Assembly: GCA_043228905.1 (NCBI GenBank) | Contig: JBHGNT010000002.1 | Location: 12,958,001-13,022,000 of the forward strand | Source: Azolla caroliniana | Taxonomy: Eukaryota > Plantae > Polypodiophyta | Direction of reading: 5' to 3' | Length of the DNA: 64,000 nucleotides | The notes under the pieces: model-generated | What the model was told of the DNA's origin: nothing | What the model saw: the letters and a program-made list of their open reading frames with translations, nothing else | Database searches by the model: none | Part shown: piece after piece, positions 1-64,000 of the stretch | Layout: each line of letters opens with the position of its first letter | Numbering within the stretch: the first letter of the stretch is position 1 | Translations under genes and position numbers: made by a program

Positions 1-323
1 TCGATCGGCGTCCCATACCACCGCCTTGGCGTCGAGTCGTACCTGGACGATAGCGCGCTTGCTACAAGAGTCGTTCCACTCACGGACAGAGTCTCGACGT
101 AGTCAATGCATGCCCAAATGAGGGTAGCTAGGCCTCTTATTTATAGTAATTCTCAAGGCCCCCAGCCATGTTCACACTTGGCCTCATGGGTTGTCTCAAT
201 CCCGAGGATTAAAAGTAATCCTCCCCTTCTTTAGACTCTTTGTTTAACCCTCACACTTATCCACGTGTATAGAATACTACGACAATTCTCACCACGGGAT
301 ATTATATGGTCATGCCCGTAACA
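1..323. mobile_element. Terminal part of an unclassified LTR (ends ...CCCGTAACA), inserted into a Copia LTR
   Basis: Ends in GTAACA (reverse complement of TGTTAC, the terminus of the Gypsy-type LTRs here) exactly where a Copia LTR resumes mid-motif (GAAAACCCTAATAGGG); the other end is off-window. Confidence 0.55.
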
Positions 324-726
324 GAAAACCCTAATAGGGAAAAACCACGGGAGCCCACAGACTCCACCTATCACTATAAGAAGAGGATACCAAGCTAGAC
401 TTGGAGGCAACAACCTCGAGCTCTATGTCTTCGCCAACCAATGGTTACAACAGAAAACCTTTCTGTATCTCTCTCTCTCTCTCTCTCTCTCACTCTATCT
501 TTTTACAATAGCAATAATAACATCTCTGATGACCACAACATAAGTGGTTGCCCTAATTCATATTTATACTTATATGACTTTAGGACTATTTACAAATATG
601 TTCATGATAGGCCCTCTAAAAACATATTTACAGATATGTCCCGGATATCGTCCGATCCGGCTCCTTCCTTCAGCTTGTCCGATCCGGTTCCTCTGGTTCT
701 CATCCGGAGGGATGAAATTCCCAACA
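324..726 (-). mobile_element. Tork/Tnt1-like Copia LTR remnant inserted in B1 gag
   Basis: Colinear with the LTR at 18174-18740; ends TCCGGAGGG...CCCAACA like the LTRs ending at 31993 and 36725. Confidence 0.8.
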
Positions 727-1554
727 CTTTCTCTGTGGCCCTTCAGGCCACAATACCAGATTCTGTTTCGGCCTTTCCTTGCCAGTTTTTTAGGCTTTGC
801 CGCCTTGACTCCTCCTGCTTCTAGAGGGTTCAGAATTGCTGTCGGCACCATCTTTGGACCTCCGATTTTGCTCATGTTGGCCGTCTGCATTGCACACTGA
901 TTTGCCCCATCCACCACGACGATGGGACCTCTCTTCCTCCGTGTACAACATCTTGCTATTGGTGTGCGTGCTCGTCAACGCACCCGCGTGGTTCTCCTCA
1001 GTAAGGAGCATTGACTCTAAGTCGAAAAAGGAGGGTGTATTCTCCCTTGTACATATTGCAGTCTGGAATGCTATGAACTTCGACGCTAGGCCCCCAAGAT
1101 AGACGTGCACCATCTCATCTGCCTCGACGGTCTAGTTTATGGAGGTAAGTGAAGCGCAAATGTCTTTGATGTGGGTTGTGTAGGCAGCCACCAAGATGTC
1201 CTTTTGTCGGACATTGCTCAACTCCTGTCGGAGTTGCAATTTCCCGGCCGTGGTGCTTGCGGCAAAGACCTTTTCCAAGTTTCCCCAAGCTTCCTTTGGC
1301 ATCTTGGCATCACGAATATGGCTAAGTAGCTGATCATCGACACTAGACGTGAAGTAGTACATTACCCTGCTTGCCGCTTGCTCCCAAGACAAGAAGTCCT
1401 TGTGTGCCGCATCAGGTGGCATTTCGTTAGCTCCATTCACATAACTCTAGTAGCCATGCCCGAGTAGGTATTGGTGCATCTTGTATGAACAGGATGTATA
1501 GTTGGATTTGTCGAGCTTCTCTATCGAGAGCGAGCTAGTTATTCCTTGGTCCAT
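727..1554 (-). pseudogene. gag: Copia family B gag (element B1), disrupted
   Basis: Translates to EQAASRVMY...AASTTAGKLQLRQELSNVRQ, homologous to gag at 2368 (+) and near 38350 (-); stops and frameshifts; PBS-Met (TGGTATCAAAGC, minus strand) at 1637-1648. Confidence 0.85.
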
Positions 1555-2367
1555 TCTCTCCTTCCTGTTCTTTACCGGGTGTTATCGTTTGTCTGTGAGC
1601 ATCACTCATTGGTAGTAGAGGATTCTTAACCGTCACGCTTTGATACCATGAAAAAGATAATGTGCGGAAGCTAAGACAAAACCAGATAGTTCGGATGACA
1701 GTAGAACACAGAACGAAGGTTTAATGGAATGCTTGAATACACGAGAGAGACTGAGAGAGCAGAATAGTAAACTGAATTCAAAATAATAACACTGTAAATA
1801 CAAGATGTCCTATAAAAGATTTTTCATACAAGTCTATTGAGCAGAGAACCTCAATTGGATCCGGATCGACTGAATAAGCTAGAACAAGATCGGTATTCGG
1901 AATGAAGAACTAGATAGGTATTCAGAACCAAGAGCCGGATCGAAGAAATGAAACAGATTATAACCGGTAGGTTGGTAGAGGCCTACAACCTTAACTTAGT
2001 ACGTAGGCATATTCCTTACAGTTAGTGTTAGTTGCTCGTATGAGCATTGAAGTACATGTCAATACTTCTGTCAGTCCTTTCATGGACTTGTATAAAAGTG
2101 CCCAACAAGCACATTGTATGTATAGAGCCTTATTATTATTTGGATTTGAGTTTTGTTTTGCTTTCTCTGTCTCTCCCCTGTATCGTAGGTTCCATTAAAC
2201 CTAGGTTTATATTCTGCTATTATCGTGACTAGCCAATTCGGTCTTAGCTTCCACACAATATCTTTTTCATGGTATCAGAGCGCGAGGGTTGAGAACCTCT
2301 GCAACCGACAAGTGATTTCTGAAGACAATTTCTAACACCCAGTAGAGAACATAAAACAAAGATTAGA

Positions 2368-5164
2368 ATGGACAGAGGAATGGCTAGCTCGCTGCCAATG
2401 GAGAAGCTCGACAGATCCAACTACGCATCTTGGTCGTACAAGATGCACCAGTACCTGCTCGGACACGGTTACTGGAGTTATGTTGACCGAGCTAACGATA
2501 CAACACCTGATGCAGCACACAAGGACTTCCCGACCTGGGAACAAGTGGCAAGCAGAGTTATGTACTACTTTTCATCTAGTGCAACGATTAGTTGTTGTGC
2601 CATATCCGGGACACTGGGACACCGGGATGCCAAGATGCCAAACGAAGCGTGGGGAAACCTCAAGAATGTCTTCGCCGCAAACACCACGGCCCAAAAGCTG
2701 AAATCTCGGAAGGAGTTAAGCAATGTTCGATAGAAGGACATGTCAGTGGCCAACTATGGCCCCGATCAAAGACATCTTCGACTCACTTGACTATATCAAC
2801 GTGATTGTCGAGGAAGATGTGAAGGTGGAAGTCTGTCTCAGGGGCCTGGCGTCAAAGTTCGGAGCATTCCAGACAATGATCTGTACAAACGAGAATATGC
2901 CCTCGTTTTTGGACTTACAATCGATCCTCCTAGTAGAGAGGAGAACCACATGGGTGTGTCAACAAGCATGCACACCGACATCAAGATGTTGTACACGGAG
3001 GCAGATCGACATGCGGTGGAAGCACCCAACAAGAGCCAAACCGAAGGCACAAGGTCGGTGCCGAGAATAGTTTCAGATCCTCTGGAAACAAGGGGAGTCA
3101 AAGTGGTGCCGGAAACCGGTAAGAGAGGACTGCAACAGAATTTGGTACTATGGCTGGAAGAGCCACGGAGAGAGCGAGTGTTGGAAAAAGCATGCCGATA
3201 CGGACAAGTCTGGATCAAGCAAGGCCGAACGGGGAAGCCGACAAGGCTCGCACTATGTGGAAGAACTAGAAAGATTTGATTCCGGAAATGTATCGGGCCT
3301 AGCCTTTATGATGAAACACAAGGCTAACTCGATGAAGAAAAACTCCTCGAAACCGAACGAGGTATGGCACGTCGATTTTAGAGCGTCAAACGATATGACA
3401 AGCCACGCGGAGTGGTTTGCTTATCTAGAAAAGCTGAAACAATCAAGGGTGTTCGAAACCAGAGATGACACCCCACATACCATCGAGCACATGGGTGAGG
3501 TTCCCTTCAACCATGTCAGGCAGAAGGGAAAATTGATGAACGTCATGCACATCCTGACAATCACAAATAATCTTGTGTCAGTCGGCTAGATTGTCGACCA
3601 AGGGATGTAGGTCCGGTTCACAGATCTCGGGTATTTCATTGAAGAAGAGGGCAAAGTCATCGCGCAAGGGCGCTAAGACAGGATGATGTTTAGCCTCGAG
3701 ATGAATGATGTTGGCATTGCTATGTTTGCAAAAGGGCAAAATGTCGAGTCAGACATCGACCTGTGGCACATCAACTTTCAGAAGCTTCACGAGCTGTAGT
3801 CAAAACACGTAGTTTCCGGACTACTGAAGTTCATTGGCTGGAAAGGACAATTATGTTAAGCATTGCACCTCGGGAAGCGGCATAGGCTTCCGTTCCCCAA
3901 TGAGAAGAATCGGAGCCGGAATCGGAGCCGGAATCGGCTTGATCTCATCCATTCGGATGTGTGGGGACCGGCACAAAATGTGAGCATCGATGGGAGTTGC
4001 TATTTTGTCTCCTGCATTGACGATTTCACCCAGCTCACTTAGATCTATCTAATCGAGAAGAAAAGTGAAGTCTTCTTGTGCTTCCAGGATTTGAAGAAAC
4101 TTGTCGAACGCGAGACCGGAAGAAAGATCAAGTGTCTGAGATCGGATGGCGGAAAAGAGTAATTTTCTGACTAGTTCATGAGCTATCTACAGACGAATGG
4201 AATTCGATGGGAATTCTCTTGCAGATAAACGGCGGAGCAGAACGGCATGGCCGAGCATCGGAACAGGACACTGGTAAACGTGGCAAGGGTGATGCTTGAG
4301 GAGAAAAGCATGCCCAAGATTTATTGGGCCGAAGTAATTCGGACAACTGTCTACATCCAAAATTGGATATCTGCCTCTGGGCAAAAAGGTATCGCCGCAC
4401 GAACTCTATTTTGAGCAGAAGCCGAATTTGTCACACCTTCAGGTGTTCGGTAGCATTGCATATGTGCATGTACCGAAGGAAAAACGAAGGAAACTAGACG
4501 CAAAAGCCAAAAAGTGCATTCTTGTCGGCTACTCGGATGAGCATAAGGGTTATAAGTGTTATAACCCCCGATTGAAAGTGGTCCGAGTCAGCGAAGATGT
4601 CGTTTTCGATGAATCTGCATCGTGGTACTTCTCTCCACCTGAGTTTGAGTTGATCGTTGTTGATGATTTGGTGCAGTCCAGAATAGAGAGAAGCGTCGTA
4701 GAATCCGAATAGTCGGATAGTTCGACCTCTCTTTAGATGAGTGGACCGAATCCGGACTGGGTATATGGTGCATCATTATGCGTACATGGCGAAGGTGGCA
4801 ACTGTACGTGAGTTAGAGAGCTATGCAGAAATTTCTAGGGATCTGAACGAGTAGGAGGCCATGGAGGAAGAGATGCATGCACTCATGGAAAATGTGACAT
4901 GGGATTTAGTCAATGTACCGAAACAGGTGAAGCCGATAGGTTCTCGATGGGTTTACAAAGGGAAATACAAGGTTGATGGCTTAATCAATAGTTACAAGAC
5001 CCGATTAGTGGACAAGGCCTACACACAACAACACGACATCCATTATGATGAGATGTTCACGCCAGTCACGAAGATGGTAGCAGCGAAGTGATGGCATCTA
5101 CATCAAATGGATGTAAAGAATGCCTTCCTACAAGGTGATCTTCAGGAGGAGGTATATATGGTTC
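2368..5164 (+). pseudogene. B2 gag-protease-integrase-RT (N-terminal part), many stops and frameshifts
   Basis: MASSLPMEKLDRSNYASWSYKMHQYLLGHGYWSY; WHVDFRASNDMT; HLQVFGSIAYVHVPKEKRRKLD; WDLVNVP...WVYK. Confidence 0.9.
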
Positions 5165-5340
5165 TGAAGAGAAATAGCGTGGAATATTGCTCAGCCACAA
5201 CCAAGTCTTGAATCACTTTGATGAGAATCAAACGGAGAAATGGGAAGTAGGGAGTGAACGCACGTACACACAAACAACGATAGAGAATACACAAGATGTT
5301 TACGTGGAAAACCCTAATAGGGAAAAACCACGGGAGCCCA

Positions 5341-8300
5341 TGTTACCGGCTGGCAAGAAGGCTTAAGGAGGTCCAAATCAGAGTGCAAAAGGAATAGTTT
5401 ATTAGGGAACTGTTGTAATTAGTAGTCTTAATATATATATTAATATATGAGAAGATGTGGACGGACGGACCGGAATCGGTATGCCGATCCGGATCCGGAC
5501 CGATCCCGAAAAGGTGCCGGTTGGCACCGTTTTATATTTCGCACCGGAGACCTATATAAAGGCCCGGTTACAATGTAATCGAGAGCGGATAATTAATAGA
5601 ACTTATTGCTTTAATCTTTCAGCATTGATTACCGTTCTGTGCTTATTGGTGTATCTTGTGCGTGTTAATGATGTGTTGCTAAGTAATCAATTAAGGTCTA
5701 ATTAAGCGTTGTGCCGTAAGTCATTCTGCCGTAACACCCTTTGGTGAAGTGTCTTAAGTGGACACCCTGTGTTAGGCTGTTGTCCGGCCCTAGGATTAAA
5801 ATAGTTTTTGGCGACCACGATTCCTGCACAATCGCAGTGAACAGCGGTAGGAATGGATGAGTAGGCCAACAGGCGACCTGGTTATGGAGAGAGCACGAAG
5901 ACTTGCTGAACGGAGAAGGCGACGAGAGGCTTTCCAGGAAGCAACGGAAGAAATCCGATCGGATCGACCATTTTCCAAAGTGATCTGGAAAGTGGAGGAG
6001 GAGTCACTCTGTTTGCAACAAAACGCCTACCCGGACGAAGGAAGTAGCTTAAGCAATCTCCGGGAAGTGGAACCCCTTCTCCAGGCCTTGGCCGGAAGAG
6101 ACGGCGAATCCGAAGCATTTTCAGCGCTGGAATCGGATTCGGAAGGGGGTTACAGTGCGCACATGAACTATCGCAACAGTAATGACACCCCAGGAGGACC
6201 GGAGGAAGAGGAGTCAGATACAATACCGACACTGGAACCAGAGTTGGCAGACCGAGAACCCCACGCACTAGAAGTGGAGCAACCTCCAGAGATGGAAGAA
6301 GACAAAGAAAGACCTCTGACACCGGAAGTCGAGCTGGCAACACCAAGGGAAGACCATCAAAGACCTTGACGCCGATAGAACATGAAGGAAGACCACCAAC
6401 ACCGCCAGCCTGCGTACCGACACCGGACGACGACATGTCGTTCCAGTACTCCAAGTATCGGGATGACCCGGACGCGGAGGCTCATGTTCACGCGTTTCAA
6501 CAAACATGGGAAGCGAACCATGTGTCACAACGGTTAACCGCGGTCAAAGAGGAACCATCTAAGATAGCCAAATTCGGCGTGACATTGGAAGGACTGGCCG
6601 CCAGATGGCACCGAACGCAGGATCACAGCACCATCACCACCTTTGCGGACCTGAAAGATAAATTCTTGCACTTCTTTCAGAAGGAGGTGGACTAGAGAGA
6701 AATGGTGGGCCTATTTTATACCATCCGGCAGGACCCCGGGGAGAGCATTCCGCAGTTTGTCATCCGGTTTCAACGGATGCACAGTCAGCTTACCCGCGCA
6801 CCTCCGGAGGAAGAAACACGGGCTATATTCTTTGCCGCGCTCCGGGAACCTCTACGAATGGTATGCACGGTCGTCGACTTTCCTACAAGCACCGTCGACC
6901 AGGTCATTGACCGAGTTAGAGAAATGGAGAAAACGAGCTCTTGGCTAACAATGGGAGCCCTCCAATGAGCGTTACCAACATATGAGGATCTCCGGTACCG
7001 GCAAGCAATCCAATGCACGACCAGCTTGAATCCCAGCACGTAAAAGCGTCTCAGAGGTAAATCTAGGAACGGTGGAGGAGGTAAAACCGGTGCACATCGC
7101 CAAAGAAATGAATGCAGAGAACAAAACAGCGATAATTACACTCCTCAACGAGTTTCGCGACGTATTTGCTTGGTCTTACGAGGATATGAGAGGGCTGGAT
7201 CCTCAGTTGTATCAGCACTAGATACATCTGAGCAAAGACGCCAAGCCGGTAGCACAGCGTCGGTACCGGATGAACCCAAACTACGCAGCCAAAGTCAAGG
7301 AGGAAATCGACAAATTACTGAGGGTTGGCTTCATCCGTCCCGTAAAAAAATCTACATGGCTGAGCCCAATCGTAGTCGTACCGAAGAGGAACGACAAAAT
7401 TAGAGTTTGTGTTCACTACCGGAAGCTCAATGCGGCAACTGTAACGGATGCATTTCCACTTCCGTTTACGGATGGAGTTTTGGATGCCGTCGCCGGCCAT
7501 GAAATCTACAGTTTCTTAGACGGATTCAACGGGTATAATCAGATCCGGATGCACCCTGATGATCAAGAGAAAAAGGCTTTCGTCACCGAATGGGGAGTGT
7601 TTGTTGCCATGGTGATGATGTTCGGACTGCAAACGACACCCACAACATTCCAACGGATCATCATGGAGATCTTTGGCGAATACATACCGGCTTTTATGCA
7701 GGTGTTCCTTGATGACTTCGCTGTGTATAGCCGAGAAGAAGATCATTTGCAGCACCTCAGACTATGTTTGGAGAAGTGTAGGGCGTACCGGCTAAGCCTG
7801 AATCCGGCGAAGTGTGTATTTGGAGTGTCCAGCGGAACGCTACTAGGGCATATTGTGAGCAAGGAAGGGATTGCCGTAGATCCGGACAAAGTAAAACCAA
7901 TCCTGGAGGCATCGGCACCAACAACGGCAAAGGCATTGAGCCATTTCTTAGGACAAATCCGTTGGCATAGCCGAATGCTCCGGTACTTGGCGGACCTAGC
8001 TACACCACTGCATGCTACGGTACACCGAACACTGTTCCAGTGGACCGACACCAAAGATAAGGCGTACCGGGCACTCAAAGTTCTATTGTCGCAAGCACCG
8101 GTAGTGCAACCCCCGGATTGGGCGAAGGAATTTCATGTGTTCGTGGATGCGTCCGACATTGCAATCGGGAGTGCGCTAATGCAACTTACGGAGCCAAGAT
8201 GGTATCGGCTTGTATATTACGCAAGCCGGAAGTTATCCCAAGCCGAACGAAATTACTCCACCATGGAAAGGGAAGCTTTAGGCATGATCTACAACGTAAC

Positions 8301-8587
8301 AAAATTCAGGCACTATTTATTGGGGAGAAAGTTTTCCTTCCATGTAGATCATTCGGCACTCCTCTATCTAGTATCCAAAGCGTCACTTACTAGTAAGTTG
8401 GCCTGGTGGACTTTGCTGTTGCAGGAGTTCGAGTTCGAGATATTCCATTGACCCGGCATACAGAATGCGGTAGCAGATTATCTAAGCCAGTTAGATTCTG
8501 GCGAAACGGGTGACAGAGTACCGGACAAGTTTCCGGATGCAGAGCTTTTTCGAATGACCACGAAAACCGCAACAGATGAAATGGTCC
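5341..8587 (+). mobile_element. Non-chromovirus Ty3/Gypsy G1, 5' half (LTR, PBS, gag, internal deletion, RT-RNase H)
   Basis: LTR 5341-5803 (TGTTACC...), PBS TGGCGACCAC 5809-5818, gag 5857-7036, jump to RT at about 7037. Confidence 0.9.
7270..8451 (+). pseudogene. pol: Gypsy reverse transcriptase-RNase H fragment
   Basis: LSPIVVVPK, FLDGFNGYNQI, FLDD, FVDASD, YYASRKLS, NYSTMEREALG; premature stop; integrase missing. Confidence 0.9.
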
Positions 8588-8599
8588 CGGCTTCGGCTC

Positions 8600-10985
8600 T
8601 TAGCTCTCGTACTGGATTTGAGCCTCCAGCCGATTGTCGTCCAGTTGAGCTACGAGCTGCCGGACCTGTACCAATTGTTCATCCGCCAAGGCTGTGAAAT
8701 CTTCAGCCAACTCATCCCTTATGGCGGTGAAGTCCTCCGATGTCAGCGTATAACAGTCGTCACCCTCCTTCCGCCGGTTTTCCACGTCTGCCCTGAGCAA
8801 TTGGAGTTCCGCCATATTCTGCGACCATTTCGTCCACCAACGCACAGAGCTATCGTCAATCAAACTTTTGGTCTTAGTGAGCCATGACCGGAGGATGCAC
8901 TGGATCCGTTTGGCTCCCATTCGTGATTTATTTTTTGCGGCTTGTCGCTCCTCTTTCAATTGCATGATGATTCAGATTGTGTCCGCCTCTTGCTCCCGAT
9001 AATGCGACAATTGACTTTGATAGGTTGTTTGCAACCTCTGTAATACCATTGTCGCTCTTTCCTTGTCATCATGGTTCTGTTTGTGGAGCTCCATCCGGTC
9101 ATTCGCTGCTTCCTTCAATAGCTTGGAACTCTCAGCTCGTTCTTCAGCAAGTGCCGTTGTGGCCCTATCAACTTCTTGCTGGAGCTCGGCCATTTGTTCC
9201 TGCTGTTGCTTATACTCCGTCTCTAGCTGCTTGTAGTCCCAGTGCATATGATCAAAATCATCGGTCTTCTGCTTCAGCCTCTGGTTGATCTGCCGGCGCG
9301 CGCGGTCCTCCTGGTCCTTCTGTTGACTGAGTTCCTCCTTCAGCCTCTTGATTTCCGTCTCCGCCATCCGTCGCAGCTTGTCTTTTTCCTGCAACAATTT
9401 CTCCTTTTCCTCCTTTAGTCGATCGTAAGCATGATGTCTTTTACGAAGGTTTTCCTCTGCCCGGCGGATGTTCTCAGCAGTCTTCTTTAATTCTTCTTCG
9501 GCCGCCTTCTTCAAGTCGTGTTCGTGGCTCCGTAATGCTTCTTGTGCGGCAAGTTCATCTCGTAATTCCGCAAGCTCTTGGGCTTGCGCCACATCTTTCT
9601 CCGGGACAGTTTGTGTCTCCGGGGTCTTATTCCTGTGTACATCAACCGGAGTCACCGGTGCCTTGATCTGTGTTGCGGTTAAGGCCATTTTGGCCATGTC
9701 TCTTGTGATCCGATCCAAGTCTTGTTCGAGGCACCGGATCCTTGACCGGGCCGTCTCCAGTTCATCGGTTGTGACGAGCAACTGTTTTGTTGCGCTCTTT
9801 CCTCCGCCTCTATGCATCCGACTACTCCGGCAATTTGTTCTCCTATCCACCGGAGCCATTGGCTGCCGGTGCACTGTTGTTGCGCTTGCACGGAGGGTTG
9901 GTTGATGGGTTCACTCGCCGGTGGCTGGTCCCGCCTTACTACGTCGAGTTGCACTTCTGGTTCTGCGAGGTGACCACTTTGCCATTCCGGCTCTGAGTGT
10001 GTTTTCGTTAGCCTCCCCTTGTCTGCTTGTTCCTGACCGGCTGGGAAGGTTGGCCTTTGTATATCCGGCTCTTGATTTACGGGGCTTGCCGATGCTGCAT
10101 GTTGCGCAGGGACTTCTGTGACCAGTTCCATCCAAACCGGTTCCGGTGCCTCCCTTGGCGTGGGATGCTCAGTGTGAGTTGCGGGCGTTCCATCCTTCTG
10201 TAGGTTCGAACACTTCTCGGCTGATCCAGCGATGCTCTTCACCGGCCGCCACTGGAGGTGCTCCGTGGGTTCTTCCTCCATTTCCTCCGCCTGAGTCCCG
10301 GCATTCATTCTTGCCACCAGGGTGTCCGTTTCTTGCTACACCGGTCGGTGGAGTGGGCTCTTCAGGGCCCATGTCGGTGTCTCCTCGTGTGTGTCTGTCG
10401 GCCGCTTCCGACTGGCACGCTCCTTTGCCGCCTTTTCTGCGTCAGCCGTCTTCCCCTTAGTGGCCTTGGAGGCCAACAACTGTTGCCGTTTCGAAGCAAG
10501 TTTCGGGGTGCCGTCCTTTGCTCTTCCCCGCTTCTTGGTCTGGACGGGCTCGACCGGTGGCGCCAATAGGGTGAGCCATTGCGTCGCCGCATGCCATATT
10601 TTCCGGCCTTCATTCCCGTCCTTTCCTCTTACTATATCAATCGCCGTGCACAACTTGTCGGCAATCAGCACCGGCCAATCCACCTTGACCCCTTCGTATG
10701 TCACGATAATCAAGCCTGTGTCCTGTAGCCCTTGCTGGCGAGAGAGTATTCACCGAAATATTTGATGAGTTGCTCGGAGGTAGGATTCTCGATCGTGTAG
10801 ATGCCTCCCTCCGGAAGGCCTATTAACGCACGGATCACCTCCTCCGTGATCACCTCCATGTCGATTTCTTTGATAATCTTTTCGGCCTCCTTGTTTGGCG
10901 CCGCCTCCATGATCATTAAGAAACCCTCCAGTCTGTGCTACCGTAACCATTTCTTGGCGGCTTCAGACAACGTTTGGCAGTCCAT
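8600..10985 (-). pseudogene. Extra 3' sense ORF of Gypsy G2 (about 790 codons, frameshifted): globular N-terminus, disordered linker, long coiled coil
   Basis: ATG at 10985 in frame with ORF 10710-10916; abutting minus-strand ORFs 10336-10713, 9679-10317, 8972-9874 and 8600-8965; E/K/Q/R-rich heptad-like sequence in the last two. Confidence 0.65.
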
Positions 10986-13900
10986 CTCTGTGTTGAGGTC
11001 GGAGAGTGTTGGCGAGGTTTGGTGGTGGGGAGAGTGTGAGAGAGAAAGTTCTGAGTGAGGGGGTTCTCTGTGTGCGAGATCTCTGCGATTGATCTTCACG
11101 CGTCTGTCTGCGTCTGTTCTCCTTGGTTCGCAATAGGAGAAGGTCTCGATGCGTGGGGGTTTTTCTCTCTACATGTTGGCACCTTTTTCGAGCCTCCGCA
11201 TGTGCAGGTCGTGTACTATAATAGCATTGTGTGCCATGTGGCGGTGGTTTAATGTCCTATTCATAGCCCCTCGTACCTTTTCGACGTGCCTCTTTACTCT
11301 TCGTTTGCATAGCCGTTTCCACCACTCCTTTTCATGATTTATTTGATTCCATTCGATTTTTTATTTATTTTATTTTATTTTATTTTATTTTATTTTTTTG
11401 TAAAGTTAATTGTGCGGTTAATTTTTCTCCGGTCCTGTCGGACCCTTACCCGAATCGCACATTTTGCCGGCCTCTTGACGGTTTGCCGTCGTTATGCTTT
11501 CCCCGGTTGTCGGCTCGTGCTCCCCCTTACCGGCTTGGTGGTAGCCGTTTTCCTCACGGGTTGCCGTCGTGGCTGGCCTGTCGGCGTCTGATTCGGTGGC
11601 GGCCCTTCGTTCAAATGGGTTCTTGGGCATAGGTCCTTTGTATGGTTTTAGTCTAAATCCGTTGACCCATTTACCCAACACCTCGCCGGCAAGTGTCCCT
11701 AACTGGTAAGACCCATTAAACCCGTGTGTGATCCAATACGCTCCGGTTCATCTAAACCGTAGTTTGCCTGGCATTTTACCCATCCGGGTCTGAAACACTA
11801 GTATCGGCTTGCCGACTTCGAACATCTTTTCGTTTCCTTTCCGGTGCCGATCTACAAATGCTTTCTGTCGCTGTTGTTCCAATTCCAGGTGCATAATGCT
11901 CGCCAGTCGGTGTTCTTCCAGTTCACACAGAGCCTTTAACTGAATTGCCTCCGATTCCTTTTCATTGAGTCGTTCCCGAATCTGAATCCGTAAGCTTGGT
12001 ACCTGGAATTCGACCGGCATGACTGCCTCTAATCCGAATGCTAACCGGAACGGTGTTGTTTGGATGCTTGTTTTGTACGTTGTCCTGTAAGCCCAGAGCG
12101 CACTGTGCAGCTTCGTGTCCCAATCTATCCGATTTTCATTGACGATCTTGCGCAGGATATTCTATAGCGTTTTGTTTGTTGAATCCGCTAATCCGTTGGC
12201 TTGTGGGTAGTACAGGGTGCTCCGTTTATGAATTACCGCATAGAATGACGTCAAGCTCTCCACTACCTGTCCAAGAAATTCCCCTCCTTGGTCGCTTATC
12301 AGCTCTATGGGGCATCCGTACTGGCACCAAATGCATTCATATAAGAATTTTGCCGGATCTACGGCAATGCCTTCCTTTCTCACAATATGCCCTAGTAGCG
12401 TTCCGCTGGACACTCCAAATACACACTTCGCCGGATTCAGGCTTAGCCGGTACGCCCTACACTTCTCTAGACATAGTCTGAGGTGCTGCAAATCATCTTC
12501 TTCTCGGCTATAGATGGTGAAGTCATCAAGGAACACCTGCATAAAAGCCGGTATGTATTCGCCAAAGATCTCCATGATGATCCGTTGGAATGTTGTGGGT
12601 GCCGTTTTCAGTCCGAACATCATCACCACGGCAACAAACACTCCCCATTCGGTGACGAAAGCCGTTTTCTCTTTATCATTAGGGTGCATCCGGATCTGAT
12701 TATACCCGCTGAATCCGTCTAAGAAATTGTAGACTTCATGGCCGGCGACGGCATCCAAAACTCCATCCGTAAACGGAAGTGGAAATGCATCTGTTATCGT
12801 TGCCGCATTGAGCTTCCGGTAGTCAACACAAACTCTAATTTTGCCGTTCCTCTTCAGTATGACTACGATCGGGCTCAACCATGTAGATTTCTTTATGGGA
12901 CGGATGAAGCCAACCCTCAACAATTTGTCGATTTCCTCCTTGACTTTGGCAGCGTAGTTTGGGTTCATCCGGTACCGACGCTGTGCTACCGGCTTGGCGT
13001 CTTTGCTCAGATGTATCTGGTGCTGATACAACTGAGGATCCAGCCCTCTCATATCCTCATACGACCAGGCAAATACGTCGCGAAACTCGTTGAGGAGTGT
13101 GATTATCGCCGTTTTGTTATCTGCATTCATTTCTTTGGCGGCGTGCACCGGTTTTGCCTCCTCCGCCGTTCCTAGATTTACCTCTTCTAATTGAGACGCT
13201 TTTACGCACTGTGATATGGCCATTTCTCTTTCCAACGCCTCCTGTGCTTGCCGTAACTCCTGGATTGCTTCTTTATCCGGTTCCGTCCGGTTTGCAGTAA
13301 GTAGGGTGATACCGCTTCGGCAACGTCAATTTCGAATAGGGGTACAATCTTCGGGTTCTCTTGCAAGTACTGATCTTCTTCTTCGTGTGCTAATCCTTCC
13401 AGCATATTGACGCACTCCGCATATAATGGTGTCAAATCCTTGCCGGTACCCTTCCTTGGTTGTGTTGGTACCCGTACCTTCGCTTTTCCTCGTCGGAACG
13501 TAATCATATTCCTCCTCCAGTTCTGCTTGATGTGTGCCGTCTTTAACCAAGGGCATCCCAACAATAATGGGTACGCTCCTTGAGCCTGCAACTGGAGAAC
13601 TACGGCTGAGATTCAGAATGTGTGGCCCCCGATGGTTACTTCTAAGTTCAGTATTAATCCTATCGGTCGCACCGAGCTTGTGTCCACCATTCGGAGCCAG
13701 AACGGACATGGCTCCCACTCTTGGATTCCAAGAGCATCGCACGTCCGGAGGCTTATTACATTAACGCTGGAGCCTCCGTCTATTATCGTGCCGGGGAGTT
13801 CTTTCCCTTTCACAATGGCAGTAATTGCCGGACTGTTGGTGTCCACCACCGCCGGTCCCTCCTCTGGATTTGAGAAGAATGCCGGAGCCGGTAGTGTGTT

Positions 13901-15565
13901 GCATGTCGTCATGCCGGGCTTGAGTCCTTCTGTGAATCTTGGTACTAGCTGCAAGAGTCGTCCTAACGGCAACATGATTTGGCATTCCTGCAATGCCTGC
14001 CATGTCGCGTTTTCAGACTGACTGCCGCCAGCGAGCTCTTTGCTGTTCTCCTTTTGCTGCGCAAGTTCTGCTACGTTTCGCTCATTTTCCTTTTTCACCC
14101 ATTCCATTGCCTGTTCCCGGATGGCCTCTTGTGTCTCCCATTCCGTCGTCTTGCCCTTCGACCTTGTGGTGACCTGTTGTAGGTCTGCAACTTCGGCGAC
14201 TACCATGTCTACTGTCGGTCGCTTATCATAGCTCTTTGTCGGACATTGATTACTATAATGTCCTTCTTGCCGGCAATAATAGCAATATGCTTTCCAGGTA
14301 TTGTTGGATTCGGGATTGTTTCCTGTACCCGGTGGAGGACCTCTGATAACCGCGGGGCTCTGGTCCGGTTGGCTGCTTGAGGCACCTTTTTCTGGTTCAC
14401 GTGGGTGGCTCCCATTTTTGAAATGCCGTTTTTTATTAAAGTTCTTTTTGTTGCAGTACCCTTGCCGGGGTTGGTCGTTATATCTCCCGTAATCTTCCCG
14501 TCGTTGGTGATACCCGGGGGAGTGATCAAGGTTGTGATGCTCGTACTATCCATTGTAATCACGATACCTGTCATATCTCTCGTACCGATCATAGTTGTCT
14601 TGCCGATCGCCGTACCGGACATCCTGTACCGGTCGATATCGCTCCTCTTGCCGCCAGCGTTCGTCTTCTTCGTCACGGCTACTACGTGGCTCAATTTGCT
14701 GGACTGGTGGTGCTTGCCAATTCAATAAGTTATATTCGCACCGGTCCATCGTGTGGCTCGTAGATTGGCAGAGTAAGCAATGCGTCCGCATGGTGCACTC
14801 CAGTGCCGAGTGTCCGGAATTCAAGCAGGTCGTGCATTGGATTGCTTGCCGGAACCGGAGATCCTCATCGGTTGGTAACGCTCGTTGGAGGGCTCCCATT
14901 GTTAGCCAAGATCTCGTTTTCTCCATTTCTCTAACCCGGTCGACGGTGCTTGTGCAAAAGTCGATGACTGTGCATACCTTCGTAGAGGTTCCCGGAGCGC
15001 GGCTAAAAATATAGCCCGTGTTTCTTCCTTCGGAGGTTCGTGGGTAAGCTGACTGTGCATTCGTTGAAACTGGATGACAAACTGCGGGATGCTCTCCTCG
15101 GGGTCCTACCGGATGGTATAAAATAGGCCCACCATTTCTCTCTGGTTCAGCTCCTTCTGAAAGAAGTGCAAGAATTTATCTTTCAGGTCCGCAAAGGTGG
15201 TGATGGTGTTGCGATCCTGCGTCCGGTGCCATCTGGCGGCCGGTCCTTCAAATGTCACGCCGAATTCGGCTATCTTAGATCGTTCCTCTTCGACCGCGGT
15301 TAACCGTTGTGACACATGGTTCGCTTCCCATGTTTTTTGAAACACGTGAACATGAGCCTCCGCGTCCGGGTCATCCCGATACTTGGAGTACTGGAACGAC
15401 ATGTCGTCGTCCGGTGTCGGTACACGGGCTGGCGTTTTCAGTGGTCTTTCTTGCTGTTCCATCGGCATTGGAGGTCTTTGCCGGTCTTCCCTTGGTGTTT
15501 CCGGCTCGACTTCCGGTGTCGGAGGTCTTTCTTTGTCTTCTTCCATCTCCGGAGGTTGCTCCACG

Positions 15566-15876
15566 TCTAGTGCGAGGGGTTCCCGGTCTGCTAACTCTGG
15601 TTCCAGTGTCGGTACTGTATCCGACTCCTCATCCTCCGGTCCTCCTGGGGTGTCGTTACTGCTGCGATAGTTCGTGTGCGCGCCGTAACCCCCTTCTTGA
15701 GAGAGAGCACGTCTTCCTGGGGTGTCGTTACTACTGAGAGAGCATGTCTAGTGCGTGGGGTTCCCGGTCTGCCAACTCTGGTTCCAGTGTCGGTATTGTA
15801 TCCGACTCCTCTTCCTCCAGTCCTCCTAGGGTGTCGTTACTGCTGCGATAGTTCGTGTGCGCGCCGTAACCCCCTT
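15566..15876. repeat. About 130-bp direct duplication with about 50-bp filler in the G2 gag N-terminal region
   Basis: 15566-15695 is repeated at 15746-15876; G1 has a single copy (about 6142-6272, opposite strand). Confidence 0.85.
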
Positions 15877-18800
15877 CCGAATCCGATTCCAGCGCTGAAA
15901 ATGCTTCGGATTCGGCGTCTCTTCCGGCCAAGGCCCGGAGAAGGGATTTCGCTTCCCGGAGACTGCTTAAGCTGCTTCCTTCGTCCGGGTAGGCGTTTTG
16001 TTGCAAACAAAGCGACTCCTCCGCCACTTTCCGGATCACTTTGGAAAATGATCGATCTGTTCGGATTTCTTCTGTTGCTTGCTGGAAAGCCTCTCGCCGC
16101 CTTCTTCATTCAGCAAGTCTTCGTGCTCTCTCAGTAACCGGGTCGTCTGTTGGCCTAGTCATCCATTCCCGCCGATGTTCACTGTGATTGTGCAGGAATC
16201 GTGGTCGCCAAAAACTGTTTTAATCCTAGGTCCGGACAACAGCCTAACACAGGGTGTCCACTTAAGACACTTCACCAAAGGGTGTTACGGCAAGATGACT
16301 TAGGGCACAACGCTTAATTTGACCTTAATCGATTACTTAGCAACACATCATTAATACACATAAGATATAACAATGAGTACAGAACGGTAATCAATGTTTA
16401 AAGATTAAAGCAATAAGTTCTATTAATTATCCGCTCTCGATTACATTGTAACCGGGCCTTTATATAGGTCTCCGGTGCGAAATACAAAATGGTGCTAACT
16501 AGCACCTTTTCGGGATCGGTCCGGATCCTGATCGGCATACCGATTCCGGTTCGTCCGTCCACATCTTCTCATATATTACTATATATTTTAAGACTACTAA
16601 TTACAACAGTTCCCGAATAAACTATTCCTTTTCACACTCTGGTTTGGATCTCCTTAAGCCTTCCTGCCAGTCGGTAACATCCTCCGTCGAAATTCTTCAC
16701 AAATATATAGTGGTCATCTTGTTTCTTGTGGTATGCCTGGTCAGTCATGAAGGAGTCGAACTTCCGATACCATTGTCGGGGAGCTTGCTTCAGTCCGTAT
16801 AAGCTCTTCTTCAACCGACACACCAAATGCTCCTTCCCTTTCTTCACAAATCCTTCTGGCTGCTGCATGTAGATCTCCTCTTCGAGGTCACCATGGAGGA
16901 ACGTCAACTTTATGTCTAGTTGCTCTACCTCGAGGTCCATGCTTGCCTCTATGCTCAGCACTGTCCGAATGGAAGTCATCTTAACTACTAGGGAAAAGAT
17001 CTCGTCGAAATCTAGTCCTTTCTTTTGCTGGAACCCCTTCACCACGATCTGAGCTTTGTATCTCGGTGGGTTTCTGGCATCTCCCGATTTTAGCTTGTAC
17101 ACCCACTTGTTTTGGAGTGCTCTCTTTCCTTTCGGCAACTTCGTCAGTTCATACGTGTGGTTCTCATGCAGGGAATCCATCTCATCCTGCATGGCACTCA
17201 ACCACTTGCAGTTGTGGGTGTCTTTCTTTGCTTCTTCGAAGATTTCTGGCTCCCTCTCGTTGGTCAGCAATACGTGCTCTGCAACCAGAAATCTCAGGGG
17301 GCCTCTTCTCTCCCTGAGAGGGTATCTCCATCTTTGGTCTTCGGAATCCGATTCGAGGTCTTGTCCGGTTCCAGTGTCTTCTTCTTCTTCTTCTTTGGTC
17401 GGTTCGGTTTCTTGTCCGTATTCGGCCAGTTCGTCGAGTGTCATCCGGTTTCCGGCCAACATCCAGTTTTCACCGGCCAACATCCAGTTTTCAACTGGGT
17501 AGGTCCTTGTGTCTTCAAACCGTTTTTCATTGTATTTCATCATCTTCTTCTCCGACTCCCAGTCGGTAATGGTCCTATCTTCCATGAAGACTATGTTTTG
17601 ACTCCGGAACACCTTCTTGTCTACCAGATTTGACACCCGGTAACCGAACTCATCATCGCCGTATCCAAAGAATATGCATGGCCAGAACTTCGGATCCAAT
17701 TTCGCTCTCTTGTCCTTTGCTACATGCACGTAGGTGAGACAGCCAAACACCTTCAGATGCTGGTAACATACATCTTTACCGGTCCATACTTTCTGTGGTA
17801 AGTCTCCTTCCAAGGGTGTTGAGGGCACCATCTTCCAAAATATAGAAACTCGATTAACGACATTTTTGTTCTAGAACATGATACCGATCTTCTCCCAGAG
17901 TTCATGAGCCTTACTTTCTTCTTGAAGTTGTTGTACAAGCTCATGTTGATGAAGCACCGGATGTACGCCGTCGTCTTCATGTGCATCACCGCCCATGTCC
18001 CTACATTGATCTTATTTGGTTTCTTGTCCCCAAACTATACCGGCAACCAAAGATCTTTAACCACCAGCATATCCCTCATCTTCGACTTCCACACTGAGTA
18101 GTTGGAGCCGGTGAGCTTGAACATGCTGCCGACGATTCTTCCATTTCATGTGTTGTTCGCTCCATTACCAAATTGAAGAGAAATAGCGCGGAATATTGCT
18201 CGGTTGGAATATTGCTTGGTCACAACCGAGTCTTGAATCACTTCGATGAGAATCAAACGCAGAAATGGGAAGTAGGGAATGAACGCACGTACACACACAA
18301 ACAACGATAGAGAATACACAGGATGTTTACGTGGAAAACCCTAATAGGGAAAAACCACGAGAGCCCACAGACTCCAAACTATCACTATATAAGAAAGGTA
18401 CAAACAGAGACTCAGAGGCAATGACCTCGAGCTCTGTATCTTCGCTAGCCGACGGTTACAATAGAGTATCGCTCTGTATCTCTCTCTCTCTATACAACAG
18501 TTATGCACATACAACAATATGACAACACTAATATCTGTGATTGCCCTAGGTCATATTTATACTCATATGAAATTAGGGCTATTTACAAATATAGTCTCAA
18601 TAGGCTTACTCAAAACATATTTACAAATATGTCTTCTCTTCCGGTTCTCACCGGGTCCATCCGATTCGGTTTCCGGATCTCTTGCGATTCTCACTGGATC
18701 CTCTTCATTCATAACCCGATCCCATCCGGAGGGACCGACTGACTCAAGCAAGCCCCACGTGCCTAGAACGTGAAGATCACATAGAGACTACATTGGATGG

Positions 18801-21800
18801 GGTTTGCTCCATCGAAATCAAACACTTCACTCTTTATCTGGCAAGGTCGAAACGGGCTGGTGAGCATATTGCTCTATGTGGATGACCTTGTCATCGTGGG
18901 CGCCGACCTGGACGAAATCGGTCGCGTCAAATCCTAGCTCGAAATGAAGAATATTGATGACCTTCATTACTTCCTCGGGATCGAAGTGATCGGTGTTGGG
19001 AAATAGGTCCCTCCGGATGGGAAGAGAAGAATTGATTTGGTGAGTAACTCGGCCGGCCCAAAACCAAAATCGAGGATACAAGGGTAATTCAGAAGACTAT
19101 AATTGTTAATAGTCTACAATGCCTCTTGGGGCCTATACTTGTAAATAGCCAAAAAGTTGCTTTTGTTTATAGCCAACTAGGGAAAACTTTAGTAAGTAGT
19201 AGTTGATCATTATTGTAAAGTTAGAACGAGGTAGTTGCCTCTATAACCATGAGTGAGAGAGTGAGAGTTTAACTCTCTAGCCGTCTCTTAGACGAACGCG
19301 AACTTGAGGTCGTTGCCTCCTAGTTCCGTATTTGTACTTCCTCTCGACTATAGTGATCTATTTTCTCGGGGTTTGTGGACCCCCGTGGTTTGTTCCCATT
19401 TCGGGTTTTTACACGTAAAATGTCGGTGTCTCTATGTCTTCACGGTTTTCTGTTTGTGTACTAGTTCTTGGTTTCTACACACGAATATGTTACCCGTAAG
19501 AATATACAGGGAGGTATAAGGGTATGTGTAATGATGTGGTTGATGTGTATGTGTAAAGTAAATGAGTATGTGAGGATGAGTATGTGTGAGCACATGCACA
19601 ATTATGTGCATGTGACAAGAGTGTAACGGTCGTCTCTTTTGTAACGGTCATTATTTACCGTTACATTATTGTAAAAGAATAGCGTGCGGAAGAAAATAGG
19701 AAACCGAACATAGAAACATAGGTTTAATGGAGAGCTTAGGATATACGCAGTACACGGGAGAGATAGAGAGAGAATGCACACAAACTCAATTAAAAAATAA
19801 TGCTCAGTTTGTACATCCTATGTGTTCAGTGAACACTTTTATACAAGTCCATACGGACTGACAGAAGTACGGTGTACTTCAATGCTCACACAAGTGTCTG
19901 ACACTAACTATGAGACATTAACTTCCTAGTAGTCTAGGCTGCTACTAGGCTTCCGGTTACTAATGGATCGGCTAACCGGCTCCCCAGTTCACCAACTCAC
20001 CGATCTGGTTCATCCTTCCGGATGCCAATCCGGCTCAGGCTTATTCAGCCGATCCGGATCCGGTTGAGCTTGTCGCTCAACACTCCCCCTCAAGCTCAAC
20101 TTGAGGTCGGATCGTAGTGTCAGTCTCCATGGCAGCTGGTCCCTTCACCCGGCTCCTTCTAGCGTCACTCCGCCTCGCTCGCGCTCCTTATTCAGTCCGG
20201 TCCCGTTTGCCACGACCCTTCTGTTTCTGTGCACCTTGACCTCCTCGGTCGGCTTGTTTGTTCAACAGGCCCAATTCAGCTCCCTCGTTGTTGTGACTTC
20301 GGTGCTTGCCGATTCGCCGATTCCTTCGTGTTGGCGTCAACTTTCGCTGCCTTCTCGTCATCTTGGCCTTGAATTGATCCAGTTCTTCTGAATCCATCTA
20401 TTGAACCGAATCGGCTATCTCCGATTTGTTCCAGTTCTTGTCCGAATCGGTTGTTCCCGATTCGTTTTCCTGTTCCAGGCCCTTCACCACATCGGACCAT
20501 GTCCTGGTCTTGGCGGCTCTCTCTTTCTTGACTCTGTCGCCACTGCCGCTAGTTCCGACTTGTTCAGATGTGTCAACTTCCTTTGTCAACTCGGCTCCTT
20601 TCTTTTTCTTGTCTCTCCCCTTGTCGGTTCTTCCCTTACTAGCGCAATCTACAGTCTCTTTGCCTTTGCCCGTTCCGGTGTCTTTGCTAATTCTCCCCCT
20701 CAAATGTGGCACGTCGAGATGCTGAACACAAAGCATTTCGGTGAAGTGCTGCAACTTGTCCGATCCGAGCAGTTTGGTGAAGATGTTGGCAACTTGCCGA
20801 TCCATATGAACATACCAAAGTTCGACTTCACCACTCAGAACACCCTCACGCACGAAGTGGTAGTGCACTTCTATCTGCTTTGTGCGAGCATGGAATACAG
20901 GGTTCTTGCCGAGCTGCATGCTGCTTATGTTGTCGCAGTAGAGCAGGATTGGGGTCGGCACCTCGATCCGCAAGTCTTGCAGTAGTTGCCGGAGCCAAAT
21001 GGCTTCAGAGGTGGCAACGGTAGCGCCCTGGTATTCAGCCTCAGTGCTCGAAAGGGCCATTGTTGGCTGCTTTTTGCTGTTCCACACAATAGCCACGCTA
21101 CCAAGGGAAAACATATAGCTGGAGGTGGATTGGCGATCTGATGCATCCCCGGCCCAATCGGCATCGGTGTAGCTGACTAGCTCTCAAGTTATACCATGCC
21201 AGTATAACAGTCCCCGTTCCTTCGTGCCGCTCACATATCGCAAAATTCGATGCCCGCAAAGAAGGAGCTCCACGGTCAGCTTCTGCATGTATTGGCTAAT
21301 CACGCCGACCGGATAACTGATGTCGAGTCAGGTGATTGTCAAATATATAAGGCTTCCAACGATTTGTCAGAACCGTTTCTCATCGCAGGCCGGTCCGGAG
21401 TCGGGACGGAGCTTTTGGTTCCGGTCCAGGGGTGTAGAGATAGGTCGACATTCTGTCATGCCGAACTTGTACAACATATTCAACACATAGTGTCTCTGTG
21501 AGAGAAATATGCCGTCGGGGGTTCAGATCACCTCGATCCCAAGGAAATAGTGAAGGTCCCCCAAGTCCTTCATATCAAATGTATCTGACAGCTGGGACTT
21601 GACTCGGCCGATTTTAGCGAATCCCGGTCCGGTGATGACTAGATCATCAACATACAGCAAGATGCAGACCGGATAGTCTTGACCTTGCCGGATGAACAAC
21701 GAAGAGTCAGACTTGGAGGCCGCAAACCCATCTTACGCAACCGGTGCATGATCTTTGTATTCCAAGCTCGGGGGGCTTGCTTTAGGCCATAAAGTGACTT

Positions 21801-22585
21801 CTTCAGTCGGCATACCGCCGACTTGTTGATCTCCGACTGGAAACTGGGGGGTTGGGTCATAAAGAACTCTTCTTCAAGATCTCCTTTAAGAAATGCATTC
21901 TTCACGTCCATCTGGTGAAGATGCCACCCCTTTGCCGCATCAACCGCCAGCACCACACGAACCGTCGTCATCTTTGCTACTGGAGCGAAGGTCTCATTGT
22001 AGTCGATTCCGTGGGTCTGCGCGTATCGCTTCGCCACTAACTGGGCCTTGTACCGGTTAACCGAACCGTCAACATTGTACTTTACCTTGTACACCCACTT
22101 ACATCCGATCAGTTTACAGTGTCAGGGAGGGTCAACTAAGTCCCATGTGTCACAAAATGTGAATATCAAGGTTTGAACTCGTGACCTTCAAACAATGGTA
22201 TTACACTTCAACCATTGCACCAACTCATTTTCATTAATAAATACATTTTCATAACTCTAGAGCACTAGACACATTAGATGACCGCCAAATGGCATGCACC
22301 CTGTACGCCAAGTGGCGCACAACATATATGCCAAATGGCGATCGTGCACATTCTGATGTACAGTATATAAGTCGAAGATCTGCTTAGTGTTGAACCTTCC
22401 GGTTCAAACTGTCGCGACCCAAGCTTCGAAGACAAGGTTGATTTGGAAGAAAAGAAGATAATAACAAACGAGAAGATGTTTACAAGACAAAAATACAAGA
22501 ATTTCTATTACCGGAAACAACACAAGATATTTTAGACCACATTGTTCAAGATTGTGCTTCTTGTTCACGCTCCAAGTTTTCTCGC

Positions 22586-23912
22586 ATGGATTATGGGAAC
22601 TTCAATTGGCATGATGGGTTGCTTTTTCGAAACAACCGTACTTATATTCCCGATGGACCTTTTCGACTTGAAGTCTTGCATCACTGCCATGATTCACCGC
22701 TAGCTGGACATTTTAGAGTTTTGAAAACATTAGAGCTAGTTACCCGAAACTATTGGTGGCCTCAGGTTCGTCAGTTTGTCATAGACTATGTTTCTACTTG
22801 TGATGTATGTTGTTGATCAAAGATGCCTCGACATCGGCCATATGGTTTCTCGCACCCATTGCCCATTTCAGATGGTCCGTGGAAATCCATTTCTATCGAT
22901 TTCATCACAGATCTCCCATCTTCCCAAGGCTATGATGCAATTCTTACAGTGGTGGATCGCTTTACGAAAATGGCACATTTTCTTCCATGTCGAAAAACTT
23001 TTACTAGTCAACAATTGACAAGTCTTGTTATGCGAGAAGTTTTCAAGCACCATGGCCTTCCAGATGAAATCATTAATGATCGTGGACCACAATTTATTGC
23101 AAAGTTTTGGACACACTTACTTGAGAGCCTTGGAATTTCTCGTAAACTATCTTCAAGCTACCATCCTCAAACCGATGGGCAAACAAAACGCACAAATCAA
23201 ACATTAGAACAATATCTCCGTTGCTTTATCAACTATCAACAAGATGATTGGATGGATTTCTTACATATAGCAGAATTTTCCTACAATAATTCAATGCATT
23301 CTTCTACAGGATTCACTCCGTTCTTTGCAAACACAGGATATCATCCTCGATGGATGATGCTCGAATGTCCAAAAGTCTCAAACAATCCCACAGTCAAAGA
23401 TCGTCTAGAAAAACTCAAAGAAATTCAAACCAACCTTTCTCACAATTTGCTTCATGCTCAAGCCAAGGACAAGAAGGTGGCGGATAAACATTGCTTAGAT
23501 TCTTCACTTGAAGACCCTAAGTTTAAAGTTGGTGATCGTGTCTGGTTATTGCGTTGTAATGTGAAAACTACTCGACCAAGTGCCAAATTGGATTTCCAAC
23601 GTCTAGGTCCATTTGTAATCTCTCATCCAGTCAACGATGTTGCATTTCATTTGGACCTACCTTCACATATGCGTCTTCATCCAGTATTTCATGTTTCATT
23701 ATTAGAACCATGGACATCAAGTTCTATTCCAAATCGGGTTATCGCACCACCACCTCCGGTTCAACTTGTTGAAGGACTTGAATATGAAGTAGAAGCTATT
23801 TTGGACTCTAAGGTCATCCGCAATAAGTTATATTATCTGGTAGATTGGCTGGGATACACGCCTGCGGATCAGATATGGGAACCTGCAACAAACATTACTA
23901 ATGCCTATGAGC
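22586..23912 (+). pseudogene. Chromovirus integrase with C-terminal chromodomain (chromodomain end at 29494-29540)
   Basis: HDSPLAGH...YWWP...C..C; WKSISIDFI; VVDRFTK; YHPQTDGQT; LGPF; HPVFHVSLL; YEVEAILD...YYLVDWLGY...WEP. Confidence 0.9.
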
Positions 23913-23931
23913 TGTTGGTAGACAGGTCCCT

Positions 23932-24190
23932 CCGGATGGTGCAAGCCCGGTATGAACCGGATGAGGAGAACCCGACTTCGGAGAGTCGGATGGTGCAGGC
24001 CCGGTATGAACCGGATGAGGAGTACCCGACTTCTGGGAGAGTTGGATGGTACAGGCCCGGTATGAACCGGATGAGGAGAACCCGACTTCTGGGAGAGTCG
24101 GATGGTGCAGGCCCGGTATGAACCGGATGAGGAGTACCCGACTGCGGAGAGTCGGATGCTGTAGGCCCGACTGCAGAGAGCCGGATGAAG
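23932..24190 (+). repeat. 54-55 bp tandem repeats (about 4 units) in the C1 LTR U3 (also 28770-29028)
   Basis: Unit CGGATGGTGCAGGCCCGGTATGAACCGGATGAGGAGWACCCGACTTC(T)GGGAGAGT. Confidence 0.9.
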
Positions 24191-24330
24191 CCCATCAAGG
24201 CTACATTTGTAAATAGCCGAAAAGTCATATTAGTATAAATATGACTTAGGGCAAACTTTTATGTTGGTTGTTGTCATTCTTGTTGTTCTTCTTTCTTGTT
24301 GGTGCAAGTAGAAATTAGAGCGCGCAACTG

Positions 24331-24364
<34 letters not shown>

Positions 24365-24678
24365 AGGTCGTTGCCTCTGTTGTAACCGCCGCCTGTGGCG
24401 AAGATCTGAGAACACGAGGTCGTTGCCTCAGTGATCTCACGGTTGTATATTTCTGCATAGTGACAGTTTGCAGCTGGTGGGCTGCCGTGGTTTTTCCCCT
24501 ATTTTGGGGTTTTCCACGTATACCTCCTGTGTACCATTTCTCCTCTCCTTTTTTCTTTTGTGTCGCGTTTCATTACTTGTTCTCTGTGTATGAAAAGAAT
24601 CTCGGTTGTGGCCGAGCGTCGGACATAAGGAACGTCGAGACCCCAACAAGTGGTATCAGAGCGAAATCGACACTGAAA

Positions 24679-27600
24679 ATGGACGAATCGTTTGGCGGCA
24701 TGTTCAAGCTCACCGGCTCCAACTATTCAGTGTGGAAGTCGAAGATGAGGGACATGCTCGTGGTTAAAGACCTCTGGCTGCCGGTTCAGTTCGGGGACAA
24801 GAGACCGGACAAAATCGACGCTGCGATATGGGAGGTGATGCACATGAAGACAACGGCGTACATACGGTGCTTCATCGACATGAGCCTGTACAACAACTTC
24901 AATGAAGAGAGTAAGGCTCATGAACTCTGGGAGAAGATCGGCACAATGTTCCAGAACAAAAACGCTGTCAATCAGGCGTCGGTATTCCGGAAGCTTGTAA
25001 GACTCCGGTACCAAGATGGCCACAGCATGACGGAGCATATGAATGCCTTCCAGGGGCTGATTCACCAGGCAACATCATTGGAAGTACCTCTTGCCGATGA
25101 GGTCCTAGCGCTACTCCTGCTCGGTTCCCTCCCGGATAGCTGGGAGACGTTGGTTGTTACTTTGGGCAACGCCAGGCCGGAAGGAAAACGACTATCCCTA
25201 GCAAGAGTAAAGTCGAGCTTGCTAGATGAGGAGGCTCGTCGGAAAGACAAAGATACGAGCTCCGACTCCAAAGCGCTCCTTACCGAATCGGAACGCGGAA
25301 GACAGAGAAACCGTAGTCCCCAGAACCGGGAGAAGTCGGGGACACGATCAAAGTCAAGGGGGAGGCCTACTTGCTTCTATTGCGGCAAGCCGGGACACTT
25401 CCAAAAGAACTGTCGGCATTTCCGTAAAGACAAGGAAACCGACGGTACCGATTCGAAGCAAACCCCGAATCGGAACGGTATAGACCGGAACGGTAAAGAC
25501 CGGAGGGGGCCGGACCGGAAGGGAACGACGACAATTGCGGCAAGTGAAGAGGAGTTGATGCTCATCACCGAGGAAAGTGAGATAAACCATGCCGGCGATG
25601 AGATGACCTGGGTGGTAGACTCCGGAGCGTCGTTCCACCTTACCCCGGACCGGAAATGCTTCTCATCCTACTCAGCCGGTGATCACGGCTGTGTCCGGAT
25701 GGGGAATGAAGGAACATGCCAAATTGTCGGCATAGGAGACGTGTGGCTGACAACACCAACCGGATGTAAGTTGCTGTTGAAAGATGTCCGACACGTTCCG
25801 GAAGTTCGTCTGAACCTGATATCAGCCGGTCGGCTAGATGATGAAGGCTACACGGGTAGCATCCGGAACGGTGTCATGAAGTTCAGCAAAGGGAGCCTGA
25901 TTGTGGCTCGGGCCCGGAAGGTAAACACACTGTACCTGATGAATGCCCGGTTATGTCCGGAAGAAGTGAACGTGGCTTCCGACACTGCCGGTGAGCTGTG
26001 GCACAAGAGGCTATGTCACATGAGTGAGAAGGGGATGAAGAGGCTTGGAGACGACAACCTCATTCTAGTGAAGAACGTGCACTTAGAGAAGTGCACTGAT
26101 TGTCTAGCCGGCAAGCAGAACCGGACCTCCTTCCGACCAAGGCCACCGATGAGACGCAATGCACCACTGGAGCTGGTGCATACGGATGTGTGTCAAGTAG
26201 ACACGAAGTCACATGCCGAAGCGCAGTACTTCGTGACGTTCATAGATGACCACAGCCGGAAGCTGTGGGCCACACCGCTGAAGACGAAGGATCAGGTGTT
26301 ATCCGTCTTCAAAGAGCTCCACGCGAGAGTGGAAAGAGAAACCGGCAGGAAGCTGAAGGTGGTTCAAGCAGATAACGGAGGTGAGTACCGGGGGCAGTTC
26401 GAGGAGTACTGCCGCTCGAAGGGAATCCGGCTCGAATTTACCGTGCCGAAGACGCCGGAGCTAAACGGACTGGCCGAGAGGATGAACCGGACCATAATGG
26501 AGAGGGTCCGGAGTATGCTAGCGCATACAAAACTACCCAAGAAGTTTTGGGCTGAGGCACTGTCGACGACGACATATGTGATAAACAGATCACCCTCAGT
26601 ACCCTTGGACGGAGACACGCCACAGAGAGTATGGACCGGTAAGGAAGTGTCCTACCGGCATCTAAGGGTGTTCGGGTGTCTCGCGTACGTGCATGTAGCA
26701 AAGGACCGGAGAGGAAAGCTAGATCCAAAGACCCGGCCATGCATATTCCTCGGTTACGGTGACGACGAGTTCGGCTACCGAGTGTGGGACCCGGTCGACA
26801 AGAAGGTATTCCGGAGTCGAGATATTATCTTCATGGAGGACAAGACGCTCGCCGACTGGGAGTCGGAGGAGAAGATAATGAACTCCGAGTCGACCGGTAA
26901 GGATAGACTCTACAATGAGCAGACCCAACCGGCAAGGGACCGGTTAGCACTCGAGGAACCAGCCGGTTACGGTGAGGGTACCGAACCGGCAGAAGAAGAA
27001 GTAGAGGAAGCTGAGACCGGAACCGGTCAAGACCCCGAATCGGATTCGGATGAAGAGCAAATGGAGGAACCGATTACCGAAGCCCGAAGACGTAGATATC
27101 CTCTCAGAGAGAGAAGGGCGCCCCGGAGATTTCCGGATGCAGAGCATGTCCTGCTGACCGATGAGGGGGAGCCGGAAAGCTTCGAAGAAGCGAAGGTTGA
27201 CACCCACAACCGAAAATGGTTAAGTGCCATGCAGGATGAGATGGATTCCCTGCATGAGAACCATACGTACGAATTGGTGGAGCTGCCGAAAGGAAAGCGG
27301 GCACTCCGAAACAAGTGGGTATTCAAGTTGAAACCGGGCGATGCCGGCAACCCCCCGAGATACAAAGCCAGGATCGTGGTGAAGGGGTTCCAGCAGAAGA
27401 AGGGCGTGGACTTCGACGAAATATTCGCCCCGGTAGTAAAGATGACCTCCATCCGGACGGTGCTGAGTATAGCAGCAAGCATGGATCTCAAGGTAGAGCA
27501 GCTGGACGTGAAGACGGCATTCCTTCACGGCGACCTCGAAGAGGAGATCTACATGCAGCAACCGGAAGGATTTGTGGAGAAAGGGAAGGAGCACCTGGTA

Positions 27601-28740
27601 TGCCGGTTGAAGAAGAGCCTATACGGACTGAAGCAGGCTCCTCGGCAATGGTATCGGAAGTTCGACTCCTTCATGACCGATCAAGGGTACCACAAGACGC
27701 AGGCCGATCACTGCGTGTTTGTGAAGAAGTTCGAAGGAGGGGACTTCCTGATACTCCTCCTGTACGTGGATGACATGTTGATCGTCGGACGAGACCAAGG
27801 AAAAATACGGATGCTGAAGAAGGCTCTCAACTGGACCTTCTCAATGAAGGACTTGGGTCCGGCAAGACAGATGTTGGGGATGCACATCATTCGGGACCGG
27901 TCAGTGAAGCAACTATGGCTGTCACAGGAGAAGTATGTGACAAAGGTGCTTCACCGGTTCAACATGTCAGATGCAAAACCGGTCGGATCGACACTTCCGG
28001 CAAACTGCAAGTTGTCCGGCAAGCAAAGCCCGAAGAAAAAAGGAGAGAAGGCAGATATGATGAAGATTCCATATGCCTCTGCCGTCGGGAGCTTGATGTA
28101 CGCAATGGTTTGTACCCGACCGGACATTGGATACGCAGTCGGAGTGGTGAGCCGGTTCATGAGTAATCCCGGCAAGGAGCATTGGATCGCGGTCAAGTGG
28201 ATACTCCGGTATTTGAAGGGCACTTCAAATATGTGCCTCCGATTCGGCACCGGAAAACCTCAACTGGACGGTTTCACCGATTCGGACATGTCGGCTGATG
28301 TGGATACCAGCCGGTCTACATCCGGGTATGTGATGACATATGCAGGGGGAGCTGTCTCGTGGCAGTCGAGGCTGCAGAAGACGGTTGCATTGTCAACCAC
28401 AGAGGCGGAGTACATGGCGGCTGTGGAAGCCGGCAAGGAAATATTATGGATGAAGGACTTCATCGGAGAGCTCGGTATCCAGCAAGAGGAATACCGACTC
28501 TACTGCGACAGTCAAAGTGCCATCCACCTTGTTAAGAATGCGGCCTACCATTCCCGGACGAAGCATATCCAGCGGAGGTATCACTGGATTTGGGAAAGGG
28601 TAGATGACCAAGAGTTCGCACTGGCGAAGATCCACACGGCCGAGAACGGGTCGGATATGCTGACCAAAGTGCTGACACCCGACAAGCTGGACGCATGCCA
28701 GAAGAGGATCGGGCTGGAAAGACACCCCATGCCGGAGTGA
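24679..28740 (+). CDS. gag-pol: Intact Copia Gag-Pol polyprotein, 1353 aa (Gag, zinc knuckle, protease, integrase, RT, RNase H)
   Basis: First ATG after the PBS (MDESFGG); CFYCGKPGHFQKNC, WVVDSGAS, LWHKRLCH, DNGGEY, LLYVDDML, FTDSD, STTEAEY, RTKHI; no stops. Confidence 0.95.
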   Translation: MDESFGGMFKLTGSNYSVWKSKMRDMLVVKDLWLPVQFGDKRPDKIDAAIWEVMHMKTTAYIRCFIDMSLYNNFNEESKAHELWEKIGTMFQNKNAVNQASVFRKLVRLRYQDGHSMTEHMNAFQGLIHQATSLEVPLADEVLALLLLGSLPDSWETLVVTLGNARPEGKRLSLARVKSSLLDEEARRKDKDTSSDSKALLTESERGRQRNRSPQNREKSGTRSKSRGRPTCFYCGKPGHFQKNCRHFRKDKETDGTDSKQTPNRNGIDRNGKDRRGPDRKGTTTIAASEEELMLITEESEINHAGDEMTWVVDSGASFHLTPDRKCFSSYSAGDHGCVRMGNEGTCQIVGIGDVWLTTPTGCKLLLKDVRHVPEVRLNLISAGRLDDEGYTGSIRNGVMKFSKGSLIVARARKVNTLYLMNARLCPEEVNVASDTAGELWHKRLCHMSEKGMKRLGDDNLILVKNVHLEKCTDCLAGKQNRTSFRPRPPMRRNAPLELVHTDVCQVDTKSHAEAQYFVTFIDDHSRKLWATPLKTKDQVLSVFKELHARVERETGRKLKVVQADNGGEYRGQFEEYCRSKGIRLEFTVPKTPELNGLAERMNRTIMERVRSMLAHTKLPKKFWAEALSTTTYVINRSPSVPLDGDTPQRVWTGKEVSYRHLRVFGCLAYVHVAKDRRGKLDPKTRPCIFLGYGDDEFGYRVWDPVDKKVFRSRDIIFMEDKTLADWESEEKIMNSESTGKDRLYNEQTQPARDRLALEEPAGYGEGTEPAEEEVEEAETGTGQDPESDSDEEQMEEPITEARRRRYPLRERRAPRRFPDAEHVLLTDEGEPESFEEAKVDTHNRKWLSAMQDEMDSLHENHTYELVELPKGKRALRNKWVFKLKPGDAGNPPRYKARIVVKGFQQKKGVDFDEIFAPVVKMTSIRTVLSIAASMDLKVEQLDVKTAFLHGDLEEEIYMQQPEGFVEKGKEHLVCRLKKSLYGLKQAPRQWYRKFDSFMTDQGYHKTQADHCVFVKKFEGGDFLILLLYVDDMLIVGRDQGKIRMLKKALNWTFSMKDLGPARQMLGMHIIRDRSVKQLWLSQEKYVTKVLHRFNMSDAKPVGSTLPANCKLSGKQSPKKKGEKADMMKIPYASAVGSLMYAMVCTRPDIGYAVGVVSRFMSNPGKEHWIAVKWILRYLKGTSNMCLRFGTGKPQLDGFTDSDMSADVDTSRSTSGYVMTYAGGAVSWQSRLQKTVALSTTEAEYMAAVEAGKEILWMKDFIGELGIQQEEYRLYCDSQSAIHLVKNAAYHSRTKHIQRRYHWIWERVDDQEFALAKIHTAENGSDMLTKVLTPDKLDACQKRIGLERHPMPE

Positions 28741-29168
28741 AGGGGGAGTTTGTTGGTAGACAGGTCCCTCCGGATGGTGCAGGCCCGGTATGAACCGGAT
28801 GAGGAGAACCCGACTTCGGAGAGTCGGATGGTGCAGGCCCGGTATGAACCGGATGAGGAGTACCCGACTTCTGGGAGAGTCGGATGGTACAGGCCCGGTA
28901 TGAACCGGATGAGGAGAACCCGACTTCTGGGAGAGTCGGATGGTGCGGGCCCGGTATGAACCGGATGAGGAGTACCCGACTGCGGAGAGTCGGATGTTGT
29001 AGGCCCGACTGCGGAGAGCCGGATGAAGCCCATCAAGGCTACATTTGTAAATAGCCGAAAAGTCATATTAGTATAAATATGACTTAGGGCAAACTTTTAT
29101 GTTGGTTGTTGTCATTCTTGTTGTTCTTCTTTCTTGTTGGTGCAAGTAGAAATTAGAGCGCGCAACTG

Positions 29169-29203
<35 letters not shown>

Positions 29204-31347
29204 GAGGTCGTTGCCTCTATTGTAACCACCGCCTGTGGCGAAGATCTGAGAACACGAGGTCATTGCCTCAGTGATCTCACGGTTGTATATTTTTGCATAG
29301 TGACAGTTTGCAGCTGGTGGGCTGCCGTGGTTTTTCCCCTATTTTGGGGTTTTCCACGTATACCTCCTGTGTACCATTTCTCCTCTCCTTTTTTCTTTTG
29401 TGTCGCGTTTCATTACCTGTTTTCTGTGTATGAAAAGAATCTCGGTTGTGGCCGAGCGTCGGACATAAGGAATGTCGAGACCCCAACATGAGATAATACA
29501 AGAGTTTCATCTTCGTTATCCCCATAAACCAAAACCTAGTTCATGCATTGCGACTCATGGAACTCGTCATCAAAGGAGGGGATGATGTCACAAAATGTGA
29601 ATATCAGGGTTTGAACTCGTGACCTTCAAACAATGGTCTGACACTTCAACCATTGCACCGACTCATTTTCATATTATTATTATTCAAGAACTCTAGAGCA
29701 CTAGACACATTAGATGACCGCCAAATGGCATGCACCCTGTACGCCAAGTGGTGCACAACATGTATGCCAAATGGCGATCATGCACATTCTGATGTACAAT
29801 ATATAAGTCGAAGATCTGCTTAGTGTTGAACCATTCCGGTTCAACACCAGTCTTCAACAACCTTGTAATATCGGTTTCCTGTAATAGAAATTCTTGTATT
29901 TTTGTCTTGTAAACGTCTTCTCGTTTGTTATTATCTTCTTTTCTTCCAAATCGACCTTGTCTTCGAAGTTTGGGTCGTGACACCATGTGTCGTTGACATC
30001 GAGTGCCCGCATTTCTTCCTTCATAGCGGCACGCCAATTTGCGTCCTTTGCCCCTTTTGCGTAGGTCTTTGGCTCATGCACTTCCACCACCTTGGTCATT
30101 TACACATAGTGATGCGTGATGTACTCATTGTACCTGTACCACTTCAAGGGGTTCTTCTGGCAGGAAGACTGGTGTATCTTTACGTTACCTAGTTTGAAGC
30201 CCTTCTTGGCCGATCCAGACTTCATTCTCGAAGATCCACCTTTATCCTTTCCGGAGTCGGATTCGCTCTGATCCTACTCAATGTTTCTGGTTTCGTATTC
30301 TGGCATCTTCTTCTTCCCCTTCTCTTTGCGCGTGAACCGTTCCTCGGTTCCTTGAGCGGGGAGAGCACGGTAGAGCCTCCATTACTTGCCGGTTCCTCAT
30401 CCGACTGGTCATCCCGACTCAGCCACTCATTCGGTCCACTCAACCGAAATGAGATCAGACTCTCTTCTACATTGCTGAGTTCTTGATCTTCTATCTAGAC
30501 CGATTCATGCTTACTAGCCTCATCCTCCGGTATCGGGTCGGGGTCGGAAGTCGGAGCCGGTAAGGCATACCATGATGCCGTCTCATCAAACTCAACATCC
30601 CGGCTAACTCGGACCTACTTCGTCCGGGGGTTATAACACTTATACCCCTTTTGCTCATGTGAGTAATCGACCAGGATGCATTTCTCCAACTTTGCATCCA
30701 ACTTCCTTCGCTTCTCATCCGGCACATGCACATATGCAATGCTACCGAATATACGAAGGTGTCTCAAATTCGGCTTGCGTCCAAAATACAGCTAATGCGC
30801 GGACACCTTGTCACCGATCCGGTTTTGGATATAGACGGCCGTCCGGACCTCCTCGGCGTAGTAGAAATGGGGCATGCTCTTCTCCTCCAACATTGCCCTT
30901 GCCGCGTCAACAATCGACCGGTTCTTCCTTTTGGCCACACCGTTTTGCTCCGGTGTGTATCTGCAACTGAACTCTCTCAGAATTCCTTTTTTCTACAGAT
31001 AACTGTTGAATTGGACAGAAAAATATTCTTTTCCACCATCCAACCGCAGGCACTTGATCTTCCTCTCCGTTTCCCATTCAACCAGGCTTTGCAGGTTCTG
31101 AAAACACTCGAAGACTTCACTCTTCCGCTCAATGAGGTAGATCCATGTGTTCCGACTGTAGTCGTCGATGAAGGAGACGAAATACCGACTCCCGCCAAGA
31201 CTAACGTTCTGTGTTGGTCCCCATACATCCAAATGAATAAGGTCGAGCTTGTTATGGGTACAGTTTCTTTAAGTGGGGAATGGAAGCCGGTGTTGCTTCC
31301 CGAGTTGGCAGACTTCACATACTTGGGCCTTTCGGCCACTAAACTTC

Positions 31348-31610
31348 TGTTGCACACAGTGCTCGGCCACAACCGACAAATAGGATTAACTCACAGAAAA
31401 TAGGAAATACAAAGTACACTAAGACAGTAGAGAGAAGAGTACACAGGATATTTTACGTGGAAAACCCTAAATGGGAAAAACCACGGGAGTCCTCAAACTC
31501 CAACTATCACTATGAACAGAGATGTACAATGGTGAAGCTTCAAGGCAACAACCTTAAGCTCACTATCTTCGCCACAGGCGGCGGTAATACACAGAGGCAA
31601 CGACCTCCTC

Positions 31611-31641
<31 letters not shown>

Positions 31642-34600
31642 CTGCTCTCTTCACTCTCTCTAAGTGAAAACAGAAAAATAAGCAGCAACATAAACTGTTT
31701 GCCCTAAGTCATATTTATACACATGTGACTTTCGGACTATTTACACATATAGCCTCAAGGGCCCTTGGCAAACATATTTATAAATATGTCCCCGCATCCG
31801 GATCTCTCTCCGGGTACATTCATCATCCGGCTCCGTAGCCGGGTCTTCGTCATCCGGCTCCGTAGCCGGGTACTCTTCATATCCGGAGAGTGCGCTCACC
31901 GGGCCTGTATCTTCATCCGGTTCCGTAACCGTAACCGGGCTTGCCGTCATTCATCTCCGGACATCCCATCCGGAGGGACCGAAAATCCCAACAAACTCCC
32001 CCTTCACTTCGGCATGGGATGTCTCTCCAGTCCGATCCTCTTCCGGCACGCTTCCAGCTTGTCGGGTGTGAGCACTTTGGTCAGCATGTCTGACCCGTTC
32101 TCGTCCGTGTGGATCTTCGTCAGCACGAACTCCTGGTCTTCTATCCTTTCCCGGATCCAGTGATATCTTCGCTGGATGTGCTTCGTCCGGGAGTGATAGG
32201 CCGCATTCTTCGCAAGGTGGATGGCACTCTGACTGTCGCAATAGAGTCGATACTCCTCCTGCCGGATACCGAGCTCTCTAATGAAGTCCTTCATCCATAT
32301 TATTTCCTTGCCGGCTTCAACAGCCGCCATGTACTCCGCCTCCGTGGTTGACAATGCAACCGTCTTCTGCAGCCTCGACTGCCACGAAACAGCTCCCCCT
32401 GCATACGTCATCACATACCCTGATGTGGACCGGCTGGTATCTGCATCAGCCGACATATCCGAATCGGTAAAGCCGTCAAGTTCGGGCTTACCGGAGCCGA
32501 ATCGGAGGCACACGTTTGCCGTACCCTTTAGGTATCGGAGTATCCACTTGACCGCGTTCCAGTGCTCTTTGCCGGGATTGCTCATGTACCGGCTCACCAC
32601 TCCGACTGCATATCCTATGTCCGGTCTTGTACACACCATTGCGTACATCAAGCTCCCGACGGCAGAGGCATATGGTACTTTCATCATGTCCTCCTTCTCA
32701 GCCTTTGTCTTGGGACTTTGCTTGCTGGACAGCTTGCAGTTTGCCGGGAGAGTCGACCCGACTGGTCTTGCTTCCGACATGTTGAACCGTTGAAGCACCT
32801 TTGTCACGTACTTCTCCTGTGATAGCCACAACTGCTTCTTCTTCCGGTCCCGGATGATGTGCATCCCTAGTATTTGCCTCGCCGGACCCAGGTCCTTCAT
32901 TGAGAAGGTTCGGTGAAGAGCCTTCTTCAGCATCCGTATCTTGACCTGGTCCCGTCCGACGATCAACATGTCGTCCACGTATAGGAGGAGTATTAGAGAG
33001 TCTCCTCCGTCGAACTTCTTCACAAACACGCAGTGATCGGACTGCGTCTTGTGGTACCCTTCGTCGGTCATGAAGGAGTCGAACTTCCGGTACCACTGCC
33101 GGGGAGCCTGCTTCAGTCCGTAAAGGCTCTTCTTCAACCGGCATACCAGGTGCTCCTTCCCTTTCTTCTCGAATCCTTCCGGTTGCTGCATGTAGATCTC
33201 TTCTTCGAGGTCACCGTGAAGGAATGCCGTCTTCACGTCCATCTGTTCTACCTCGAGGTCCATGCTTGCCGCTATGCTCAGCACCGTCCGGATGGAGGTC
33301 ATCTTCACTACCGGGGCAAATATCTCGTCGAAGTCGACGCCCTTCTTCTGCTGAAACCCCTTCACCACGATCCTGGCTTTGTATCTCGGGGGGTTTCCGG
33401 CATCTCCCGGTTTCAGCTTGAACACCCACTTGTTACGGAGTGCCCGTTTTCCTTTCGGCAACTCCACAAGTTCATATGTGTGGTTCTCATGCAGGGAATC
33501 CATCTCCTCCTGCATGGCACTTAACCACCTGCGGCTATGGGTGTCATGCTTCGCTTCTTCAAAGCTCTCCGGCTCCCCTTCGTCGGTTAGCAGCACGTGC
33601 TCTGGTTCCGGAAATCTCCGGGGGGCCCTTCTCTCTCTTAGAGGATATCTCCGTTCCGGAGCTTCGGTAACCGGTTCTTCCGATTCTTCTTCATCCAAAT
33701 CCATTTCGGGATCGGGGCCGGTTCCGGTATCATTTTCGTCTTCTTCGGCCGGTTCTATTTCTTCACCGTCTTCGGCCGGATCCTCGAGTGCTAACCGGTC
33801 CCTTGCCGGTCGGGACTGCTCCTCGTAGAGTTGATCCTCACCGGTCGACTTGGAGCTCTTCATCTTCTTCTCCGACTCCCAGTCGGCGAGTGTCTTGTCC
33901 TCCATGAAGATGATATCTCTACTCCTGAATATCTTCTTGTCGACCGGGTCCCATACTCGGTAGCCGAACTCGTCGTTGCCGTAACCGAGGAATATGCATG
34001 GCCGGGTCTTTGGATCTAGCTTTCCTCTCCGGTCCTTTGCCACATGCACGTATGCGAGACACCCGAACACCTTCAGATGCCGGTAGGACACTTCCTTACC
34101 GGTCCACACTTTCTGCGGCGTGTCTCCGTCCAAAGGTACTGAGGGTGATCTGTTTATCACGTATGTCGCCGTCGACATTGCCTCAGCCCAAAACCCCTTG
34201 GGTAATTTTGCATGCGCCAGCATACTCCGGACCCTCTCCATTATGGTCCGGTTCATCCTCTCGGCCAGCCTGTTCAGTTCCGGCGTCTTCGGCACAGTGA
34301 ACTCGAGCCGGATTCCCTTCGAGCGACAGTACTCCTGGAACTGCCCCCGGTATTCCCCTCCGTTATCCGCTCGTATCGCTTTCAGCTTCTTGCCGGATTC
34401 CCTTTCCACTCTCGCGTGGAGTTCTTTGAAGACGGACAATACTTGGTCCTTTGTCTTCAGCGGTGCCGTCCACAGCTTCCGGCTGTGATCATCTATGAAT
34501 GTTACGAAGTACTGGGCTCCGCCATGTGACTTCGTTTCTACCTGACACACATCAGTGTGTACCAACTCCAATGGTACACCACGTCTCATCGGTGGTCTTG

Positions 34601-36725
34601 AGCGGAAGGAGGTCCGGTTTTGCTTTCCGGCCAGACAGTCGGTACACTTCCCCAAGTGTACGAGCTTTACCGGTATCAGGTTGTCTTCGGCAAGCCTCTT
34701 CATCCCCTTCTCACTCATGTGGCACAGTCTCTTGTGCCACAGCTCACCGGCAGTGTCAGCTGCCACGTTCAGCTCCTCCGGACATAGCCGGGAATTCATC
34801 AGGTACAGCGTGTTGATCTTCCGGGCCCGAGCCACTATCAGGCTTCCTTTGCTGAACTTCATGACACTGTTCCGGATGCTACCTGTGTAGCCTTCATCAT
34901 CTAGCCTCCCGGCCGAAATCAGGTTCAATCGAACCTCCGGAACGTGTCGGACATCCTTCAGCAGCATTTTGCATCCGGTCGAGGTTGTTAACCACACGTC
35001 TCCTATGCCGGCAATCCGGCATGTACCTTCATTTCCCATCCGGACACAACCATGCTCACCGGCTGTGTAGGATGAGAAGTATTTCTTCTCCGGGGTCAGG
35101 TGGAACGACGCTCCGGAATCGACCACCCAGGTCATCTCTTCTCCGGCAAGGTTCAGCTCCCACTCTTCGGTAATGAGCATGATCTCCTCTTCACTTGCCG
35201 CGAGTGCCGTCGTTCCTTTCCGGTCCTGCCCTCGCCGATCCGAACCTCTCCGGTCCGTGGCTCCCCGGTATGCACCGTTTCGCTCCGGTGACTTCTTCGA
35301 ATCGGTGTCGTCGGCTCCGTTGTCTTTTCGGTAATGCCGACAATTCTTCCGGAAGTGCCCCGGCTTCCCACAGTGGAAGCATGTGGGTCTTCCTCTTGAC
35401 TGTGACCGGGTCCCCGACTTCTCCCGTCTTTGCGGACTCCGGTTCCATTGTCTTCCCCGATCCGATTCGATAAGCAGCGCCTTCGGGTCGGAGGCCGGTT
35501 CTTTATCTCTCCGACGCGCTTCTTCGTTCAAAATACTTGTCTTTACCGTTTGTAAAGACAAGTTATCTTCGGTGCAGGAGGTGCTGAGAGTCACCACCAA
35601 GTTCTCCCAACTTTCCGGCAATGTACACATCAGAATGATGGCTTGCATTGCATCCTCCAGCGGGAACTTGATCGCCGCAAGCTGGTTCACGAATCCCATG
35701 AACGTGCTTACGTGTTCCACCATACTCTCGCCGTCCCGGTACTTGAGGTTCACTATCTTCCTCATCAGGGAGGTCCGGTTCAACGCATTCTTCCTCTCGT
35801 AGAGGCCCGACAGCTTCCGCCACATCTCGTATGCGTTGGTGTCATTCGCCACATGTTGCAGAACACTTACATCGACGTATTGCCGAATGGTTGCAACGGC
35901 TTTCCGGTTCAGAAGCCTCCATTCCGACTCAAGTACCCCCTTCGGTATTTCCGACCTGTCAATCGGTTCGTACAGGTCCCGAACAATAAGAAGATCCTCC
36001 ATCTTGATCTTCCAGTCGGCGTAATTCTGCGCATTCAGCACCATCATCCCCGGCTGCCCGCTGCCGCCGCCTTCCATTTTCTGTGTTACCGTCGCTCTGA
36101 TACCACTTTGTTGCACACAGTGCTCGGCCACAACCGACAAATAGGATTAACTCACAGAAAATAGGAAATACAAAGTACACTAAGACAGTAGAGAGAAGAG
36201 TACACAGGATATTTTACGTGGAAAACCCTAAATGGGAAAAACCACGGGAGTCCTCAAACTCCAACTATCACTATGAACAGAGATGTACAATGGTGAAGCT
36301 TCAAGGCAACAACCTTAAGCTCACTATCTTCGCCACAGGCGGCGGTAATACACAGAGGCAACGACCTCCTCGTCTCTCTCTCTCTCTCTCTCTCTCTCGG
36401 CTGCTCTCTTCACTCTCTCTAAGTGAAAACAGAAAAATAAGCAGCAACATAAACTGTTTGCCCTAAGTCATATTTATACACATGTGACTTTCGGACTATT
36501 TACACATATAGCCTCAAGGGCCCTTGGCAAACATATTTATAAATATGTCCCCGCATCCGGATCTCTCTCCGGGTACATTCATCATCCGGCTCCGTAGCCG
36601 GGTACTCTTCATATCCGGAGAGTGCGCTCACCGGGCCTGTATCTTCATCCGGTTCTGTAACCGTAACCGGGCTTGCCGTCATTCATCTCCGGACATCCCA
36701 TCCGGAGGGACCGAAAATCCCAACA
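31348..36725 (-). mobile_element. Full-length, very young Tork/Tnt1-like Copia C2
   Basis: LTRs 36109-36725 and 31348-31993; PBS-Met 36094-36105; PPT 31994-32006; perfect TSD ACTTC. Confidence 0.97.
32004..36077 (-). CDS. gag-pol: Intact Copia Gag-Pol polyprotein, 1357 aa
   Basis: ATG after the PBS (MEGGGSGQPG); all Gag, protease, integrase, RT and RNase H motifs; no stops. Confidence 0.95.
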   Translation of the reverse strand: MEGGGSGQPGMMVLNAQNYADWKIKMEDLLIVRDLYEPIDRSEIPKGVLESEWRLLNRKAVATIRQYVDVSVLQHVANDTNAYEMWRKLSGLYERKNALNRTSLMRKIVNLKYRDGESMVEHVSTFMGFVNQLAAIKFPLEDAMQAIILMCTLPESWENLVVTLSTSCTEDNLSLQTVKTSILNEEARRRDKEPASDPKALLIESDRGRQWNRSPQRREKSGTRSQSRGRPTCFHCGKPGHFRKNCRHYRKDNGADDTDSKKSPERNGAYRGATDRRGSDRRGQDRKGTTALAASEEEIMLITEEWELNLAGEEMTWVVDSGASFHLTPEKKYFSSYTAGEHGCVRMGNEGTCRIAGIGDVWLTTSTGCKMLLKDVRHVPEVRLNLISAGRLDDEGYTGSIRNSVMKFSKGSLIVARARKINTLYLMNSRLCPEELNVAADTAGELWHKRLCHMSEKGMKRLAEDNLIPVKLVHLGKCTDCLAGKQNRTSFRSRPPMRRGVPLELVHTDVCQVETKSHGGAQYFVTFIDDHSRKLWTAPLKTKDQVLSVFKELHARVERESGKKLKAIRADNGGEYRGQFQEYCRSKGIRLEFTVPKTPELNRLAERMNRTIMERVRSMLAHAKLPKGFWAEAMSTATYVINRSPSVPLDGDTPQKVWTGKEVSYRHLKVFGCLAYVHVAKDRRGKLDPKTRPCIFLGYGNDEFGYRVWDPVDKKIFRSRDIIFMEDKTLADWESEKKMKSSKSTGEDQLYEEQSRPARDRLALEDPAEDGEEIEPAEEDENDTGTGPDPEMDLDEEESEEPVTEAPERRYPLRERRAPRRFPEPEHVLLTDEGEPESFEEAKHDTHSRRWLSAMQEEMDSLHENHTYELVELPKGKRALRNKWVFKLKPGDAGNPPRYKARIVVKGFQQKKGVDFDEIFAPVVKMTSIRTVLSIAASMDLEVEQMDVKTAFLHGDLEEEIYMQQPEGFEKKGKEHLVCRLKKSLYGLKQAPRQWYRKFDSFMTDEGYHKTQSDHCVFVKKFDGGDSLILLLYVDDMLIVGRDQVKIRMLKKALHRTFSMKDLGPARQILGMHIIRDRKKKQLWLSQEKYVTKVLQRFNMSEARPVGSTLPANCKLSSKQSPKTKAEKEDMMKVPYASAVGSLMYAMVCTRPDIGYAVGVVSRYMSNPGKEHWNAVKWILRYLKGTANVCLRFGSGKPELDGFTDSDMSADADTSRSTSGYVMTYAGGAVSWQSRLQKTVALSTTEAEYMAAVEAGKEIIWMKDFIRELGIRQEEYRLYCDSQSAIHLAKNAAYHSRTKHIQRRYHWIRERIEDQEFVLTKIHTDENGSDMLTKVLTPDKLEACRKRIGLERHPMPK

Positions 36726-37411
36726 ACTTCGGCAAACCGAAAACAACATGTTACGTTTGCAAGTCTTAAAGCCTCTGGTAATTAACGTGGCCAATCCGCT
36801 TGTGCCAGAGATCGATATCTGATTCAATCTTTTGTCCTTTGGCAAACAAAGCGGTGCCAACGTCATTGGTGTCGAGGATAAACATCCACCCGTACCTGTG
36901 CCCTTGCGCAATGATTTGGCCCTCTTCCTGGATGAAGCACCTGAGGTGCGTAAACCGCACCTGCATCCCCTGGTCGACAATCTATCCACCGACACCAGGT
37001 TCTTCGTGATGGTCGGAACGTGTAATACGTTCATCAGCTTCCCCCTCTGTCCGACGTGGCTCAAAGGGACTTCTCCGACATGCACGATTGGGTGTGGAGT
37101 GTCGTCTCCGGTTTCGACAACTCCTGGTTGTTCCAGTTTCTCCAAGAAAGAGAACCACTCTTTGTGGCTCCTCATGTGATTCGACGCACCGGAATCAATG
37201 TACCACACTTCCTTCGATTCGGAAGTGGTCTTCTTCATCGAGTTAGCCTCGTGTTTCATCACCAAGGCTAGCCCTTTAGCGGCTTTTCCAGTTGTGGATC
37301 CTCCCAATCCTTCTACCTAGTGCGAGTATTGTCGGTTCTCTCTACCGGCCTTGCCGGATCCGGATCTGTCCGGATCGGCGTGCTTCTTCCAGCACTCGCT
37401 TTCTCTGTGGC

Positions 37412-37697
37412 CCGATTTACCACAGTACCAACATTCCGTGTTGGCCTTTGCTTGTCGACCTCTGGCGCCGCCTTTACTCCCCCTGCTTGTGGAGGGTCCG
37501 GAACTGTTGTCAGCACGTTCTTTGTGCCTTCGGTCCTGCTCTTGCCGGCTACTACCGATTTACCACAGTACCAACATTCCGTGTTGGCCTTTGCTTGTTG
37601 ACCTTTGGCGCCGCCTTTACTCCCCCTGCTTGTGGAGGGTCCGGAACTGTTGTCGGCACGTTCTTTGTGCCTTCGGTCCTGCTCTTGCCGGCTGCTA
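37412..37697. repeat. 143-bp tandem duplication in the B3 gag zinc-knuckle region
   Basis: CCGATTTACCACAGTACC... starts at both 37412 and 37555. Confidence 0.9.
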
Positions 37698-38789
37698 CCA
37701 TTGCGAGCCGACCCGCCTCGTCCACCATGCCCATGGGGCCAATCCGCCTCCGTGTATAGCATCCGGCTATCGGTGGGTGCACTTGTTGACACACCGGCAT
37801 AGTTCTCCTCCACAAGGAGCATCAACTGTAAGTCGAAAAATGACGTATTCTCCCTTGTACACACAACAGTTTGGAACACTCCGAACTTTGACGCCAAACC
37901 TCCGAGACAGATGTGCACCATATCGGATTCTTCGATATTCACATCGATGGAGGCCAGAGAGTCGCAAATGTCCTTGATTTTGGAGGTGTAGTCTGCCATC
38001 GACAAGTCGCGTTGTCGTAGGTTGCTCAACTCATGTCGGAGTTGAAGCTTCCTGGCTGTAGTGCTTGCGGCGAAAATCTTCTTCAGATTTCCCCAAGCAT
38101 CTTTCGGCGTTTTTGCATCCTGAATGTAGCTTAGGAGCTGTTCGCCCACACAAGACGCGAACCAGTACTGTACTCTGCTCGCCGATTGTTCCCACACCGG
38201 GAAATCTCTGTGTGTCGATTCGGGTGCTGTGTCATTTGCTCCGTCGACATAGCTCTAGTAATCGTGCTCAAGCAGGTACTGGTGCATCTTGTAGGACCAA
38301 GACGCGTAGAGGTTTCTGTCGAGCTTCTCGGTAGGAAGCGAGCTAGCCATGCCTCTATCCATTTGTTTTTCCTGTTCTTCTTGGTTAGTTTTCTTTTCAA
38401 GCTATGTCGGCTACAGAGGTTCTCAACCATCGCGCCCTAATACCATGTAAAAGAATAGCGTGCGGAAGCAAATAGAAAACCGAACACAGAAACACAAGTT
38501 TAATGGAGAGCTTAGGATATACACAATACGCGGGACTGAGAGAGAATGCACACAAACTCAATTCAAAAATAATACTCAACCTATACATCGTATGTGTTCA
38601 GTGAACACTTTTATACAAGTCTATACGAACTGACAGAAGTATGGTGTACTTCAATGCTCTCACAAGTGTCAGACACTAACTATGAGACATTAACTTCCAA
38701 GTAGCATAGGCTGCTACTAGGCTTCCGGTTATTGATGGATCCGGCTAACCGGCTCCCCAGCTCACCGGCTCACCGATCCGGCTCATCCT

Positions 38790-41700
38790 TGTTACCCGGA
38801 CCCGGACAGTCAGTTTTACCGAACAAGTGGGAAAGCATCGAAAACGGAGTCGGTTCGGATCGACTGTTCGGATCGATGACTCAGCAGTGAACGAAGAGAA
38901 CTAAGTTAGTTAGATAATTTTGTAATTCTTGATAGTAAGTAGGAATAGTTCTTGATGAGAAAAGACCTTCGGTATACCTATAAAAGGGAACCGAAGGCAT
39001 TGTAAGAAAGGTCGTTTATTTAGTAATATAAGTTTAAGTTAGGAATATCATGTACGGATTCTGTGTTCTTCCTATTGTCTATTTTGTTAAGTGCAATCTT
39101 CCTAATTTATAACTAAGTAACGATCACGGTAATTACCGATTAATATAGTATATTTCTGTTCGTAAAACACAATTCCTTGTTAGAACGTTGAGTAGCGACG
39201 TTCACTCTTCTGTATCGGTAGTAGTTAATAATTAGCCGATTAACACAGAAGAAATTTGGCACGCCCGGTTACATCTGCAATTAAGCAGAGAACAAATCGA
39301 ATGGATGTCGTCTGAAGAGGAGACACTGGTCGGTTGTAAGCGCCCTCGTACAAGGTCAGTTACGAAGGCAGTGCAGGAAGCGTTCATTGCGCAAGAACAG
39401 CCGGAATCAAGCACAAAGTGGTCGAAACTTCCTGACTTATCCGATCAATTACCTTCAGACGAAAAACAGACGGAAGAGGTATCGTTTTACGACATTTGGG
39501 ACGATATGCCTTATACTTATTCTAAGTTCCGGGAAGGAACAGATGCGGAAGCACATGTTAGGGATTTCTTAACGACATGGGAGATTAACCATGGAGCTCA
39601 GCGATTGTCGGCAGATGCCGAAGATAAGTCAAAAATCGCTGAGTTCGTCTTATCATTAGACGGATATTCCGCCAATTGGTTTGCGCAGAACGGTCTTCAA
39701 GGATTTCCATCCTTTGAAGTGTTAACTAGTAAATTTTTACAATTATTTCATCGACAAATTCCGCAGAAGGATTTGATTGCGCAATTTTATGCGTTATATC
39801 AAGAAAAAAATGAAACAGTCTCTCAGTTTGTGATACGATTTCAAAACTTACAGCTTCAGATTTCAAGGCCGATTCCGGATAATGAATTAAAAGAAGTCTT
39901 TCTAGAAGCTGTAAAAGAACCATTAAGGACGACATTGAAAGTGTTCGATTTTTGAAATCAGACTAGCGAACAAGTAATTGATAAAGCAATAGAAATGGGT
40001 CGACCGCCGGTCAATGTTCAGAGTATGGACATGTCGGCATTTCAACGTACATTACCAACAATGGAGGAGTTACAATTTCGTCAAGCAGTTCAATGCACCA
40101 CTTGTTTAAATACGGGGCATTCAGCAATTGAATGTACGTTAAGAACACATTGTACAATATGTCATTCAAAATTACACTCAGTAGAACAATGTGAATATAA
40201 TCTGCTTAATAAAACTACAGCGTCAGTACGACAAATTTTTACTGACAATGGTTACCAAAATAACACTAATCTGTTCAATGGTTATCAAAATAATAATTTT
40301 TCACAAAATCAGCAAAATGTACAACAAAATCCAATTTTTCAACAAAATCCGGTTCTACAGCCAAATCAGATCTTTTCAGAACAAAATATGCAACCCACTC
40401 AAGTGACTCAAGCATTTCATCCAGGTTTTGCTCAATCCAACCCACCATTCGTACAGAATCCGAATCAATATTTTCAACAAAATAATCAAAGTTTCCAACA
40501 AGATAACCCACCATTTCAAGGGTTTCAACAGAACTGTCCGAATGTGCAACCGAATTCTGCATTTCAACCGAATCCGGCATTTCAACCGGGTAATATGACC
40601 TTTCAACATAATACTCAAACCTTTCCACAAAATAATCAAATGTTTCAACAGAATAATTTTCCGCCAAATCAGGAGTTCGGGATAACACAAAATTTAGCAC
40701 AACCAAATGATAATACCGAACAATTTAGGCAGAATCGGTATAAAAATAAGAAATTTTACAAACCAAAAGCTACACGTCAATTCCAACAAAACCCGAGTGG
40801 TAATGAAGAGCAACAATTTAATAACGGCCAATTTGCACATGGAGAGACCGGTGGAACATTTGTACCCACTTGTTATATTTGTCGACAACTGGGCCATTAT
40901 GCTAATCAATGTCCGGCTAAAGGAAAGGGTCCAGCAATTAATATGGTAATACCGGAAGTTCAGCAAGTAACGACACGCAGCAAAAGCAAACAATCAGAAT
41001 GGGAAATTCAGGAAGCAGTTCGGAAGGCGGCAAAAGAATGGGTTGACGAAGCAAATCAAAGTAATGTGAATCGAATGTTACAAGACAATAACATTGACCA
41101 GAACATCATTGTACAACAGTCATTGGGGAATAAGGAACAGGAAGAAACTTGGAAACTGTTCGCTGATTGCCAAGTGTCATTGCCACTTACGGGCTTACTT
41201 AAGTTAGTACCAAGGTTTACAGAAAAAGTGGCAGCATTAATTGCATATAAACGTTCCGAACAAATAGCAGTACAATACAATCACCCAAGTAATAACCCTT
41301 CGATCATGGATGAACAGAATCCGTCGATTAAGGTAATACTTTACGGGCAAGAAATCGGAAATGTGATTATAGATGGAGGCTCGGGAGTTAATGTGATTAA
41401 CAAAGCTACATGTGAAAAACTAGGAATCACGGAATGGGAAGCATGTCCGTTTTGGTTACGAATGGCAGATACAAGTACGGTACGACCGATTGGTTTGCTT
41501 CGACAACTGGATGTAATAATCGGGGGACACAATTTTCAGATTTCGGCAGTAATTTTGCAGTTAGAAGCACAGGGAGCATACCCCTTGTTATTGGGGAGAC
41601 CATGGTTAAAGACAGCTAATATCAAACAAAATTGGAAACAAAATGTGCTAACATTTAGGAAAGGAAAAACTAAGGTCAGGATTCCGACGCACAACAAAGT

Positions 41701-42153
41701 GACAACAAGCAAACAGAGTTTACCTGTACATGCAGAAACAGTTAATATGATGGAAGGATTGGACGAGGAAGAAGAAAGTCAGTATTTTAATGATAATCAG
41801 AAAATCATCCCTCTATTTGAGGTAGATATTTTGCTAGCATTAACACCATATGTAGACTCACACGAAGAAGTGCCAATAGATGAGCAAACAATGAAAGAAA
41901 TACGAATGCAACAAGAAGCTACAGATAAGGAAATAAAGGTATCTCAGAGAGTGCAAGCCTCAGCATTAGAGGAGATCGATTTGGCAGGAGTAGAGGATGG
42001 TGAAAGAAAAACAGTCTTGATTGCTAGAGATTTGGCGGAAAATGACAAACGGACATTAACAACATTACTATTACAATATAAAGACGTTTTTGCATGGTCG
42101 TTTGACGATATGAAAGGTCTGGATCCCGCTTTTTGTCAACATCAAATCAATTT
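38790..42153 (+). mobile_element. Non-chromovirus Gypsy G3, 5' half, inserted in the B3 5' LTR
   Basis: LTR 38790 to about 39247, PBS TGGCACGCCCGGT 39257-39269, gag-protease-RT start; truncated by a deletion that also removes about 30 bp of the host LTR. Confidence 0.9.
39305..42153 (+). pseudogene. gag-pol: G3 Gag-protease-RT N-terminus, one in-frame stop (39953-39955), Q/N-rich insert
   Basis: ORFs 39305-39955 and 39995-42319 are in the same frame; CTTCLNTGH, CTICHSKLH, CYICRQLGHYANQC, IIDGGSGVN, YPLLLGRPWL, YKDVFAWS. Confidence 0.9.
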
Positions 42154-42340
42154 GCTGATCCGGATCCGGTTGAGCTTGCCGCTCAACAATTATGTATTAT
42201 ATAAATCCCTTATGGGGCATCTAATGGATATACATTTTTTCCCTCTCATTTTGTGTCATTTTGTATTTGTCTTTCTCTCTTGCTCTCTCACTATCATAAC
42301 CCCCTTGGGAGGGGGGTGAAGCCCACCCCAACAACACTTT

Positions 42341-42358
42341 TGGCACACCTGAACGGAC
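42341..42358 (+). promoter_or_regulatory. PBS-like site of element X, left (TGGCACACCTGAACGGAC)
   Basis: Starts with TGG 4 nt inside the left LTR end; resembles the recalled complement of the tRNA-Arg(UCU) 3' end, TGGCACRCCCGGTGGGAC. Confidence 0.65.
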
Positions 42359-44155
42359 GACCTCCCTTGAGAAGAGGTCACTCTCCCTCTCTATCACTAA
42401 TCTCTTTGTCTGTCCCTCTCTATTTCTCTACTAGTCTTTGTGTAGAGCGTTTGTTTTTGTGCAGACACTCTTTGTATGGAGAGCCATTTGGATTAGAGGT
42501 TTTTGATGAAAGACTCTCTACATCTATGATGAGAGGTTTTTCATGAGATCAGAGATTTGAAGAAGACATGTAGAACATCCGATCACAGAAGAGTGAGAAG
42601 ATCGAAGCTCAAAGGAAATCTATAACCATGGAGGAAGTTCATCTTCAATCCTTTAGCTCTATGGTGGTGAAGTTGCACAATACTAACGGTCTTATTGCAA
42701 CTAAAGCAACTAAACTAAGAGAAGAAGCAGATGTTTCTACGGCTGAGAAGAAAAATTGATGCATAAGATTATGGGAGAAAAGCATTCTACAAGATTTGTT
42801 CTAGAGTTGCACCTTGATGGCAGGCCATCAATCGAGCACTTGCAGAAACACTTACAAAGAAAACTAATCTTCTCCCTCTCTCTCTCTCCTGCCTTCCTCG
42901 TTCCCTTTTCCCTTGGTGGTGGTAGTGACTCGAGGGTAACTTTACAGATATGTATGTACACAGACACACCCACATGATGATAGAGAATCAACAAGAGGAG
43001 GAGGAGGATCATGATGTTGACCTTGCATATGCTTGTGATGCCTTAACCAGCACCATCTCCAACAATCATCAGCCCCTTTCTACATTAATCATCTCATATT
43101 TCCTCTCTGCGTGTCTGTTTGTCTACCCCAAAGACTCTTCACAGCTATGACAACTATCATTACTCCCACTCCATCGCTTCCATCCAAGCTCTTTCCCCCT
43201 CCTATGGCAACTTTGAGCCTGAGTCTGAATCTAAATTAGAGTTATGGTGGAATGTGTAGCAATGCAAACTACAGATTACATGCCTCCAGACTTAATGTTC
43301 CTCTGCCATAGTTCAAGCTCATTGATACCCCAGTCATTCAAAATGTTTCTCTAGAAAATACAGAGTTATGGCTAGTTCCCATTTAAGATGGTTGGTTGGG
43401 ACCTAATGCGTTGAAGGAAAAACACGTAAGGCTCACTCTCACAACTATTGATGAACAGAAGATCTCTACATAACATATTGTGGAATCTTTGCACATTGGT
43501 CATTTTGACAATGAGATTGATATGTGCGGCTTGGAGAATTACCCTAGAATGATATGTACATGGCCTGATCTCCATCGAATGTTCTAAACAACTGCCATCG
43601 CCACCGCCATCGTAGTCGTCGTCGCCGCCACGCCATCATCGCCGTCGCGCCGCCGCCGCAATTAGCTAGAAGTGAAAGGTGAGAATATGAATGGAAGCAA
43701 GAAGAGAGGGGCATTCAAAAAAAAAAACTTAAGGGCAGAGAAGATGAAATTTCAAAAGCTCAAGGGCATGACATGAGATTTCAAAATTTGGAGGGCAGAA
43801 TGCAGAATTTCGAAAACACAAGGGCTCAAAATAAAATTTCAAAAAATTTGAGTGTAAAAATTTTAAAGACCAAAGGGTAAAAAATATAAAACTCACTTCA
43901 CATGATGAAAGAAAGGATACACAAATGCACAACACGATTTCATGACCCATGCTACATTGAACTAGCCGATTGGTGTGTGATCCAATCGCGACTTGTGCTG
44001 ACCAAATGAGAAGGTTCAAGTCAAGCAAAGGTCCGATCGAAGTTATTGATCATAGAGCAGTGATCCGGTCGAGGGATTTCCGACCGTTGAGACGACCAAT
44101 GGAGTTCCGGTCGAGAAGAGTTGCCATGGCGAGTGGGTTCACCATGCAATGCACT

Positions 44156-44172
44156 GTCCCACAAGCGTGCCA
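44156..44172 (-). promoter_or_regulatory. PBS-like site of element X, right (TGGCACGCTTGTGGGAC on the minus strand)
   Basis: Starts with TGG 2 nt inside the right LTR, at the position where a PPT is expected. Confidence 0.65.
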
Positions 44173-45065
44173 TGTGTTACCCGTAAGAATATACGGGGAG
44201 ACATAAGGGTATGTGTAATGATGTGGTTGATGTGTATGTGTAAAGTAAATGAGTATGTGTGAGCACATGCACAATTATGTGCATGTGACAAGAGTGTAAT
44301 GGTCGTCTCTTTTGTAACGATCATTATTTACTGTTACATTATGTATTATATAAACCCCTTATGGGGCATCTAATGGATATACATTTTTCCCCTCTCATTT
44401 AGTGTCATTTTGTATTTTTCTTTCTCTCTTGATCTCTCTCTAACTTAACCCCCTTGGTAGGGGGGTGAAGCCATTCTAGGTTTCACCCCCCACCCCAATA
44501 ACAGAATACGAACGTGGAACTGGTTGTGAGAGGTCGATTCCTAACAATCCACAACCCCGAAGGCATACTGATCTGTTAACGCCACTATGTGTTGAGTATG
44601 CTCTTAAAATTCGGTATGTCAGAATGCAAATTCGTCTCGACTCCTCTAGACCAGATTGTGAAGCTTCGCCCTGACTTTGGAATGGCATGCGACCCGAAAA
44701 GTTTCTGACAAATCGTTGGAAGCCTTTATATATCTGACCATCACCCGATCGGACCTCAACTATCTGGTCGGACTGATTAGTCAATTTATGCCACATCCAA
44801 CCATGGAGCACCTCTAGTGCGCACATCGAATACTTCGAATTGTCACTGGCACTAAGGAAAGGGGGTTGTTGTATCAAACCGGAGTAGCCGGACAGCTTGT
44901 CAACCACACGGATTCCGGTTGGGCCAGAAATATTGGCTATCGTAGGTCTACATCCGGATATTCGTTTTCACTTGGAAGCGTTGCGATCGCCTAGAGCAGT
45001 AAGAAGAAGCTGATAGTGACAATATCGAGCATAGAGGCCGAGTACCGAGGAGCGGCTATCGTGAC

Positions 45066-45458
45066 CATAATTCCTAATATTCGCATACGTCCAATTTACT
45101 AGACGTACGCGAACGTTTGCAAATGTACGCGTATGATACGCGATATTCGTTTGGTTTTTTTTTTTGGGGGGGGGGGTTTGTTAGAGGTTTTTTATTTCTG
45201 CTATTCATCATTCTTTGCAAATAGAAGTGACGTTTGACACACACACACACCCTCTCTCACACAGGAGAACTAACAAATTTTCTCTCTCTACAAAATCTAG
45301 ATATCTAATATTCACATCCCTCACATAGACAAACCCCATAGCTCCTCTCTCTCTCTCTAGAGTCTAGACATACACTCAAACCACTGTCTCCTCACACATG
45401 CAAAACAAGGCTTCTCTCTCTAGACCACACATGCTCTCTCTTTTTCTTTCTTTTTTTG

Positions 45459-45529
<71 letters not shown>

Positions 45530-45685
45530 GTACACCATATGTATATATCTATGTACCACGTATGGATTTCAATCATACTCGAAGCCTTTTCACGTATGAG
45601 TATGATACGAATATTGGCGTTTGGCTAGAACTATGGCTAGATACGTATGAGAATGGCACAAATGGGACGTATGGCTAGAACTATG
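45066..45685. mobile_element. Non-autonomous hAT-like DNA transposon (620 bp)
   Basis: TIRs CATAATTC / GAACTATG; 8-bp TSD ATCGTGAC/GTCGTGAC; subterminal TACG/CGTA repeats; interrupts B2 RNase H (AEYRGAAIVT|CEAIWL); internal (CT)n(CA)n. Confidence 0.8.
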
Positions 45686-47218
45686 GTCGTGACATGCGAA
45701 GCCATATGGCTCAAGAGGCTACTAAAGGATTTGCAGGTGGAGGTATCCAATCCAACAACGATCTACTGCGACAATCTCAGTAGCATCCAGTTGTCTAAGA
45801 ACCCCGTCTTTCACACCCGAACAAAGCACATTGAGGTGCACTACCATTTTGTCTGTGAGCGAGTTCTGTCCGGTGAAGTGAAACTCATGAATGTTCCTAC
45901 AAATCGGCAGATTGCCGATATCTTCACCAAACCCCTAGGCTTAGACAAGTTGTGGCAATTCCTTGGAGCACTAGGTGTGCAGTACCTCAATATGTCAAAC
46001 TTGAGGGGGAGAAACAAGAGGAATGAGAGAGATGGCCGGACCCAAAAGTGGAATCCCGTCGAGGAAGACAATTGGGAAGCCGAGTCGAATACTAATTTTG
46101 ATTTCGTCCTGACTGAAGAAGTCAGAGTGCACGGGTTGGCTAGAGAACTCAACACCGGATGTAAGGAGAACCACCGGAACGGAAACCCCAAACCGGAGCC
46201 AATTGAAAAAGGTGGAGGTAAAGCCAAGAAAGGAAAGAAGACCAAGACACCGATGTTGTGAAGGGTTTAAAGACTAAAGACAAGTTGGAGACAACCAACT
46301 CGGCCAAGAGCGGGAACCAATTAGAGATAGCAGATTCGGTTGAGATGTTCATTTCGAAGGACCCGAATCGACTGGAGGCCAAGGGCCAAGGGAGCACACT
46401 ACCCGACCAAGAAGGTCGAGGTGCGCGGGACCGGACGGGTCATTGAAAGCGGAACCGGACAAGTCGAGGAGCGCGAGCAAGGTGAGGAGACGCTAGAAGA
46501 AGCCAACTGCAAGGCTTGGCCGCCACTAACACATTGATCTAACCTCAAGTTGAGCTTGATGGGGATTGTTGAGCGGACAAGTTCAATCAGATCCGGATCG
46601 GCTAAATAAGTCGAAACCGGATCGGTATCCGGAACCAAGAGCCAGATCAGATAGATGGACCAGATTATAACTGGTAGGTCGGTAGAGGCCTACAACCTTA
46701 GCCTATTACGTAGGCATATTCCTTGGAGTTAGTGTCAGTCGCTCGTATGAGCATTGAAGTACATGTTAGTCCTTTGATGAACTTGTATCAAAGTGCCCAA
46801 CCAGCACATTGTATGTACAAAGCATTATTATTATTTTGATTTGAGTTTTCTTCTGCTTTCTCTGTCTCTCCCGTGTATCCAAGGTTTCATTAAACCTGTG
46901 TCTGTATTCTGCTGTTATCCTTACTAACAGGTTTTGTCTTAGCTTCTGCAAAGTATCTTTCTCAAAGTCCTTAAAATGACTGACAGAAGTACTGACATGT
47001 ACTTCAATGCTCATACGAGTGATTCACATTAACTCCAAGGAATATGCCTACATACTAGGCTCAGACCGTAGGCTCCAACAGCCTACTAGTTCTCACTATT
47101 CTGGAGTACATCTAGTTCTCCAGTTCGGCTCTAGGTTCCAGATACCGATATATCCGTGCACTGATTCGGGTACCTATCCGGTTCTTCATTCTGGATACCG
47201 ATCCGGATCCGCTCAACA

Positions 47219-48423
47219 CCAGTTCTACTTAATATTCACTAAGTGCAACCATGGTCTCCCCAAAATAAGGGGTACACACCCGATATTTTGAATGCATGTC
47301 CGCCTATGATGATTTCTAATTTTCGCAACAACCCCAATGGTAGGACAGATCGGGTGTCCGCCATGCGAAGCCAGAATGGGCATGCTTCCCAATTTGCGAT
47401 GCCGAGGTGGGTGCAGGTCGCTTTGCTGATGACATTGTCGTGCCTTTCGGCTCCGGATCGTTACATGAGTTGGGTGGGAACCATTGAGGTTTTGGACTAG
47501 GAGAAAGAAGAATATGAGATAAGGCTAGTAATGAATAGGTAGAATGATAGGTAAGTTATGAATCTCGTGAATCCCCACGAGTTTAGTATATTTAATCAAT
47601 ATTTAGATAGTAAGAGAAAATTAAGATCACAAATTCGTGAATCCCACGAATGTATTATAAATTGGTCAATCCTTACAAAATAATCAACAACCATATACAT
47701 CTTTCTCTCCTCCTTATATAAGGATCGGAGAGACTAAGCATAGCTTCCTCCTTTTTCTAAAGTGTTCATGCACACTAAATGTGCGTGAGTTGCTTTTTCC
47801 ACTATACCTTTATTTCCTAAATCTAGTGCTCATGCACGCTACATGTGCAGGAGTATTTTTTTTTATTGGTTTATATTTTTCTTGTAAATAAAGTATTCAC
47901 GCATTCAAAAAATGCATGATTTACGTTTTAATAAAGGTAGGCATAAATAAAAGTCTTATACCTATTAAATCTATATTTATAACACTTATGATAAGTTAAT
48001 ACAATGGTAAAGTTTTGGTTTATTTACATGGAGGTATAGGGTTCGAATCTTGCCCTATGCATGTAATAAATATTTTAATATTTTCTTTTATTTATATATA
48101 TATATACTTAAATCGGATATATTATTTTTACATTTTCACGTAGTGTGCGGACTGCAGTACGACAACGTTGACCCCTGCGCTGCCATCAAGAATACATCTA
48201 GATATTTCTTCCCCTTTTAGTATAATTATAATGGTAGGGTTGTGGTGATCGACCATTCTCGGCCTTGCTGCGGACTTTGTAAAATTGACCGGAACGGCTG
48301 GAGGGTCCGCTTTACGCATTCACGTTTCCACTGTCTACCGAAACCTGGGGACTAAGTTTGATAGTTTGTTCATGGACATTGAAATTTGGCAATCGACCAT
48401 GGCTTGCCAAATTGGGTCCTCCT
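47219..48423 (-). pseudogene. Old Gypsy protease-region remnant G0 (host of B1)
   Basis: ILDGSAGVNV, CPFWLRMADT and YPLILGRPWL homologous to G2/G3; pieces 47219-47435 and 48165-48423 (duplicated at 48865-49123). Confidence 0.8.
47436..48164. mobile_element. AT-rich solo LTR-like insertion
   Basis: TGTCGTGC...GTACGACA inverted ends; flanks ACAT/ACGT restore the protease coding sequence. Confidence 0.65.
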
Positions 48424-49289
48424 CAAGGTTGTTAGGTACGGTACGGATACCATGCGTATATAACGTATTAATACGCGTATAGTACCTCCCAATTTAAAAA
48501 TACGTTAAATACGTTTTCTTAATATTTTAAATACTTACAAAATACGTATTTTACATATAGTACGTTAAATATTTCTAGATTTTGAAAATAAAGTATTCAC
48601 GCACTCAAAAAATGCATGATTTACCTTTTAATAAAGGTAGGCATAAATAAAAGTCTTATACCTATTAAATCTATATTTATAACACTTATGATAAGTTAAT
48701 ACAATGGTAAAGTTTTGGTTTATTTACATGGAGGTATAGGGTTCGAATCTTGCCCTATGCATGTAATAAATATTTTAATATTTTCTTTTATTTATATATA
48801 TATATACTTAAATCGGATATATTATTTTTACATTTTCACGTAGTGTGCTGACTACAGTACGACAACGTTGACCCCTGCGCTGCCATCAAGAATACATCTA
48901 GATATTTCTTCCCCTTTTAGTATAATTATAATGGTAGGGTTGTGGTGATCGACCATTCTCGGCCTTGTTGCGGACTTTGTAAAATTGACCGGAACGGCTG
49001 GAGGGTTCGCTTTACGCATTCACGTTTCCACTGTCTACCGAAACCTGGGGACTAAGTTTAATAGTTTGTTCATGGACATTGAAATTTGGCAATCGACCAA
49101 GGCTTGCCAAATTGGGTCCTCCTCAAGGTTGTTAGGTACGGTACGGATACCACGCGTATATAACGTATTAATACGCGTATAGTACCTCCCAATTTAAAAA
49201 TACGTTAAATACGTTTTCTTAATATTTTAAATACTTACAAAATACGTATTTTACGTATAGTACGTTAAATATTTCTAGATTTTGAAAAT
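47886..49289. repeat. 700-bp tandem duplication
   Basis: 47886-48589 is nearly identical to 48586-49289, period 700, AAAT overlap at the junction. Confidence 0.95.
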
Positions 49290-49950
49290 TATTTACCTTT
49301 CTAAAAAATATCTATAATATTATAAAAACATCTATGTTTACACAATTTTGTGATGTACAATATAGTTTTACATCCTAAAATGCATATAAGACATTTGAAC
49401 ATTTCACATCTTAAAATACTTGTAGTAATATGGATGTCGACATTCCCTTATTCTATAAATCAGTGTAAGTGTGTATCACGATGTTCTACTTTAAATTGTA
49501 ATTATTTACAATTATGCCTTCATAGATTGAGGAATCGCCACAATTATCACACTCATGATAGGTTTCTCTTTTCTTCTTTTTCTTCTTCTTCTTCTTCTTC
49601 TATCTTCTGCGATTATCACACTTAGAGTTAGGACAGGTTTATGGCTTCTTTTCTCTCTTCTTCTTTCTTTTCTTCATGTTCTTCATCGTCGTCTCTTCTA
49701 TTCTTCTTTCTTCCTTCCTTTGGCTTCATTTTCACTAAAATCTTTTTTTTCTTTTGGTTTTTGATGGGGTTTTACTTACATTTTCTTTATAAATATGTAT
49801 TATACCTGTTTTTTATAAATACGTTAAATACCGTATTGGACAAATGTACATGATATTTGGCTGAACAACATTGAGGTACAATACGTACTATACAAATGAT
49901 GAGGTACTATACGTATTTAAACGTTACATACGGATACTTAAACAATCATG
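49124..49950. mobile_element. Putative non-autonomous hAT-like element (left end also copied at 48424)
   Basis: Imperfect TIRs CAAGGTTGTTAGG / CTTAAACAATCATG; TACG-rich subterminal regions like 45066-45685; no TSD found. Confidence 0.5.
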
Positions 49951-50012
49951 GTTGGGAAATAGGTCCCTTTAGATGGGATCTGGACGAGCCGAATTAGACG
50001 GAACGAAGGAAG

Positions 50013-53000
50013 TGTTGAGAAACAAGCTCAACAAAAGCATATGATGCATATTGGTAAGTGAGATCTCCTAGAGTAGGTATTGGGAAATTAGCTACTATTA
50101 GATGTATAGGCAAAACAACTATTTAGCTATCTACAACTATTTAGCTACTCACAGCTAATTAGCTGCATATGTAAGTCACTTATAACTTAGGTAAAAGAGT
50201 AGTTGTAAGAGAAGAAGAAAACAGATGAGAGAGGTTTCTTTGTGCGTAATGAAATAGAAGCTTTTGGTTTTGCTATAGAGGTAAGTCTCCTTCCCCCTTC
50301 CTTTTTTGTCTTGAGCGCACTAGCGATAAAGCACATCACGATCCATTGTGCATCAAGAAGAGCCGGAGCACCTTCATAACATGGTATCAAAGCAGAGTTG
50401 CTCGTAAAGAGGAATAGTACAAATTTGAGAATTTTGGTTCTGGTTGCTGGTTTGAAGTAGAGAGTTGTCTGTGAAGTGGCTAGACTACCTAAATTGAAAG
50501 ATATGTAAACCTTGAAAAATATGTTGAGGAAAAATGCAGTGGTTGAATTGCCTAAGTTGAAAGACTATGAGATGAGCAAAATATGTGAAGCATGCCAATA
50601 TGGAATCAAAACAGGTTACCTTTCCCTCATGAAAGACATGTAAGCAAAAATTTGTTGGATTTGGTACATACAGATAAAAAATGCATCAATTGGAAGTAGC
50701 CGAGGAAGAGGCCATGGAAGATTTGGTTCAACTAGAACCAACAACAATCAAGGAAGAGGACAACATGCTACAAATGGAAGAAACATAAGAGGCAGGGGGA
50801 GCAATCGAGGTAGAGATAAGCAAACTTATTTGAATGATGATGGCTATTGGTATTGTGGAAAACCAGGCCATACATAGGCTGAAGGGTATAAAAAACAAAA
50901 TGATGAAAAAAGAGGGAAGAGACAGCAAAATAATTATGCTTCAACTAGTGAAGACTGATAAATATGGTGCATTTGTGATGCAACATGAAACAATAGTAAT
51001 GGTTGAATGTTCACAGAGATGTAATGAAGATTTTATGTGGTATGTAGATTTTGGGGCATCTAATCATATGACAAGACATACAAATTGGTTTGAAAGTTTA
51101 AGGGAACCAAAGATGCTTGGTTATGTAGAGATAGGTGATAACACCACTCATACAATCAAGCATGTTGGAGATATCCCATTGTGGGAAGAAAAAGGAAAAA
51201 CAAAGTATATGTTGAATGTGATGCATGTTCCAAACCTTGCAAAAAATCTAATTTCTGTTAGACAGATAGTAGAGCAAGGAATGCAAGTTAAGGTTAAGCA
51301 AAGTGGATGCTTTATAGAGAAACAAGGAAAACTTATTGCAACAGGAAAATGTCAAGGATGAATGTTTGTGTTAGATGTGGATATGCCTAAAAAGATTACA
51401 ACCATGTTTGCAGAAGGAATGAGTGTAATCTTAGATGTGGAAACGTGGCATAAAAGAATCAGTCACATAAGTATGCAAACATTGAAAAATATGTTGAGGA
51501 AAAATGCAGTGGCTGGACTGCCTAAGTTGAAACACTGTGAGATGAGCAAAATATCTGAAGAATGCCAATATGGAAAGCAAAACAGGTTACCTTTCCCTCA
51601 TGAAAGACATATAAGCAAACATTTGTTGGATTTGGTACATATAGATTTGGACCAACAAAAAATGTCTCAATTAGTGGTTGCAGGTTCAATGTAATCTTAT
51701 TGATGATTGCTCAAGGAAAACATGGGTTGACTTCATGATGGAAAAAAGTGAAGTATTTGATTGCTTTCGTAAGTTCATATGCATGGTAGAAAAGCAAGTC
51801 GGGACTAGAATAAAATGTTTAAGATCTGATAGAGGAGGAGAATACTTCTCAAATGAATTTTCTGATTTTCTATGTAATCAAGGAATAAGGAGACAGTTTA
51901 CATGTAGATATACTCCACAACAAAATGGAGTTGTTGTGAGGAAAAACAAAACTTTGGTGAAGAAAGCAAGAGCCTTGATGACTTGAAAAAATATGCCATT
52001 GTATTACTGGGCAGAAGCTGTAAACACAACAAACTTTATTTTAAATAGATGTATAACATCTAGAGTACATGAAGTAACTCTTGAAGAATACTTATATGGA
52101 AGGAAACCTAGTTTAAGACACTTAAAAGTGTTTGGATGGCTTGCCTATGTCCATGTACCTGCTCATGTAAGAAGTAAGCTTGATCCAAAAGCTAAAAAAT
52201 GTGTTCTTGTTGGATAATTAGAGGAGCAAAAAGGGTATAGATGCTATAACCCTTTGACAAAAAGGATCGTGGTAAGTGGTGATGTAATATTTGATGAGTT
52301 GGGCAGTTGGTATAGCCCAAAACAAAATGTAGAAACTGATCAAGACAATGAAAGTGAAGATAGGGGTGAATCTGAAAATGGAAGAGATTGCCATGGAAAT
52401 GGAAACAATGTTGGACAACAAAGTTCAACATCAATAGAATGCACTGGACCCTCTGAAAAATTTGGTAGTAAATTTGAATCAAATGCTTGGAGTGGAAAGA
52501 ATGCAAGACAAAAAAAATATGAGGATAAAAAGGGAAAATAGAAGATGCTAGAATATGAAATGTTTGATAAAGGATCTACAAACATGGAAGATATAGATTC
52601 AGATACATCATTGGATGATGAGCTGGGTATACGATGTCGTGTGAATCTTCACACACTATGTAAAAAAGAAAAAGAAGTAATTATTTTAGATTAGATTAGT
52701 AGCTTAGAAAAGCCAAAAAACCCTATTTTTCTATCGAATCCATATCTTAAATTCTTCTAATCTATTACTCTAGCAATCTCCATTAGCTAAACTTTTTGTA
52801 ATCCCAATCTTGGGATTAATTGTAATCTTTCTTTCTATTTGTTAATGAAATTTGTCAATCTTTCTTATTTCGGTTAATTCTTAGTACATAAACACACAAA
52901 TTTGATATTCTCTGGTCTGAGGCCCCGAGGTCCTGACTCAAGTTCACGTATCCTCGTTGTATTTTTGCGACAATGAGCCTTGAAAATCCCTGGTATCGAG

Positions 53001-55039
53001 AAGGCAATGAAAGATGCAAATAAAAAATTGAGAAGATCAGATAGAGATAAAAAGACTGTTGAAAGAGTTGGTTATGATACATACATGGTTATGCATTATG
53101 CATATATGTCTAAAGTGGTATAGATTCTTGATCCAAATAGTTTTGATGAAGCAAAATCTGATAAGAAATGGGTGAATGCAATGCAAAAAGAAATAAATAC
53201 ATTGGCTGAAATTAAAACATGGGATTTAGTAAAGTTACCAAAGCGAAAAAAAGTTATAGGTTGCAAATGGGTCTACAAAACAAACCATGATTCCAATGGG
53301 AATGTAAGTAGACATAAAGCAAGACTTGTGGCAAAGGGATATGCCTAGATGCAAGGAATTTGATTATGATGAAACATTTGCACCGGTTGCAAAAATGGCA
53401 ACCTTGAGGACACTACTTGCTGTAAGTGCAGCCAAAAGATGGGTTCTGCACCATATGGATGTAAAAAATGATTTTTTACATGGTAACTTGGAAAACCAGG
53501 ATTTGAAGATAAAGAGCATCCAAAATATGTTTGTAAACTGAAAAAGGCTCTCTATGGAGTGAAACAAGCACCTAGAGCATGGCATAGGGAACTTTTAGAA
53601 TCTCTAAAAAAAATTGCTTTCAAAATGGCAAAATTTGATCCATCATTGTATGTAAAGAAGATGAATGATTGTGTTGTCATGATTTTGATTTATGTCGATG
53701 ATCTAATCATCGGAGGTGATTCTATGGATGAAATAAATAAGCTGAAGAAAAATATGGAAATGCAATTTTATATGAAGGATTTGGGAGAGTTGAGATACTT
53801 TCTTGGTATTGAGATGATCATATCTGAAAGTGGTATATATATGTTGCAAAAACAGTATGCAACAACTATGTTGAAGAAGTATGGTATGCTTGGATGCAAA
53901 CCTATTGATGTACCACTAGATAAGAACTACAAATTGAGGGCTGATTTCGGAGCTAAAATAAAAGATGTAAACATGTACAAGTCTATGGTAGGCAGCCTCA
54001 TATATTTGACTATAACAACACCTTATTTGAGTTATGTTGTTGGATTAGTCAGCCAATTTATGCAACAACCAACAAAGCCACACTTGGACTGCATTAGAAG
54101 AATCTTGAGGTATGTAAAAGCTACTTAGAACTATGGACAGTTTTACAGGGCTGATCTAAACATAAAGCTGGAAGGATATACAAATGTTGATTGGGTTGGA
54201 AGCCAAACTGATGGAAGATCCTGTTACAAGCTATTGTTGCATTATCAAGTATTGAAGTTGAATATAGAGGAGCTACAATAGCTACTTGTGAAGAAGTATG
54301 GATTAGAAGATTGCTTGTTGATTTGGGTGAGTATATAGATGGTGCAGTCACAATTTGGTGTGACAATATGAGCAACATTCAGCTCGCAAAAAACCCAGTG
54401 TTCCATGCAAGAACAAAGCACATTGAAGTGCATTATCACTTTGTTAGAGAGAAGGTGATTGCTGGAGAAGTGGATTTGTTGTATGTAAACACAACTCAGC
54501 AAGTTGCTAACATTCTTACGAAAGGACTAAGTGTGGAAAAACATACACAATTCAGGGACATGATGGGAGTTATAACCATTGGTATGATAGCTGAAAAGCA
54601 TGAAGGAAAGAAGACTGAAGATGATCTCAAGCAAGGATAAGTTGAGCTTGAGGGGGAGTGTTGAGAAACAAGCTCAACAAAAGCATATGATGCATATTGG
54701 TAAGTGAGATCTTCTACAGTAGGTATTGGGAAATTAGCTACTATTAGACATATAGGCAAAACAACTATTTAGCTATGTACAACTATTTAGCTACTCACAC
54801 CTAATTAGCTGCATATGTAAGTCACTTATAACTTAGGTAAAAGAGTAGTAATGAGAGGAGTTGTAAGAGAAGAAGAAAACAGATGAGAGAGGTTTCTTTG
54901 TGCGTAATGAAATAGAAGCTTTTGGTTTTGCTACAAAGGTAAGTCTCCTTCCCCCTTCCTTTTCTGTCTTGAGCACACTAACGATCCAGCACATCACAAT
55001 CTGTTGTGCATTAAGAAGAGCTGGAGCGCCTTCGTAATA
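50013..55039 (+). mobile_element. AT-rich Copia element E (related to family B), degenerate
   Basis: LTRs 50013-50381 and 54659-55039, PBS-Met 50382-50393, PPT 54641-54658, perfect TSD GGAAG; pol remnants 50834-54640 ([42 protein letters not shown]). Confidence 0.92.
52635..53078. mobile_element. Unclassified insertion in element E (possible LTR remnant)
   Basis: Non-coding block starting TGTCGTG interrupts the integrase-RT linker; no TSD recognised; right boundary uncertain. Confidence 0.35.
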
Positions 55040-56264
55040 GGAAGGAACCGGGCCGGATGGATCCAGAAGGTATCTACATACCGGATTGGATGAATCCAGA
55101 AGGAGTCTAGCGAGATCCGATATGAACCAACAAATAGGAACATATTTGTAAATATGTTCAGACATGACTATTGAGGTCATATTTGTAAATAGCCCATAAT
55201 TTATATGAGTATAAATATAACTAGGGAAAATAGTGTTGTTATCATCATCATTGTAGTTGTGATTATTATTATCGTTGTACAGAGAGAGATAGAGTGATAG
55301 AGTGATAGATACATAGAAAGTTCTCTGTTGTAACCGCCGGTTGGCGAGATGGAGCTCGAGGTCATTGCCTCTGAGTCTCTTGTTGTACCCTTCCTCTCAT
55401 AGTGATAGTTGGATTCTGTGTGCTCCCGTGGTTTTTCCCGATCCAGGTTTTCCACGTTAACAGACTATGTTGTCTCATTTTGTGTAAGTGCATTAAACTT
55501 ATTTCTCTTCTATTTCATCCATTGTTTGTTTGGATCTCGGTGGTGGCCGAGAACAATTGCTCTCAAACTGGTATCAGAACGAACAAGAACGGAAAGAAAA
55601 ATGGAAGAATCATTCGCTAGCATGTTCAAGCTCATCGGCCCCAACTACCTAGTGTGGAAGTTGAAGATGAGGGACATGTTAGTGGAAAAGGATCTTTGGT
55701 TGCCGGTATAGTTTGGGGAAAAAAGACTGGACAAGACTGATGCCACGACCTTTCCGAACAAGACCACCAATGAGATGGAATGCGCCGCTCCAGGTGGACA
55801 CTAAGTCACATGCCGGATCACAGTACTTTGTTGATGTCCATAGATGACCACAGCTGGAAGCTGTGGGTCTCACTGTTGAAGACGACAGATCAGGTGTTGA
55901 TCCTCTTTAAGGAATTCCACACGAGAGTGGAAAGAGAAACTGGCAAGAATCTGAAGGTGGTTCAAGTAGATAACGGAGGAGAATACTAGGAGTATTATCA
56001 GTTGAAGGGAATCCGGCTCGAATTCACCGTGTCGAAGACACCAGAGCTGAATGGATTGGCCGAAGGGATGAACCAGACCATAATGGAGAGAGTCCAGAGT
56101 ATGCTTGCACTCACTAAATTGTCCAAGACGTTTTGGGCCGAGGCGCTGATGACGGCGACCCACGTGATAAACTGATCACCCTCAACACCCTTGGATGGAG
56201 ACACTACCATGACAAAACTGGGAAGGGAGATAATCTTATTAGAAGAAGAAGTCGCTAAGTCGCC

Positions 56265-56811
56265 ATGGGTCTTACCTTCACTAAGCTCTTCAAGCGCTTG
56301 TTTGTGAAGAAAAAGATTAGGACCCTGATGGTGGGACTTGATGCTGCTAACAAGACCACCAACCCTCTACAAGCTCAAGCTCGGAGAGATCATTACTACA
56401 ATCCCTACCAATAGTTTCAATGTTGAAATTGTTTAGTACAAGAATATGAGTTTTACACTTTGGGATGTCGGAGGCGAAGATAAGATCCGACCTTTGGGGA
56501 GGCATTCTTTCCAGAACACCTAAGGTCTCATTTTTGTTGTAGACAGTAATGATAGGGATCGTGTTGTAGAAGTTTGGGATGAGCTTCATAGGATGCTAAA
56601 TGAGGATGAGTTGCGGAATGTTGATCTACTTGTATTTGCATACAAACAAGATCTTCCAAATACAATGAATATGAGTGCAATTATAGATAAGCTCGGCTTG
56701 CATTCTCTTTGCCAGCCCCACTGGTACATTCAAAGCACTTGTGCCACATCTAGCGGAGGTCTTTATGAAGGTTTGGACTGGCTCTTGAGCAACATTGCAA
56801 GCACGCCCTAA
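56265..56811 (+). pseudogene. ARF1: ADP-ribosylation factor 1 (ARFA1-type) processed pseudogene
   Basis: [13 protein letters not shown]...[11 protein letters not shown], then frameshift, [71 protein letters not shown]; full length, no introns, two stops. Confidence 0.95.
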
Positions 56812-57529
56812 GGTGTAATGATTCAACAACATATGATATAAAGATTTTGAGCTCCTTTGCACCTTTCTATAAGAAGAGAGATCCATAGCCTTGTACCTCC
56901 ATCCAATCTTCCCTTCATCACATCCATCCTCATCATCATCTAAAGTAGGAGGAAAGATAAGAAAGAAGAAGAAGAACAGTCAGCAAGGGCAGAACTGGTG
57001 AGACGGCCGATGTCCGGTAGGTGACTGGATGGCTGAAATGAGAGACGACCAAGCGACATCTGTCTAACAAATAGCAACATCCATTGACATAGACGTTCAA
57101 CAGCCGACCATCTCATAAAGATGGCCCCGAATAGAACCGGATGCCGAACAACCTCAACCGAGCTGATATCCGACAACCAGTCGGATAGCTGACAAAGAGA
57201 TGACCAGCAAGAGACGGCCCCGGATAGATGGCGACGACTGGACACAGCCGGCGGCGGATTGCAACGATTGAGAACGGAGATGGCTGGTAGACAAAGAACA
57301 CCTCGGAACACACAACTACAGACAGACAAAGAGATTGCCATGGATGGAGGCAAACAGAAATGGTAGGTGGAAGAAGAGGTGCCAAGAGGAGACAAGAAGG
57401 AATAAGAAGAAGAAGAAGATACAGACAGAGAGAAGAAGAAAAAAGTGACGAAGAAGAGGAAAGAAGAAGAAGAAGAGAGAGGCTAGACAAATACACAGAA
57501 AGAGGAAGAAAAAGTAGAAAAGTAGAAAC

Positions 57530-57797
57530 AAAGGAGAACGGGAAAATTTGCTTTTGCGTCAACTATAGAAAATTGAATTCCCTAACAGTGACCAACGCGT
57601 TTCCTCTACTGTTCACAGATGGTGTGCTGGACACAATAGTCGACTATGAAATGTATAGTTTTTTAGATGGTTTGAGTTGCTATAATAAAATTCATATGCA
57701 CCCAAACGCCTAGGAGAAGACGACGTTTGTAACAAACTGGGTTGTATTTGTCATGGTCGTTATGATGTTCAGACCCACAACATTGCCGACAACATTT
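57530..57797 (+). pseudogene. Gypsy RT fragment
   Basis: KENGKICFCVNYRKLNSLTVTNAFPLLFTDGVLD...FLDG, homologous to G1 RT. Confidence 0.85.
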
Positions 57798-58316
57798 TGT
57801 TGAGAAATGAGCAAAATAGATACATTGACAGAAAATCAGGAAAAATAGAAAGAACAAAGACACAAATATTTAACATGGAAACCCAAATTGGGAAAAACCA
57901 CGGCAGTCCACAAACCCCAAGAAACAGATCACTAAGAAAAAGGAGGAGTATAGATAAGAAACTTAGAGGCAACGGCCTTGAGTTCTACTTCATCTGACTG
58001 GCAGCTACAGAGTTATACTCTCTCTCTCTCACACACACACAGTTACAGAGGCAACTACCACCTGCCTAACTATACCAGAATAATGATCAACTACTACAAC
58101 TTAAAGTTTGTCGTAGTTGTTTATATACTATAAGAACTTTCTGGTTATTTACAAGTATAGCCCATAAGGAGCATATTTGGACTATCTACAAATATAGTCT
58201 CCCGATTTCGGAAATCGATTTTCGGCCAAGGCCGATAGCTCTTCGCATCCGGAGGGACCTGGTTTTCCCAACAAACTCTCCCTTCACTCCGGCATGGGGT
58301 ACTTCATCAATCCCAC
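57798..58316 (-). mobile_element. Tork-like Copia 3' LTR (57798-58273) with PPT and ORF end
   Basis: TGTTGAGAAATG...TTCCCAACA followed by AACTCTCCCTTCACTCCGGCATGGGG, matching the C1/C2 3' ends. Confidence 0.8.
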
Positions 58317-61300
58317 TTTTAGGGTTTCCACGTAAATCTTTGTGCACTGTTGTGTGTCTTGTTTTTCTTGCCATTTGTGTGATTCGTATTTTAGAGTGTA
58401 GTTCGTTCATTGTGATTTATATTCCGCAATGATTTCTCAACAAACTGGTATCAGAGCTTGAGGTGCAAGCATGGAAGGAGGTGTTAGCAGATTCCCAGGT
58501 ATGATAGTTCTAAACTCACAGAACTATGCAGACTAGAAGATCAAGATGGAAGACCTTCTCATAGTTAAAGATTTGTACGAGCCAATCGACAGAGCAGAAA
58601 TACCCAGGGGGGTATTGGAGTCGGACCGGAAGCTTCTAAATAGGAAGGTGGTGGCCACTATCTGACAATGCATCAATGTAAGTGTCCTTGAACATGTGGC
58701 GAATGACACAAATGCCCACGAGATGCGGCAGAAGCTATCGGGTCTTTATGAGAGGGAACGCGCTAAACAGAACCTCGCTAATGAGAAAGATCGTACGGCT
58801 GAAATATAGAGAAGGTGAGAGCATCGTCGAACACATCAACATGTTCATGGGGTATGTAAATCAACTTCTTGCGACCAAGTTTCCCCTGGATGACGCAATG
58901 CAAGCCATCCTGCTGATGTGCACACTGCCGAAAAGGTGGGAGAATCTGGTGGTTACTCTCAGCACCTCCTCTCAAGAAGAGAACTTGTCTTTACAGACGG
59001 TGAAGACAAGCATCCTAAACAAGGAGGCAAGGAGGAAAGACAAAGTAGTCCTGTCCCAAATGGAGTCGAATCTGACTCAACATATGGACAGAGGAAGAGA
59101 CTGGCGAGGAAGAAGTCTGCAGCGAACAGACAAATCCCCCGCCAGATCGGAGTCCAGAGGTAAGCATGTGTGCTTTTATTGCGGAAAACCTGGACACTTC
59201 CAGAAGGACTGCCAACACATGAAGAAAGATAAGTCTGTCGGAAACAATGTCGAATCTCGAAAGATCCTGGATGACAAGAACACTTCAGCCATTGCTACGA
59301 GCAATGAAGAACTCCTATTCATTTGTGAACAAATGAGTGAAAATCTTGCGAGTGAAGATTGCACGTGGGTGATCGACTCTGGTGCATCCTTCCATATTAC
59401 TCCGTCGAGAGAGTATTTCTCAACTTACATAGACGGGGATCATGGCTATGTAAAGATGGGTGATAGTGGAGAATGCAAGATAACCAGAGTTGGAAGTGTG
59501 TGCTTAACGACGTCGATAGTGTTGTTTTTCAAGGAGTTCCAGGCAAGAACCGAAAGAGAGTCGGGTCGGAAACTGAAGGTTGTCCGAATCGATAACGATG
59601 GCGAGTACAAAGGGTAGTTGAGGAATACTGCAAGTGCCAAGGTATTCGGATCGAATACACAGTGCCAAAGACCCCAGAGTTGAACGGGCTTGCAGAGAGG
59701 ATGAATCGAACGATCATGGGGAGTAAGTAGCATGCTCTCTCATGCAAAACTGTCGAAATCCTATTGGGCTAAGGCGTTGTACACAGTTGTTTATCTGATC
59801 AACAGGTCTCCCTCAGTACCTCTAAAGGGTGATGTCCCACAGAGAGTGTGGACAGGGAAGGATGTCTCTTACCAACACCTGAGGGTGTTCGGATGTTTGT
59901 CGTATATGAATGTACCAAAGGATCAGAGGTCAAAACTCGACCACAAGTCGAAACCATGCGTATTCATGGGATACTCGGAAGATGAGTTCGACTACAAGTT
60001 GTGGGACTTAGTTGATAAGAAGGTAATGAGAAGTCGGGATGTCATCTTTCTTGAAGATAAGACAATTGAAGACTGGAAGCAACAAAAGTCGGAACCAACT
60101 CCCTAGTCAACCTCGACTACTATCGACTTAAGGTCAAATGTGTCGTCACCGGCATTTGAAAGGAGATAATTGGCCGACAGAGCCGAATCCGAGTCGATCG
60201 ACTCGGAAAGACCGACAGACTATGAGTCTGAGTCAGCAAACCTACTAAAATCAATTGAGGAATATGAGTTGGAGTTGTCCAACCTGGAGATGCCAATTGA
60301 TGAGTAGAATCCCGAGCAAAGAGAAGAGTTGGCAGAGACATCCGGAAGAGAGCCAACAACGAGTGGACGAAGGTACCCACTCAGAGAAAGGAAGGCACCG
60401 ATTACATATGCCAGTCAATACATCCTCTTAACTGATGACGGTGAACCGAAGTGCTATGAAGAAGCCATTGTCGACGAGAGCAGAGAAAAATGGCTGAACG
60501 CAATGCAAGAGGAGATGGAATCCTTGCACACGAATTACACCTACGACCTAGTAGAGCTGCCGAAAGGTAAGAGAGCACTCAGGAATAAATGGGTCTATAG
60601 GGTCAAGACTGAAGAAGTTGACAGCGAGCCCAGGTATAAAACCCGCATAGTGGTTAAGGGTTTTCAACAAAGGAAGGGCGTTGACTTTGACGGAATATTT
60701 GCACTAGTCATGAAGATGACATCCATACAAACTATTCTGAGCATAGCGGCCAACATGGATCTGGAGATCGAACAGTTGTATGTCAAAACCGCATTTCTGC
60801 ATGGGGAGTTAGACGAAGAGATCTATATGCATAAACCTAAAGGCTTTGAGGAGAAAGGGAAAGAGAACCTGGTGTGTCGACTTAGGAAAAGCTTGTACGG
60901 ATTGAAACAAGCTCCACACCAATGGTACAAGAAATTCGAGTCCTTCATGATGGAACATCGGTTCTAGAAAACACAGGCTGATCACTGTGTGTTCGTAAAA
61001 AGGTACGAGGAAGGAGATTTCTTGATTCTCTTGCTTTATGTTGATGATATGTTGATAGTCGGTCAAGACGCAAGGATGATCGGAAGCTTGAAGAAAGCTC
61101 TCGGCGTGTCATTTGCCATGAAAGACCTTGGATCGGCAAAGAAAATCCTAGGAATGCACATAACCCGAGACAGAGCTCGGAAGCTGCTATGGTTGTCACA
61201 TCAGAAGTATGTGACGAAGATCCTAGAGAGGTTCAACATGTCAAACGCAAAGCCGGTCGGCTCAATGCTGCCGACAAATTGCAGACTAAATGCGAGGCAG

Positions 61301-61493
61301 TGTCCGAAAGGGCAAAAGGAAAAGGCTGAGATGAAGAAGGTACCATATGCCTCAGCCGTCGACAATCTAATGTATGCTATGGTGTGTACGAGACCGGACA
61401 TAGCATTTGCTGTGGGAGAAGTAAGCCGATATATGAGTAATCTAGGGAGAGAACACTCGGCAGTGGTGAAATGGATACTCAGGTACTTAAAGG
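58317..61493 (+). mobile_element. Tork-like Copia D, degenerate (partial LTR to 58442, PBS 58446-58457, gag-pol 58471-61493)
   Basis: MEGGVSRFPGMIVLNSQNYAD gag; CFYCGKPGHFQKDC; WVIDSGAS; deletion at about 59517; RT LLYVDDML; cut by an LTR at 61494. Confidence 0.9.
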
Positions 61494-62247
61494 TGTTAGG
61501 AAACAGGTCCCTCCGGATGGGAAGGGAGAAGAATAGTGCCGATGAACAAACTCGGCCGAGGCCTATCGGCCTCGGCCGAGACCGGATGAGGAGTACCCGG
61601 CTACGGAGAGCCGGATGGTACAGACCCGGTGAGAACCGGATGAGGAGTACCCGGCTACGGAGAGCCGGATGGTACAGACCCGGTGAGAACCGGATGAGGA
61701 GTACCCGACTACGGAGAGCCAGATGGTGCAGACCCGGTGAGAACCGGATGAGGAGTACCCGGCTACGGAGAGCCGGATGGTGCAGACCCGGTGAGAACCG
61801 GATGAGGAGCACCCGGCTACGGAGAGCCGGATGGTGCAGACCCGGTGAGAACCGGATGAGGAGCACCCGGCTACGGAGAACCGGATGGTGCAGACCCGGT
61901 GAGAAGTGCTCACCGGATGAAGAGACATATTCGTAAATATGTTTCTGAGAGTCCATCATGGCTATATTTGTACATAGCCAAAAAGTCATATTAGTATAAA
62001 TATGACTTAGGGCAAACTTTTAGGTGTTGCTGTCATTCTTGTTGGTGCAAGGAGAGAGAGAGCGCATAGTAGTGTACACAGAGAGAGAGAGAGAGAGAAA
62101 GAGGTCGTTGCCTCTGTTGTAACCGCCGCCTGTGGCGAAGATCGTGAGCACGAGGTCGTTGCCTCCGTGAACTCACTATTGTACATTCTAGCATAGTGAA
62201 AGTTTGCAGCTTGTGGGTTGCCGTGGTTTTTCCCTTAGTTTGGGTTT
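61494..62247 (+). mobile_element. C1-related Copia LTR inserted in D, truncated by Gypsy G4
   Basis: TGTTAGGAAACAGGTCCCTCCGGATGG start; TATA/R region colinear with 24200-24510. Confidence 0.9.
61581..61904 (+). repeat. 6 x 54-bp tandem repeat in LTR U3
   Basis: Unit ACCGGATGAGGAGTACCCGGCTACGGAGAGCCGGATGGTRCAGACCCGGTGAGA. Confidence 0.95.
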
Positions 62248-62338
62248 TGTTACCGGCCGGCAAGGAGTCCAAAATACGGAGTGAAGGAATTAATTAGATG
62301 GTTGTAAATGAGCATAGTGTGGACGGACGGACTGGAAA
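62248..62338 (+). mobile_element. First about 90 bp of a G1-related Gypsy LTR
   Basis: TGTTACCGGCCGGCAAG...GTGGACGGACGGAC matches the start of LTR 5341. Confidence 0.75.
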
Positions 62339-64000
62339 CGGTATGCCGTTCTGTACGCCCATAGCGCGCTATGGAGCTTTGTATCCCAGTCCGTCCGGTT
62401 TTCGTTGACGATTTTGCGGAGAATGTTCTGCAGAGTTTTGTTGGTGGACTCCGCTAATCCGTTCGCCTGTGGGTAGTACGGTGTGCTCCGTTTATGAACC
62501 ACGGCATAGAACGTTGTTAAGCTTTTCACTACCTGGCCGAGGAAGTGCCCTCCTTGGTCACTGATTAGTTCAATCGGACATCCATATCGGCACCAAATGT
62601 TCTCGTACAGGAATTTTGCTGTGGATGACGCGGTATTGTCTCTCAAGGCCTTAGCCTCCACCCATTTAGTGCAATAATCCGTTGCCACGATGACATAACG
62701 GTTACCCGTTCTCATTGCCGGTGGCTTGAATGGTCCGACAAAATCCAACCCCCACTTCTGGAATGGCTCTAGTGGAAGTACCGGTTGGTGTGGCATCCGT
62801 GCTTGCTCCGTAGGCTGGCCCATTCGTTGGCATAGGTCACATTCCTTAGCATACTTGACGGCGTCTTTTAACGTCGTGGGCCACCACAAGCCGCTCTGCC
62901 ATACTTTCCTCGCCGTCGCTTCCCCGGCATAGTGTCCTCCGGCAACCCCACAGTGTGCTTCCCGTAAGATTACTTCTTTCTCGTCACTTCGGACTGCCCG
63001 TCTCCATATTCCATCTGCTCCCTTGTGGTAGAGAGTGTCCCGTAATAGACAGAAATTGCGGCTCTGCACCGCCAGTCGTTTCCTCTCGTCCCGGTTCATT
63101 TCCTCCGGTGGCAGGCCCGTGCTTAGGAACTGGTGCATGTTTGTCAGCCACCTATCTTCTGATGCCACCGTGTCGTCTGCTGCCGTTTCCGGGGTAATAC
63201 GGAATAACTCTGCGTCCGGAAATTCATCCGCTACTCCGTCGCCTGCTTCTCCGGACTCTAACCGACTCAAATAGTCCGCTACGGCATGCTGGATACCGGG
63301 CCGGTGGAAGATCTCGAATTCGAACTCCTGCAACAGCAAGGTCCAACGGGCCAACTTACCGGTTAGGGACGCCTTGGACACTAAGTACAGAAGCGCCGAG
63401 TGATCCACATGAAAGGAGAACTTCCTTCCCAATAGGTAGTGCCGAAACTTTGTGACACTGTAGATCATGCCCAGGGCCTCCCGTTCCGTCGTTGAATAGT
63501 TCTTCTCCGCTTGGGACAGCTTCCGGCTGGCGTAATATACCGGCCGGTACCATTTGGGCTCCGTAAGCTGCAATAAGGCGCTGCCAATAGCGATGTCGGA
63601 CGCGTCCACGAACACGTGAAATTCCTTGCTCCAATCCGGAGGCTGCACGACGGGTGCTTGCGATAAAAGTACCTTCAGGGCATTGTATGCCTTATCCTCC
63701 GTATCCGTCCATTGGAACGGTGTCCGATGTACCGCGGTGTGTAATGGTGTAGCCAAGTCCGCCAAGTGACGGAGCATCCGGCTGTGCCACCGAATCTGTC
63801 CTAAGAATCGGCTTAGTGCTTTGGCCGTTTTCGGCGCCGGTGCCCCTAGTATGGCGTTTACTTTGTCCGGGTCGACCGCAATGCCCTCCTTACTTACAAT
63901 GTGTCCCAGCAATATTCCACTTGAAACTCCAAAGATGCATTTTGCTGGGTTTAAGCTTAGCCGGTATAACCTACACTTTTCAAGGCATAACCGTAGGTGC
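62339..64000 (-). pseudogene. pol: Gypsy G4 pol (RT end, RNase H, integrase core); open frame, 3'-truncated, continues off-window
   Basis: ORF 62290-63912: FVDASD, NYSTTEREALG, HCGVAGGH...CDLC, WGLDFVGP, SDQGGHF, YYPQANGLAE. Confidence 0.92.

Follow-up and report, generated by a model that had tools for sequence, protein, structure and literature searches.

The window analysed here, a 64,000-nucleotide stretch of Azolla caroliniana DNA, contains a long terminal repeat (LTR) element called X that is flanked by a perfect 5-bp target site duplication (TSD), GAATA, at positions 19483–19487 and 44504–44508 of the + strand. Its left LTR begins with TG and ends with CA, and is split into a 5′ part (19488–19669, + strand; 89% identical to 44172–44342 by blastn) and a 3′ part (42189–42336, + strand; 93% identical to 44338–44472) by a 22.5-kb nest of foreign retrotransposons (19670–42188), which has its own target duplication, ATTAT (19665–19669 and 42189–42193), and is no part of X. 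The right LTR (44175–44503, + strand; 329 bp) agrees with the left at 300 of 316 aligned columns and carries a TATA-like core (44344–44354), with a pyrimidine-rich stretch after it on the + strand. The direct LTRs, the TSD and the TATA-like core had been noted in a preliminary description of this DNA, and all are present.

The interior of X opens with a 4-nt spacer (42337–42340, + strand) and site A (42341–42358, + strand), an ordinary primer-binding site (PBS) for tRNA-Arg(UCU) that starts with TGG, lies 4 nt inward of the LTR end at 42336 and is decayed in the window copy, where it matches the tRNA at 13 of 18 positions. A non-coding region follows (42359–44132, + strand) whose longest stop-free stretch is 106 codons; having no long frame in its own interior, X is non-autonomous. 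At the far end lies a second tRNA-like sequence, site B. Its core (44156–44172, − strand) is a 17-nt complement of nucleotides 59–76 of tRNA-Arg(UCU), with C66 unpaired, and occupies the position of the polypurine tract (PPT); a 2-nt spacer (44173–44174, + strand), the predicted start of the plus strand, separates it from the right LTR. Both sites had been recognized before as resembling tRNA-Arg(UCU), and host genes for this tRNA, named by ARAGORN, carry the matching sequence at their 3′ ends, mostly without CCA. Beyond what had been described, site B continues over 44133–44155, where a T-arm box (44133–44140, + strand), a copy of tRNA nucleotides 49–56, precedes an inserted hairpin (44141–44155, + strand) with a 4-bp stem and a 3-nt loop, the first pair of which is broken in this copy. 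An Rfam search of window positions 42100–44600 gave two sub-threshold matches and nothing above threshold. Matches to the tRNA-Arg(UCU) arm also cluster elsewhere (G000: C4, 19.5–19.7 Mb; C11, 0.69–0.70 Mb; C22, 1.43–1.51 Mb), and these clusters are probably gene and pseudogene arrays, judging from the C4 loci alone.

In the 30 nt preceding the right LTR of X, the longest purine run is 3 nt. All four control elements of the window, two Copias and two nested chromovirus-like elements, have a clear PPT, which agrees with the distinction drawn in the preliminary description. A search with the X LTR gave 43 matches, from 40 of 1,154 candidates scored, including 13 paired copies in which both LTRs are intact within the sequence examined (L047, whose LTR start is deleted, and the nested L036/37 were left out). 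In all 13, an identical 4-nt spacer and site A follow the left LTR, site B lies 2 nt before the right LTR, and no purine run before that LTR exceeds 3 nt. Thus, the normal PPT that other copies might have revealed is absent from every one of them. A one-off fusion of two opposite elements, also considered earlier, is excluded by the recurrence of site B in these 13 copies and in 19 of 20 coding elements described below. Furthermore, other copies carry a site B that is closer to the tRNA and extends into the T arm, and site B is a better tRNA match than site A, which in other family members matches over about 11 nt, and over 18 in some. The TSD is perfect in eight paired copies, has one mismatch in four and is missing in one. 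Interiors vary, spanning 1.4–5.3 kb without nests; their first 55 nt or so and last 430 nt or so are common to the family, and the middle is common to a subset. One X-family interior (L039:8427–9116) has a 230-codon frame that we take to resemble a fragment of a host DnaJ gene, so X may capture host RNA.

Site B is a 40-nt unit that in sense order comprises tRNA nucleotides 49–58, the hairpin, inserted after A58 of the tRNA-Arg(UCU) 3′ end, and nucleotides 59–76 without C66, finishing with the CCA end two bases before the 3′ LTR. A pattern describing this unit matches the genome 1,081 times, compared with 0 times for a reversed control, so site B is not a product of chance. When three positions are relaxed there are 1,231 matches, of which 1,081 are wobble-compatible at the three tested places. 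At 30 of 30 pattern loci the site is followed by 2 nt and then TGTT; in one family, W, 4 nt rather than 2 separate it from the LTR. Site B is kept across families whose LTRs are unlike, and its hairpin covaries among them: 57 distinct inserts include seven different fully paired stems, with 189 of 228 stem cells Watson–Crick paired against a mean of 137 and a maximum of 157 in a shuffle that ignores relatedness.

The complement of the T-arm box, on the minus strand, can by its sequence pair with the tRNA T arm, and the predicted duplex between site B and tRNA nucleotides 48–76 comprises 24–28 bp, with RNA parameters serving as a proxy. For the sense RNA, a T-stem with the hairpin is predicted at −11 to −21 kcal/mol. 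Among the hairpin cells, 11 G–T and 15 A–C combinations favour neither strand, and neither wobble direction nor hairpin strand decides which strand pairs. A mismatch to the tRNA occurs at nucleotides 59–60 in families G3 and V, with one more in a G3 subvariant.

The site B pattern is also found in 115 metagenome stretches, all from one series of assemblies. Among 80 of these matches that were examined, the spacer is 2 nt in 70, 4 nt in five and unresolved in five, and the flanks are 68–92% like loci of the present genome. Site B together with the beginning of the LTR is covered by contigs under three other organism labels (B, C and D), and a single contig of organism E has the LTR only. Viral contigs gave no match by the site B pattern or by protein.

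Site B is shared with elements that encode a complete replication machinery. We sampled 20 of 150 integrase matches, spread down the list, with frames of at least 1,900 codons and chosen blind to the junctions; 19 have site B and none has a PPT, and the 20th harbours a nested element and has no 3′ LTR in reach. These elements encode gag, protease, reverse transcriptase (RT), RNase H and integrase, then an extra 3′ open reading frame (ORF) of about 900 amino acids, and the RT–RNase H–integrase order and RVT_1-type RT identify them as Ty3/gypsy. Their LTR pairs are 94.6–100% alike, and the lineage is therefore young. A dead RNase H as the cause of PPT loss was rejected: motifs are intact in all three enzymes (RT, RNase H and integrase), the catalytic motifs of RNase H included. 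Copies of family Z (L123), of L127/128 and of G3 all read site A, pol, site B. The window itself holds a G3 PBS with truncated gag-pol inside the nest (39257–42156, + strand); intact G3 copies outside the window carry site B, which is present at 20 of 20 G3 3′ junctions. Across X and its coding relatives there is no PPT before the 3′ LTR, the longest purine runs there being 3–4 nt. A further lineage member, with a tRNA-Arg(UCG)-type PBS, lies at window positions 16198–16219 (− strand).

X is thus confirmed as a non-coding member, or passenger, of a PPT-less Ty3/gypsy lineage. The lineage pol has no match in 10 of 10 X-family interiors tested. X exchanges parts with the coding family Z, which is therefore its likely helper: L033 combines X LTRs with a Z leader, in L293 an X interior follows a Z-type 5′ LTR, and in L070 and L077 the 3′ end of a Z-type LTR is joined to an inverted X interior.

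In an RT–RNase H tree of 115 sequences the lineage forms a single clade with a support of 1.0, set among sequences from liverworts, ferns and the environment, the liverwort and fern relatives being roughly 50% identical to it. It falls outside the chromovirus-like outgroup, and no chromodomain follows the integrase by Pfam at E values up to 1. Seed-plant Athila/Tat-like sequences adjoin the group of seed-free-plant and environmental sequences to which the lineage belongs; its branch is separate from these seed-plant references, which bear no REXdb labels. No second, archaeal-type RNase H was found in pol or in the extra ORF. The latter (888–985 amino acids; for example, L063:1720–4674 and L079:94–2757, both − strand) combines a conserved block at the N terminus with a long charged region, and matches no Pfam family, with weak plant-transposon look-alikes only, including ATHILA at a score of 0.85. 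A very divergent Gypsy element, 24% identical to the lineage in RT–RNase H and with DUF4100 in its first frame, is nested at L077:3588–9325.

Families of the lineage differ in the tRNA that their PBS matches. It is tRNA-Arg(UCU) in X, Z and G3, and tRNA-Arg(UCG) in V, Y and W, the UCG type occurring in the youngest families. All 18 integrase-picked elements for which a 5′ LTR was found have a 13-nt PBS for tRNA-Arg(UCG), and in the same 18 elements site B still matches tRNA-Arg(UCU). Because the two sites match different tRNAs, site B is neither a mirror nor a pairing partner of site A, and the mirror explanation was rejected on the evidence of these UCG-primed families. Copying from either orientation, suggested in the preliminary description, is not supported by the sites themselves, which are built differently and, in the youngest families, match different tRNAs. 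Site B might instead have no part in priming, serving to circularise the RNA through site A or surviving as the relic of a copying accident, with the plus strand made by an unseen route. Complementarity of sites A and B over about 11 nt in X would suit such a role, but the sites are not complementary in V, Y and W, which largely refutes it; nor would it account for the T-arm box or the covarying hairpin, for the constant 2-nt spacing or for the lack of a PPT. We consider this explanation extremely improbable.

The reading that we favour, with a probability of roughly 0.75, is that both DNA strands are primed by tRNA, the minus strand by one tRNA at the PBS and the plus strand by tRNA-Arg(UCU) at site B, as the sequence comparisons suggest. 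Coding elements have their sense direction from site A towards site B. A host tRNA-Arg (UCU for X, Z and G3; UCG for V, Y and W) would prime the minus strand at site A, a step consistent with established LTR biology and with tRNA copies found at that site. RNase H would then remove the RNA, and tRNA-Arg(UCU) would form about 25 bp with site B of the minus strand, first through the acceptor arm with C66 bulged and then, past a DNA hairpin looped out opposite the T loop, through the T arm. Extension of the CCA end of the tRNA by RT would fix the left end of the LTR. For X, the enzymes would be borrowed from a coding family, probably Z. If so, an active plant Ty3/gypsy lineage has probably replaced the PPT with a dedicated, structured site for a second tRNA, such that both strands are started by tRNAs and, in some families, by two isoacceptors. 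Priming of both strands by tRNA, first proposed for X as a peculiarity of a non-autonomous family, thereby stands as the best-supported reading, but the trait is not special to such a family, since coding elements carry it.

Rare copies retain exact tRNA-Arg(UCU) sequence, CCA end included, with the family spacer and the beginning of the LTR following immediately, which is what one would expect if the primer had not been removed. At 19 of 29 loci examined, tRNA-Arg(UCU) is copied past nucleotide 59 at the LTR 3′ end (six by spacer likeness only), which would be the usual read-through of the first-strand primer; at L127 (G000:C1 near 14810650), a whole 76-nt copy of the mature tRNA replaces the PBS of an element with a matching TSD. 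Six loci have tRNA-Arg(UCU)-derived sequence at the LTR left end, and the remaining four hold genes, an 18-nt PBS or nothing. The left-end copies keep the family spacer and the CCA end, which is missing in most host genes. They comprise tRNA nucleotides 20–76 at L067/68 (three copies of one event), 28–76 at L069, 13–76 at L251 and 59–76 at L263, and mosaics with the hairpin at L063 and L246, the latter consisting of tRNA nucleotides 13–58 followed by the element hairpin. At L067, 135 nt of downstream flank also form part of the joint.

The two isoacceptors are found at opposite ends of the same LTR types. The left ends of Y and W LTRs hold UCU copies (L067/68 and L069), and copies of tRNA-Arg(UCG) lie at the 3′ end of Y-type or W-type LTRs in three of nine matches (L391, L393 and L396), with none at left ends among the nine. 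Indeed, L069/L265 reads tRNA nucleotides 28–76, site B spacer, 5′ LTR, UCG-type PBS, interior, site B and 3′ LTR. At L312, L328 and L396, two LTR 3′ ends of different families or of the same family stand head-to-head with a tRNA copy between them.

At L263, an element with the TSD AATAG has three tandem 5′ LTRs whose joints consist of the spacer and exactly 18 nt of tRNA. Each joint reads LTR, spacer, exact tRNA nucleotides 59–76 including C66, the 2-nt spacer of G3, LTR, and its tRNA sequence differs from G3's own site B at three positions. Such a joint resembles that of a two-LTR circle in which the primer was not removed, and 18 nt is the length at which m1A58 stops RT. A search with a tandem-junction pattern gave 58 matches. 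Most of the 47 viewed are ordinary B sites or B sites that later received an insertion; a single tandem-LTR event was present among these 47 loci, none has a tandem joint with an element-type remnant, and the two LTRs of L306 are just 72% alike.

These joints bear on a different source for the second primer, namely the element's own RNA at site B, a tRNA-like, CCA-ending piece that would survive RNase H as a PPT does and would perhaps be cut by the specificity that removes tRNA primers, with left-end tRNA copies arising through template switching. We regard this as unlikely, although the sense RNA of site B resembles the 3′ end of a tRNA and is predicted to form a T-stem together with the hairpin, the geometry is the same as that of a PPT, and switching between site B and the tRNA is proven by L246 and L063. 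Against it, both the tandem-LTR joint and the 5′-LTR joint contain tRNA-type rather than element-type sequence, the 47 viewed loci are devoid of element-type remnants in tandem joints, site B matches UCU even where the first primer is UCG, and no purine run exceeds 4 nt. Priming by tRNA-Arg(UCU) faces objections of its own. RT template switching can also join a tRNA to an LTR, because site B in RNA is homologous to the tRNA, and such switching, evident in L246 and L063, could have produced some of the joints. A tRNA:DNA hybrid should moreover be a substrate for RNase H, there is only the one tandem-LTR event, and some B variants (G3 and V) mismatch the tRNA.

The preliminary description had also envisaged copying from either transcript orientation. 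Site B would then be a PBS on an antisense RNA, with either transcript copied or each strand made on its own RNA template. Site B does match the tRNA better than site A does, antisense read-in RNA could have templated the 135-nt downstream flank in the L067 joint, and inverted chimeras exist, including L063, in which an inverted interior lies between 99.3% identical LTRs flanked by the TSD CTTCA, as well as L070 and L077. However, pol always reads from A to B in intact coding elements, which runs counter to copying in both orientations, and the second strand would still require a tRNA. The three inverted cases compare with hundreds of ordinary junctions and fit strong-stop DNA annealing to site B instead of site A. 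Nor is the TATA-like core that can be read both ways a sign of bidirectionality: the sequence TATATA is inherently self-complementary, the TATA cores of coding families are different, and the two-way form is not conserved across families. An antisense PBS is therefore very unlikely. The L063 chimera (L063:1105–8721) appears by eye to sit in a tRNA gene resembling tRNA-Phe.

We found no precedent for a tRNA-primed plus strand among the openly accessible papers searched. Unusual primer sites in the Drosophila element micropia were looked for in the literature and were not confirmed. The available part of PMC13524379 contained nothing relevant. Two sources take it as general that retroviruses and LTR retrotransposons start their plus strand at a PPT (PMC5371799, PMC6317226); Ty3 uses a tRNA at the PBS and a 12-nt PPT (PMC5371799), and a survey of plant Ty3/gypsy elements likewise describes a PBS bound by tRNA and a plus strand that begins at a PPT (PMC6317226). 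Like yeast Ty3, the lineage has a tRNA PBS after the 5′ LTR, the order gag-pro-RT-RNase H-integrase, TG...CA LTRs and a 5-bp TSD (PMC5371799). In Ty3 and Ty1 the T arm of the tRNA is also paired, through a bipartite PBS, but in Ty3 this PBS is part of the RNA and is used for the minus strand, whereas the second site of the lineage is complementary on the minus strand (PMC5371799).

Going by the accessible text of the plant survey (PMC6317226), the lineage resembles non-chromovirus Ty3/gypsy elements in its lack of a chromodomain, its extra ORF after pol and its 5-bp TSD, and shares a tRNA-Arg PBS with Ogre and TatIII. Unlike Tat/Ogre/Retand it has no second (archaeal) RNase H, and unlike Athila, whose PBS is Asp, Asn or Ala, it uses Arg (PMC6317226). 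By their described features, Phygy and Selgy (4-bp TSD, Trp or Ala PBS and no extra ORF) are set apart from the lineage, with its 5-bp TSD, Arg PBS and 3′ extra ORF (PMC6317226). That text makes no mention of a second tRNA site in Athila, Tat/Ogre/Retand, Phygy or Selgy (PMC6317226). X itself is like TRIM, LARD, Helenus and Ajax elements in having LTRs, priming signals and a non-coding interior; in the available part of that source, Helenus has a tRNA-like promoter inside its LTRs and keeps both PBS and PPT, whereas the tRNA match of X lies outside the LTR, in the place of the PPT (PMC10886601). The arrangement in Azolla is a real, lineage-wide variant of LTR replication that has apparently not been described before.

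If the tRNA-primed reading is correct, a young, abundant lineage without a PPT would show that RT is able to use a structured tRNA on DNA as the starting point of DNA-templated synthesis, and that the tRNA can be spared from RNase H. The 40-nt site and one tRNA make a short, testable substrate. Priming at site B would also explain LTR swaps and inversions between families, and annotation tools that require a PPT may miss or flip such elements. A separate locus, L256:2214–6232, contains four near-full tRNA-Arg copies spaced 1.2–1.4 kb apart, with CC(A) after three of them and spacer plus LTR-end-like sequence after all four.
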